A program made the translations under genes and the position numbers. 64,000 nucleotides of DNA from contig NW_026515670.1 of assembly GCF_025526975.1 (NCBI RefSeq), positions 1,612,001-1,676,000 on the forward strand, written 5' to 3'. Below are positions 1 to 64,000 of the stretch, piece by piece (the stretch's first letter is position 1; each line of letters begins with the position of its first letter). This stretch comes from Fimicolochytrium jonesii (Eukaryota). The notes below the pieces were generated by a model that saw nothing but the letters and a program-made list of their open reading frames with translations, was not told where the DNA came from and made no database searches.

Positions 1-1445
1 TCTCATCAGCAACCTCTCCCCGGTTGTCCTCCGTACTATGAGCGGACGAGCAGAGAGATATCCTGAACCGGGTTGTCTTACCTTACTGTGCGTGGGAAGA
101 TGTCGTTCGCGGAGCTTTTGTCGGGAGATGAAGTGGGGAGCAAGGTTGAAATGGAGAGTCCAAGCGATAAAAGAAAAGCAGCAATCAAGTCACGTGAGGA
201 CGCGGTGTCGAATTTGGAAGGACTGGGGAGATTTCTCAACCCCGGGGCCCGGGGGACGTTTGAAAGAACTCCCCTCAATCGGCATACCCGGGATGGGTCA
301 ACCATCGATGGGCTGCATGTGCAGTAGGGATGAAGTTTGATGCAGTGCCCTAAAGGTTTCGGGGGAAGAAGAAATTAAGTTGGGGAATACGCATTTCACC
401 GTGGGACCGACGACGAAGCCCGGAAACACACTTTGGGGGCAAACCGGGGGCGTTTTTATCCCTCCCTCATTCTTTTTGGTACTTGGGAGAACCCGCGCCC
501 TTTAGGGGATCGGCGCCAGTAGCTCAAACGAATCGGAAGAAACGGGATCTGGGTCAAGTTGGGTTGATTTCGGCGGCCGGAACGAACGAAGTCGTGGGGA
601 ATGCGCTCGTGCAAGTTGAGAACGATTTGAAAGGTTGGAAGGCCGTGAAGATGAGGTAAGGCCGGGGACAGTCACTGCTCGCGACGCGAAGCTGAGAACG
701 ATCTGAACAAGTTGGCTGGAGGGTGCAGAAGTTGACTGGGGATAGAAAAGCTTGCTGAGACGTAAACTCAGGATCAACAACTCGAGGCCCCTCCAACTGG
801 GGGAGATAACGCGGGAAGGAGGGTTAGGTTATTACCCGGAGGGGTCAATGTGGAGGACGCGAAGGTGAGAGGGCGGGGCGAGGTGGGGTGTCGGAGAGAA
901 GGGAGGTGAGGGCAACCCAAGGGACTTGGACAGATATGCGGACTATAACACAGCACACACTTTAGCCCTGCGGATGGTTCTCCGTCTGGCTGCGTTGGCG
1001 GGAGGTTTTGCTTCAACCTAACCTGTGATTCAATGCCCCGAAATTATCGGAAATTACTCAGCACAGACAGCGCAGTTATCGTCCCTTTCAGTCACTGCGT
1101 AAATGAACTTTCTGTGTGCTTGAAGTTGGTAGGGGTGTCGGCGGTCAAAGATGCGAGACTGTTCAACGAAGGTTTCACTTTGGCGGGGAAGTGGGATCGC
1201 TGCTACTGTAGGTGTGATTCTGGAAGAGCTTTGGGCGAGATCCTACATGCGCACTCCATCCCCCACACCAACCCCTCCCGTGAACGCCGCGCCACACCTA
1301 AAATGCAGCCCCTCGGACAACCCCCAAGAACACGGCTCGCACAATGTAGTAAATGCGTGTTCAGTCCATATACATTCAACAGATACGCTTCACAGATGCC
1401 TTCACAGAATCAAAGATGCGGTGTATGAGTGGTGCCTACGTCGGT

Positions 1446-3234
<1,789 letters not shown>

Positions 3235-4213
3235 TTATGTGGTTTTCAGTTGTTCTTTTGAGAAGCGCCCGAGTCCGAGTCTCTCCGGAGAGGGTGATAG
3301 TCATCCTCCCGTCATGCCGCCCGTTCTTCCCGTACGTAGGAACCGCACGCGTCTCCAAGAGGGGCTCTGTCTTGATGGGAGGGTGATTGCATCGATCCCC
3401 GTTGTGATGATTAGCGACGACTGTGAAGTAAAGAAGACGTTCGAATCCACCATCGATCTGAGGAGGGAGTATATATACGTAGGAAGTTAGGGTTACGGGC
3501 CGGATGGGAGTCAGGATGGGAGTGGGAATGGAACGGCGTGGAACTCATAATAAGAGACTTCTTCCCTCTCATCGGGCACTCTCGGAAGAAGATTCCGCTT
3601 CTTCCCGTCACTCGATGGAATTCCCACGTTTGGCCATCAGCGCCCACATCCGACGCACGGCCGAGTCACCGTAACTTCCCTCTGCTGCCACACAGGGAAC
3701 ACCACCTCCCTTATGAAGCACCTCCTCCTCCTCCTCCGTCGCTAGAGCCACTGTAGCGAGATGTCAGTAACTGAAGGGCGTGATTTTGGATGTTAAATTA
3801 CTCCGACTGACTATCCCCTCTGGAAGAGCAAAAGCTCAAGCTTGAAGCACGACGAGGTGCATCCCACCAGGGGTTGTTTTCTCGACGGTCTTGACTAATG
3901 TCACCGAAGAACCAAAGTATCTGTCTTTGGAAGCGAAGGGTATCGCGCTCCTCGTTCAATACTACAGCATGCAAAGCAGGGACCTTTGGCTGCCGGTAGC
4001 CAAAAACATGCCGCTACGGTGTGAGCGGGTGGTTGACAAAAATTCCGGTTTTGGTACAGATGGATTGATAGATGCACACTTCGTATATATACACCATACC
4101 AGCATACCGCCAGCATACTATGCACTCGTGGTTGCGCCCCTTAAACATCCTCATCGATCGCCTCCCATCCAGCCATACACCTCATCCCTCCGCTCCTCAC
4201 CCACCACCCTCCC

Positions 4214-5208
4214 TCAGGTATCCCAATGCTGGGGCTGATGGCCCAACCTCCTCTGCCGTCCCGCGGTAAACGTCTTCTGCCGCCTCAGCCACTCTTTGTA
4301 ATCCTTCACGCTGAAGATCTTTTCGCCGTAGTAGTCCGGCATGCCACCCTGTCCACCGGGCACGGGCACCACTGCTGCGATCTCTTTCGGCCGGTGGCGT
4401 TGGATTCGACGGAAGAACTCTTTGTCGCGGGAGTCGAGGGAGCGGAGGATTTGTCTAGGGAAGAGTGAAGATGTAAAATTGAGTTGCCCAAGATATTTCC
4501 ACGGATCCCTGAGGTTCGACAGATAGGGCCCATCATATCCTTGCTTTTCTGGACCGCCGGAGGCTGTCAAAGAACACGCCTTCCTTGTCTCGCATCACCC
4601 GCATCCCCGCTGCCTCTGGCCTCCTCCTTCGCCCACCTCGATCGCCGTCTCCCTTACACTCACGAACTCTTCCCCTCGCTCTGTCCCCAAACTAACCTGC
4701 TCTTACTCATCCTCCAAGCCGCGCTCCCGACCGAAATTCCCGCAATCGTCATCACAGCACCAATCGCAATTGTCCCGAGCACATAGACATACGTCGGGTC
4801 CGGGATCCCCAAAATCTGCTGCGTGGGGTCGAAATCCGCCACAGCGGCGAAATAATAGCCCCCGCCAACAAAACCGAGCGTGCCGCCGAGGATGGCGCCG
4901 GCGCGCTCCCAGTTTTTGCGTGATTTGCGGAAGGCAAAGTATTGTGTCCAGGTTATCTGCGAGAGGGGTTCGGCGGTGGTGTTGGAGGCGGTGGTAGTGT
5001 TGGGACGGTGGATGGGTTGTGAGGGAGATGGGGTTGTGGTGGTCGCTCGTGATAAGGACGTTGTGGAGAAGGGGGTGCAAGGACGAAGCAGAGTGCGGGA
5101 TGGTGTGAGGAATGTGGATGTGGGGGCTGCGAGTGCCATGAAGCTACGTCGCGATGCGGACGACACCTGAGCCGTGCGTGCGGCGACGGCCAGTTGCAGA
5201 CCGAGCAT
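4214..5208 (-). CDS. PAM17: Mitochondrial import motor subunit Pam17 (2 exons)
   Basis: Presequence-like N-terminus; ITWTQYFAFRKSRK; two TM segments; C-terminal KEFFRRIQRHR..PDYYGEKIFSVKDYKEWLRRQK typical of Pam17. Confidence 0.9.
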
Positions 5209-5456
5209 CGTGTTCGGGGTTGTGGAGTGGTTTTTGGATATGTCCTCTTCCGAGTGTTCTGTTCGTTGTCGTTGTCGTCGTCGTCTACGAGCCAGCGACG
5301 GGGAATGTCAAAAGGCGGGCGAGAGGAAAGGGAGCAGGAAAGGGAGAGGCTGGCGAGAGGGGCAACTTGACGAGTCACGTGATGTTCCCCGTTATAATGC
5401 TATCCCCCCTCAGACCCGTGCTCCCGACCTGCCTTCAATCCCAGCCAAGATCATAA

Positions 5457-6866
<1,410 letters not shown>

Positions 6867-7664
6867 TGTATGTAGCGGCGTATGAGGGGAGGTGACGATG
6901 TAGTGCAATGAAATGAGAACGTGCGATTAGATGGACAGAACGGTCTCGCTTGAGCGACGGTGAAGAAATTTGAGTGTTGTGGTTACGCCGATAGTACAAC
7001 ACTCAGCTTTTTCGGGTATGTCCGTGCGACGAGAATAAGTCTCTGCTGTCTCAACTTGGATTCAAGCCTCCTATTTGTCCCAAGACAGCGGGCCATCATA
7101 CGTGTCTGTCCGGGATACCGAGGCGAGATTCGACGTACAAACCGCACTATTTTCAACGCGTCGGACATCTTCACTGCTGATCAGATAAGCCGACTCCGAT
7201 AACAGCTCCTCCGCCTACATCACTTGTTCCGGACGCTTTGGCCATTATAGGTTTCCAGATTGCACGACAATGTCCTCATCCTCTTCCGTGAACCATGGAA
7301 TGCAGTGCCAACCGAGGAATGTCCCTAGAGAGCCTTTTCCAACCGGTAATCTGTGGGCCAAACGCGTTGTCAGCAACAACACGGAATCCGATTCCTGTCG
7401 TTTTTCAAGCCGGTGGATGGCTTCTGACCCCTTGCTGCCTCCTTGGATGCAATGACTTTATTAATTCTCTCTCCCTCCTTTCACTTGTGCGCCGGATTTC
7501 GTAGTGAATGCGCGTTCATGTGTCTCTTACTTTTTTCCAAGTGGAACGGTGGTGCTGTTCGAGAGAGAGAAGGGCACACAGCCGCTGCGGTATACACATC
7601 TGAAAACGGGCCTTATGAAGTCAAGAAGCACAAGTCGATTTATTGGGATTTCCCCTCACGGCCA

Positions 7665-9357
7665 TCACCCCCCCGCCAACATCCTCCTATAACAATCCAC
7701 CAAATCCCCGACCGCCATATCCACAGCAAAGCACCTCACCGCCAACTTCCTCGCCACCCTCCTCGCATCCGGATCCTCCAAACACCTCCAAATCTTCGCC
7801 ACATAGTCCTCGGCATCAAATTGATCAAACATCCACTCGTCAACAACCTTGTACACCGTCTTGAACGCGCCTTCACGGACCACCACCGTCGGCGTGCCGC
7901 ACGCGAGGGACTCCGCAACCGTGAACCCGAACGTCTCGGAGGCCGAGGCTGAGACGAAGATGTCGGCGTAGGCGTAGTATTTGGCGACTTCTTGTTCGCG
8001 GTAGACCATGCCGGTAAAGATAATGCGGTAGGAGGAGAGTTCCTGGGCGATGGTGGTGGGTTGGATGAGGCTGCTGTAGGAGGCGGTGGAGGTGAGTGGC
8101 GCGGCAGTGGGTTTGAGTTTGGTTTGGTGGGAGTAGACACGCTCGGGCCCTACGATGGTCGCGGCCAGGGCTTCCAGATGGAGACGGGAAGGGCCGTCGC
8201 CGACGATGACGAGGGCTGCGGTGGCGAGACGCGGGTGTTTCATCGCGTTGATGAGGAACTCGACGTTTTTCTCGGGGGCAAGGCGGCCGATGTAGACGAG
8301 GGTGGGTCCGTCCGAGTCGGCCGTTGGGTTGATATCTCCCACCTTCTTCTCGTCTTCCGCCGCAGCGTCAGATGGGTGTTCCTCGTACTTTGGCAACGCG
8401 TCAACCATAGCCTTACTCTGCCTCCTACTCTCCGCCTTCCTTTTGGCCGTCATCGCCAGCTTCGCCATTGCAACCGATGTGGTCGCGCTCGCCGCCAGTA
8501 AATCATCCATACTGCCTTGATCCTCTTGCCGCGGCACAAACACGGTCGTATCCAGCCCGCTCTTCATGAAATGGATTCGTTTGGCGTACTTGTACACGAC
8601 GCTGTCGGCGACTTTCGATGGGATGCCCACTACATCGGCGAAGATTACTAAGGGGATGAAGTAGAGCACGACATAGATGACGTGGATGAAGTCGCCGAGG
8701 AGCTTGTGGACGAGGGTTTTGTTGTAGAAGTAAGCTACTTTGTAGTACTCCATTAGGACGTGGTAGGAGACGTAGACCTGGAAAACGTTGCTGAGACCTA
8801 AAACTAGGCGTATAAATGTATTCTCAGAAGTCTTCCGTACCTTTACGCCTCGGATCTTGAACAACGGGATCAGAGGCACGAAGGCAAGACACAACGGCGA
8901 GACGATATGCACGATATCATACGGCACCGTGCTCCATGGATTGATGAGCAGCCATACCAGCGACAGCGGCGGGCACAGAAACATCCTGGCATCAGAAAAA
9001 AAACAATCACAAGATCAGTCCACATGTCCCTCCCCATATCATGCTCTCACAACCCCATCACAAACACCTCCAAACCACACCAAACGTTTCTCACCTCTGC
9101 TCCAAATAAAACAAATTCGGCACACTCGGCACAACAATATCGCAATACGTTCCCCTCACCGACGCGATCTTAACATCGTGCCCAGCATCTCTGTACCCCT
9201 TGATCAGGTTCTTGAACCGGTTCGCGATGCCGGAGACTGTGGGCGGGAGGTATTCCGTCGCGACGAGGATGCGGAGGGGGCGGTCTGTTTGGGCGAGGAT
9301 TGGGGTGGATTCCGTGGATTTTTGGACTGGTTCTGTGGGGTGAGATGCTTTGCTCAT
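7665..9357 (-). CDS. GT-B fold glycosyltransferase, family GT4 (SQD2/MgtA-like glycolipid synthase group)
   Basis: LRILVATEYLPPTVSGIANRF; SYH motif; VYIGRLAPEKNV; IVGDGP; YADIFVSASASETFGFTVAESLACGTP (E-x7-E). Confidence 0.88.
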
Positions 9358-10040
9358 GATGGCGATGGTTTGGTGTTGAAGATAGGACAGTGAGGCCGGC
9401 GAGCCCGCACACCGGCATCCGCAGCTTATATACTCTCCCATTCGCTACATCTAGCAGCGTTCCCGAACGGTTGCACACAAACCCCATTGCTGCCAAAGGA
9501 TTCTGTGAAATCTCCTCCATCTTCGAAATCACCAGAAACGGTTTGAAAGACGCCCAAAAGGTAATCGGAAATCAAAACAACATCGTGGCGGCCCAAAAAG
9601 AACCTTCACGTGCAGTCCTCAAGTGTCGTCGGATGGCATTGTTACCTCGACTCAAAGCGACTTCCCTATAAAGCAAGTGTATACAGCGGTGACCAGGGAA
9701 GTGTACGCCCCTACAACGACGCGTGCCGGGTGTCAAAGGATTCACTTTTGTTATTGTCCTCCCTTCTCTGGTCCCAGATAGTGCCGCTACGACGCTAACA
9801 TGTGTAGAATGCGTTTCTTTGCGTCCAACTGCGAAGCAACAACTAAACACGGGCACACCTTCCCACACGGCCTTCCTACGTCCACGTGCTGCAAAAGAGC
9901 CACAGAAATCTGTCACAGCAAGGCATACGGGCGAACCCCTCTCCCCTCGTTCCATTGCCGAGCACGTTTTCACAGGTTGTCGGGATTCGCCGCACGGATC
10001 TCGACAGCGTGAAGCTGACTCCTGTCAAAATTCTGCAGAA

Positions 10041-10220
10041 AGTTATTTCGCGCGGAAGGCTGTTTATTCTCGCACGGAAGGCCATTACTCGATGCGGAAG
10101 GCTGTTTATTCGTCTACGGAACCCACCATAACCTTAACCCTAAGTTATTTTGCGTGGAAGGCTGTTTATTCGCGCACAGAAGGCTATTATTACTCGATGC
10201 GGAAGGCTGTTATTCGCGCG
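10041..10220. repeat. Composite tandem repeat built on GGAAGGCTGTTTATTC, duplicated with about 102-bp period
   Basis: AGTTATTT-GCG-GGAAGGCTGTTTATTC-CGCAC-GAAGGC-ATTACTCGATGCGGAAGGCTGT occurs at about 10041 and about 10143. Confidence 0.85.
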
Positions 10221-10533
10221 CGGCCTGTTTTACCCCTTCCTCTCTCCTCTCACCCCGTCCTTTCCACGCTCGATAAGTTTAAATCTCTGCCTGAAGTCGC
10301 CGTCGGACTTTCCCCAAGGGTACAAGATACACGAGAACGAATGGAAAATGTGGTTGGGCGGTGCGAATATCATATGTAAATGGTGACATTACGGCGCGAT
10401 CATTGAATCAGAGGGTACCAAAAAGCGGTAGAACGTGTAGGGTGGAGGGAAGGGGAACGATATACAGCGTCGTCGTGATGTGATACATACAATGCCTCCC
10501 TCAATAAAGGCCCCACAACATCTCTCATCCCCC

Positions 10534-11859
10534 TCACTCGGCCACCAAATCCCCCCACCGATTCCTCTTAACCCGTCCACTCCCCACCACCTCCTCCAGC
10601 TCCTCCCTCGTCCTCGGTATATTCGCCATGCCCGCGGGCGTGGCAGCCACGGTGTCGCCATAGGGCCCGAGCATGCCGCGTCCGCCGACCGGCTGGATGG
10701 CGGGCGTGTCCAGGTCGCCGTAGGGTGTGCGGCGGAGGTGGCCTAGGCGTTCTTTTTCGAGGAGGTCGGCGTGGGTGCGGGGGATGGATGTGGGTGCGGG
10801 GGTGGTGGTTGTTGGGGCGGGGCTGGGGAATGGGTCGGTGGGGGCGTCGGTGGGGGCGTCGGTGGGGGAGGAGCGGGAGGGATTCCGTAGACGGTCCCAG
10901 GCGGATTGACTACCGGTGCCTTGGCGGCGGATCGCTTCCCATGAGGTCGATGAGGTGTTGATGCCCTCCCCGTTGTCGTCGTCTACTACCATGTCCGATG
11001 ATGTCGATGCGGGAGCCGCAACGGGCGACATATCGGACGACATGACGGCGCCTTCCAGGCCGTAATCATGCTTCTCTCCCGTGCCATCGCCGCCACGGGA
11101 CGGGATGCTCAACCCTTTACCTTGAGCGTTTTGCTCGAGCAGGCGACGGAGCTGGGAGTCCGAGGGCAGTTCGTTGGCGAGGACTGTGCGTGCTTGACCT
11201 TCACCTAGTTTGCGGCCGACAATTTCGCCGGTCAATGTTGTGGCGGCGAGGAGACTGATTCCGGGCATCGAGTTCCAGCGTACTTTGCGGTAGCGTACTG
11301 GAGACAGGGTATGGAGAGGTCGATCAGTGTTTATGTAATGGGACCATGAAATCCACCATATCCTGCTTCGCTTCGATCGCCACGAGGTTGGGTGGTGCAT
11401 GGATTCGACATCCTCGCTCCCCTCAAAGCTGCAGTCGAGCCAGAAATCGTTACTACTCGCCAAGGAGAACGACTGCTCGCGGGCCTCCCTGACGCCCGAA
11501 CGCGGAACACCCGAGGCCTGCCAACGCTCGTTCCTTCGCCGTTCACCCACCCAAGAACCCAACGCTAGCTATCCCCTGCACACATATATGATGCTCACCT
11601 ATAGAAAACCCCGCAGCAACCCCCGCACTGATCCCCAACAAATCTATCAGAATTCCAAAACAATTCAGTATTGCACACTCCCCTTCTCCCCAAACTTCAC
11701 CCACAACTCACAATTCCAAACAAACCCCCCATTAGCATGATCAATAACCCGCTTCTCCTCCAGCGTCGGTGTGTAGTAGTTTGCAGTGACGGTGCCGGGC
11801 TGGGTCGGGCCTCTTGTTGATGGCTGCGGTGAGGAGGAGGAGTCGAGGGAGGAGATCAT
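10534..11859 (-). CDS. Putative OCIA-domain-like membrane protein (at least 2 exons)
   Basis: N-terminal YTPTLEEKRVIDHAN plus hydrophobic segments; LPSDSQLRRLL; SWEAIR/SAWDRLR; duplicated C-terminal IPRT..(R)TPYGD and IPRT..KRNRWGD resembling the OCIAD KNKYGD tail. Confidence 0.55.
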
Positions 11860-12312
11860 CTTGAGTGGTGTGAAGAGGATTTCTGGGGCTTTTTTGGGAG
11901 TGATGAGGTGGGTGTGGGATAGATTCCTTGTTGCTGGGTGCTGCTAAGGTGTAGAGCGGTGCTATCGTGTTGTGATGTATGTACTGTGTCTTTTTTGCTT
12001 GTGATCTGGGGTGAGCGGACGATGTCTCTCCAATGTCCAACTTTTCCGAAAGCCTCAGTTCCCTCACGGGAGGTGACGTCGATTTCACGCGTGGTTTGAA
12101 GTTTATGGACGTTCGCTCGCAGACAGCAACTAGAGCACCTAGGCAGTTCACACACACCCACATACGAGATGAAAATATGTACACGATGTTGTATGTATGT
12201 ACATGGATTCCCAGCATGGGAGAATGATAAAAGCAGAAGGGAAAGAAAGAGCGGTAATCCGCTCGCAAACCATGCACGATGAAACCTTACTTCCCCCTGC
12301 TCATCTTCCTCA

Positions 12313-13598
12313 CTACCACGTCAAATCAGCAGCAACCCCAAAATGGTCGCTCAAGAAGCTGAATGGTTGGTTGTCAATCACGAACTTCTCGATGCGTACG
12401 CGGTCGAATTTTACTGCTGGGGGGGTTGTTGTTGTCGTGGTAGTGTCATCGGTCGGAGCAGCCGTGGCAGATAGGGGCCGGAATTGGAGGATGAAATCAA
12501 TGCATTTGCGGTCGGGTGCTTCGTGGTTGGGTCCGACTCGTAGCCTTCATTCAGGGAGGAGAAGCGTTAGCAGCAGGTAACGAGGGAACAACGGGGATAA
12601 GCCTCAAAGTTCCCCTACCTGGAAGTCGTGATAGGATGCTCCCCCATCGTCTCATAACAAATATCCCCAATCTCATACTTTGGCGCACTCGCAGCATTCG
12701 CCGGCTTCTCCTCACCCTTCGCGCCATCCCCCAAACTTCCGCCTTCATAAATCTCCTTCATGGTCAGATACTCCCTCCCATGCCCAACACCATCATCGCC
12801 ACTCGCACGCGCATCAACATTCATGTCACCGACGAACAGCACCGTGTCAGTATCGGAGTTGAACTTTGGCGCGTGCTTGGCTAGCGTCGAGTCGATGAAG
12901 GCTTTGGATTGGTGGTATTGCTTGTGACGGAGGATCAGAGCTTTTGGACTGTCGGTGGACTGGAAGTGCGTTGAGAAGAGGTGAAGGGTTTTCTCTTTTG
13001 TACTCTCTGATGCCGCTTGCAGTTGGATCTTGCTGTACAACACGCCTGCAAACGATCGAACGTAGGTGTGATGAATCAACGAGGATCAAATCTGTGGCTC
13101 GCAGATACGGCTGGTGCTCGCTGGCGCTCCACAACAAACATGAATGCTCGCTTCGCTCCCCAGAATACCGCGAATGCTCGCAGTCGCTCGCAGGTATTGC
13201 GCCTTTGGCGCGGGACTCGCTTCGCTCGGAATCTTACCTTTCGCAGCAAACCAATCACCAATTTCAGTCCCTCTTTGAAAAGTCCACTCCTCCGTCACAG
13301 TCACTGGAAACCTGCTCAACACCAACAACCCGGCATCGATCCTAAGCGTCGCAACACTAGGCACTTTCCCCGCCGCATGATAAATAAACCCTTTCTCCTT
13401 CGCCGCCGCAATGAGCTTCTTACGCCTGTCGCTAAGTGCGCCAAACGTCTCCTGGAACGAGATAATGTCGTAGTTTGCGAACTCGAGGTCGGCGAAGAGG
13501 GTTGCGCGCTCGCCTTTCCAGTCGCCTTTGGAGGAGGGTTCGGAGATGCCGGGGGGGCGGAGGAAGAAGTTGAGGGTTAGGATGCGGGCGGTGGGCAT
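12313..13598 (-). CDS. Endonuclease/exonuclease/phosphatase (EEP) superfamily, neutral sphingomyelinase-like
   Basis: ILTLNFFLRPP, YDIISFQE, GLLVLSRFP, FAAKG, STHFQS, GDMN, IDFIL, LSDHFGV motifs. Confidence 0.9.
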
Positions 13599-14130
13599 TG
13601 TTGTGGTGCGAAGCGGTTGGGAGATGGTGAGATGGTGAGATGAGTTGAGTTGAGTTGGATTCGGGCGATGGAGTGGGGTTGAGCTTCTAGACGTGAGTCT
13701 GTTCTTGGCAAGGAATGGTTCAGTGCTTGCTCGTCTGTAGTAGCAGTGGTGATGACGCTGCTGCTGAGGGGTTGTGCTGTCTGTCTGTCTGTCTGTCTGT
13801 CTGTGGCTGAGACGGACGACGTCGCAGTGCGGAGGAGTCTGCGCAGTCCGACGGAATCTCGTAAAGCAACAACGCCCCCTCAGCATTAGATAGGCCCCCC
13901 TGCACCCCATGAATACACGTATATACGTATTCCATAGAGAAACAAACGCCAATTAGCTTGGAGCTCTCATTTCCACCGCACCTCAATAGCGAGAACAGCG
14001 CATGTGTAGGTTTGAAAGCGGGATCCGCATTCGGATTGCTCTTATATTGAGATTGATTGGATGTGGGGGCATATGTACAGTGCGTGGGACGGCTCGTCGA
14101 GGCCAACAGGTGGGGGGCTGGCCGTCCAAT

Positions 14131-16064
14131 TTACATGATAAAAATCTGGTTCATATCCATTGCTCTGAAATGAAAACACCAGAAAGTCAGCCTCCCCACC
14201 TCGAAACCGAGTAACATTCCTACACACGCACAAACGCCCAAAACAAAACCTACCTCCCACTCGACAACTGCGGCCTCTGCGTGTACTTCCCCGCCAACAA
14301 GTTCCTGATCTCGCCCAACAGCTGCCCATAGGACGGCGCATGGTACATGCTCAGCGCTTTGACAAACCCATACGTCATCGCGCCCGTATCCTGTCCCTCG
14401 ATCCTCGCATCCGCACTCGTCTGTTTATCCTTACATCCGGACAACATAACCACATCGGCAAACATATTTCCCTTCTGTTGGACCAACTGCTCGTGGGAGG
14501 CGCCGGAGGATGTGAGGGTTTTGCCGGCGGCGAAGAGGGACATTCCGGCGCCGAGGACGCCGCCCTTGAGGAAGCCTTTGCCGACGGACATGGCTGCGCC
14601 GCCGAGACGGGTTGCGGCTGTTTTGGTTTTGAGGCGGCCGTCGGGGAGGTAGGTGAAGGGGAGGTCGAGGGAGGAGCCGGAGTGGCAGCAGTCGAAGAGG
14701 CAGGTGAGGCGGACGCCGGGGGGGAGCGGGCGGACGAGAATTTGGTTCATTGTCTGTAGGGAGTGAGAGAGGGAAATGTTGGAGGTTGGATGTCCTTTTT
14801 TTTAAGGAGATGCCAGCCCGACTTACGTCGTCGGTGATCATCCCGGCCTTGTCGTAGTCGACGGGACATATCGTCTCGTCCGTTCCGTCGCTTTCATCGC
14901 CGTCCTTGTCTGCCTGCTGCGACCCGTGTCCACTGCAAATGTCCGATGTTGTAACGCGTCAGTGACCCATGTACAACGAACTGCGGGAGCAACACAGTCC
15001 TTCCACTTTCATATGAGTTATGGTAGGGACCCCCTCACCTGAAATGAAAAAACAATGAATCACCCGCTTTCGCACCCGAGACCAGCCACTGCATTGCCTG
15101 CAGGATGTTCTGCCGCGCGGGTTGCAGGTGCCAGTTGGTGTTGTCGTCGGTGAGACAGAGCATGTGTTGCGGGTCGTCGCGGAACCCAAACTGGGTGCAG
15201 AGGAAGTTTTTCATGTTTCGGACGTCGTTTATGCATCCTTTCAGCTCGGATCGAGTATTGAAGTAGTTGACGCCGACAAGCAACGCCTTTTTGTTGCCAG
15301 AACAGTTTGAAAGGTATGCTGGAAAGGTTGACAGAAGAAGAAATGAGAACACAATATGGGTGAGCGTTCGTTGGCTCTCACATTCAATGCTCGCTTCGCT
15401 CGCTTGACTTGCGCCTGCGGCGCGGTACTCGCTCCGCTCGCAGTTCACCTCGTTCGTCCTCAAGCATCCCCTGCGCCTCGCTAAGCTCGGTGCAGTGCGC
15501 AAACCAGGGCTCGCTTCGCTCGCCGCCATCGCTCGCATCAAATATCAAGGCTCGCTTCGCCCGTCGCTTCGCCCACGTCCCCTTCGCTCGGCGTCCCAAC
15601 ATACGTGCGGTCTGCTGCATATACTGCTGTGGCGGTCCCTGCCAATGCGGCTGCTGCTGTGGCCATCCCGCGGGCGGATTTGGCGGCGGATGTGTCGGGA
15701 CAGACTGATAGTTAGCCGGCTGATGTGGTGGAGGTTGGTGTGGCGGCGGGTAATTCGGCGGCGGGGCGGCGTTTACGAGTGTTTGCGGGGGCGGTCCAGC
15801 AGGGGCCCCATATTGGTTTTGCGGCGGCTGGTATGGTTGGTATTGTTGTTGCTGGGTTGGAGGGAAGCCCTGTTGTTGCTGCTGCTGGTAGGGAGGTGGA
15901 GGTCCCGGTGGCGGGTAGGACTGCTGCTGGTGCTGGGGTGGGTAGGGGGTTGGGAAGCCGGCTTGCTGCTGTTGTTGGGGAGGAGGGTAGGGAGGATTTT
16001 GGGGAGGGCCGTAGGGTGAGGGACGGGGCTGCTGCCCGTTCGTCCCATATTGTCCAGGGTACAT
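14131..16064 (-). CDS. MCA1: Type I metacaspase with P/Q-rich prodomain
   Basis: KKALLVGVNY, LKGCINDV, LFFHFSGHG, DETICPVD, LFDCCHSGSSLDLP, SGCKDKQTSAD, C-terminus MDMNQIFIM*. Confidence 0.96.
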
Positions 16065-16443
16065 GTCTTCGTTGGGGGACGGCCTGTTCGTTTTCTGATT
16101 TTCACTGTTCTGGCAAGAGGACTGAAGGTGAGCGAATGGACACCGACGAAAGCTGGGGAGTATGGACTTACGAGGCGGCGAGAGTGGCTGGAGAGTTGTT
16201 CTGTGTGCAGCGTCGTATATACTGTATGTAGTGTAGATCGCTTATGTCTAGGTGTTCTGTCGCTTTCGAAACGGCGGTCTCGGCGGGTGAAGCCTCTCTC
16301 AGAGCGGTGGTGCTGACAGGGATATTAGGGTTAGGTTTTGACGTTTCGCTTGACCCCCATCCCTCCCATCCCATTTCCCATCCGGATCCCACCTCCCCAC
16401 CTACCCATCGCCCCGCCCCGCCCCGCCCCGCCTCATCGCCGCC

Positions 16444-17081
16444 ATGCCCACGCTCCCGACCCTCCTCCACTTATTCCACTGCCTGCACCTCCCCACCACC
16501 CTCCTCCTCTCCCTGCAGACGCTCCTCCCCGCCGCCTACACGCATCTCATCCCCCCCTTCGTGGCGTCATCCCTGCAGTTCTGGTCGGACTTGTCCGGCG
16601 ACCCGTTCCTGGTGCCCGTCGAGCAGCAGGTCGGGTGGGTGAAGACCGTGCTGGTGACCGAATGTGTCGTCGTCGCGCCGTATCTGATTTGGGCGGTGAT
16701 GAAGGGAAAAGACGGTACGTTTTGTTACCGACGAGAGTATGTGTGGCCAATCCTGCCAAAACTCACAATGAAAATCACCCCCATCGGCAAATACATTTTA
16801 TAGCTCTCGCCTGGCGCACCCCGACGTCTGCCACCACCTCCAGCACCTCGACCTACACCGCACACCCCCTGACCCTCGTGTACCTCTCCCACTCGGCGAC
16901 CACCTCGCTCCTGCTGACCGCCGACCTTTTGCTCAACCCGGCGCACGCGTTCAAGGCCGGCCAGCGGTGGATGGCTGTGGGCGCTTATGCGCCGTTTGTG
17001 GTAGTGCCGGTGGCTTTTATTGTTGCTTTGAGTAGAGGCGCGGGGAGGGAGCGGAGGGAGGGGAAGGTTAAGAGGGTGTAG
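16444..17081 (+). CDS. EXPERA-domain (TMEM97/Ema19-like) membrane protein, 2 exons
   Basis: LHLPTTLLLSLQ, SGDPFL, WVKTVLVTECVV.APY, YLSHSATT, AYAPFVVVP pattern; several TM segments. Confidence 0.7.
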
Positions 17082-17341
17082 ATGCGAGGTGCCGGTTGGT
17101 AGAACGGCGGCATGGATGTTCCGTGGACGGGGTCAGCGTACTTCGCTCGCAAATAGAGATATATCTCCCTGATATAAGGTCCTACGTACGAAGCCAGTAC
17201 GCGCACATCTTGGATGTACTGTTGTAGAGTGATCTCGGGAGGGACGACCGAGAACTGTTCGAATACCTTCCTTGAACACGCGAACCACACCAGAAGGATG
17301 GCACATATGGCCAAGAGCGCAAGACCAAGAGATACTGCCAT
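16985..17341 (-). CDS. Orphan ORF with N-terminal hydrophobic anchor (uncertain)
   Basis: MAVSLGLALLAICAILLVWFAC; no family recognised; overlaps the 3' end of the EXPERA gene. Confidence 0.25.
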   Translation of the reverse strand: MAVSLGLALLAICAILLVWFACSRKVFEQFSVVPPEITLQQYIQDVRVLASYVGPYIREIYLYLRAKYADPVHGTSMPPFYQPAPRIYTLLTFPSLRSLPAPLLKATIKATGTTTNGA

Positions 17342-17507
17342 GCCAGGCCGGATTTCGGTTTGATTGTTACATGAGACATACTTTTTTTTCAGGCTGTTAA
17401 AAGGCAGGAGAGGCAACACTTAATAATGAAGCATAACGATCAAGTGGTATTTCAAGCGAAGGCGTCCGCCGAAGGCAAGAGCCGGGTGTATCTCAGAAGC
17501 CGGGAAC

Positions 17508-18011
17508 ATGCGGAAGGAGGCGCATTTGGCGTGCGTCGTGGCGCGCGACTTCCGTTTGGGAGAAGAGGGCGAGGGTCTCGTTGACGTGTCGCAAAAGGTG
17601 GACGAGCTGGATAAGAAGTGCGAACGTCATTTCGCCGCCATCATGAAAGAGGCTAAAGCTGCCCATCGACGCTTGGATCACGCTTTCCCGGCCTTGGATA
17701 CCAGGATGTGTGCCATTGACGACAAGCTTGCACAGGTGACACGCAGACTGGAGAGTTTGACCGAGGAGACCTCACTGAACGCCGCGGGTTTATCGAAGTG
17801 CGAGAAAAGCATCGCAGGTATAGCTATACAATCAGATCAACTAACGGACGCTGTCGAAGCCTTTGAGGAAAGTAGGAAAGTGACGGACAAGTCATTGGAA
17901 GGGATGCAACAAGATGTAAAAGAGCTGTACCAAGAAGTGGTCGATCTAAAGAAATTCAACGACAAGGTCGTCCTCTTCTACCATGAGGATGACAGCGAAG
18001 GAACCGGATAG
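17508..18011 (+). CDS. Intronless orphan coiled-coil protein
   Basis: 167-aa ORF with heptad-like E/K/L composition; no family recognised. Confidence 0.45.
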   Translation: MRKEAHLACVVARDFRLGEEGEGLVDVSQKVDELDKKCERHFAAIMKEAKAAHRRLDHAFPALDTRMCAIDDKLAQVTRRLESLTEETSLNAAGLSKCEKSIAGIAIQSDQLTDAVEAFEESRKVTDKSLEGMQQDVKELYQEVVDLKKFNDKVVLFYHEDDSEGTG

Positions 18012-18131
18012 AATATCCCATGATTTACAGTTTACATCTTTTACATCTGCCAAATTGCATAGGGCGTTGAAAAATAAACTCACTGACTATCAATGGCGTG
18101 GGTTGGGGAAATGCAGCTTCCCCCGGAAATA

Positions 18132-19167
18132 TCACACAACAATCTGGCTACCACTCGCTATGCCTCCTATTCCATTGCAGGTAACGACGAGATTACGCCC
18201 AACGTGAACGCACGAATTCTGGATGTTGATGACCACTTGGCTTCTCTGTGAAGCCACTACCTGTTGCTGCTGGTGCTGCGTGGTTCTGGTACGGCGGCGG
18301 CAACCAGCACCGCCTCTGATATGTCGTGGCACACCGTAAATTCCCGATCTCAGTTTCAAGCCGGCTAACCAAGTGAAGAAGGGCTCGTACAGCTTCCACT
18401 CTGTCAAACGATGTTTGTTGCGGTGTCCGTGATGGGTTCTATCATATTGCACACGTTAGAATATTTGATGATATTCAGAACTTCGCCCTCACGGACCACA
18501 GACCTTCCAAAAAGAGTATGAATCAGTCCATGCAGTCCTTCCGGAACCCTAGGAGCATTATCTCCGAAATAGACGAAGTCGTCCGCCAGAAGGACATTCT
18601 TTCCCCTCAAGTCCACTGCTTGATGCTCATGAGGACATTCTCCATTCACCCAAACGCCTTCACGATAACCACAATCCCCACATAATGATGGTACGATGTG
18701 GACCCGGGTAGCGGTATCTTGAACCCGAGCGGTCCTCCTTGGTTGGCGTCGTCATGACATTTTCGGTAATATTCGTCGTAGCTTATCACCTCCTTCCAGC
18801 ATGCGACATATACGAGATATTTCGAACCCGAAACTTTGTCATTGTGAAGACCGATGGCCATGTCACCCACCGAGGCTGATTTCCTGATCTGCGATTTGCA
18901 TAAGGCCAACGACAGTCGTCCACCAGAAATATTAGGGGCGAGACCCGAATCGTTTGTCACCCAATAGAAATCCAGCTTGGGAGAAAGCTTGGATCGTTCC
19001 TCCTTCTTGGCGGCTATCATCACTTTTGAACAATCGACGAGGAAACGAAAGCTGGAACGGGAAGCAAGTTCGGCAAGAAGCGTCTCGGGGCGGCTGCCCG
19101 GTCGAAGAGGCCGGCGGGCGTCCTCATCGTGAGTAATGACTCTGGGTTTGTTTCTTTGAGCAGGCAT
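18132..19167 (-). CDS. Nucleotide-modification-associated domain 2 (Nmad2)-like gene; one putative intron (18439-18503) and one apparent frameshift near 18690, so possibly a pseudogene
   Basis: YWVTNDSGLAPNISGGRLSLALCKSQIRKSASVGD..LVYVA..ISYDEYY; GDCGY; DLRGKNVLLADDFVYFGDNAP; GHR..FFTWL..L..GIYGVP match the recalled Nmad2 motifs in order. Confidence 0.78.
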
Positions 19168-19944
19168 AGCGTAGCTCCGGTTGCTCCTCGTCGCTCCGGG
19201 AACGATGGCGTAAAGGACTGGAGGAGAGTCTACCAATCATGTAGAATTGAAAACAAACACCGCATACTCCCGCCGAGGTAAGAGCAACACACCCATCTAT
19301 TGATCACCCCCATCCCACATAGCACCACACACACAACATCGTACGAGGCCCATATCCACCATCAAGGATTAACAAAAACAATATATCAAAAACAAAAAAT
19401 ACACGAAAGAAACGAAAAAGACGTAACAAAAACATCCTCTTGGGGGCTGTGGGGGAGGTGTAACAAAAAAAACAACAGGGACATTTTTCTCTATGATGGA
19501 AGAACAGCAACGATGTAAAATGTATGTCAGAAGGAGAGTCTTTTTTGGAGTGGGTGGGGGCTGGGGGGCCGGTACGATGGTGGGGTCGTATGGGCTGCTG
19601 GTGTGTGGTATACTCGGGTGTGCGGTGCAGTGGGACGATCACCTGCCGGAATGCGTTCTGCCTCGAGTGAGGACATGCGTTTTGTGTCGTGCAGCAGCCC
19701 GCTCATCGAATATAAAGTGCTTGCTTGCATGCGTATGGGCGAGGAGGCGTGGGTTGGGTTGTGTGTCGGTCGACGGGAGGGTTTGCGAAAGGAGATGTGA
19801 CATGATTTGCGGAGGAGCCCTTGTCATGGGGGCCATCCGGGACCATGGCCGATTGCGGCGAACGGCGAAAACGCCGGAGTGGTCGTTCACAGCTTGCCCG
19901 CGTCACTCGTTCCGCGTCCTCCACCTCCCACATCCACACACCCC

Positions 19945-21159
19945 CTACCGAAACTCAAAAGCCCCAAAAGCGGTACTCGGCACGTGCTCCAAACTCAAAT
20001 GCTGGAACCACTCCGAATTGTGATGGAAATACAATCCGGTAATCTGCCCCGTCGATTTCTGGTACACGATGTAGTAGAAACCGGCGAAGGAGGCGCCGCT
20101 GATCGCTTTGATGCGGTAGTCGGGGACTAGGAAGAGTTCCTGTGGATAAATATTGGGGGGGAGTTGTGTGAGATGATGTTTCGGAACTAGAGGGTACTGT
20201 GAGCACGTACCTTCCAACGCATGAAGATAAAATCGCTGTTTTCGAAATCGTATGCGAAGCCATCGCGGTTAAAGATGTTCTCGTATTCTTTGAAGGCGGG
20301 AAACTTTGTCTAATTGCGAGGAAATCAAATGAGAATGACCACTACGGAGCGAAACTCGACCCATCCCGTTCTGCAACCACGTACCCAATGCTGCCGATCA
20401 ATGTGCTCATCCGCCTCCCATTTCCGCGTCAGAAAGCTGTATTTCGGCCCAATGATCTCCCCTTCAAAGAACGTGCACAGATCTGGCCAGTCGTCCGTCA
20501 GGCCTTTGATGCTTAGGTATCCGCATAAAAAGGAGCTGCGTAGATCTACGTGCTGTTGATAGGAGAAAGATTGATTAGTAAGATTATCATGGTTGCTTGA
20601 AGAGATCGGTTGGTTGGATGCGCGCTTGGCTAAACGATAGCCTGCTCGCTCGCTCGCGACAAGGAGGTTGGGCGCGATGTCATAAAAACGACCGTTCGCT
20701 ATCGCTCACGGTTGAAGACAGGGGCTCGCTTCGCTCGCCTAAAAATACCATTGTTCGCTTTCGCTCACGGTTGAAGACAGGGGCTTCGTTCGTCCTCGCT
20801 AACGCTCGGTATTACAATGGGCTCGCGTTGCTCGCATTCGCTATCGCTCTCGCTCACTCGGGTTCGCGTGTACATACCTGAATATCCACAGCCACCTCAT
20901 AACTATTTTTCCCACTCTTCTGTTCGCCCGTAAACTTGCTCCCGGAAAACAACGAACAGCAATGCCTATCAATCAACCTCTGATGCGGATCCCCACCCAA
21001 CTGAAGAATCGATCCTCTCCGCTTCCTCGGCTGAGTGCAAGTATCGTCGTCACCGTTACCGTCGCCGTCCGCTATGGGGTCCTCTGACCTGTCTTTGCGG
21101 ATGTGAGAGTCGGTGGAGGTTGAGGCGGGGGCGGCGGGGAGGGCGGCTGTTACGGGCAT
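19945..21159 (-). CDS. GID4: GID/CTLH complex substrate receptor Gid4 (Vid24-like)
   Basis: [83 protein letters not shown]. Confidence 0.95.
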
Positions 21160-22507
21160 GTTGGGGAGGGTGGTGGGAGCCGTTGTTGGTGAGGGTGGGG
21201 GTGGGGTGGGAAAATGGGGGGAAGCCGCTGAGATTTGTGGGCGGCGGCTGGAGGAATGTGAAGAAGCGCTACGCCAAGAGTGCAGGTACTGTATAAACGG
21301 GTGCGGAGCTGCTTCACGCTAGAAGGAGAGTGGTCGGTAAAGGGGAAGGAAGCAGTCTATTGTGAGTGAGTGTGTGCGTATATGTCTATGTATATGTAGG
21401 GTGGGCGATATCATATGGGAGGGTACAGTAAATATCTCCCTGTGTGATATGCGTTCTGTTCCGTTCTGTGAATCTGCGGGCTAAAAATACGGACGCGATG
21501 GGTGACTGTTTCCCATCAGGTTTCCCATAGCCGCCGCCCGCCGTGACTCGCGCGCGCCTCTCATGAGGACTGCCTTCTGAACTAAATCTGGCCATCGTAA
21601 CCCTAACCCTATTGTTCCCGTCTGTAACAACGCGGATTCACAAGAGATCGCCAAAAAGAGGGTCTCATCAGCTGGTCCGGAGATAACGATCGGCCCGGAG
21701 TCTCGGCGTCTCGCCTCTCACAATAACGCAAGGCATTCATGAAACCGCTGGATGCAAGTGGAGGGGTGGCGGTTCAGCCCCGGAAGTCGGGATCTCCATG
21801 TGGATAGACTCCCCGGCCTATGGTTAACCCGCACATCCATCCACATCTGCCCGTGCTGTCAATGATTTCCGAAAGCCTGTGCTACTCTCTCTGCGGTGGG
21901 AACAAAGTCAGGGACGGATGGATTGGATAGCATGCCCACCGTTCTCTCATCACCGCCTTAAATAAAAAGACTGCATCTTGCGCAAAGATCGGGTTCTTTC
22001 CGTGCGCGCTGGGTTCCTTGTGTCGTGCGTGAGACGGACGACGTCGCCGTGCGGAGGAGTCTGCGCGTTACGAAGATACAAAGATAATACCAATTGCAAG
22101 CGATGCCATCGGACCGACGAGATGAGAGAGGCCGATTGCAGTCCAGACCCTTCTGCTGTACCTACTATGTACAGAGTATGTACAGTACCTATCGGAGGGC
22201 AGGCTCAGCGATGGGGGCGAATTTTCTGCATGACGCGCGCAGGGCTTGCGACCAGATCGTGGGGACCCTTCCTCGCTTGGAAGGCGCGTCTCGTCCTAGA
22301 TACTAGGGATGATGTCACTCCTTCCCTATGAGGCTTAGATCTAGCACTCGAGTTTTTCACACATGCTTCAGTACTACTCCTCTCGTCAACCCTCATACTA
22401 TAAAAGGCTGCAAACGAACCCTCGCGCCCCCGCCCACGCTTCTCCTCAGTCAGTCCCACTCAGCTCCCCCCCTCCCCCCCCCCCCCCCCCATCCATCCAC
22501 TCCAAAC

Positions 22508-24134
22508 ATGTCAAAGCCCCTCCTCAAACAGTCCCGCCGCAACCTGCCCCCACCGCCAGTCAGCCTGCGCAGGACGCAGACACATCACAATGAATCCGTT
22601 CCGCTCAACGGGACCATGATGCAGTTCTTTGAGTATGTTTTCGCCCACCCATTTTCACTTTCAGCGCTATATTTCATCAGTGCGCGATTACTTATGTGTG
22701 GGTGTTCCTTTTTTTTTTTTTGGATTTGAAGGTGGCATGTACCGTCAGACCAGAAACACTGGGATAGGCTGCAGGAACGCGCGGCAGAGTTGAAGAAGAA
22801 TGGTGTGACGGCGGTTTGGATCCCGCCTCCGACGAAAGGGTATGCATATGGTTTGATGCGACGGGGGGATCCGAGTGGAGAGAGAAGACGCGAGCGGAGC
22901 CCCGGGGATTGCGCCTTGGGCGAGCCTTAGCGAGCGAAGCGAGCCACACTCCTGCCCACGGCAACTCAACGTCCTCCTCGGGTATTGTTTGTCGATGGTG
23001 GGCGACAGCGAACGGTCGTGGTTCACACATCGTCCATCCCACATCATGCATCGCTCATCACTTTCGCATCGTCCTCATCCAGAGCAAGCAAAGACTGCGT
23101 CGGTTACGCCATCTACGATCTCTGGGACCTCGGCGAATTCGACCAAAAAAACACGGTGGGGACAAAGTACGGCACAAAAGAATCCCTCAAAAAGGCCATC
23201 AACGCGTGCGTCATGAACGGCATCCACGTGTACGCCGACGCCGTGCTCAACCACAAGCTCGGCGCCGACAAGACCGAGACGTTCCGGGCCGTCGAGGTGG
23301 CGAGGGACGACACGACCCACGATATCTCGGGCCAGCAGGAGATCAAGGGGTGGACAAAGTTTGAGTTTCCGGGGAGAGGCGACAAGTATTCGTCGTTCAA
23401 GTGGAACTTTAACCATTTCACGGGCGTGGATTACAATGCGGCCAATAAGAGGCAGGGCATTTATCGGATTTTAGGAGACGGGAAATACTGGGTAGGTTTT
23501 TGTGGGGCTGCCAGCTGTGGCTGAAAGGTTGAGTGCTCGCCCCCTAAGCGGGAGTGGATTCTCTCTTCCGATGGACTGATCTGTCGACTCATGGTTTTGA
23601 TTTAGTCCGACAATGTGGATAACGAGAACGGAAACTACGACTACCTGCTCGGAGCTGATCTCGATACGGCGCATCCCGAAGTCGCCGAGGAGGTATGTGG
23701 ACCAACCACTGGGAAGATGTAACAATCTCCATCGCTATACACCCGTCTCACATCCCATCCCTCCGCACCTCAACAGCTGAAGAAATGGGGAGTATGGGTC
23801 ATCAACGAGCTCAACCTCTCGGGCTTCCGTCTGGACGCGGTCAAGCACATCGACGCCAAATTCATGGCCGAGTTCCTCGAGCACTGCCGGTCCCACACGT
23901 CGCTCGGCCAAAACATGTTTGCCGTCGCCGAGTACTGGAAGAACAGCATGAGCGATCTGGAGGACTACCTCGACGTGCACGACTGGAAGCTGTCGTTGTT
24001 TGACGTGCCGTTGCATTTCAACTTTGCCGAGGCTGCTGCCAAGGGCAGGGATTACGACATGACCAAGATCTTTGATGGGTCGTTGGTGCAGGCGCATCCG
24101 ATGCAGGCCGTGACCTTTGTCGTAAGTAGCCAAA

Positions 24135-24174
<40 letters not shown>

Positions 24175-24772
24175 CATCTCTCCCAACCCCCTCGTTGGTA
24201 ACTCATCATCATCATCATTCATCCCCTTCCTTGCGCACAAAAATGCCCCGCAGAACAACCACGACACGCAACCCGGCGAATCCCTCGCGTCCTGGATCCC
24301 ACACTGGTTCCAGCCGCACGCGTACGCGCTGATCCTCCTCCGGCGCGACGGGTACCCCTGCGTGTTCTACGGTGACGTCTACGGGATCTCTGGAGCGGCG
24401 CCCGTCGAACCGCTGGCCGCCCCCGCCATCACCAACATCATGAAGGTGCGCGCCCACTTTGCTTACGGCGACCAGGACGAGTACCTTGACCACCCCAACA
24501 CCATCGGGTGGGTGCGCCGCGGCGACGAGAAGCACCCGCAGGGGTGTGCCGTCGTGCTGTGTGCCGGGGACGAGGGCCACAAGCACATGTTTGTCGGCGA
24601 GGCCAAGGCCGGGGAGAGGTGGGTGGATGTGGCCGGGGGACGCAGGGAGGTGCTGGTGATTGGAGAGGACGGCTCGGCGGATTTCCCGTGTAACGGCGGG
24701 GCCGTCAGTGCGTGGGTGAGGATGGAGGAAGCCAGGGACGTGATGGCGTGGAAGGAACAGGACGAGGCGTAA
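22508..24772 (+). CDS. Intracellular alpha-amylase, GH13 subfamily 5 type
   Basis: NGTMMQFFEW, VGYAIYDLWDLGEFDQK, DAVLNHK, GFRLDAVKH, VAEYW, NHDTQPG, GYPCVFYGD; no signal peptide. Confidence 0.95.
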
Positions 24773-25410
24773 ATCACACGCCCCGCAGCTTGTCTTTTTG
24801 TTTGTTTTGCGTGAGTGAGCTCCTACCCCTCTGTTACGCGTATCAGCATATCCCCACCTCTTGATCAGCCTCTTGATATCTATTCTACACACCCCCCCAC
24901 ACACATGTCTCATAGAAACCTGTACAGAACATGGCACCATTTCTCCCACGCATCCGCCCCCCTTCCTCCCACCCAGAACGCAAAAAAAACAACCAAATGA
25001 ATGCGGAAAATACAACCACCCCCACCCCCATCGTAAGCCCGCATGGTGTAGAAAAGCGGGTGGGGGGGGGGGGGGGACGGGTCATGACGGGTATAGTAAC
25101 GCCGTGGATGGGATCGTAGCACGTCCGCTGATGAGTTTTTTGTTTGGGGGGGGGGGGGGGGGCTACCCCGCGTGTGTGTTCGGAATCTGCGTGTAGCGGT
25201 CATAGCGGGGGGACGCCTGCCCACAACCGCGGTCGTCATGTTCACCTCGTCTTTCTCCGTCGATCAAAAGCAAAATGAGGTATATATTGCTCCAACGCCC
25301 CATTCACAACAGATTTTATGTACCAACTCGCTATCGCATGCTCAGGGGGGTGGTGGAAAAAGTATATACAAAGAAAGGGGAACAGCGACCAATGGGGATT
25401 TCTTTTTTTT

Positions 25411-27558
25411 TCACACAGCCGAGACCGCGCTCACAGCCGGTGCCCAGACGGTCCTCATGACGGGCCAGCGTTCGAGGCGCGAACACGGGGCGACGGCGAC
25501 GTAGGTGGTGTCGAGGCGGGACAGGGCGGGGAGGAGGCCTAGACTGGTCATCCACTTCGGTTGTTGTTGTTGGGGGTGGTGTTGTACAACAATCCCATTC
25601 TGTGATGGTGTGGGTGGGTCGTCGGCGGCGGTTGGTGGTGTTGTGGTGGTGATGTGACGGATTCCACCGCGATGATGACTCCCCTCGTTTCCCTTGACAC
25701 ACCCGGATCCCAGGGTCGTAAACTTCACATCCACATTCACATTCTTCACGTCACCATCGACGGACTTCGTAGGAAATGCCAAGCGACTCTTGGACCCACC
25801 CGTGATGAGGTAGGCCACCGAGTTGAAGAGGTGCATTGCTAGGAGGGTTGTCAGTGGTGGAGTGGTGGTAGGTGTTTTATTGTGAGATGTGAAGGGTTGG
25901 CGAGCCTGGGTCGGGGTATGCGTTGGAAATGGTGTTGGTGAGGGGCGAGCCGCCGCTTTCGTCGGACTGATCGAGTCCGATGTCGGTTCCTCCTCCTCCT
26001 CCTTCTCGTTGTGGTTGTTGCTCGTTTTCGATTTCGTCGCCGTCGTCGTCGAAACAGACGAAATCGTCGAAATCAACGGTGTCCGATCCCGGTTCGCGTT
26101 TGACGAGTGGGGAGTCGGGGGTGTTGATTTCGATTCCGTTGAAGGAGAGGGAGGGGTCGTTGACAAAGTCGAGGAGACTTTCGAAAGCGGCATTGATGTT
26201 TCCGATACCGTTGTTTTCGCGCTTGACTGTTTGCATCCGTGCGGGATGTCAACACTTGGGGGGGGGTCAGTGTTGTCATTGGCGTCGTCACTGCTGAGGT
26301 GACGACTGTTCTTTCTCTTGACCACTGCAGGGTCGGATGAAGAAAGGGCGCCAAGCGTGAGGGTATCGGAAAAGTCGTATGTGGTGGTTGGGAGAGTGGA
26401 AGAGGTGGGGTTGGTGATGATGTGGGTGTGGTTGTTGCCGAGACCGGAGCCGGGGACAAGGGATCCGAACCCGTTACCGGCGATGGTGGCGCCGGCGGAA
26501 TCGTAGTCGGTAGAGCTGGTGAGTTTAAATCGTTTGGAGATGGAAGCGAACTGAGACGCGAGGTCCTCGAGGCGGGACATGAGGGTGAAGTTGCTGCGTT
26601 CGGTGACTTCGAGGCGTTTGGCGAGGTTGGCGTTGTGTTGCTGCAGCGCGGCGTTGGTGGCTTCGAGGTCGTCCATGTATTTGCGTTTCTTATCGCGGGA
26701 GTCTTGGGCGGCTTGGCGATTGCGGATTGCTCGGTCTTTTGCTCGTTGTTCTTTTTCTTCGGGGGTTAGTTTGCGTCGTTTTCCCGGGGCCGCTTTGTGT
26801 GCTGTGGGTTGTTCGTTGCCTGAGGATTCATCCAATGTTGTGGATGCCGGGGAGAGAGGGTGGCTTGCCCGCGAGGAATCTGCGGATTGCTTGACGGTCG
26901 ACTTGGGTAGGAGGATAGGAGGCTGCAGAAACGGATCTGTCGATGAACTTGTGGTGGTCGAGATAGGGGATATCTGTTGAAGGAGGGTGTCGTCGATGGT
27001 CGAGTTCGGCGGGGAAAGTAGGGAGAGAGTAGGGAGATCAAGCAGCTGCGGTGTTGAAGCTGGAGCCGGTAGCGCCAACGCCGCTTCGGCGGCGAGAAGA
27101 TCAGCGAACACAAAGTCTTGCGAAAACAGGCCGCCGCTCAGCGGTGGTGTCGTCAAGGCCGCTTGCGAACCATCATCGTAGAGATCAGCAAAGAGGGCTT
27201 CCAGGTCCGCGTTCGTCACTTCTTTCCTAGCGGGCATGAGCAGGCTGTCCTGACCAATCGCCGTGGGTGTCAATGGGAGGGTCAGGGATGGGAAGTTGGC
27301 GAGTGTCGCCGCCGCTGCCGATGGGTCTGCGGCGGCGTTCGCAGCGTTGGCCGATCCCAGCAATGCGGTAAAGTCGTCCAGATCAGGGAACGCCACGCCC
27401 TGTCCCCATAGGGAGAACGCGGCCGGCGAAAGCGCAGGAGAGACGGACGACGGCGGAGGACTTTGGCCGGATGAATTTGACGTCGTGTCCGTTGGGCTGC
27501 CGAGACCCCACGTCGGGTGTTGACGGATGTGGGCCGACGCTGGGAACGGAGGCGACAT
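25411..27558 (-). CDS. HAC1: bZIP transcription factor, HAC1/XBP1-like (unspliced ORF 715 aa; predicted spliced form stops at 25877)
   Basis: KRRKLTPEEKEQRAKDRAIRNRQAAQDSRDKKRKYMDDLE bZIP; DPAV at a CTG|CAG stem-loop; acidic C-terminus in an alternative frame. Confidence 0.88.
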   Translation of the reverse strand: MSPPFPASAHIRQHPTWGLGSPTDTTSNSSGQSPPPSSVSPALSPAAFSLWGQGVAFPDLDDFTALLGSANAANAAADPSAAAATLANFPSLTLPLTPTAIGQDSLLMPARKEVTNADLEALFADLYDDGSQAALTTPPLSGGLFSQDFVFADLLAAEAALALPAPASTPQLLDLPTLSLLSPPNSTIDDTLLQQISPISTTTSSSTDPFLQPPILLPKSTVKQSADSSRASHPLSPASTTLDESSGNEQPTAHKAAPGKRRKLTPEEKEQRAKDRAIRNRQAAQDSRDKKRKYMDDLEATNAALQQHNANLAKRLEVTERSNFTLMSRLEDLASQFASISKRFKLTSSTDYDSAGATIAGNGFGSLVPGSGLGNNHTHIITNPTSSTLPTTTYDFSDTLTLGALSSSDPAVVKRKNSRHLSSDDANDNTDPPPSVDIPHGCKQSSAKTTVSETSMPLSKVSSTLSTTPPSPSTESKSTPPTPHSSNANRDRTPLISTISSVSTTTATKSKTSNNHNEKEEEEEPTSDSISPTKAAARPSPTPFPTHTPTQARQPFTSHNKTPTTTPPLTTLLAMHLFNSVAYLITGGSKSRLAFPTKSVDGDVKNVNVDVKFTTLGSGCVKGNEGSHHRGGIRHITTTTPPTAADDPPTPSQNGIVVQHHPQQQQPKWMTSLGLLPALSRLDTTYVAVAPCSRLERWPVMRTVWAPAVSAVSAV
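26242..26327 (-). other. Predicted 86-nt IRE1-cleaved unconventional intron
   Basis: Sense strand GACC-CTG|CAGT-GGTC and CATC-CCG|CACG-GATG hairpins with 7-nt loops; 86 mod 3 = 2 joins the bZIP frame to ORF 25877-26236. Confidence 0.8.
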
Positions 27559-28445
27559 GGTGTGTAGTTGTTTGGCTTAGGCGGCTGTTGAGCGAGTGGA
27601 CGGCGGAGTAGCACCGGACTTCCTTCCGTGGGCGTGCGTGGCGTTGGTGTTGATACTGCTTTGCGGACAAGAGTGCTAGCAGCTCGTAGTAGTTGCAAGA
27701 CGACGAAGGAGGTGTTTTGATTTGTATTGTATTGCGTGCGAGTCTGGAGAGAGCGAGGGGGGGGGGGGGGGGGGGGGTTGGGTTTATGTAGTATTCTGAT
27801 TCCGGAGCGAGCGGTGTGCCTTTTGTCGCGAGCGCCGAGTGCCAACTTGCCAAGCCGTGAATCCGCCCCCCCTCCGAAGGTGCAAGCGGCAACTTGGTGC
27901 ATTCTGATTGGCTGCGGCCATCCCTCATCAGGCGCGCTTCGGACTTCCCTGCCAGATATCTACTGTATATCCTCTCGCTAGGGTTAGAGCCCCCCTCCCT
28001 GTGGCACCCAACCCCAGAAGTCACCGGCCGCCTTTTGTAACAACAGCGGCGCCCAGAACGACGTGTCCTTGCTTGCGGCCTCGTAACCAGGATATCTGGC
28101 TGGAAGACGGTGTGTCATTTACTGTACCTTTCCGGCGTGTTGGATTGTTACGGGTGGTGGCCTGCGCATTACGAACTGATCGGTAACTACATACATGACT
28201 TTCTTCCCTTTCCCCTTGCAATATCGCAATAGTTTTTTTCTCTTTTGAGCTCTCGGCATCCGGCCGGAAACGCATATAATGTCCGCTTCGCAAAAATGCT
28301 ATACATAAATATCTGGTTATGGGTGAGTGTGTGAAAAGATACAGTGAAGCAAAAGGGGGGAGTCGTTGCCACGCACACGGCGGTCTCCACCCATGCATGT
28401 CATATTAGTGATCGTTGGGCAGAAGTATTTTCTCGCAAAGTAGGT

Positions 28446-29882
28446 TTAGTCCTGGTGGTTGGCCTTCTTCTTGGCTTCCCGCTTCTCCTTGGCCTTGATT
28501 TCCTTTTCGGTTGTTGGCTTGACGGTTTCCCTATAAGAGTTTGAAGAGAGTCGGTATGGGTGTTAGGATCCCCCCGAATGATAGACACCATCGCGCTCTC
28601 TACGCCCGGCCTACATACCCGAAAGGGTTAGCGGCCTTCCAGGGCCTAACCAGCTCCGCAACAGGCTGCTTGCCCAATAGATGGATCTGAACAAGCTGAG
28701 TCGAGTAGAGAGCCTTGAAGCCGAGGATGGACTGCAAGAGAAGGGGGCGGAGGTATCCAAACTTGAAGTGCATGAGACCCAGGATGGCTGCGGCGATGGC
28801 CTGCGAGCGGAGCTGCTCGATGATCTTCTTGATGTCGTAGTCTTTGACGGTGGTGCGGATTGTGGTTGTGTTGCTGGGGTCTAGAGCGTTCGCAGCTTCC
28901 GTGTAGACTAGTGGTGTTTGGTCTGTTTGAGGATGGGGATGTGTGCGGAGGATGAGTGGAGATGTGTGTATGGGTTACGACTTTCAGCTTTCTTTGACCG
29001 CAACCTTTGACCGCCGCGCACAACCAAACACTCTCGTGTCTGTCCCGTCGCCCCTCAACCCTCTGTACACACCATTAGCGGCGACGACCTTGCTGTAAAT
29101 GAGACCCCAAACAATGACGGAGATGATCTGCATGCCGAGGTAGGCAGCACGGAGGTAAGGGGTGTTCTCCTCCTTGTCGAGCTCAAACTTGTTGGCCTGC
29201 GGGTCATGGAAAAGGTAAGTAAGCCATGCCGATGGAGGAATCGGAGCGAAAGCGAGGCGATGAATAGTTGGCGACAGACGAACGATGGCCCTCTGGGACA
29301 ACGGTGTTGGGCAAGCGATGTGGATAGGTCGGCTGTGTAATAACGTGTTACGTCTTTGGCGCAACCATGTCGCTTTACTCGAATCTCCTCCGGCGAAGAA
29401 GTAGAGCCGTGCGAGTTGGGACACGGCACATTCGGCGTTGCACTCGCTCCCCTGTGCGCGCCAGGGAGCGCTTCGGCTCGGCCGTGCGAATCATGCTCGA
29501 GCGCGGGACCGTCCACCCGCCTTCCACCCCACCAACCGCCTCACACCGAACGGCAAAGTAGAGCCGCGCGAGTTGGGGACACGGCGCATTCGGCCTTGCT
29601 CTCGCTCCTCTGTCCGCGCCAGGCAGCGCTCGGGCTCGGCCGTGCGAAACCATGCTCGAGCCTGGACCGTCCACCCTCCTTCCATCCCATCACACCCACA
29701 CCTCTCCAGTTCTCCTAACGTAACGCACCACTTGCATGAGCCCAAAGACCACAATGAGGTTTGTGATCTGTGAGTACGAGAGAGCGGGAAGTGAGTGTAT
29801 GAGTGCAAGTGATCACCGAAAACACGAATGTCAGCAGGATGGTGCGGCCGCTGAGTAGCCATGTACTTACGGCGGGGTTCAT
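28446..29882 (-). CDS. PHO88: ER-targeting protein Pho88/Snd3 (multi-exon)
   Basis: MNPA|ITNLIVVFGLMQV|ANKFELD..YLRAAY; TTVKDYD; LMHFKFGYLRPLLLQSIL; LVRPWKAANPF. Confidence 0.92.
29398..29692. repeat. Imperfect tandem duplication (about 157-bp period) inside PHO88 intron 2
   Basis: AAGTAGAGCCG-GCGAGTTGGG-ACACGGC-CATTCGGC...GGCTCGGCCGTGCGAA-CATGCTCGAGC..GGACCGTCCACCC occurs twice. Confidence 0.9.
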
Positions 29883-30425
29883 TGTGCGGGATGTGTACCG
29901 GGGGGGTGGGGGAACGTCGTGGCGGGTATGTGGTAGGGAGTTGTTGCAGTCGGATCACCGGCTCTTGTGGAGGGGCACTTCCGTTTGGAAGTGGAACAAG
30001 GCTCTGAACAAGGCTGGGCCTCCAGAAAAGACTCTAGAGTCTATAATAGACGCGCGCGCCCCGATGAAGGGTTCACATTCAGCGCCAGGCACCGCTTACA
30101 AGATATCGCCCAAAGACACCCGCTCTATTTCCAAATTTCTGTGGCCCACAGGCTCCCGAAAATAACGTATCAGAAAAGCAATAAGTTAAGCTACGTAAGA
30201 AAAATGAGGGGCCAAGATCCATCAAAAGACAACGACTACGAAAGACCTAGTAGTAGGGTACTATGACATCCCACGAGCCTACTCTAAGTCTTGAGTTCAG
30301 AGTTGCGGGGGGCACATGCCTCTCCATCAAACTCCATTGCTAATCTTAGTCCCCAGCCTTCCCATCTATCTATGCATCGCCGCCCCCCGCCGGAACGGTC
30401 CACCCAACTAACTCCCTTCCAGATC

Positions 30426-32231
30426 TCACCCCCGATACCCATTAACCAACCCCCCACCCGCGACCCCTCCTGTCGTCATCGAACCCAATTGCGCCCCTTG
30501 GACGCTCGAATGCGAATGCCCATGCGCATGCCCAGTATTCACCCCCCGCGACGCAAACGGCGGCGCAATATGCACGTGCGGGTGCGTATGCGTGTTGTGC
30601 TGTTGCGGGTGTTGTGGATATTGGTGTGGTGGTGACAGTGGTGGTGCTGGGGCGTGGTGGTGCGAGTGATCATGGGAGTGGCCGCCATGCGAGTGGTCGT
30701 GGTGGTGACCGTGCGAGTGATCATGATGCGAATGATCATGTCCATGGTCATGCGAATGCGCATGGTCGTGCCCATGCGACGGAGCAAACCCCCCTCCACC
30801 CCCCACCGCCCCCATCCCCACATTCCCCACCCCAACCTCCATCTGCACCAACACATCCCGCACGCCAACATCCCTCAAAATCCCGCCAATGCGCATCCGC
30901 AACCCCTCGACATCCGCCACATCACGGGTCTGCACTTTGATGGTCCCGACGTTTGTGCCGGGGGAGATTTCCCAGAAATGGGGGGTTGAGTAGCCTGTTA
31001 CCTTTTCGAGGGATGCGATCTGAACCAGAAGAAAAAAACCAATCGAGTGAGGACGTATGCAAACCGTGGATTTTTGATATTGGGGGAGGGGAAGTACCTT
31101 CCGATAGGCTTCGGGTAACTCCCGTTCGAGAGCGATGGGAACCCTCTGCAGTAGGGTGTATGTGGAGGATTTTAGGAGCGGCCAGAGGGAGGCGATGGTT
31201 AGGAGGGCGATGAAGAGGGAGCAGAGGGGGTCTGTCCATTGCCAGCCTGTTGTGAAGAGAGGGATTAGCGGATGGGTTGTGGTAGGTGATGAAGTGAATG
31301 GGGGATTGGAGGTCTTACCGTAGAGCTGGATGAGGATGGAGGAGATGATGACGCCGACGGAGCCGAGGGTGTCGGATAGGACGTGGAGGAACATGCCTGC
31401 CGGAAGGAGGGAACATCAGAACCTGTTCGGTGGCTCGTTCGACTTGATTACACAAATCACTCCAGAATCATCAAACCTACCCTCCATAAGATGACTATGC
31501 CCATGTCCACCGTGAGAATGCCCATGGGAATGATCATGCGAATGTCCATGTCCATGTCCATGGTCGTGGTCATGATGATCATGCCCGCCATGCCCATGTC
31601 CATGCCCATGTCCATGATCATGTCCCATCCCTCCATGATCAAACGCAAAAATGCCCACCAAATTCACCAGAAATCCCAGCACAGAAACCACCAACAACTC
31701 CCCCGTCTTCTCAATCGGTTGCGGGGCAAACAGCTTCTCCACGGCCTCCCAGATGATATTCCAGCTCGCAAACAGCAAGGCGAGGGCGTTTACGAATCCC
31801 GTCAGCGTTTCCACGCGGCCATAGCCGTACGTGAAGCGCTCGTTGGAGTCCCATTTGGCGATGACGGAGGCAACGAGGGAGAAGATGATGGCGGTGGAGT
31901 CGAACAGCATGTGGATGGCGTCGGCGGTGAGACCGAGTGAGCCGGTCCACCACCCATAGAGGAACTCGACGCCCGTGAAGGAGATGTTGAGGAGGAGAAA
32001 GAAGAAGACTTTGCGGGTGGCTTCGTCGGTGGAGATGGCGCGGATGTAGCGTTTGGCCTGGGTTAGGAGGGAGAGTTTACGGTGCTTGTCAAAGGTTGTC
32101 GAGGAGGAGAGGTAGGAGGCGGGGCCATGGGTATGAGTGTGGTGGGCGGTTTGGGGTAGGCCTTTGTAGAGAGGGAGGTTGTTGTCTCGCCCACCGCCGC
32201 CTATTGAGATGGAATGCAGCATGGAGGTCAT
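30426..32231 (-). CDS. Cation diffusion facilitator zinc transporter (ZnT5/ZnT7/Msc2-like)
   Basis: SLGLTADAIHMLFD, FTYGYGRVETLTGFVN, His-rich loop, FLHVLSDTLGSVGVI, DPLCSLFIA. Confidence 0.95.
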
Positions 32232-34523
32232 CCTCGCCGGGTGGTGTTGAGGAGTGAGAATGTCGTGCCGGTTGAACCCTCTCCTTGTTGGCGGGTCCGG
32301 TTTGCAGTTGATAACCCCCTTCTAGGAGGGTCGAACAACGAAGGAAGGAAGACGAAGCAAGACGACGATGGGAGTTGTTGAGCTGTACAGTAGAGTACTC
32401 AAACGAAAGCAATGCCGACGTCCAACGGCCAAGCGGGAAGGAATGGAAGGAAGGGCACGAATTTAGTCACAGCGGCAACTCGCGCCGTGGCGTCGCATCC
32501 CTGCTTGGCTGCTGCATACTGCACTTGGACAAAGTCGCTCATACCTAACACGCATTGCATTGCATTCGGACGGATATAGGCTCCACTTTCGGCACATTCC
32601 AACAATGAGTTGTAGAGCGAGTGTGAACGAAAGCGAACCATCAACCGTGTGAGCGACAGCCAACCATCAACCATTAACCACTTACCATGAACCATCAACC
32701 ACCCACCATCAACCCATCAACCATCAACGAGATGATAATAACTCTCGCTCAGCGAGAGCGCTCCCTTTACGTAGTAGCAAAAATCTGATGCTCGCTGTCG
32801 CTCTCCGCTCGCTTGCGAAGGGGTTTGGTTTGAACGAGCAGGGCATTCATTTAGGAAGCGGAAGGGAAAATGTGGGGCCCCGCCAACGAGGGTGATTGAC
32901 TCATGTCTACTCAGTTTTGTCAGGGAACATTGGAATTGGATCTCAAGAGCACACTGCGAGATGGTCATGGTCCTTCCACCAGAGCTGGAGCGCCTTTACC
33001 AGACAGACTCCACTCAGTGGCACCGACAGCCCTGCTCGTTGTGGTGGTAGTAAACAGGTCCGTAACTGTGTCTGGTGTGGATAATAAACAACAATCACGT
33101 GGGAGCAGTTTAAAAAGCGGCATTGCAATGATTGCATACAACATCCGCCGCGTATCCCGGGCATCGTCCTGTGGGCAGCGGGAGTGCTCTGGGAACAACC
33201 GGCGGCTCCGCTGCTCCGACGACCATCGCTTGTTACGTAAACAGTGAATGATATGGAACATTACGCGGGAGGCTTATTGCTGGTGCACCACCCATATGGA
33301 ATCATGGATGGAGATGCCGCCACCACCAACAACTGGAGACATGCATGCACAAAGTTTCGAACAGGCCTCATACGGGACTTCCGCTGGTTTCACAATACGA
33401 GGTGCCCCAAATTTGACCACCACCGGTTCAGCCGCCACAGCCCACAACCCGACGGCTTACCGCAGATGGCCCTGGCTCACGCAGCTCAGGCAGATGGCCC
33501 TTGCTGCGAGAACTGCTCACAAGGAACTGCCGCATCTTCACAAGCACTGAATGATGAAACGACCCGATGGTGCCGGCGATATCGTGGACAAGAGGGTTGG
33601 CGTGCAGGTCATTCATATCTATCTTTGGCGAACTGTCCTCTGCTGTTCCGAGGGCGATTCTGGGCACTCACGGGGCGGCAGGAGGTTCTCTGCGCGGGCT
33701 TCACACCTCTCTTTTGTCCACCAGGGGGCTTATAGTCCTTGTCTTCACCGTTGTCCACCACAGCGACAGGTTGCTTCCCCTTCGCCTTCGTGGGTTCCTC
33801 CTCCTCCACCATCCCCTCATCCTCTACATGCCCCTCGTTGTCCAACGACAATATGACCAACTCCACTGCTGAGTGTGGCTGACTACCCCTTCTGCTCCCA
33901 CGACAACTCTCCACCTCCTCCACCTCTACCACCTTCCGCTGTTTGTAGGGGGCACGGAATGCTCGTGGAACGCTGTCGCAGGCTGGCGGCGGTGGGTGGA
34001 CTGGGCTTTCGGCGTAGACGAGGACAACGTGACAGCGGCTCGCTTGGGTCTCGCAGCCTGGGCTCTCAGCTCCTTCATTCTCTGTGCGTGCTCTGCCTGC
34101 TGGGCTGCAATCTCGCGGGCATCTTCCGAAGGCATTTCGAAATGGTGACAGGATGTTGCTCCCACGGAAGCGACTTGAGACAGGTGAGAAGCTTGAGCTT
34201 TGGAGGTGCTCAGAATGCTCACTGGCTCGATGCAAGTGAAAAGGATCTCGCTGCCCTTTGCAATTGGTGTGGGCACTGTTGAGGACCAGGTTGAGGACTT
34301 AAAGGGGTTCCAGATCACGTGACGGCTCGTTCGTCGGACACACAATCCGAAGTTCGTCTGGGAAAGCTTCTGGCCATGTTCCATCGGCACAGGGCACCAT
34401 CGGCTTCCCTTCGACTTGACCGGAGACTCCCCAGCCGACTCCATAGACTGACTGTTCGTCCTTGCGAGATTGCGCGCGTACACAAACCTCGTTTTCACGA
34501 CCACCGAAAAGAACTTGCACAGC

Positions 34524-37130
34524 ATGTACGGCGGCGGAGGCGGCGGCGGTTACCGTCAGCAAATCACCGGAACAAACAATATCCCCCTGGGCACCCGCAG
34601 AAAGCGAGACGATTACGACGATCACGCTCCTCCCCCGCCCCCACCGATCAAACAAGAATACTCATATGGCGGCGGTGAAGAGCGCAGATATAACAACGTG
34701 CCTCCTCCACCTCCCGCCAGCGCACAGTCGGATCTCGCTGATGTGAAAGAAGAAGGTAATGTTTTCGGTATTGCTCCCTCGACTGGTCACCCGTTGCACT
34801 TTGTTCTCCCCCTTGGAGTGGGGCAGCTTGTTGGGGTGGGAAGACGTTGATATGGGGAGATAGCATTGGCGACACTCTTGCTCTGTTCTATGCACTCAAT
34901 ATATCAGTATCAACCCCAAACCTGCGCCTCTCCTCTGTTGTTAACCAACGTGACGCATATGGAGTATAGCCGCTCTACTGACCAGTCTGAGTGTACAGAG
35001 CGAACCAACCCCTCATGATTCTCTGACTGGTACTAACCTGATAACGTTCTCAAAATTTCTTATATTTCTAACGCGATTAACCGAAAACTCACAATCTCAC
35101 CAATACCTACTCACCGAAAATGATACCGCTAACCTACCGCGTGATCTCCGACGAAAACCCACATACTGGCTACTGATACAATAGGCAGGGAAGGTCGAGC
35201 CAGGAAACGCCGTTCTCGATGGGGAAATGAAGAGACGAAGATCAATATCCCGGGCATGCCAACGGTTTTGCCTGCTGGACTTGCCCCTGAGCAGCTGGAC
35301 GCCTATGTCATACACATGAGACTTGAGGAAATCGCGGTGAAGTTGCGGAATGGGGATTATGTGCCGCCTGAGAAGGACCGGTATGCAATGCTCGAATCAG
35401 CATCTCCTGTAATCCGTCTTACTGACTTTCCCTGTTTTAGTTCGCGATCACCTGAACCCATCTACGGCGCAGATGGTAAGCGTATCAACACTCGCGAATA
35501 CAGATACAGGAAGAAACTGGAAGACGAGCGCCACAAGCTCGTCGAAGAGGGTCTGAGGAAGCTGCCTGGTTTCAAGCCTCCTACAGACTACAAGCGTCCC
35601 AGCAAGACTTCGGACAAGATCTACATCCCCGTTAGGGATTATCCGGAGATCAACTTCATCGGGCAGTTGATTGGTATATCCGTCTTCAAGCTTTCTACTT
35701 TGGACACCTTTGCTCATGTATTTGTATTTGTACAGGTCCGCGTGGAACAACCCTGAAACGCATTGAATCCGACTCTGGAGCGAAAATCAGTATTCGTGGA
35801 AAAGGTTCCGTCAAGGAAGGAAAAGCCCGCGCGGACGGATCGCTCGCACCTGGCGAAGAAGAGGACTTGCACTGTCTGGTCACCGCCGATTCGGAGGACA
35901 AGGTTAAGATTGCCATCAAGGCTATTGAAAAAGTGATTGAAACGGTAAGCATTGTTGCGTTGTTATTGTTGCGTCTTTGGGTGATTTTCCTGACAGATTG
36001 CTGATCATTTTGACAGGCCGCGAGTGTACCGGAGGGGCAGAACGAATTGAAGAGGATGCAGTTGCGTTATTTGGCTGAACTTAATGGAACGCTGCGTGAT
36101 GATGAGAACCAGACTTGTCCCAACTGCGGTGGAGTTGGTGAGTTTTACACTCGTGAAGTGTATGTTTGCATACCACTTGGGAAACTGATGCAATTTCATT
36201 TTAGGTCATCGTCGTTTCGAATGTCCTGAGCAGAAGAATTTCACTGTCAATTTGGTATGCCGTATTTGTAACGGTGTCGGTCACGCTGCCAGAGGTATGT
36301 GCAACTTTTTCCCCCATCTAAGCCCTTCAGAGACTGATTCGCACGACATTCGACAGACTGTATGCAGCGCAACGATCCCGAAGCGTTGCGTGAGGCGGAG
36401 CAGCGTGATCAGAAACTCGACAGCGAGTATGCCAACCTAATGGCTGAGCTAGGGGACTCCAGTGCGGGAGCCGCCGGGGCCGGACCTGTCGCGCGTTCGG
36501 TATGTTTACTTTTCGTCACTCAGCTCTCAACCGTCAGTCAATAACCCAACCTTTACCCAACGATTGTTAGAACCACTATGGACCCGGCCGTCCCTCCGGC
36601 CCACCCTCCGCAGCACCAGGCGGACGTCCCCCATGGGCTAGCGGCGGCGGCGACCGCGGACCATCGACCGGAGGAGCCGGCGCCCCTCCACCATGGGCAC
36701 GACGAGACAACGGCCCTCCATCAGGCCCACCACCGCCATGGCAGCAAGACCCTATCGCTCCTGCTCCCCCGGGATACGGTCCTCCTGGTAGGTTTCCCCA
36801 CCCCACCTCATTACTTCCCGTCTCCACGCACTCATCTCAGATCTTCTCTCATCACCTTCTCATCTCTCATCAGGCATGGGACCCCCCGGAGCCCCCAACA
36901 TGGGACCCCCAGGCGCCCCCGGCATGTCACCCGCTCCCTGGAACCAACCTCCCCCCGGCGCCTACATGCCCCCGTACGGCGGCGGCGACTACTACGGCGG
37001 TGGCGGTGGTATGGGTGGCCCACCCGGTATGGCTCCACCTGCTCCGCATATCCCTGCGCCGGCGTGGGCTCCACCTCCGCCGCCGCCGCCGGCTGATCAG
37101 GCGCCTCCCCCGCCTCCGCCTGCGTATTGA
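34524..37130 (+). CDS. MSL5: Branchpoint-bridging protein / splicing factor 1 (KH-QUA2, two zinc knuckles, Pro-rich tail)
   Basis: [80 protein letters not shown]. Confidence 0.97.
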
Positions 37131-37866
37131 GGGGAGACGCTAGGGGTGGTGGTTATGGAAGGGAACTGGAAGGGTTTTGTAGTGTAGGCGTTTGAAGGAG
37201 TTGTGAGTAAACGTCGGGAAATGAAACCGTTTGGAGGGTATTGTTTGTGCATGTCCAAATCTTGACCTTTTCCCACCCGGGCGTGGTATTTGTGATCGAT
37301 TTCATGAGAATGGGGGAATGTCATGTTTTGGTCAAGACAAGTACAGTACATAGTACGGCTCTTCCCGCATGATGCATGCATATGTGCAGTCCCGGTGCGC
37401 GAAAATCGATTGCTTATACCATCAACTACTCCCCAACATGTATTGCTGTGAACAACGCCCTTCTACGGAAAATGCAGTACTACGGATGACACTGCGCGGT
37501 GTTGGAGAAGGCTGCGCAGTCGCGTCGCGAGGACAGCCAACTCCGCAGAGAACTCCGCCGACGCTTTTTCCACAGCTCCTTTTTCTTGCCCATTCACTCC
37601 CATTTAAGACAACAAACGGGCAGCGTGGATAGCAAACACGGGCAGCGTCGTTAGCAACTACCTACATAGACCCACTGTTCTAGAAGTTTACGAAAAGCGC
37701 GTAAATAAACAGCGGTCAATCCGTCCCGTCTTCATAAGGGGGCACAGAGAACTCATACCCTCTCTCAAACCTTCCCAAGTCCCACGGTGCGGGCACCAAA
37801 TTGCCCATCATGCCCACATCCCTCCGCACCCCCACGACCCCAAAGTCCCCCGACGCCTCGACCCGC

Positions 37867-40800
37867 ATGGAAGACGCGGCGCACTTCCAACAGCTCCTCC
37901 GCGAGCTCGCCATTTCCGACACCGCCCCGACGGCCATCACCACCACCTCTGCCGCCTCCAACCCACCCGCCGCCACCACGGGCGTAGATTCCACAGGAGG
38001 GACGGCGGAAAACTTTGACCAGATCGCGTATATCATCAAACAGATATTCCAGGCGGGAAAGGAAGGGAGTTTCACGGATCAGTTGGCGGTGTTCATTGGG
38101 AAGAAGGAGGCGGAGATTGAGAAGATGTGTACGTTCCATTATCAGGTTAGGCCGAGGATCAAGGCCATGTCATGGTTCCCATACGTAAATAAGAATATTT
38201 AACTGACGTGAATGGTAATGGCCCCTCGTGATTTCAGGAATTCGTGCAATCGGTAGACCAGCTCCTCAAGGTACGGCAAGGCGCATCCACCTGGAAAGAC
38301 AAGATCCTCGACCTGAACGACCAGATCCAATCCTCAGGTCGTAAGATGGTCTCCAAGGTAAGAACAACCCCGTCCTCACACTTTTGTGAAAACCATTTGA
38401 CACATCGGTCTCGTAGAAACGCGAGATCATCGAGAACCGCCAAACGCTCCTCAACATTGAGCTCGCGGTCGAGTCGCTGCAGTCGTGTCTGTTTGTTCTC
38501 GACATGGCGAATAAAGTGAATACTAGTGTAGAGACGCATAAGTACTACACGGCTTTGAAGGTGCGTGTGGATCAATGAGTGCGGTTCCTTTGTTGAATGG
38601 AACGTTGACGACCCAGCTTTGTTGGATGATTCCGGTTTAGATGCTGGAAGAACTGCAGACGACGCATCTGCGGCCGGTGATGCAGTATACGTTTGCGCAG
38701 AGCATGCGTGAGTATTACCTCTGCTACATCCAAATTTTTTCTGTCCTAATATGACGTTCCGGGGGTCCCTGTCCGCAGAGGAGTTCATCCCTATTATGCA
38801 GGATAAGATCCGCGAACTGGTGCTGTTGGAGCTGCAAGAGTGGCTCGCCACGTACGTATCTCGTCTCGCCATGGCTTTCCTCTGCCTCTGCCTTGGGTGA
38901 AGGCGAACACGAACAAACTCCGAGGGCAGGCAAATCTCATCCTCGGCCATTCACAGCATAAAAGAACGAACCCGCACAATCGGTAAACGCTCCATCGAGC
39001 AAAACCAAGCCAAACGCGCGCGCACCCGCCAGCATCAAAACGCCGACACCATTGCGGCGGGAAGGCGGGTGTCCGCTGCTGCTAGTAGCCCGACTCTCGG
39101 GGCCGGGATGATGGGTGGGGGTGAGGAGGAAGGTGGGTGAAACATGTCGTGAGGGTGGATGTTGCGGAGACGTGGACTGATTTTATTGTTTGGTGGCAGA
39201 CCATATCGACGCGGGAGTCGATATCAACTTCCGACCGCTGTACCAGTGTCTGCACATTCACGAGGTGCTGAACAAACGGACGGAGCTGAGGACTTATTTT
39301 GGGGATAAGCGGAAAGTAAGTTCTGTATGCAGTGCCGAACTTTCCTGGCAGGATCTGGGTGTCACCATGGGCTCGCAATCCATATCCTGTTGTTCTAAGC
39401 CATTGTGCCTGATACCAATCCACTCATATAGATCCAAGCGAGCGTCCTCCTCGAGCAGAAATTTACATTCGACGAAGGCGATCTGGCCAGTTTCCAGCAA
39501 TACCTGTACGACGTGGTCGGGTTCTTTATCGTGGAGGCGATCGTGATGAACTCGACGCAGAATTTTAGGTCGAGGGGTGCGGTGCGTAACGTTCCTGCTT
39601 TCATGGACTCCCGCATCCACGATGTGGACTGACGGCTGATTTCGTTTGTTTAGGTGGAAGGCCTCTGGTCCAACGCCATGGAAAAAATGAACGACGTCAT
39701 CTCGGAGAGCCTGAATGAGTGTGGGGATCCGAAGTTGTTTCTGGCCATCAAGCGGTGTGTCGTGCATTTTATTGAGACCATGGAGGTGGGTTCCTTCGAT
39801 CGTGGAGGAGGGACATTGGTTCGCTAACTCCCGTACGTGTTGAAATGTAGTCGTATGGATTCGCGATAACGAGTTTGATGGACCTGATGCTGTCGTTGCT
39901 TGACCGGTATGCGGAGCTGATGAAGAACAGATGCGTCGATGAACTCGTGCAGGTAAAATCAGAGGGGCGTTCTTCGCGGGATTCGAAAGCGGAGCGGGCA
40001 GGCAGCCATGTTGCAAAATCGGGCAGACTCTAGCTATTCTTGGGGTCACTATGGCTGATGGACCTCCCCCCTCGCACCACTCAGATCATCGAAGAAGACG
40101 AATACGCCCCCATGATCGTCAACACCCAATCCGAATACGACGCCATCTCCACCGCCTCCAAGCTCAAACAAGATGCAGCGGGCAACATCAGCAGCGCCAG
40201 CCTCACAACCACCTCCGCCAAATCCGCCAAATCCTCCACCACAACCCCCAAACACATCCCCGCCGACTGGACCAACCAACTCCGCTTCCCCAAAACCCTC
40301 CCCTTCTCCCGCGGCTTCCCCCGCTGCTGCGCGTCCATACGCGCGTTCGTCGTGGGATTCTACCGCTTTGCCGAAGGGTTTGAGCAGCAGTACAACGAGA
40401 TGGATGATTTGTTGAAGAAGAGCCTGGAGCATGTTTTAAGCGAGGATCTGCTGGGTTGCATGATGGGGAAGATGATGGTGAATAATATAAGTCAGGTGGT
40501 GCAGATTTTGGTCAATCTGGAGTGGTTTGAGGGGGCTTGTGCGGAGTTTGAGGCGCTTTTGGGGGAGATGAGGTATGAAGTGCATATCAATACGAGGAAC
40601 CTGAGCTGCGTGTGTGTTTCTGAGATCCCCACCATCTAACCATCCAACGCAACCAGAACATCCAACAAATTAGGCACAGTCCGCCTGCACGCAACCCAAT
40701 CCTTCCGCGAGACCCGCTCCATCGCCGAGAAGCGCATGTTCGAGCTGCTGTACATGAAGATGGACGATTTCTTGGAGATGGCGGAGTATGATTGGTACGT

Positions 40801-41746
40801 GCTCACACCCCAACCCACTCACGTGCCAACCTTCGCGTTTGGCATTGAACCATTTGCGGTTTGTTAGGGCGGCGACGACACCCGCGACGGATTACAGCCC
40901 ATATCTCGACGGTAAACGTCCTCCTTTGCCTGCATCTTGACACTACACAGCCTCACATAATACTCACATCATCTCATACATCATAGACCTTGTAACATTC
41001 ATGAACGTCATCATCACTTCCACCCTCGTCAACCTGCCCTCGCATATGCGCAGCGGCGTGTACCAAGGGGCGTTCAAGCATCTCGCGACCTCTATACATG
41101 TACGTACATCATTCTCATGTTTGTCTTCGCCGTTATGATCTTGCGTGATGTTTGATGACGTAGCTGATGAAACTCCTCCTTCCATCCCCGGCCACGATGC
41201 AAAACAGAACCTAGTCCTAGCACCGACCGTAAAACGCGTAACCCTCCCCGCGATCGACACGCTCGAGAAGGACGTCGCGTTCGTCGAAAAGTTCATCGCG
41301 GGGGTGGGGGAGGGTGCGCTGGGGGAGCCGTTTGCGCAGTTGCGGCAGGTGCGGTTTGCGAAAAACTTCCCAGTTTTCATTCCTACCAGATACCTCTTGG
41401 TGATTGACCCCCAAATGCTTTTTTGCTTTTTGCTTAGACGGTCCAACTGCTGAAATCGGCGAATATCGAGGATATTTTGAACGCCGGGATACGCGATCGG
41501 AGGTATAACCGGATCAATCTCGACAAGTTGGCTATTTTGCTCGAAAAGTACCGTTCACAACTCTCCCCTTGTTCATCCGTGTGTGATAAAGAGACTAATG
41601 GATTGATGCCTTTGCTTTTTTGAAGGATGAAAGGCGACTCATCCCTCTTCGCCAAATCCACGCCGGCCGAAAAGGCGCAGCGGAAGAGCATCGAGGTTGT
41701 CTTGAAGGGGATCAGGGCGGGGTCATCGCCTACGCGGGCTTCTTGA
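37867..41746 (+). CDS. SEC15: Exocyst complex subunit Sec15/EXOC6 (many exons)
   Basis: KEAEIEKMCTFHYQEFVQSVDQLLKVR; INFRPLYQCLHIH; VVGFFIVE; LPFS; QILVNLEWFE; DDFLEMAEYDW. Confidence 0.93.
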
Positions 41747-42873
41747 GGACGATGTCTGTCGTTCGATTGACGCATAGCCCCTCAGCGCATAGCTCCTGAG
41801 ATACTTGCCCCTGGATAGCCAAGGGTGAGACATGACGAGTCAAAGCCAATGCGAGACTGCTGCTCTCCTGCACGTATCGACGAGATCGTGGTTGCACAAG
41901 CAACTGAAAGAGCCACCGGGAAAGCAGGCCGTCCATCTGACCTCGGAATGAGTTTCAGCGTGTACAGCGGTAGATGTGTTCGAGAGCTGGACATCCACCC
42001 AAGGAAAGTGGCTGTGGGAAGACGGGAGGAAACCTCGGTCGCCGGGGGGTGCGTCGCAGGGCTGGGACGGGCAAGCGCAGAGCTGTGGGAGAGACTTATG
42101 ACAGCGGTTTGAGTTCTCAATTTTCGAGGTTGGCAGCGGTGGCAGGGCAGACCTCGTCTTGTTGGGCCGCGGCGGTTATAGTAGCTAGGCGGTTGGGGCT
42201 CTAATCGATTCGGTCACCATACGTACTGTACATACATACATGTACAGGTAGCCGCTAAAAGTAGTCTCTTCTCAACTTCCCCCCCCCCCCCCCCTCCCTG
42301 GAAATCTGGAGATCTGGAGAACATCAGTGATTGCGCTTCGACACCTCGACATCACAAATCAGGTCAGGGCGGTAACATGGTTCAGTAGATGGGGTGCCCA
42401 CCACGTCTACTGCAAAGGGCAAGAATTCAGAGATGTACATACGGTCCCGGGGCACCCGCTGGAGCTGACCTATTCCTGCACGTAGTCCCTTTCTTTTGAA
42501 CTGAGCGTGCGCCGACATGTGGCGGACCCAAGGGACGGATGCCGCTATGTTCCCGAAAGAAGGAAATGCAAGGGGCTCTCCACGAAAGCGGAGTGCACAG
42601 AAGCTAGAAGCACGTCTTAGGTAAGCGCATTGACGCGTTTCCGACGCCGTTTGACGGGCGTGCCGACGCGGCCTTCTCTCTCCACCAAAAACGGGATTGG
42701 GGTGAGCCACATGTGAATGGGAACAGAATACATCGTACGGGAATAATAGACAGTCAGATGTTCTGCTCCGAGAGTATAAAGCTAGAAACTCTAAACGTTT
42801 GCGCCGGCGCGAAAGCCTTTTTTGTTCCTCGTGCCGTCGCAAAAAATCCTGAGACCCAGTGCGAGATCTGAAG

Positions 42874-44877
42874 ATGGCTGCTATAACTATTCGCTCCATG
42901 GTGGTGAACGCCTTCTTGATCTATCAGCTTGCGGTACACTTTGCAAGCGCATCGCCATTATACGCTGCAAAGGGAGGGGTGCATCGTCGGCTGTTTCCAG
43001 CTATTGGTAAGATCCCATTTTGATACGTTCTTGACGTGTCTTATATTCTCGATCGAATTGTGGGACTTACAGCATCTTTCACAGAAACTCCATCGGCCGT
43101 CATACTTACACCAATCGCCGGCTCCCCCACCCTTCTTCCCATTCCCACCCAAACCCCCACATCAACGCCATCAGAAACCACATCCGCAACTCCATCCGCA
43201 ACACCAAGCCTCGCCTTCCAAAACTTCATAACCCGCCGAGGCAACAAGCTCTACGATGGTGATCAGCAGTTCCGCTTCGTCAGTGCCAACACACCCGGCC
43301 TGCTCATCAGCGAAGATACGCCGGGCATCCGTTGGGTCGTCCCCCCACCGTACGAGCAAGACGACTTGATGAGATCTGTCGCGGGGATTGGTGGACTAGT
43401 TGCGAGGACATACACTTTGGGCGTGCCGTACCATATTGTGGGACCTGGGGTATACAACGAGACTGGATTTGTGGGAATGGATAATGCGATCGCCGCGGCC
43501 GGGCGGAATGGCGTGAGGTTGATTGTGCCGCTGATCAATGAGAATGTGAGTGCATTTGGGTTGCGGCGCTAAGGGGGGAAGATATCATTCTAGTTTTCAC
43601 TGCTAAGTCGGACAATCATAACAGCTTTCCGCAGGAGAAGAGAACACGTTTCTCATTGGAGCGTACAGAGATCTGGCCGCGTTCCGGGGATTGGAGGCCG
43701 ATGTCTTCTACACCAACGACACACTGAGAAGCGATTTCAAAGACACCATCACTTATGTACTAAACCGTGTGAACACCGTCACTGGCATTAGGTAAGGTCC
43801 CAAACGCAAATACAACGGATAGGCAGTGGGCACAGTGAGCTGATCTAAACGTTTTCCCTCCTCTCCTTAGATACGGAGGTAACGCGAATGATCAGATGCC
43901 GTGGGAATGAAGCCGGAATTGATCTATTCTCAAACCACAGACGACCCAACAATCCTCGCCTGGCAGACAGGCAACGAACTCGGCTCATGGGAAAAGCCAC
44001 CCGCCCCCGCAGACTGGCTCCTCGACATCTCCACCCACATCAAATCACTTTCCCAGTCACTCGTCATGGACGGCACCATTGGCGGCTCCTGGCGGTGGCA
44101 GGGCATCGACGTCCCCACCATCGACATCTACGATTCGCACCTATATGGAACGAATGATACCAAGTCACTGCGCGAGGATGCGGCGTTTGCGAGTCTGCAC
44201 GGAAAGGTGCATGTGATTGGGGAGTATGGTTTGACGGATCCGGTGGTGTATGATACGTATATGGATGAGAATATTAACAACCCGAACATCACGGGGAGCT
44301 TGATCTGGAGTTTGAGGTGAGATACGCCTTTGCAGAGGTGCGGAGCCCGATTGCGAGGAACACTGAGTCATTTGTGGACAATCACAGGGGACATGCGAAC
44401 GGCGGCGGTCTCAACGTCCACTCAGAAGGCAAAAACGGCACATCGAACGAATACGAGATTGTGTCCTACCACGTTCCAGGCCTGCCCCCAAACATCCCCG
44501 ACAAGATCGGGCCGGAGGAAACCACGGTCATTGCTGATCTGCGCAGGCACGCTCTGGCCATTCAAAATTTGCCCTCCACCACCCCGTACCCCGCACCCAT
44601 CGCGCCTGTCCTTTTGACTGTGACCAACGGGCAGTTGACGTGGCGAGGGAGCGCTTGGGCGGCTTCATATACGGTATTCAGAGGGAACTCCACGTCGTTC
44701 AACGGAACGGAGACACCGCTTGCGATGGGTGTGCTTGATAACGTCTCGATAGGCGATGTCGTGACACGAGGATATCTCTGGGCGGATGCATCCTTCGTGG
44801 CGGGGATGGAAGTGCATTACGCCGTGCAAGCGGTTGGGGTGGGAGGAGACTTGAGCCCGCTGTCGAATGTCATTTGA
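42874..44877 (+). CDS. Secreted GH5 endo-beta-1,4-mannanase-like glycoside hydrolase
   Basis: Signal peptide; S/T/P linker; FITRRGNKLYDGDQQFRFVSAN; VLNRVNTVTG; DDPTILAWQTGNEL (acid/base); HLY; VIGEYG (nucleophile); LIWSLR. Confidence 0.92.
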
Positions 44878-45263
44878 CGAAGCATCCGGCCGAAAGCAGT
44901 AACATGACACGGACATTCGTTGGAAATGAGGGAGAAGTGTACCATATACATTATCGAGCCCATGTATTTATCTTACAAATATACACAAATACACATCCCT
45001 TGATGGCGTATTGATCTGCATCGTAATCCCCTCACCAATCCTCCTCAGCTGCGTATTAATCTGCATCGTAATCCCCCCGCATATAATTTTCCATGCTGCG
45101 GATGCGTTTGGGCTTGAGTGCCGTGATTGCGTACGTCGGATAGGTGCCATTGCGTGAGGAGATGTGCATGCCGATTACTATATGCTTTCTGTCGGGGTGA
45201 AGGCAACGCGCGAGGAGTGGCTGTGATGGTGGTGGTGGTATGAGGCGTGAAGGGGAGACGTGG

Positions 45264-46184
45264 TCACGGCTTTCCCCACACGGCTTTCCAATCGGCTGAG
45301 CGCAACAGGGGGAGCTTGCACTTCATGACATTCGTATACTGATGATCATCCCCGTCGTTAAGAAACGTTGCCAATACAATGCTTAGCGCGATGTTATGGC
45401 GAGCATTGACGGCGGTCTGGGGATCATCCCCCCATAATTCGGTTACTTCACCCACAGCACCACGGGCAATGGCATCAGCCATCATGCACACAAATGTACC
45501 GCAGTTCTGGTCGTCTGTCTGTCGAGGCGTGAAAAGGGCAGCAATATTCGGCGTGCTATTCAGTGTGTGCTCGAGATTGACGGGGATTCTGGTGGCTGTG
45601 ATGTACCACTTCCACAAGATGGAGCCGATATTGGCCATCTCATCCACATACTCCTTGTCGTTTGGGCGTGGCTTCGAGTCAAATAAAACGAGATATATGT
45701 TTTTCCATCTGGTTAACAATGAACCAGGGCCGTTAGGTCCCTTATCGTGCTTGGGGGGGCGCAGGGGTTTCGCGGACTTGGGCACGGGTACTGCGACAAG
45801 AGCTTGCTTTACGGAAAAGAGCTCAGCTTGCAAGTCATCTCTCTGGCCGCGGAGCATGTCGACTGTGTTTGCCAGTCGCTCGACGAACTGTGATATCCGC
45901 TTTTCATCATAGGTAGTGTCTGCGGTGTGGGAAAGTGTTTGCGTCATGGATAGCGTTTGCACCGTCGACCGTCTCCTCAATCTGCGTCCAGCATGGAGAG
46001 GTCGACGCCCGCGCAGCCGCCGTAGAGGGCCACTAACCCATCGAGGGTAAGGCTTCCATTCTTCCATTCTTCCATGCGTGCCTTCTCCTTCTCTTGAAGG
46101 GCCCTCTGCCTGACTAGATGATAGTAGATGAGGAGCAAGGATCAACAAAGATACATGAGGAACCGTTTCCTTCCATAGACTCAC
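45264..46184 (-). pseudogene. ORF with partial Ulp1/C48 peptidase-like C-terminal region
   Basis: LVLFDS and PRQTDDQNCGTFVCMMADAIARG resemble Ulp1 D and Q-x5-C motifs; upstream catalytic His (HW) not seen. Confidence 0.5.
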
Positions 46185-46322
46185 TTATATTATATATTCT
46201 TCTCAAGGAGACTACTATGTGGACATGTGTGCAGGCGCTGCATGAACGTAGGCGGTTTCCTTTTTCGAATGGCTTGGTAGATGCGCCGAACGCGGGCCCA
46301 AAACCAGCTGTAGAACAGCGCC

Positions 46323-47135
46323 TCAGTCATCCCAATCTACGACGAAGTCCGAGGTATGCACCTTCTGGACAGGACTCTCTATCAAGATGTCCTTAATCAT
46401 TCTTCCAGACTCCAGCGAGAGTTCTTCTCCAAATTCCAACCGGCGCTCGATTTCCTGAGGGTCTAGGTCGCTCGACACGACGGTTACCAGATTGACATCA
46501 ACGACGTACTGCAATAGACCAAGTTTAGCGTCGACGAACAATGCGTTCCGTGTCGCGATCTTAGTCCAAGGATCCACAGCTCGGTAATCTGCCAGGATGG
46601 CGAGGAGATGAAATCCGTGCATAGGCCCGGTAAGCAGGTCCCAGACATAAATCAATTCTTCCATAGTGGTGTGACTCGGTACTCCAGATAGGCTGTTGTC
46701 CAACTTTCGAAGTCCTCCGTTGACTGCAGCGAGAACGTCACCTAGGCCGATAACTGCTGAAGATTCTGTATTGCCATCGACTTGAACCAAGAATACTGGA
46801 TCGAGTACAGTTTTTTCAAATTGTCGAAGCCCAGCTGGCAGGTTGTGCACGGATCCTGCCATTTGATGACTTCCGTTCTCGGGCAGCGGTGTGGGGCAAA
46901 GCTTAATGCGAGCGTGTAGATCGTGATGGTCGGGAGCGGAACAACGGTACATTCCTATGAGCGGGCTGTTAGTAAAGGAACTGTCGGAGCCTGCCCTGTT
47001 CCAAAACGAAAACGAACCTTGAACACTTCCTTCGGGAATGCCGATTGCACTAGCGGCCCAAGACTTGCTTCTGCGCAGTGTCCTAGCGGGTTTTTTAACG
47101 AGATTCGAGGCGATGTTGCCGGGGGTAAAAGCCAC
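46323..47135 (-). CDS. Intronless orphan ORF (270 aa)
   Basis: Long ORF with globular-looking C-terminal half; no family recognised. Confidence 0.3.
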   Translation of the reverse strand: MAFTPGNIASNLVKKPARTLRRSKSWAASAIGIPEGSVQGSFSFWNRAGSDSSFTNSPLIGMYRCSAPDHHDLHARIKLCPTPLPENGSHQMAGSVHNLPAGLRQFEKTVLDPVFLVQVDGNTESSAVIGLGDVLAAVNGGLRKLDNSLSGVPSHTTMEELIYVWDLLTGPMHGFHLLAILADYRAVDPWTKIATRNALFVDAKLGLLQYVVDVNLVTVVSSDLDPQEIERRLEFGEELSLESGRMIKDILIESPVQKVHTSDFVVDWDD

Positions 47136-47541
47136 GGGCCCGCAGCGCTTCCGCCCGTTGCTTTAGGATGTCCTCCTCTGTCGTTTCCTGTCGGCTGACC
47201 GCGAAAAATATCTGCAGCCGCGAGGGCGAAGATCTTGACGTCGTAAGGGTTTCGGCCGGCTTCTGTTGCTGATTTGCGGATGCCCGCAACGATTTTCTTG
47301 AGGTGCTTCTGGCTGCGAACTCCCTGGCGGACGGAAGCGCAAACCGCCACTTAAACCGGCGAGTGCATCACGTGAGCGCGCGTGCCCTCCTTCCGCTTAC
47401 GTAAATAGAACCGTGTTGCTTTCCTTCGTCTCCGAGTCTCAACGCTCGCTGTTGGCTTCCAGTTTCTCAACTGGGCAATTGTGTGGGCTAGTTCGCAGAC
47501 AACTCCCTTTACACCCCCGAACCAACAACCCAGCCTCCAAC

Positions 47542-49140
47542 ATGGCACGAGGCGGCGCAACCCGCGCCCAACGCCAGTCCCAGATCCAACACTCGGCAAA
47601 CTCCGCCGCAGCCTCCCACCGCCGCAACAGCAAACGGCCGCACGACGAGGACGACGACGAAGATAACAACTCCCATCGACAGGTCACCAAGAAACGTCCC
47701 GAAATCGTCTCCATCGACCACGGCGGCGACGGAGGGGAGGATAACTTTGAGGACGACTCGGATGATTTTGATGACGAGGAGAGCGGGGATGAGGAGGACG
47801 AGGACGACGAGGAAGGGGAGGGTGAAGGCGAGAGTGGGGGCGTTATGGCCATGTTGAGCAATATGGGACGGAAGGGGTTATTGTTGAGGGCGCAGGCTGC
47901 TGAAATGGCGAATGAGGATGAGGAGGACGAGGACGAGGACGACGACGACGAGGATTTGGAGGGTGCGGAGGGTGAAGAGGAGAGTGAGGATGACGATGAG
48001 GACGGTGAGGGCGAGGAGTTGGATGGTGAGATTATTGAGGAGGAGGATCATGAAGAGGAGGAGGAGGAGGAGGAAGGGCCGAAGAGATCGGCGCCACCGA
48101 AGAAGAATAAGCAGAGGGTGCTTTTGCTGAGTTCTAGGGGTATTACCCACAGGTGAGGAGTTATTACTGACCCCGCTCGGGTAAAGTTCGACGACTGGAA
48201 GCCCCATGGACACCCTGACTTACGCACCCGTCTCCCCACACAGACACCGCCACCTCCTGACAGACCTGCACGCGCTCCTCCCGCACTCGAAAAAGGACGC
48301 CAAGCTGGACAACAAGCACAAGCTTCACGTCCTCAACGAGCTTGCGGAGCTCAACAACTGTAACAACTGCATCTACTTTGAGATTCGGAAACACACCGAC
48401 TGCTATCTATGGATGAGCAAGACGCCCAATGGGCCCAGTGTCAAGTTTCATGTGCAGAATGGTAGGTGCTGCGCCGCTAACAAATATCTGTTACTATAGC
48501 CTAGCATCACTTTGCTAACCTCCTCAAAACCCTACAGTGCACACAATGGACGAACTCCGCATGACCGGCAACGCCCTCAAAGGCTCGCGCCCAATCCTTT
48601 CGTTCGACAAGAACTTTGACCTGCAGCCGCACCACCAGCTACTGAAGGAGATGTTTACCCACATCTTTGGCAGCCCGCGCACGTCCCGCAAACTCAAACC
48701 GTTCATCGACCATGTGCTCAGCTTCTCCATTGCGGATGATAAGATCTGGTTTAGGAATTATCAGGTAAATATCTGTTCGTTCCGCCACCATTGGTCCATC
48801 GTATCATACCCCTTAACTCCACCCCTCTCCCTCCCTCCTTTAGATAATTGAAAAACCCTCCGACAACCCCAAAAAGAAATCGACCCCCGAACTAACCCTC
48901 ATCGAAATCGGCCCCCGCTTCGTCCTCGCCATCAACCGCATCTTCGACGGCTCCTTCGGTGGTTCAACCCTGTACGAGTCGCAGACGTTCATCTCCCCCA
49001 ACGCCGTGCGGAGGGCGAAACGCCAGGAGTTGAGCGAGACGTATAAACGCAGGAGGGAGACGGAGGAGAGGAAGGAGGTCAAGAGGGAGTTGTTGAGGGG
49101 GGTAGGGAGGGATGAGATTTCTGAGGGGGTTTTTGAGTAA
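47542..49140 (+). CDS. BRX1: Ribosome biogenesis protein Brx1 (Brix domain)
   Basis: NKQRVLLLSSRGI, LLPHSKKDAKLD, PNGPSVKF, HTMDELRMTGN.LKGSRPILSFD, KIWFRNYQI, EIGPRF; long acidic N-terminus. Confidence 0.97.
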
Positions 49141-49454
49141 GGGTTGGGTAGAGGGGGGGCAGGGGGTGGGCACTGAAGGAGGTGTAAAGCAGCGTAGCGT
49201 CAGGATTAGTTTCCAATTCTAGACACACCCACGCTTGCATAATCCTATCATCATCATTATTTAAGAGCATAAAGTACCATTGTGGCGTAGGTCCGGTATT
49301 CCGAATGCGATCATCATTGGGGAGTCTCAGAGAAACGGGAGGGTTTGCTGTCTGATTTATACGCCGGTCTTGCTTCTAGAGCTGCCCGCTCTATCTACCT
49401 ACCTACTCTATCACCACCCCCCTGCACATCTCTCATGCGCCCAAATTCTCCCCT

Positions 49455-50369
49455 TCAGACCTCCCTCCCCTCCCAAAATTTCCCATCAACCGTCTCCCCC
49501 ACATCCCCCGTCTTCACAACCGTCTCCACCAACCCATCCACATCCGCCACCCTCCACCTCCACCCCCCTTCCTTCTCCTCCCCACCCCTCAACCACGGAC
49601 TCACAACCCTGACCCCCACCCCCTGTCTCGCATCCCTCAACACCTCCCTCCCGGCCCCATCAACAACAACAAAGACAACAGGATCAGTAACCCCGACGTC
49701 AACGTGGATGTACACCCCCGCGCGCATCGCAGCCTCCAAAACCATCTTCTGCCTCGCATGTGTCGTAAACACCCCATCCGCATGCGGTACAACGACCCGC
49801 AGCACGCGCGACCAATCCTGCGTCGTGTGTGTCGAGGGCGGGGGGTACGGCCCGTAGGTGAAGTGCACGGATGTGACCTCCACGTTCAGGTGTTTTGTTG
49901 GGCCGGGGAGCGTGTATGCTACATGTAGACCGTGGGATCGTAAACTGCGGAATGCACCCGCATACTGCCCCGCCAGTGTGCGCGTCATCACCCGCCTCAA
50001 CCCCTCCTCGTCACCCGCGACATCCGCATCCCCCAGGTTGGCGTAAAACTTGGTAATTGATTCCGCGATATCCGTTTCGAGGGCGCCGGGGGCGGTGTAT
50101 TGCGGGAGGAGTTTGCGGAGCCGGGCGAGTGCGAGCGTGCGGAAGTACGGGGTTGTGAGGCGGGAGAGAAGGGTGGGTGGGGCGAGGCGCGGGGGGGAGG
50201 TGCTGGGGAGGTGGGGGTAGGATGAGATTAGGGCGGGGATGGTTGAGGAGGTTGATTGGGGGCGGTGGTGTGGGAGGGTGTGCCGAGGGAGGCTTGGGAG
50301 GCGAGGTCGGGTGATTTTTGTCGTGGGCGGTCGGAGCTGAAACTGGCGAAGGGGATTCAGAGGACGCAT
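49455..50369 (-). CDS. Putative mitochondrial protein, possibly Tim44-like fold
   Basis: Arg-rich presequence-like N-terminus; intronless ~300-aa ORF; C-terminal WRWRVADVD. Confidence 0.5.
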   Translation of the reverse strand: MRPLNPLRQFQLRPPTTKITRPRLPSLPRHTLPHHRPQSTSSTIPALISSYPHLPSTSPPRLAPPTLLSRLTTPYFRTLALARLRKLLPQYTAPGALETDIAESITKFYANLGDADVAGDEEGLRRVMTRTLAGQYAGAFRSLRSHGLHVAYTLPGPTKHLNVEVTSVHFTYGPYPPPSTHTTQDWSRVLRVVVPHADGVFTTHARQKMVLEAAMRAGVYIHVDVGVTDPVVFVVVDGAGREVLRDARQGVGVRVVSPWLRGGEEKEGGWRWRVADVDGLVETVVKTGDVGETVDGKFWEGREV

Positions 50370-51032
50370 TGCGGAAGGGGAAAGTCGGTTTGATGGGGAG
50401 ACGCAGTTGAGAACGCAAACGAGGCGTAACGTTTTGTTCGGGATCGAGTCCTGCACGGAAATAGGTGGCAGCGCGCTCCATGCTCAGCGCTCACGGTGGA
50501 TGAGGCCGAATCATCCATCGCCTCATGTCCCAACCCAATCATCTTGGCTACAAGTCTGGCTACAAGTCCGTCCGGCAGGGTCGTCTTTGGATTGTGACAG
50601 CATTTGACGTCCAAAAATGAAATCCTCGTTGTTCATCACACATCGATGCAGATATTGTTGATACCCTTAATCGCTTCGAAGGCCCGCAACGATAAAGCAA
50701 AGATCATGCCACTAGATGCGTGATGTTTCCAAAATATCCACAACCTACATGCCCCCAGACAAAGGCGTATATACAGGTGAGAGACTACTCTAAGGCAAGA
50801 CTTGCTATGCGAATTGTCCAAGCCGTAGGTTGACAGGTGAGGGGGTGGAGGTAAGGACACCAAGTCTTGTGGACATCCGGTTGAGCTACGCCGTCGATGG
50901 AGCTACTGCTCAATCTTAAAATTTAGCGCGTACAGAAAGTGGATGAGAACGGGGCATCCAACACTTATGCATCGAAGAAATCCCGATGCATGCACGATGC
51001 CAGATCATTCATATTGTCCGAACGACTGCAAG

Positions 51033-53399
51033 TTATGTACCTGCGCGTCTAGAACGTCTCTTCGATTCCCGAGTACTTGCAGGGCTAGCTTCCGCTTCCG
51101 CAGATACGTTCACCAACTCGTCAACATATCGTTTCCGTTTCCGCGGTGTTTCGTCATCTTGTGGTGTGGAAGGCGTGCCATTTCCTCCATTTGATGCACC
51201 CTTGTCTTGGAGAATCGGTGCTTTGATAGCATCAATGACCTTCGACACCCCATTCGAGAGCTTCGGAGCGATATGATCGGCGTACGTTGCCAGTTTGTAC
51301 GTGAAGTTCTTCTTCCGCCCCTGTTCTCCGTCTGATGTTGAGCTTCCGTATGCAGACAAAACCGTCGGGACCTTGGATCGGTCCTTCACAATGATATAGC
51401 AGCTCTCCTTTGTCAGCTGATTCACACTGATATCACCAAGATCCTCAAACTCTTGTTGCACATCGTGAAAGGATACTGCTTGGGTGAAGCCTGATATGTG
51501 GAACACGTTCGAGCGGTCTGGCTCTGGTTTGGGCGATAGCGCCGAGGTTACTAGTCAGATCTGATTCGCCATCGAAGAGGCAGATATGGCGACACTTACC
51601 TTGCTCCCCGTCAAGATCAAAGTATGGCATGTCCGATCGCATCATGTGGACTTTGTTGGCCGCTGCTGCAATACTCTCATGACCCCACGATATGCGCTCG
51701 CCAGCTTGTAAGTCGGTGGCCACCCCTAGTAGTTTGCCAAAAATCACCCCGGTGACATATGCGTCGTACCCAGCCTCATGGAGGTTTTCACCCTCGGTGT
51801 CGTAGGAAGCGTACTCCGGGTGAGGCACTACAAGTACATTGTAAGGGCCTTGCGGTGAGGTTGCAGATCCTTGATACCAAATCACCTATGTGTGGATGCT
51901 CAAACGGTACGCGCGCCGTTCGTTGCAGGACATCGTTCAGGGACGATCTCATGATCAAAGGCTTTATCAAAGGACATGATTTAGGAATCGGCATTTGAAG
52001 ACGCGGTGATAAGCGGGCGGTCAGAACTTACCTGCAGCTTCTCATTTGAATGCGCTAAGTGCTTGGTATCGTATATTCTGCATGAAAAGCAAAGACTTGA
52101 ACACCTCTACCCCATGCGAGGCTGAAACATGCCAACGTACATCGGAAACAGTTCCGAGAGATCCTTTCGGAAGTCCGCAACGTCCTCCGGGAGGTTTTTG
52201 TGAAACGACTGAAATGTGTGCAGAAGGTCTGTTCCTCCATTAGCGGCGGTCAAACGGGATAGAGATGCGAATACGCGAGAGAGCATACCGAGCATCATGT
52301 TGTGCCCGACAACGGGCTTCCGACTCTTGGATATCAGGTCCAGGACCTTCCTAAAGCCCACCAACTCTGCAAGTTCGTCCTATTCGGGAGTTGGGCATCA
52401 TGATTTGCATTGGCACGATCTTAAAGCTCAGATAACTCACATGGAGCATTTTACTTCTCTCAGATGTTCCTTCCCTCCTCTCCTCGTCTGTAAGCTTCCG
52501 AATATGCACAAAACTTTCAACGCCATCCGTTTTTAGCGAATCCTTATACCTACGAGAATGAGTGCGAGGTGCGAGGTGTTGGCGAGGTCAAAGGAGCATA
52601 CTTTTTCCGAACTTCCTGATGCACAAGTCGCCTATGATATCGAGTTGGTGCGGAAACCGTCACAGTCTTTTCAATCGAAGTTTGCAGCCATGTATGTATA
52701 GCGTCCCTGGACAAAATAAATCGGTGAGCATCGCGGCTTATTATGAGGCTGCGATTTCGCATCTGTGCTTCTCACATGGTCGTATCGACAAAATCCTGGT
52801 TTTGGCCATCTATTGCGATGTCTTCGCCGCTCAGAGCCATGCCGATTTTGTGCATTGCTCTCTCCTCCTCATCAAGGTTGAGGTACGGGATCCCTAAGGA
52901 ATCGCAAGCTTAGGTTGGATGCTTTGGGACTGGGATGTGCCAAACCGGTCAAAGCTCACCTTGCGAGATCCATTTGTTAAAATCCAGTTTGGACTGTCGC
53001 AGAAATACTAGCGAGCCGGCCTGGCAGGTAAACTCGCGGTCCAGACCCAAAACTCGGCTGCCCACGGCCGGAAATACGTAGCAGTTGAAGGGCTTAGCTA
53101 CATATTGCTTAGCGGCTGCATCCCAAGCGAAAGTAGAGAGCCCAAACTGTATGGGTACGTATGATTGAGTGGATCTTTTCGACTTGGTGTACCGGTCTTG
53201 CGCAGTGTCCAGGTATTCGTTTGGGTATCCAATTCCAAGGCCTGTCCCGCTTTCTCAGTGAGATTGCCCAACAGGACGTGAGCTGTGCTCGGTAAATCGT
53301 ACCAGTGAATTCCGCGTCGATCGCAATGAAGTCGGCCTCCTCAATGGCATCTTTAATCTTGGGCAGAAAGGCCTCTAGGTTGTTACGCAGTACCTCCAT
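51033..53399 (-). CDS. PARN: Poly(A)-specific ribonuclease PARN (CAF1 family, DEDD)
   Basis: FIAIDAEFTG, QFGLS, PFNCYVFP, R3H-like YHRRLVHQEVR, VGFRKVLDLIS..KPVVGHN, LHEAGYDAYVTG, C-terminal RRM-like region. Confidence 0.93.
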
Positions 53400-54436
53400 T
53401 GCACACACTCTATGTGATTGGGCTGATAGTCGCAACGGGAACAAACGCGCACCCAAAGCCGAAAAAGAGATGTGTCGAGTCAAACTCTTAGGGCAAGTGT
53501 TGGAGAGCATTGGTCGGAGACAGGGGTGAGAGGGGTAGGGAGGGATACGTACAGTATGTGACGCGTCGAGAAGGGTGTGTGGGAGAGTCTTCGGTTGGCC
53601 GAAAAAGCAAAAAAGAAGGAAATATGGATGAGTGTGAGGGGTGCAAATGCGCGATCTCCGACGTCGTCGTACAGCGTGTGCGGCCAGCCACGTAGCCGAA
53701 CCTTTTCAACGGATGAGCCCACACATATGCACGGCTGGATAATGAACGACACCACAAATCCGAATGATAGCCAACCTCTATTGGATAGCCCGGCGTCAAG
53801 GGGGCCCCGGGTGTAGAGGCATCGGAGTAGTTTCTGAGTGGCGGAGTTTGCTGTTGAGCGACGGCCGAGATCACTCCATAAACCCCAACGATCGACAGAC
53901 AGTCACGGCAACAAACAATCGACATGCTTCAACAACTTCACATCCAGATCCAAGGTACGCTCTGTGACATACTGTACATATGTTCCGTCTAACGTCAGAC
54001 GAATGCTACAGTATCCTATCCGCATCGTCTCTTCCACCCAGTACGACAAGAAAGGGGTGGTGTGATCACGCCGACGAGCCGGAATCCGGGAGTCTAGCTA
54101 CCTCTACGTAAGACATTTGATGCCCGGCCTCTGGGGTATACATGATCCACAGGCCAGCGAGACGGTAATGGCGGCGGTCGACGGTGTGGCGCCGGTCGCG
54201 AGATGATATACGCTGATTCATCCAAGTATGGGACCGTCGAGTTGGGGAGCGCAAAAGGCGAGCAGCTACGTAATCCATGGTTCCGGCCGGAAATCAAAAC
54301 TAAGCTGCGTGATAGTGCACTCCGATCGAGTTCCGATGGCGCGCGGAAGGCGGGAGTTTTGATGTCGGGATTCGTCTGACAGCGTGTGGGTCGGAAAAGA
54401 CCGAGTATGACGTCCCTTTTCTGTTCCGCCAGCCGC

Positions 54437-56759
54437 CTAATCCTCTTCGACCCCCCTCCCCTCCCTCCACGCCCTCTCCCACCGTTCCAACCCCCGTTCC
54501 ACCTCCGGCGGATATCTAAACCGCTCATCCTCCAACACAACCGGATAATTATAATCCCCATACGGCAACAACCTACTCTGCTCATACTGCCGTTCCAATT
54601 GCGCATCCTCTGCCGGATCTATGAATTCCAAGTCGGTGTATTGGGAGGAGGAGGTGGAATCCGCCGAAATGTCCGAGTCAGTGTCGGAAATATATTGTTG
54701 ATTATCGTCGGCGTCGATGGAGATCTTGGATTGAGAGGGTGTCGCAAATGCGCCGTAGCCTCCCCCACCTGCAGCAGTAGTGCTCGCACCCCCACTGCCT
54801 CTCCCTCCCGCTCGCGCCTTTTTCTTCGAGTACGTAACGAGCGGGTCAACCTCCAACCCCAGCTCATCCCCGCCCTCTCTCTGCTCATTTCTCCGCCGTT
54901 GTTGTCGTCTGTTCTGCGCACGAGTCCTTCGAAACGTGGTGCCCTTGAACGTATGATATGTATCCTGTATGATATCTTGGATGCCGAGGGTGTCCCGGAG
55001 GGCGTAGTAGAGGGGGATGCGGGAGGATAATCTGAGAATAATCATTGGGTTATGATCGGGTCCCAGGTGAAGGGGAAATGATTGAGGGGAAATATGTGAT
55101 GTACCGTTCGTCGTTGTAATCCGTCCATGGAAAGGCGTACCAGTGCAAAGCGGCGAGGAAGGGCATTTCGAGGCAGACGAGACAGTCTTGGAGGAGCTGA
55201 GCGAGGCGGCTTACGGTGTATTCTTCGGCTGTGTGGGGGAAGGGAGAATCGGGATCTTGATAATAAGTAGGGGATCAAGGGAGGAGTAGTGCAAAGACAC
55301 GCCCTTACAATCGTGAATCCAGCCTGCCCAGACCAGGAACGCAATTCCAAGACCCTGGTAGAAGGTCAGGAAGACGATGGATTTTACGCAGATGAATTTA
55401 GGCATTGGTCTGCAGAGGAGAAGAGTTGGTCAATACCACCCATGTTTAGCCACACTCAAACCACGAAGGCCCCCTCCCGCCCCACAACCTACCGATACGG
55501 CCTCAAATCCTTCGAACACTGCACGTAAAACAGCACCAAACAATACAACGACCACGACACGGACACATTATACAGTAGCGACAGCCACAGATAGCTGCTA
55601 TCCCACCCAATGTATCCCTCCGGGTAGTGTCCGGTGAGGCGGAAGATCATGGTGGCGAGGGAAATGAAGGGTTTGAGGATCACGTATTGGAGGATGCCAC
55701 GCCGGACGAAGAGGAAGGTGTCAGGGTCGCTCATCTGACGGGAGAATGGTTGAGCGACAGGGAGGGGAGAGGTAATGGGGTGAATGGGGGTGGGGTTTAC
55801 GTACGTCCATTGGAGCGAAACAGAGATTGAATGGCCAGAGATGGTGGGTGCGCATGCGTTCGTCGAGCATGGCGAGGAGCGCGCGCTCCCCGCCGAGATA
55901 GTTGATGCAGAGAAGGAAGAAGGAGTAGATGACAAAGCCCTAGAATATCGTGATCCTTCCGTTGGCTCCAGCGCATCAAACGAAGCACACTCCGAAATGA
56001 TCAGCCCTCCTTACTTCGTACATGTCGCGGAAGGTGTCAATGTAGTCGGATTCACCTCTGGACCATAAACTGATGAACGAGGCGATGGCGTAGATGGGGA
56101 CCATCCATAATATCCGTATTGTCAGGCGCTGCAAATGGGATTCAAATGTAAGTCGATAGCACCATCAACACATCAACCCGTCAACACATCAACCCATCAA
56201 ACATCATCAGACCATCACCAAACATCGACCATCCATCAACTCATCAACAAACAAATCCGCTCGCGATAAGGAAGCTGTGCGAGAAACGAACGATGCAAGA
56301 ACGACTTCGGCTCACTAACGCGTGCCTTTCTCAAGCATTCTTGCGCCTCCGGCGCAATTGGGCTCGCTCTCGCCTGCCTTCTCCTCGCCTCCCTTGGCCT
56401 CCGAGCATTCTCGCGCCTCCTGCGCGTACCTCAAGCACTGTCCTCGCTATCGCTGAGAAACGTCAAGCATTCTCCTCGCTACCGCTCGGCACCTCAAGCA
56501 ATCTCCAAACGCTCGCTTCGCTCGTCACTCCTAGCGTCTGTCCTCCCCTCGCTCACCCTCACTCCGTTCAGCCGGCGCCCACCTGCAAGTCCGGCCTCCT
56601 ATAATTCTTCAAGTGCAAAAACATAGTATAGAACGAGATAGTGGTCGCAGTGACTGCGCCGAGTCCCGCCAGAAAGTACGGAAAAGGCCTATCCGTCGCC
56701 TGGGTATGTATCTCCGTCGCCGTCGCTGCGGTCAGGACGTGGTCCTGTGGTATCGACAT
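54437..56759 (-). CDS. TMEM184/OST-alpha family membrane protein
   Basis: HLKNYRRPDLQR, IRILWMVPIYAI, RRGILQYVILKP, YNVSVSWSLYCL.LFY, PKFICVKSIVFLTFYQG, CLEM. Confidence 0.93.
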
Positions 56760-57296
56760 GGCGGAGGTGTGACTGAGGGAGTGTTCTGAGTGGTGATGGA
56801 GTCCTGTCTCGGTCGAAAAGCGAAAAGCGACGAAGAGGGCGGAAAAGTTCACACCTCTGCGCGTGTCAACTTCCTCCAAGCAGAAGGACGACGGTCTCAC
56901 AACAGTGATAACACACCCCAGACCGATGAGGCTTTTTCTAAAGCCGTGTCCCCGTAGCCAACCGTTGTTTTTTCTTTCCCCGCGTTGGAGGTGCGGAGAG
57001 TCGGGAGCTGAGTCGGGCGTAGTTTCATGGGAGGGCGAGAGCGTAGACTCATACCAAAAAGGCACCTATTCTACGTGTACATATATACAGTACAAGGACC
57101 AGGTATAGTCCCCGCGTGGCCTCCCCTGTGTGTACAGGGATGAGTAGCAGTATGTACGTGGAAATGTATGCAAGAAGTATGTACGTGGAAATGAAACGGA
57201 TGCCGTACGGGCAAGCGATGCAGAATAGGGACGCTCGTGTCTGCGACCCGCTCTGCGTCTATCAACTGTCGTCTGAGGATAATGTCTACGCCTTTT

Positions 57297-58887
57297 CTAT
57301 CGTGAAGTTCTAGCCAGGATTGCGACGATCTGCTCGTAGACTGTAAATACGATTCCGCCCGAGAACTGTAAAGCCGTAGAGATGTCAGTTACTGGTTACA
57401 TGAATCTAGCGCGGAGGTCAAACGACAGAGACGTCCAGGGACGCCCCTACCGCTCAAGCCCACAGTCATCATGTATCCGTTCAAGACTTACAATCAACCT
57501 CCCCAACCTGGGCGTAGCGCCCTTCCATAGGGCCTTGACACCCTCCTCAGTCGTAATTCGATACAAGCAATGGACGGAGTTATGATACAGTTCTTTGGCG
57601 TTGAGTGCTTGCATGCGCGTCTTGACGACGTCAAGGGGCATGGTGGTGTAAACTGTGACGATTCCTGCGACCGCACCTGTTTTGTTGTGGTCCATTGAGT
57701 AAAGATCGGACGGACTACGGCCCCGTTGTTGGCAAGCAAGGAAGGATAGATACATACCGTTGGCAAAGTTAACATACCAGGGCACGACATTCTTCCTCGT
57801 CACCGGATCCACAGGATACCGATCCTGCACCCGGTCCTTCAGAAGCCCATACGTCGTCAACCGCACAGCCGAGTTCGCGCCTTGCCGCGCAATCACTGCC
57901 GTCATCCCGCGATAGATGCCTGCTATCCCCTCGGTGCGGATGATGGCGCGTGTGCCGTGGATGAGGCCGTGGTATTTGGGGTTTGGGGAGTTTTGGTCAT
58001 GGATTAGCTTCGTTCTGGACGTAACATGTTAGCAACGAGACTTTTGGCGCGAAGGTGATGTCGCCTAAAGAAGCTCAAGGTGCTATACTTTATCGTTTCT
58101 GTTGGTGTTACTGCGATGATAGCTTCTGCTACTCCTGCTCCTAACCCGGCTGTCCCAAAGTCCCAAGAGGTCAGATCGAGTATGCCTCAATCTCTCCCGA
58201 CGGGATGCGCGACTACGCACCCAACATGATACGTTGCCCTGCCACTTTCCCATTCTCGTCCGCCAGCATCTTCTTGAACTGCTCGAATGCGAGAAATCGT
58301 ACACCGGCTTTGCTTGCTGTCCCAATGACTAAGGCGGAAAGTCCTGGATTCATGGTCAAATTCGATGAGACTCCGGATTTTTAGAGAGCAGGAGCTCTGC
58401 TACGGACGCTCTTTGCAGTCTCCCTCTTTCCGGTCGCGAGAGGCCACGGCTCACTCTTTCTCTCTTTCCGCTCGCGACGCATCGGTTCTCCAATCTTCAG
58501 TGCCACGCCCTGCTGTCGCCCTCTCTGAAAGCATCTCCCCAGGCGTTGCTTCATCTTAAATGATACCCACCCCTATAAAGCCCAAAGAACCCCTTTTCCC
58601 TGACAGTCTTCCTGACACAGTCCCATGGTCCGTCAAAGAGCTTGAGGTCCGGCTTAGTTTTACTTTGCAGTTGCAGCTGAGTTTTGACGTATTCAGTTGG
58701 ATATGTGAAAGTCGCTTCGACCGCCCCTGCTATTGCGCCTGCTGCTAAAGAATGCGACGCCGGAATCTTGGCCTTTTTGTTTGAGAGTTTCACGAGAAGG
58801 AATATAAGTCGCGCCTGATGGTAGTCGCTTTCCGCCGCTGCCACCCAGAGGGGGCGATCCACCTACCGGTTCTTTCCGTGATGCCAT
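57297..58887 (-). CDS. CTP1: Mitochondrial citrate/tricarboxylate carrier (SLC25A1-like)
   Basis: AGAIAGAVEATFTYPTEYVKTQLQL, ARQGANSAVRLTTY, TMPLDVVKTRMQ, WKGATPRLGRLIFSGGIVFTVYE. Confidence 0.93.
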
Positions 58888-58995
58888 GATGGTTGCACAC
58901 CCAGATTCGATTGCCAAGTGGACTGGCTTCAAGATTCGTCTCGGAACCGAGGCACAAATTTAGATGAATTTGACTCGAACTGTCATCGGCATCTC

Positions 58996-59140
58996 CCAGG
59001 CCATGGCTTCTGATTGGATGGCGAGACTTCAAGCCGAAAGACTTTGTTTGAGACTGACTTACGTAGCCAATGGCGCCAGGCTATGGCTTCTGATTGGATG
59101 GCGAGAATGACGCCAGGCTATGGCTTCTGATTGGATGACA
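58996..59140. promoter_or_regulatory. Three copies of a ~25-31 bp CCAAT-box-containing repeat in the divergent CTP1/RRM promoter
   Basis: CCAGGCYATGGCTTCTGATTGGATG at about 58996, 59076 and 59113; followed by TTTAAA and two CACGTG. Confidence 0.7.
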
Positions 59141-59379
59141 GCAGCGAGCCATTTAAAGCACGTGACAAACGCCCTGCAAATCACGTGCTGCTGCATTCCT
59201 CCACTTTTCTTCTCCAGTGGGCGGCGATCCCTCTGCCAATTCAGGTGGCCACAGAGGGCAGGACGGATCGGCATAGATCCGCATTTCCTTCAAATACCGC
59301 TGCGTTCTCGCATCCCCTTCCTGTTTTCTTCACCCAACTCCCCCCAACCTCCCTCCAACAACCCCCCCAATCTCTCAAA

Positions 59380-59925
59380 ATGGCCGCTAAAGTCTTCGTC
59401 GGAAACCTCTCCTGGGGAACCACGGACGAGTCCCTGCACCAGGCTTTCTCCCAGTACGGCGAGATCTCTGACTGCCTCGTCCTCAAGGACCGTGAGACCG
59501 GTGAGTTTAGATCATGCACACGCAATGTCATTCTCGAAAGACCTTTCATATTTATCTATGGACGCTCTCTTTCCTCCTCCTCAGGTCGCTCCCGTGGTTT
59601 CGGTTTCGTCACCTTCGCTGACGAGAACCAGGCCCAGTCCGCCATCCAGGCTATGAACGACCAGGACCTCGACGGCCGTAACATCCGCGTCAACCTCGCT
59701 AACGAGAGGCCCGCTGGCGGTAACGGTGGTGGTTTCCGTGGTGGCCGTGGCGGTTTCCGCTCCAACAACTACGGGTATGTGTTCACTCTTTTTTGCCTGT
59801 CGGCATCTATTTCTTCACAGTTCGGTTGCTGACTGATCTCGTTTTTCTTTTCTTTCAATAGTGGCCAGCAGGGTGGCTACAACGGTGGTTACCAGCAGCA
59901 GGGCGGTTACAACGGCGGTTACTAA
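59380..59925 (+). CDS. Glycine-rich RNA-binding protein (single RRM plus RGG/GY tail), 3 exons
   Basis: KVFVGNLSW (RNP2), DRETGRSRGFGFVTF (RNP1), LDGRNIRVNLA, GGFRGGRGG. Confidence 0.96.
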
Positions 59926-60973
59926 ACTGTCACCCCGTAAAACCATCTCAAACAATATCACTCGCTCGCCTCCGGGGACAAGGAAAAGCCTCGGCTTGGT
60001 CCCGCCCATCATTCAACAACATTCGCGTACACGGGATTGCCAAACCATGGCGTCTCTAACTCATAGTTCGTGCGTAGTCGAAGTGTTCCTCCAACTATCT
60101 AATGGGTAATCATTGATATCCCCTAAAGAACCCCTTCATCCCCATTTTATATTTCTCTCCCTCACCACATTACATGTACATAAGTAGCTGCTTTCTGTCT
60201 CTTAGATCCCAGTCGTGTGCTATCTGTACATAGGTCGTGTCTTGTCCGTAAAAGATGTGTTAGTGTGTGTGCCCTCCGACACCTCGGTCCGAAAACTGTT
60301 CAAATTCACACTTCCTACTCGCAACTCTGATTGCGGCCTTTTAATGTTTCCACGTGCGTCCTCGTGAGTCGTGAGTGCGACTGTGCTGTCCACGCTGATC
60401 TGTTCCTCCCTCCAACGAATTTTCCCAGAGAAAGCTGAAAGCTGAATTCAAAGTTGGTCTTACACCCGTTGAATACCATGCGTTTCGTCCTGGAAGTCGG
60501 ATATACCGGGCGCAAGGACGCGCCACCCACTCTCGTAGTATGATTATCGGGCGAGGGCAAAACCCACGACCATGGATAGGTTCCCTTTTCGAGACCACCG
60601 GACGCATACCTTGCACGGCATGGCCTTGGTAAACGACCCAGCTTTGAGGAAGATAGTAGTAAGGCACTGATCGACATGCCCCTTTCCTTCCTTCTCATGC
60701 GGCGTCATGGGGTAAAGGGGCGGTTCATCTCAAGTTCCGTCGGGATGAGCGATAGGAAACCGATCAATTGAACAACTCCGATATTTACAAGCGTTGCCAC
60801 CCGCCACAGCTCCACCGCCCGCCCTTAGCTCCACCCACGTACAGTACAGTACTGTACGCAGGCAGGCTGAGGCCAGATAGGGCGGCCATTCCGCTCCATA
60901 CATGCATGAACGCGAACCCGACACGAATAACGCCTTCGCAAAACTGACGAGCAAACGTAACACTTGGACCGAC

Positions 60974-63900
60974 ATGTCGCCGGCGACCGCACCGCGAGTC
61001 GTGTCCTGGCTGCTGCTGCTATTTGCCGTGTTCCTCGAAGGCGCCGCGGCCGGAACAAGACCACCGGGGAGGGTCAATCGCGAACGGCCGCAGCCTCGCC
61101 CCGCTATTCTCGGCAGCAGCACCGTCGCTCCCGTTCTAGCCAAGAGGGACAATCCTTTGGCATCGCCACCGATATCGACACTGTCAAACAGCAGCGACCC
61201 TTCCCACTTGGTGTATTTGAGAATAGGGGTGAGTAAGGACTCGCCCAAAAACCTTGATATATATACATCCGAGCGCGAACGAAGACCGAGCGAAGTGAGG
61301 GGACATAAACGCCCAAAGGCGTAAGTACCGAGAACGAAGCGAGCGTGTACAAAAATGAAAGGAGCGCAAGAGAAGCGAGCGAGGACGGATGGATTAGCAT
61401 CAGCACTGGGATTGCTTGGGATTGCGTAGCATCGCGTAAATCATGTGTATGGCGCACGATCCATGAAAGGTTGCGTTTTCGAAGGACACGGGAAAGAGGT
61501 CCCTATGCGAGGCCTCTCTATTGGTTATGTCACGGATCTTGTTTGAGTTCCTGTGTTCTCACTTTCCTCTCTGCATCAACGATAGGTGGTTTCGTCCAAT
61601 GGCGACCAAGTGGTAAGACGCAAGTCTGCACTGTCGACTCTGAATATCATTCAAGCTGACATTGCGCCTTTTCCACATAACTAGGAGGAATCATGGAATT
61701 CGACTTTGAGAGCCACATGGCAGGCGTACATTCTAGCGCAGGAGGACATCAATGCTGATCCCACCGCCTTTGGGCTCCCCGCAAATGCAAGAATCTGGCT
61801 GGTACGATTAACGGTTCATCAATCTTGAAACCGTGTGGTCGACTGTTTCGCGCATGCACCCAGGTCCCTGAATCTCTCTGCATTCAGGACATGCATGATC
61901 TCCGTGACATCACCGGCAGCTATAACGGGGCCGCCATGCTCGCCGCATTGAATGCTTACTACGATGGGGCCATTGCGATACTCGGCACCGACGGCAGTGA
62001 GTCCACCAAGGCCGTCGCGCAAACCATGGGCCGCTTGCAAATACCCCAGTGCTCTCCGTGGGCCGGTGATGATGCTTTATCAAGCAAGATCTCGTTCCCT
62101 TACTTTTTCCGGACGTTGAGTGGTGCCTCGGACGACATCTCCTACCTTCTGCCCGTCATGAAATACTTTGGCTGGACCCAATTTTCCTTCATCTATTGCG
62201 ATTCGGCGCTCGGGAATGCATGTAAGCAAGCTAATCGAATTACGTGACACCCGCAGGATGTGTAACTTTTTAAACTTGACATTCGTTCTATTCCGCGTTT
62301 TAGACCAAACGGCGTTGACGGATCTCGTGATAACTGACGCTCGGTGGCAGATTACGAGCAAATTCACAAACGGCGTATGGCTTGGTTCCGACAGTACGTT
62401 GGCGCATTACCATATCAATGGTTTTCGTGATCGGCTAATGCCAAGTGTTCTTGCTCTAACTAAAAGATGGATACCCCTCCCTCTCTCCCCTGGGCTTGCT
62501 ACTTGTCGTTTCCCCACAGGCACGGACATTGCCATTGCCGTTGATCAAATGACACGCGCATTTGCCGATGGAACTCGTGTCTTGTTCTTGGCTGGGAATA
62601 TGGATTGGATGGCCGCCATGTTGTTGTTCGCTTACAAAGCTGGGCTTATGCGTGACGATATGGTTTGGTTGACTACCCAGGTGAGAGATTTACTAGATGT
62701 ATGCTGTTTTACGTTGTACATAGCTGCGCACTCTTGGTTTACATGTTGCATCCCAAATTTTACAAAAAGGATGTTTCAGAGGAGCTCGATATTGCTACAA
62801 GGGACACAGCCTTGACTCAGAAGATTATGCGTGGATCTTTCTTTGGCACCGCTGGTGCCGCAAATACCCCTGCCAGCGAACAATTTTTAGAAAGGCTTCC
62901 AAAGCTGGACACCACGTTGTATCCTGACCTTGGGCTTCCGGGTGTCAGCAACTTGGAGTGAGTTATCTTTACCTCTGATTATGCCAAGGAGTTGCTTCGC
63001 AACTGCGATGTATTAATCATGATCTTCGTATAAGTGTGTCGTACGCTTGCGTCCAGGCGCTCGCTGCTGGCTGGGGGAAGGTACGCTCACCAACCTTTCC
63101 AACACCAAAGCTGGTCTGGCCACCTGTGAACGAGCACTTTAACACTCGCTTTAACATCCTATCGCTATCGGGCTCCCTTTTCGCAAATGCTAGTTCTTGG
63201 CGGATGGCGCGGCAAAAGGTGATCCCACAGTGACTTTGGAGAACCTCGCTAGTGGGACCTTCAACGCCAATTTTACGCCCGATGTATGGAATACGGGGGC
63301 CGATAGCCCGGTTGGATACCTCACTTTTGACGAACATGGAGATATGGTCCCCGCGTGAGTGTCCCATTGAGCCAAGCTTGCCGATACTTGCTGCTTCACT
63401 TACTCGCTTGCGATTCCAAAAGCTTCTACCAGATCTACAATTTCAACGGCACAGATATGATGGTTGTCGGAAGATCCGATCAAATCGACTACACTCCTAA
63501 CCAGGCACCCATATTCAGAGATGGATCCAGTGCTGTGCCGCGGACAGCTCTGGAAAGAGTCGTCGTAAATTCCACTTGGGGAAGCAACGATGCGGTCACC
63601 TTCCTGGTGGTCAGCGTCCTAGGGATCATTGTGACATTAGTCACTACGGGGACGATATGGATGAATAGACGACATCCTGTCGTAAAAAGAGCCAGTCCAG
63701 CTTTTTCAATGGTGAGAACGTCAAGTGCGACAACGTAAGCACATATTACCTGCTCTATTGGGCGAGTTTTATTGATCGGTACAATCGTCTGCGCAGCTCA
63801 CGCTTTTAGGCATTATCGTGGGATACTGTACCATCTTTCCGTATATCGGCATTCCGGATTCGAAAGCGTGTGTGACGCAGACATGGTTGCCGCCTGTGGC

Positions 63901-64000
63901 CTTCAGTTTGGTTTACGGAAGCATTGCCGGTTGGTCTTCATAATTGCAAATTTTCGTTTCATTCTTCCAGCTGGAAGCTTCATTCTCACCCTCTCGATCT
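60974..64000 (+). CDS. Class C (GABA-B/mGluR-like) GPCR: signal peptide, Venus-flytrap/ANF-receptor domain, start of 7TM; truncated by window end
   Basis: Signal peptide; IPQCSPWAGDDALSSKISFPYFFRT; MKYFGWTQFSFIY; YACVQALAAG; PIFRDGSSAVP; TM1 then RRHPVVKRASPAF; CVTQTWL..VAFSLVYGSI. Confidence 0.85.

What the first reader, a model, noticed from the sequence alone, without database searches (positions are those of the whole stretch)
18132..19167. Prokaryote/phage-type Nmad2 DNA-modification domain in a fungal genome, apparently with a spliceosomal intron
Seen: three minus-strand ORF pieces read in order give YWVTNDSGLAPN..LSLALCKSQIRKSASVGD..LVYVA..SYDEYY..FKIP / CGDCGY..DLRGKNVLLADDFVYFGDNAP / THHGHRNKH..FFTWLAGL..GIYGVP. 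Pieces 2 and 3 join in frame on removal of a 65-nt intron (18503-18439: AG|GTCTGT, TTCTAAC branch point, ATAG|), giving LFGR-THHGHR. Knowledge (recalled): this motif series matches Nmad2, described in bacterial and phage operons with alpha-glutamyl/putrescinyl-thymine pyrophosphorylase-type base-hypermodification enzymes. Inference: a horizontally acquired, possibly virus-delivered, gene was expressed long enough to gain an intron, hinting at an undescribed base-modification or antiviral function in this lineage. No partner enzyme is recognisable in the window.
Basis: partly seen in the sequence, partly recalled or inferred. Interest (0 to 1): 0.85.

Follow-up and report, generated by a model that had tools for sequence, protein, structure and literature searches.

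The report
Broken bacterial Nmad2 gene in fungus
A fungal chromosome carries a lone bacterial-type Nmad2 gene, whose family is predicted to fold like proteins that read chemically modified bases; it has a likely intron but also a frameshift, so it is most likely a borrowed gene that was once spliced and is now decaying.

Summary
The Nmad2 match is real. Pieces 1 and 2 pass the Pfam PF18753 cut-off, and piece 3 matches a homologue profile weakly. The gene sits between intron-bearing fungal genes on a 1.79-Mb contig. The 65-nt insert is probably an intron: canonical GT-AG, a CTAAC branch site, and its removal restores the family's spacing (2.6% of shuffles do this). Its donor, however, is unlike all 15 host donors. 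The neighbouring coiled-coil gene is frameshifted too, while seven host genes or exons show no break. A confident model of a full-length homologue matches PUA-like modified-base readers (YTH, EVE, ASCH), not base-synthesis enzymes. Bacterial copies sit beside TIR or Nmad3 genes, or alone; no phage copy was found. No fungal orthologue, partner gene or sequencing run was found. Verdict: a horizontally acquired, probably once-spliced reader-domain gene in a small decaying insert; an intact gene hidden by assembly errors remains possible. This scan noted Nmad2 before in at least 12 other genomes; none of its notes held the words fungal, eukaryote and intron together with Nmad2.

The parts
18680..19167 (-). 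Nmad2 piece 1: ATG 19167, a ~60-aa basic N-terminal extension not seen in the aligned homologues, then the N-terminal half of the domain. As assembled, this frame runs on to a stop at 18648-18646.
   Evidence: Pfam PF18753 60 bits; own profile E 7.5e-27
18676..18679 (-). G4 run, the simplest site of the one-base frame break between pieces 1 and 2; homology places the break between about 18712 and 18677
   Evidence: no intron keeps the conserved motifs; the KIP..GD spacer is 11 aa in 85 of 129 homologues that have both motifs
18504..18679 (-). Nmad2 piece 2 (GD-x-x-Y, H, DL-G-NVL, F-YFG motifs)
   Evidence: Pfam PF18753 33.2 bits
18439..18503 (-). 65-nt probable spliceosomal intron: donor GTCTGT after exonic AG, branch CTAAC 18459-18455, acceptor TAG; GC 0.42
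   Evidence: splicing not observed
18132..18438 (-). Nmad2 piece 3 (GH, F-x-x-W, G-x-x-G-x-P motifs to about 18318), then a ~60-aa tail to the stop at 18134-18132
   Evidence: own profile E 0.003; end-to-end BLAST to homologues
17426..18011 (+). Convergent, intronless coiled-coil gene of no known family, also frameshifted (near 17519)
   Evidence: homologues P0151 and P0152 at 45-48% identity; their first 33 aa match the other frame at 67% identity, E 6e-14; sequence
16985..17341 (-). Short ORF with an N-terminal hydrophobic segment, overlapping the 3' end of the host EXPERA gene; possibly part of the same insert
   Evidence: no Pfam hit; no viral relative
16444..17081 (+). Left flanking host gene, EXPERA/EBP-like, one intron, frame intact
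19945..20960 (-). Right flanking host gene (3' part), GID4/Vid24, three introns, frame intact

Best explanation
This is a bacterial-type Nmad2 gene, likely acquired horizontally, lying in a small insert of about 2.5 kb between two fungal genes; it likely gained a spliceosomal intron while transcribed in a eukaryotic nucleus and has likely since been inactivated by a one-base frameshift. Shown: family membership, the frame break, the frame-restoring GT-AG segment, the second broken gene beside it, and intact flanking host genes. Predicted: the family has a PUA-like fold of the YTH/EVE/ASCH kind. Inferred: the protein is a binder (reader) of modified or unusual bases in DNA or RNA rather than an enzyme that makes them. 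In bacteria it would act as the sensing subunit for a coupled TIR effector or for Nmad3. In the fungus the intact ancestor would have been a stand-alone nucleic-acid binder, and the present copy would give only a truncated half-domain.
For: Pfam hits on pieces 1 and 2. The read-through with X at the break aligns end to end with homologues at 30-36% identity and keeps 34 of 40 family-conserved columns with no in-frame stop; the homologue median is 38, and 23% of 200 homologues keep 34 or fewer. So any decay is recent. Intron: the spliced form scores 141.0 bits against 131.8 and 131.5 for two unspliced readings. The YFG..GH spacer is 9-25 aa in the 150 of 267 homologues that have both motifs; it is 23 spliced and would be about 44 unspliced. 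A frame-restoring GT..YAG pair with a CTRAY branch arises in 2.6% of 20,000 shuffles. Decay: two frame breaks in 1,556 coding nt of the insert, against none in 6,465 nt of seven host genes or exons holding 41 G/C runs of 4 or more. The neighbour's break is not in a homopolymer. Foreign origin: all 30 Atlas hits are Nmad2 clusters, the three shown 100% bacterial where taxa are known; 6 of 6 organism-named rows among 120 listed homologues are bacterial; GC3 is 0.38-0.60 against 0.61-0.87 in 8 host exons. Fold: homologue model pLDDT 90.6; its top 24 matches among 48,161 chains are PUA-like domains or proteins that carry them (YTH Z 8.1, rmsd 3.2, 121 aligned; ASCH, EVE/THYN1, McrB-N, VcaM4I).
Against: The Nmad2 break falls at a G homopolymer, the typical long-read error site, and nothing else in the domain is visibly damaged. 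The clustering of both breaks in the insert is only P about 0.04, or about 0.07 by arithmetic on the five spliced conserved genes alone, since the two long exons were picked because they are open; the test is post hoc. The donor GTCTGT differs from 15 of 15 host donors (all GTR), the segment is shorter than all 15 host introns (71-328 nt), and its pyrimidine content is at the low end. A GT..YAG pair without a branch site arises in 21% of shuffles. Fold Z-scores are middling, and the strong match comes from a homologue: the window's own half-domain model gave only Z up to 4.1. The donor lineage is unresolved.
Confidence: 0.52

Rival explanations
1. The gene is intact and spliced. The frame break is a homopolymer consensus error, and the fungus makes a ~320-aa stand-alone Nmad2 reader with added basic termini, possibly sensing modified viral DNA.
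For: The break maps to a G4 run, and one base restores the modal spacer. There are no in-frame stops, 34 of 40 conserved columns are kept, and the splice signals appear intact. Stand-alone Nmad2 also occurs in bacteria: no partner was recognised in 3 of 7 loci examined.
Against: The neighbouring gene is broken too, at a non-homopolymer site. No break was seen in 6,465 nt of host coding sequence. No relative at E<1e-10 other than itself exists among 1.84 billion representatives, so no conserved fungal orthologue is in view.
Confidence: 0.25
2. The insert is a dead-on-arrival foreign fragment that was never expressed in this lineage, and the 65-nt segment is a random insertion that resembles an intron by chance.
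For: Atypical donor against 15 of 15 host donors. GT..YAG alone arises in 21% of shuffles. The spliced spacer (23) is longer than the modal 18. The neighbour is intronless.
Against: A perfect CTAAC at a normal distance plus frame restoration occurs in 2.6% of shuffles, and in 0.14% with the exonic AG (added post hoc). The terminal branch is long (1.12) while conserved residues are kept, which implies long selection after the split from sampled homologues. The segment has no second copy or flanking duplication in the window.
Confidence: 0.14
3. The gene came in with a eukaryotic virus or similar element (for example a fungal giant virus), where it served viral DNA modification, and the insert is an endogenised remnant. 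This concerns the route and is compatible with decay.
For: Compact, low-GC3 orphan genes between host genes. Giant-virus remnants, including lone viral genes on otherwise fungal contigs, are reported in zoosporic fungi (PMC13533422, passages). The coiled-coil neighbour has only two unplaced metagenomic relatives.
Against: No relative in 7 pattern scans of IMG/VR (close relatives only) or in phage records. No Nmad2-like model in BFVD (best ASCH, E 1e-3, TM 0.39). No terminal repeats and no hallmark viral gene were found.
Confidence: 0.2
4. The segment is an assembly chimera or bacterial contaminant.
For: Lower GC (0.49 against about 0.55), a singleton, and no reads available to check.
Against: It lies inside a 1,794,109-nt contig with no N, under 3 kb between two intact intron-bearing genes. 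It carries a spliceosomal-type segment and has no close bacterial relative (best 39% identity).
Confidence: 0.04

Closest known systems
[quoted passage not shown]
   Same: Passes the gathering cut-off in two pieces, has the motifs in the same order, and keeps 34 of 40 conserved columns.
   Different: Eukaryotic chromosome, probable intron, ~60-aa extensions at both ends, a frameshift, and no operon partner.
DS-4 (NTTI) anti-phage system of E. coli, PMC13092281: thymidylate synthase, dNMP kinase, putative base-hypermodification protein, TIR, Nmad2
   Same: Contains an Nmad2 protein (supplement rows). TIR lies directly upstream of Nmad2 in 3 of 4 plasmid loci opened.
   Different: None of the other four genes was found in the window. 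DS-4 protection was weak in the one assay row seen (-log EOP 0.93, smaller plaques, phage lambda), and I saw no test of Nmad2's own role.
PUA-like modified-base readers: YTH, EVE/THYN1, ASCH, T. gammatolerans McrB-N, VcaM4I
   Same: Predicted fold of a full-length homologue (Z 5.6-8.1, 109-140 residues aligned).
   Different: Identity only 4-15%; base-binding pocket and ligand untested; not fused to a nuclease.
Giant-virus remnants (Mycodnaviridae) and other foreign genes in zoosporic fungi, PMC13533422
   Same: Isolated foreign gene among fungal genes.
   Different: No capsid or other viral hallmark here; Nmad2 was not found in the readable supplements (6 of 10 files could not be searched).

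Membership tests
Nmad2 (PF18753) | Profile score above the gathering threshold | tested here: met
   60 and 33.2 bits against a cut-off of 26.1; Atlas 30 of 30 hits Nmad2
Nmad2 (PF18753) | Conserved Cys and charged residues along the whole domain | tested here: met
   34 of 40 columns conserved at 80% or more in 200 homologues, including the invariant P, L, C, R, when read across the break
Nmad2 (PF18753) | One uninterrupted full-length domain (functional member) | tested here: not met
   frame break at about 18679 in the assembly, not explained by an intron; could be a sequence error
Spliceosomal (U2) intron | GT..AG ends, branch site, and restoration of frame and homology | tested here: met
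Spliceosomal (U2) intron | Donor matches the host consensus GTR | tested here: not met
   GTCTGT against 15 of 15 GTR donors
Spliceosomal (U2) intron | Excised in RNA | not testable with these tools
   no run was listed, which is no evidence either way
DS-4 / TIR-Nmad2 or Nmad2-Nmad3 system | Adjacent TIR, Nmad3, TS, kinase or aGPT-Pplase gene | tested here: not met
   no such Pfam hit among about 300 window ORFs (45 aa or more within 16.9-22.7 kb; 95-110 aa or more elsewhere); short exons further away could be missed
DS-4 / TIR-Nmad2 or Nmad2-Nmad3 system | Partners elsewhere in the genome | not testable with these tools
   no whole genome is held
PUA-like modified-base reader | PUA-like fold | tested here: met
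   for homologue P0126; the window's half-domain gave only weak hits, many of the same class
PUA-like modified-base reader | Binding of a modified base | not testable with these tools
   needs a binding assay
Endogenous giant virus | Viral hallmark genes, or Nmad2 or neighbour homologues on viral contigs | tested here: inconclusive
   none found, but the scans reach close relatives only

The most novel reading that the evidence does not exclude
The frameshift is an assembly error, and this early-diverging fungus expresses a spliced, bacterially derived Nmad2 reader. It would be a eukaryotic use of the sensing subunit of bacterial TIR-Nmad2 anti-phage systems, recognising modified bases of invading (for example giant-virus) DNA or of its own nucleic acids.
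Probability: 0.2. Interest if true: 0.75.

Novelty: new member of a known kind. Interest (0 to 1): 0.42.

Why it matters
Nmad2 is an uncharacterised family tied to bacterial nucleotide-modification and anti-phage operons. I found no report of it in a eukaryote (searches 'Nmad2', and 'PF18753'; subscription journals are not covered). An intron-bearing copy would show that the domain was kept under selection in a nucleus without its operon, which supports a self-sufficient reader function and adds to the bacterial immune parts sampled by early-diverging fungi. If the break is real, it is a snapshot of gain, splicing and loss in one lineage, with modest general importance. One look at the raw reads separates the two cases.

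Tried and rejected
Intron between pieces 1 and 2: rejected; all 22 stop-free GT..AG candidates of 30-200 nt delete conserved motifs. RNA and DNA read check: no run was listed, so read laying could not be used; this is no evidence either way. Whole-genome partner search: no genome held. Close relatives of Nmad2: only itself among 100 candidates; 370 representatives at E<=0.001 but only itself below 1e-10; none in metagenome or viral contigs; three bacterial loci from GTDB. Context of the coiled-coil homologues: not found in metagenome, viral, GTDB or phage collections, and the Atlas gave no answer for it. The taxa of the nearest Nmad2 homologues (P0006, P0012, P0076) could not be looked up, so eukaryotic or giant-virus members among them are not excluded. 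Phylogeny: quick tree only (careful search unfinished), 97 rows; 53 of the 149 homologues were left out for covering fewer than 130 profile positions; no supported sister group. Half-domain model: no Foldseek match at E<=0.001 in PDB or BFVD. Terminal repeats or target-site duplications around the insert: none convincing. No second copy of the insert in the window (the tblastx output there was uninformative). One host intron was mis-anchored and the amylase and CDF frames were mis-set; all were corrected, where the bZIP exon was dropped. The original Nmad description (Iyer et al. 2013, recalled) is not held. PMC8989533 has no mention of Nmad in its main text. My notebook gives the neighbour's break as about 17485-17490; the sequence puts it near 17519.

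Full report
Observation. Pfam Nmad2 (PF18753) matches piece 1 at 60 bits (profile 6-76) and piece 2 at 33.2 bits (profile 120-180), both above the 26.1-bit cut-off; piece 3 has no Pfam hit. A profile built from 84 homologues ranks pieces 1, 2 and 3 first, second and third of 2147 six-frame segments (E 7.5e-27, 1.7e-9, 0.003), in collinear order. The family assignment is therefore secure.

Host context. The window is fungal. It holds intron-bearing GAPDH, Pam17, metacaspase, EXPERA, GID4/Vid24, alpha-amylase, Pho88, SF1, Sec15, Brix, PARN and a gene with ANF_receptor and 7tm_3 domains. An early-diverging (chytrid-like) host is my inference from that gene set and was not tested. The contig is 1,794,109 nt. 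Nmad2 lies in a gap of under 3 kb between the convergent EXPERA (+, ends 17081) and GID4 (-, ends 19945) genes. It shares that gap with a coiled-coil gene (+, 17426-18011) and a short hydrophobic ORF (-, 17341-16985). GC3 is 0.56, 0.38 and 0.60 in the three Nmad2 pieces and 0.62 in the coiled-coil gene, against 0.61-0.87 in eight host exons. No terminal repeat or target duplication was evident.

Junction 2-3, the proposed intron. The segment 18503-18439 is 65 nt, starts GTCTGT after an exonic AG, has CTAAC at 18459-18455 and ends TAG. Removing it gives 141.0 bits against the homologue profile, versus 131.8 (retained, with a second frameshift) and 131.5 (read-through). In the 150 of 267 homologues that carry both flanking motifs the spacer is 9-25 residues (mode 18). 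It is 23 after splicing and would be about 44 without. In 20,000 dinucleotide shuffles of the segment with 15-nt flanks, a frame-restoring GT..YAG pair occurs in 21%, with a CTRAY branch in 2.6%, and with the exonic AG as well in 0.14% (the last criterion added post hoc). Against it: all 15 host introns located have GTR donors and are 71-328 nt, and its pyrimidine fraction (0.52) is at the low end of the host range. I rate it about 75-80% likely to be, or to have been, a real intron. No sequencing run was listed, so splicing is unobserved.

Pieces 1 and 2 overlap in different frames. All 22 stop-free GT..AG candidates delete conserved motifs, and there is no AG between the KIP and GD motifs. 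In 85 of the 129 homologues with both motifs the spacer is 11 residues, which is what this gene gives if one base is missing. The simplest site is the G4 run at 18679-18676, where the nearest homologues read V-G-D. This is a one-base frameshift, real or an assembly error. Read across the break with X, the protein aligns end to end with homologues at 30-36% identity and keeps 34 of 40 family-conserved columns with no in-frame stop (homologue median 38; 23% of 200 keep 34 or fewer). Any decay is therefore recent.

Real break or error? A homopolymer site favours error. But the neighbouring coiled-coil gene is broken as well. Its two metagenomic homologues (45-48% identity) match one frame for their first 33 residues (67%, E 6e-14) and another frame thereafter, with the switch near 17519 in a context that is not a homopolymer and has no intron. 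Five spliced host genes and two long host exons (6,465 nt, 41 G/C runs of 4 or more) show no break. The chance that both breaks fall in the 1,556-nt insert is about 0.04 under a uniform rate, or about 0.07 using only the five spliced genes; the test is post hoc. This favours decay of the insert by roughly two to one without excluding local consensus errors.

Relatives and origin. Among 1.84 billion representatives, 370 hit piece 1 at E<=0.001 but only the window's own protein is below 1e-10. No close relative was found in metagenome or viral contigs; spliced fungal genes may be poorly represented in these protein sets. A quick tree of 97 rows gives a terminal branch of 1.12, best identity 39% and no supported sister, so the donor is unknown. 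All 30 Atlas hits are Nmad2 clusters, the three shown 100% bacterial where known, and 6 of 6 organism-named rows among 120 listed homologues are bacterial; most homologues are unnamed. tblastn found 17 plasmid records and no phage record of 50,697, with either piece 1 or a full-length homologue. 'Phage-type' and viral delivery are thus unsupported, though giant-virus remnants occur in zoosporic fungi (PMC13533422, passages seen).

What Nmad2 probably does. A model of full-length homologue P0126 (pLDDT 90.6) matches, in its top 24 rows of 48,161 chains, PUA-like domains or proteins that carry them: YTH (Z 8.1, rmsd 3.2, 121 aligned), ASCH, EVE/THYN1, McrB-N bound to 5mC DNA, and VcaM4I. In BFVD the best hit is an ASCH protein (E 1e-3). 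The Z values are middling but the class is consistent. The window's half-domain model gave weak hits, many of the same class (Z up to 4.1). Such domains are described as modified-base binders (PMC7641849 and PMC6765204, search listing and abstract start only). Of seven bacterial loci examined, three have TIR directly upstream together with nucleotide kinase, MazG-like or UDG genes, one has Nmad3, and three show no recognised partner. Nmad2 is gene 5 of the validated system DS-4 (TS, dNMP kinase, hypermodification protein, TIR, Nmad2; PMC13092281, passages and supplement rows), with weak protection in the one assay row seen (-log EOP 0.93 against lambda). I infer a reader or sensor role rather than base synthesis. 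No partner was found among about 300 window ORFs, and the rest of the genome could not be searched.

Novelty and verdict. Searches for 'Nmad2' (3 unrelated papers) and 'PF18753' (0) found no report in a eukaryote. Supplements that could not be read (6 of 10 files of PMC13533422) and the original family paper (recalled, not held) may bear on this. Earlier scan notes describe Nmad2 in at least 12 other genomes, and none holds the words fungal, eukaryote and intron with it. The finding is a real, unusual placement of a known but uncharacterised family: one genome, no partner, no expression data, and a frameshift. Best reading: horizontally acquired, probably once spliced, now a recent pseudogene in a decaying insert (0.52). 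Intact gene with a sequence error: 0.25. Interest 0.42; 0.75 if the intact, expressed reading holds.

Noticed in passing
window 17426-18011 (+): Coiled-coil gene of no known family with a conserved non-coiled N-terminus and C-terminal motif; only two metagenomic homologues (P0151, P0152); frameshifted near 17519.
   Followed up: partly
window 16985-17341 (-): Short ORF with an N-terminal hydrophobic segment that overlaps the 3' end of the host EXPERA gene; no Pfam or viral match.
   Followed up: partly
window 45264-47162 (-): Two long intronless-looking orphan ORFs between host genes; the downstream one has a weak Ulp1/C48 protease match (E 0.0012, below cut-off). Possibly a second foreign or transposon-derived island.
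   Followed up: partly
window 33200-34900: Orphan stretch with several overlapping ORFs and no Pfam hit at E<=0.001, upstream of SF1; may be a decayed element.
   Followed up: no
window 22700-24772 (+): Intron-bearing alpha-amylase whose sequence looks like the bacterial liquefying type (subfamily recalled, not tested).
   Followed up: no
window 61759-63735 (+): Class C GPCR-like gene (ANF_receptor plus 7tm_3 pieces).
   Followed up: no
window 15360-15560, 20630-20860, 22880-23010, 2365-2406: Several host introns hold a recurring GCGAGCGAAGCGAGC-type low-complexity repeat; one pair is 88% alike over 42 nt.
   Followed up: no
window 10040-10216 and 29399-29692: Short tandem duplications (76 nt and 138 nt at 88% identity).
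   Followed up: no
P0004, P0014, P0028, P0038, P0044, P0066: Proteins of 420-490 aa with Nmad2 at the C-terminus; their N-terminal halves look like Nmad3 (recalled, not scanned), i.e. likely Nmad3-Nmad2 fusions.
   Followed up: no
P0012, P0013, P0037, P0076, P0023: Nmad2 proteins with long low-complexity or basic extensions, several near the window protein in the quick tree; their taxa could not be retrieved and they may include eukaryotic, endosymbiont or giant-virus members.
   Followed up: partly
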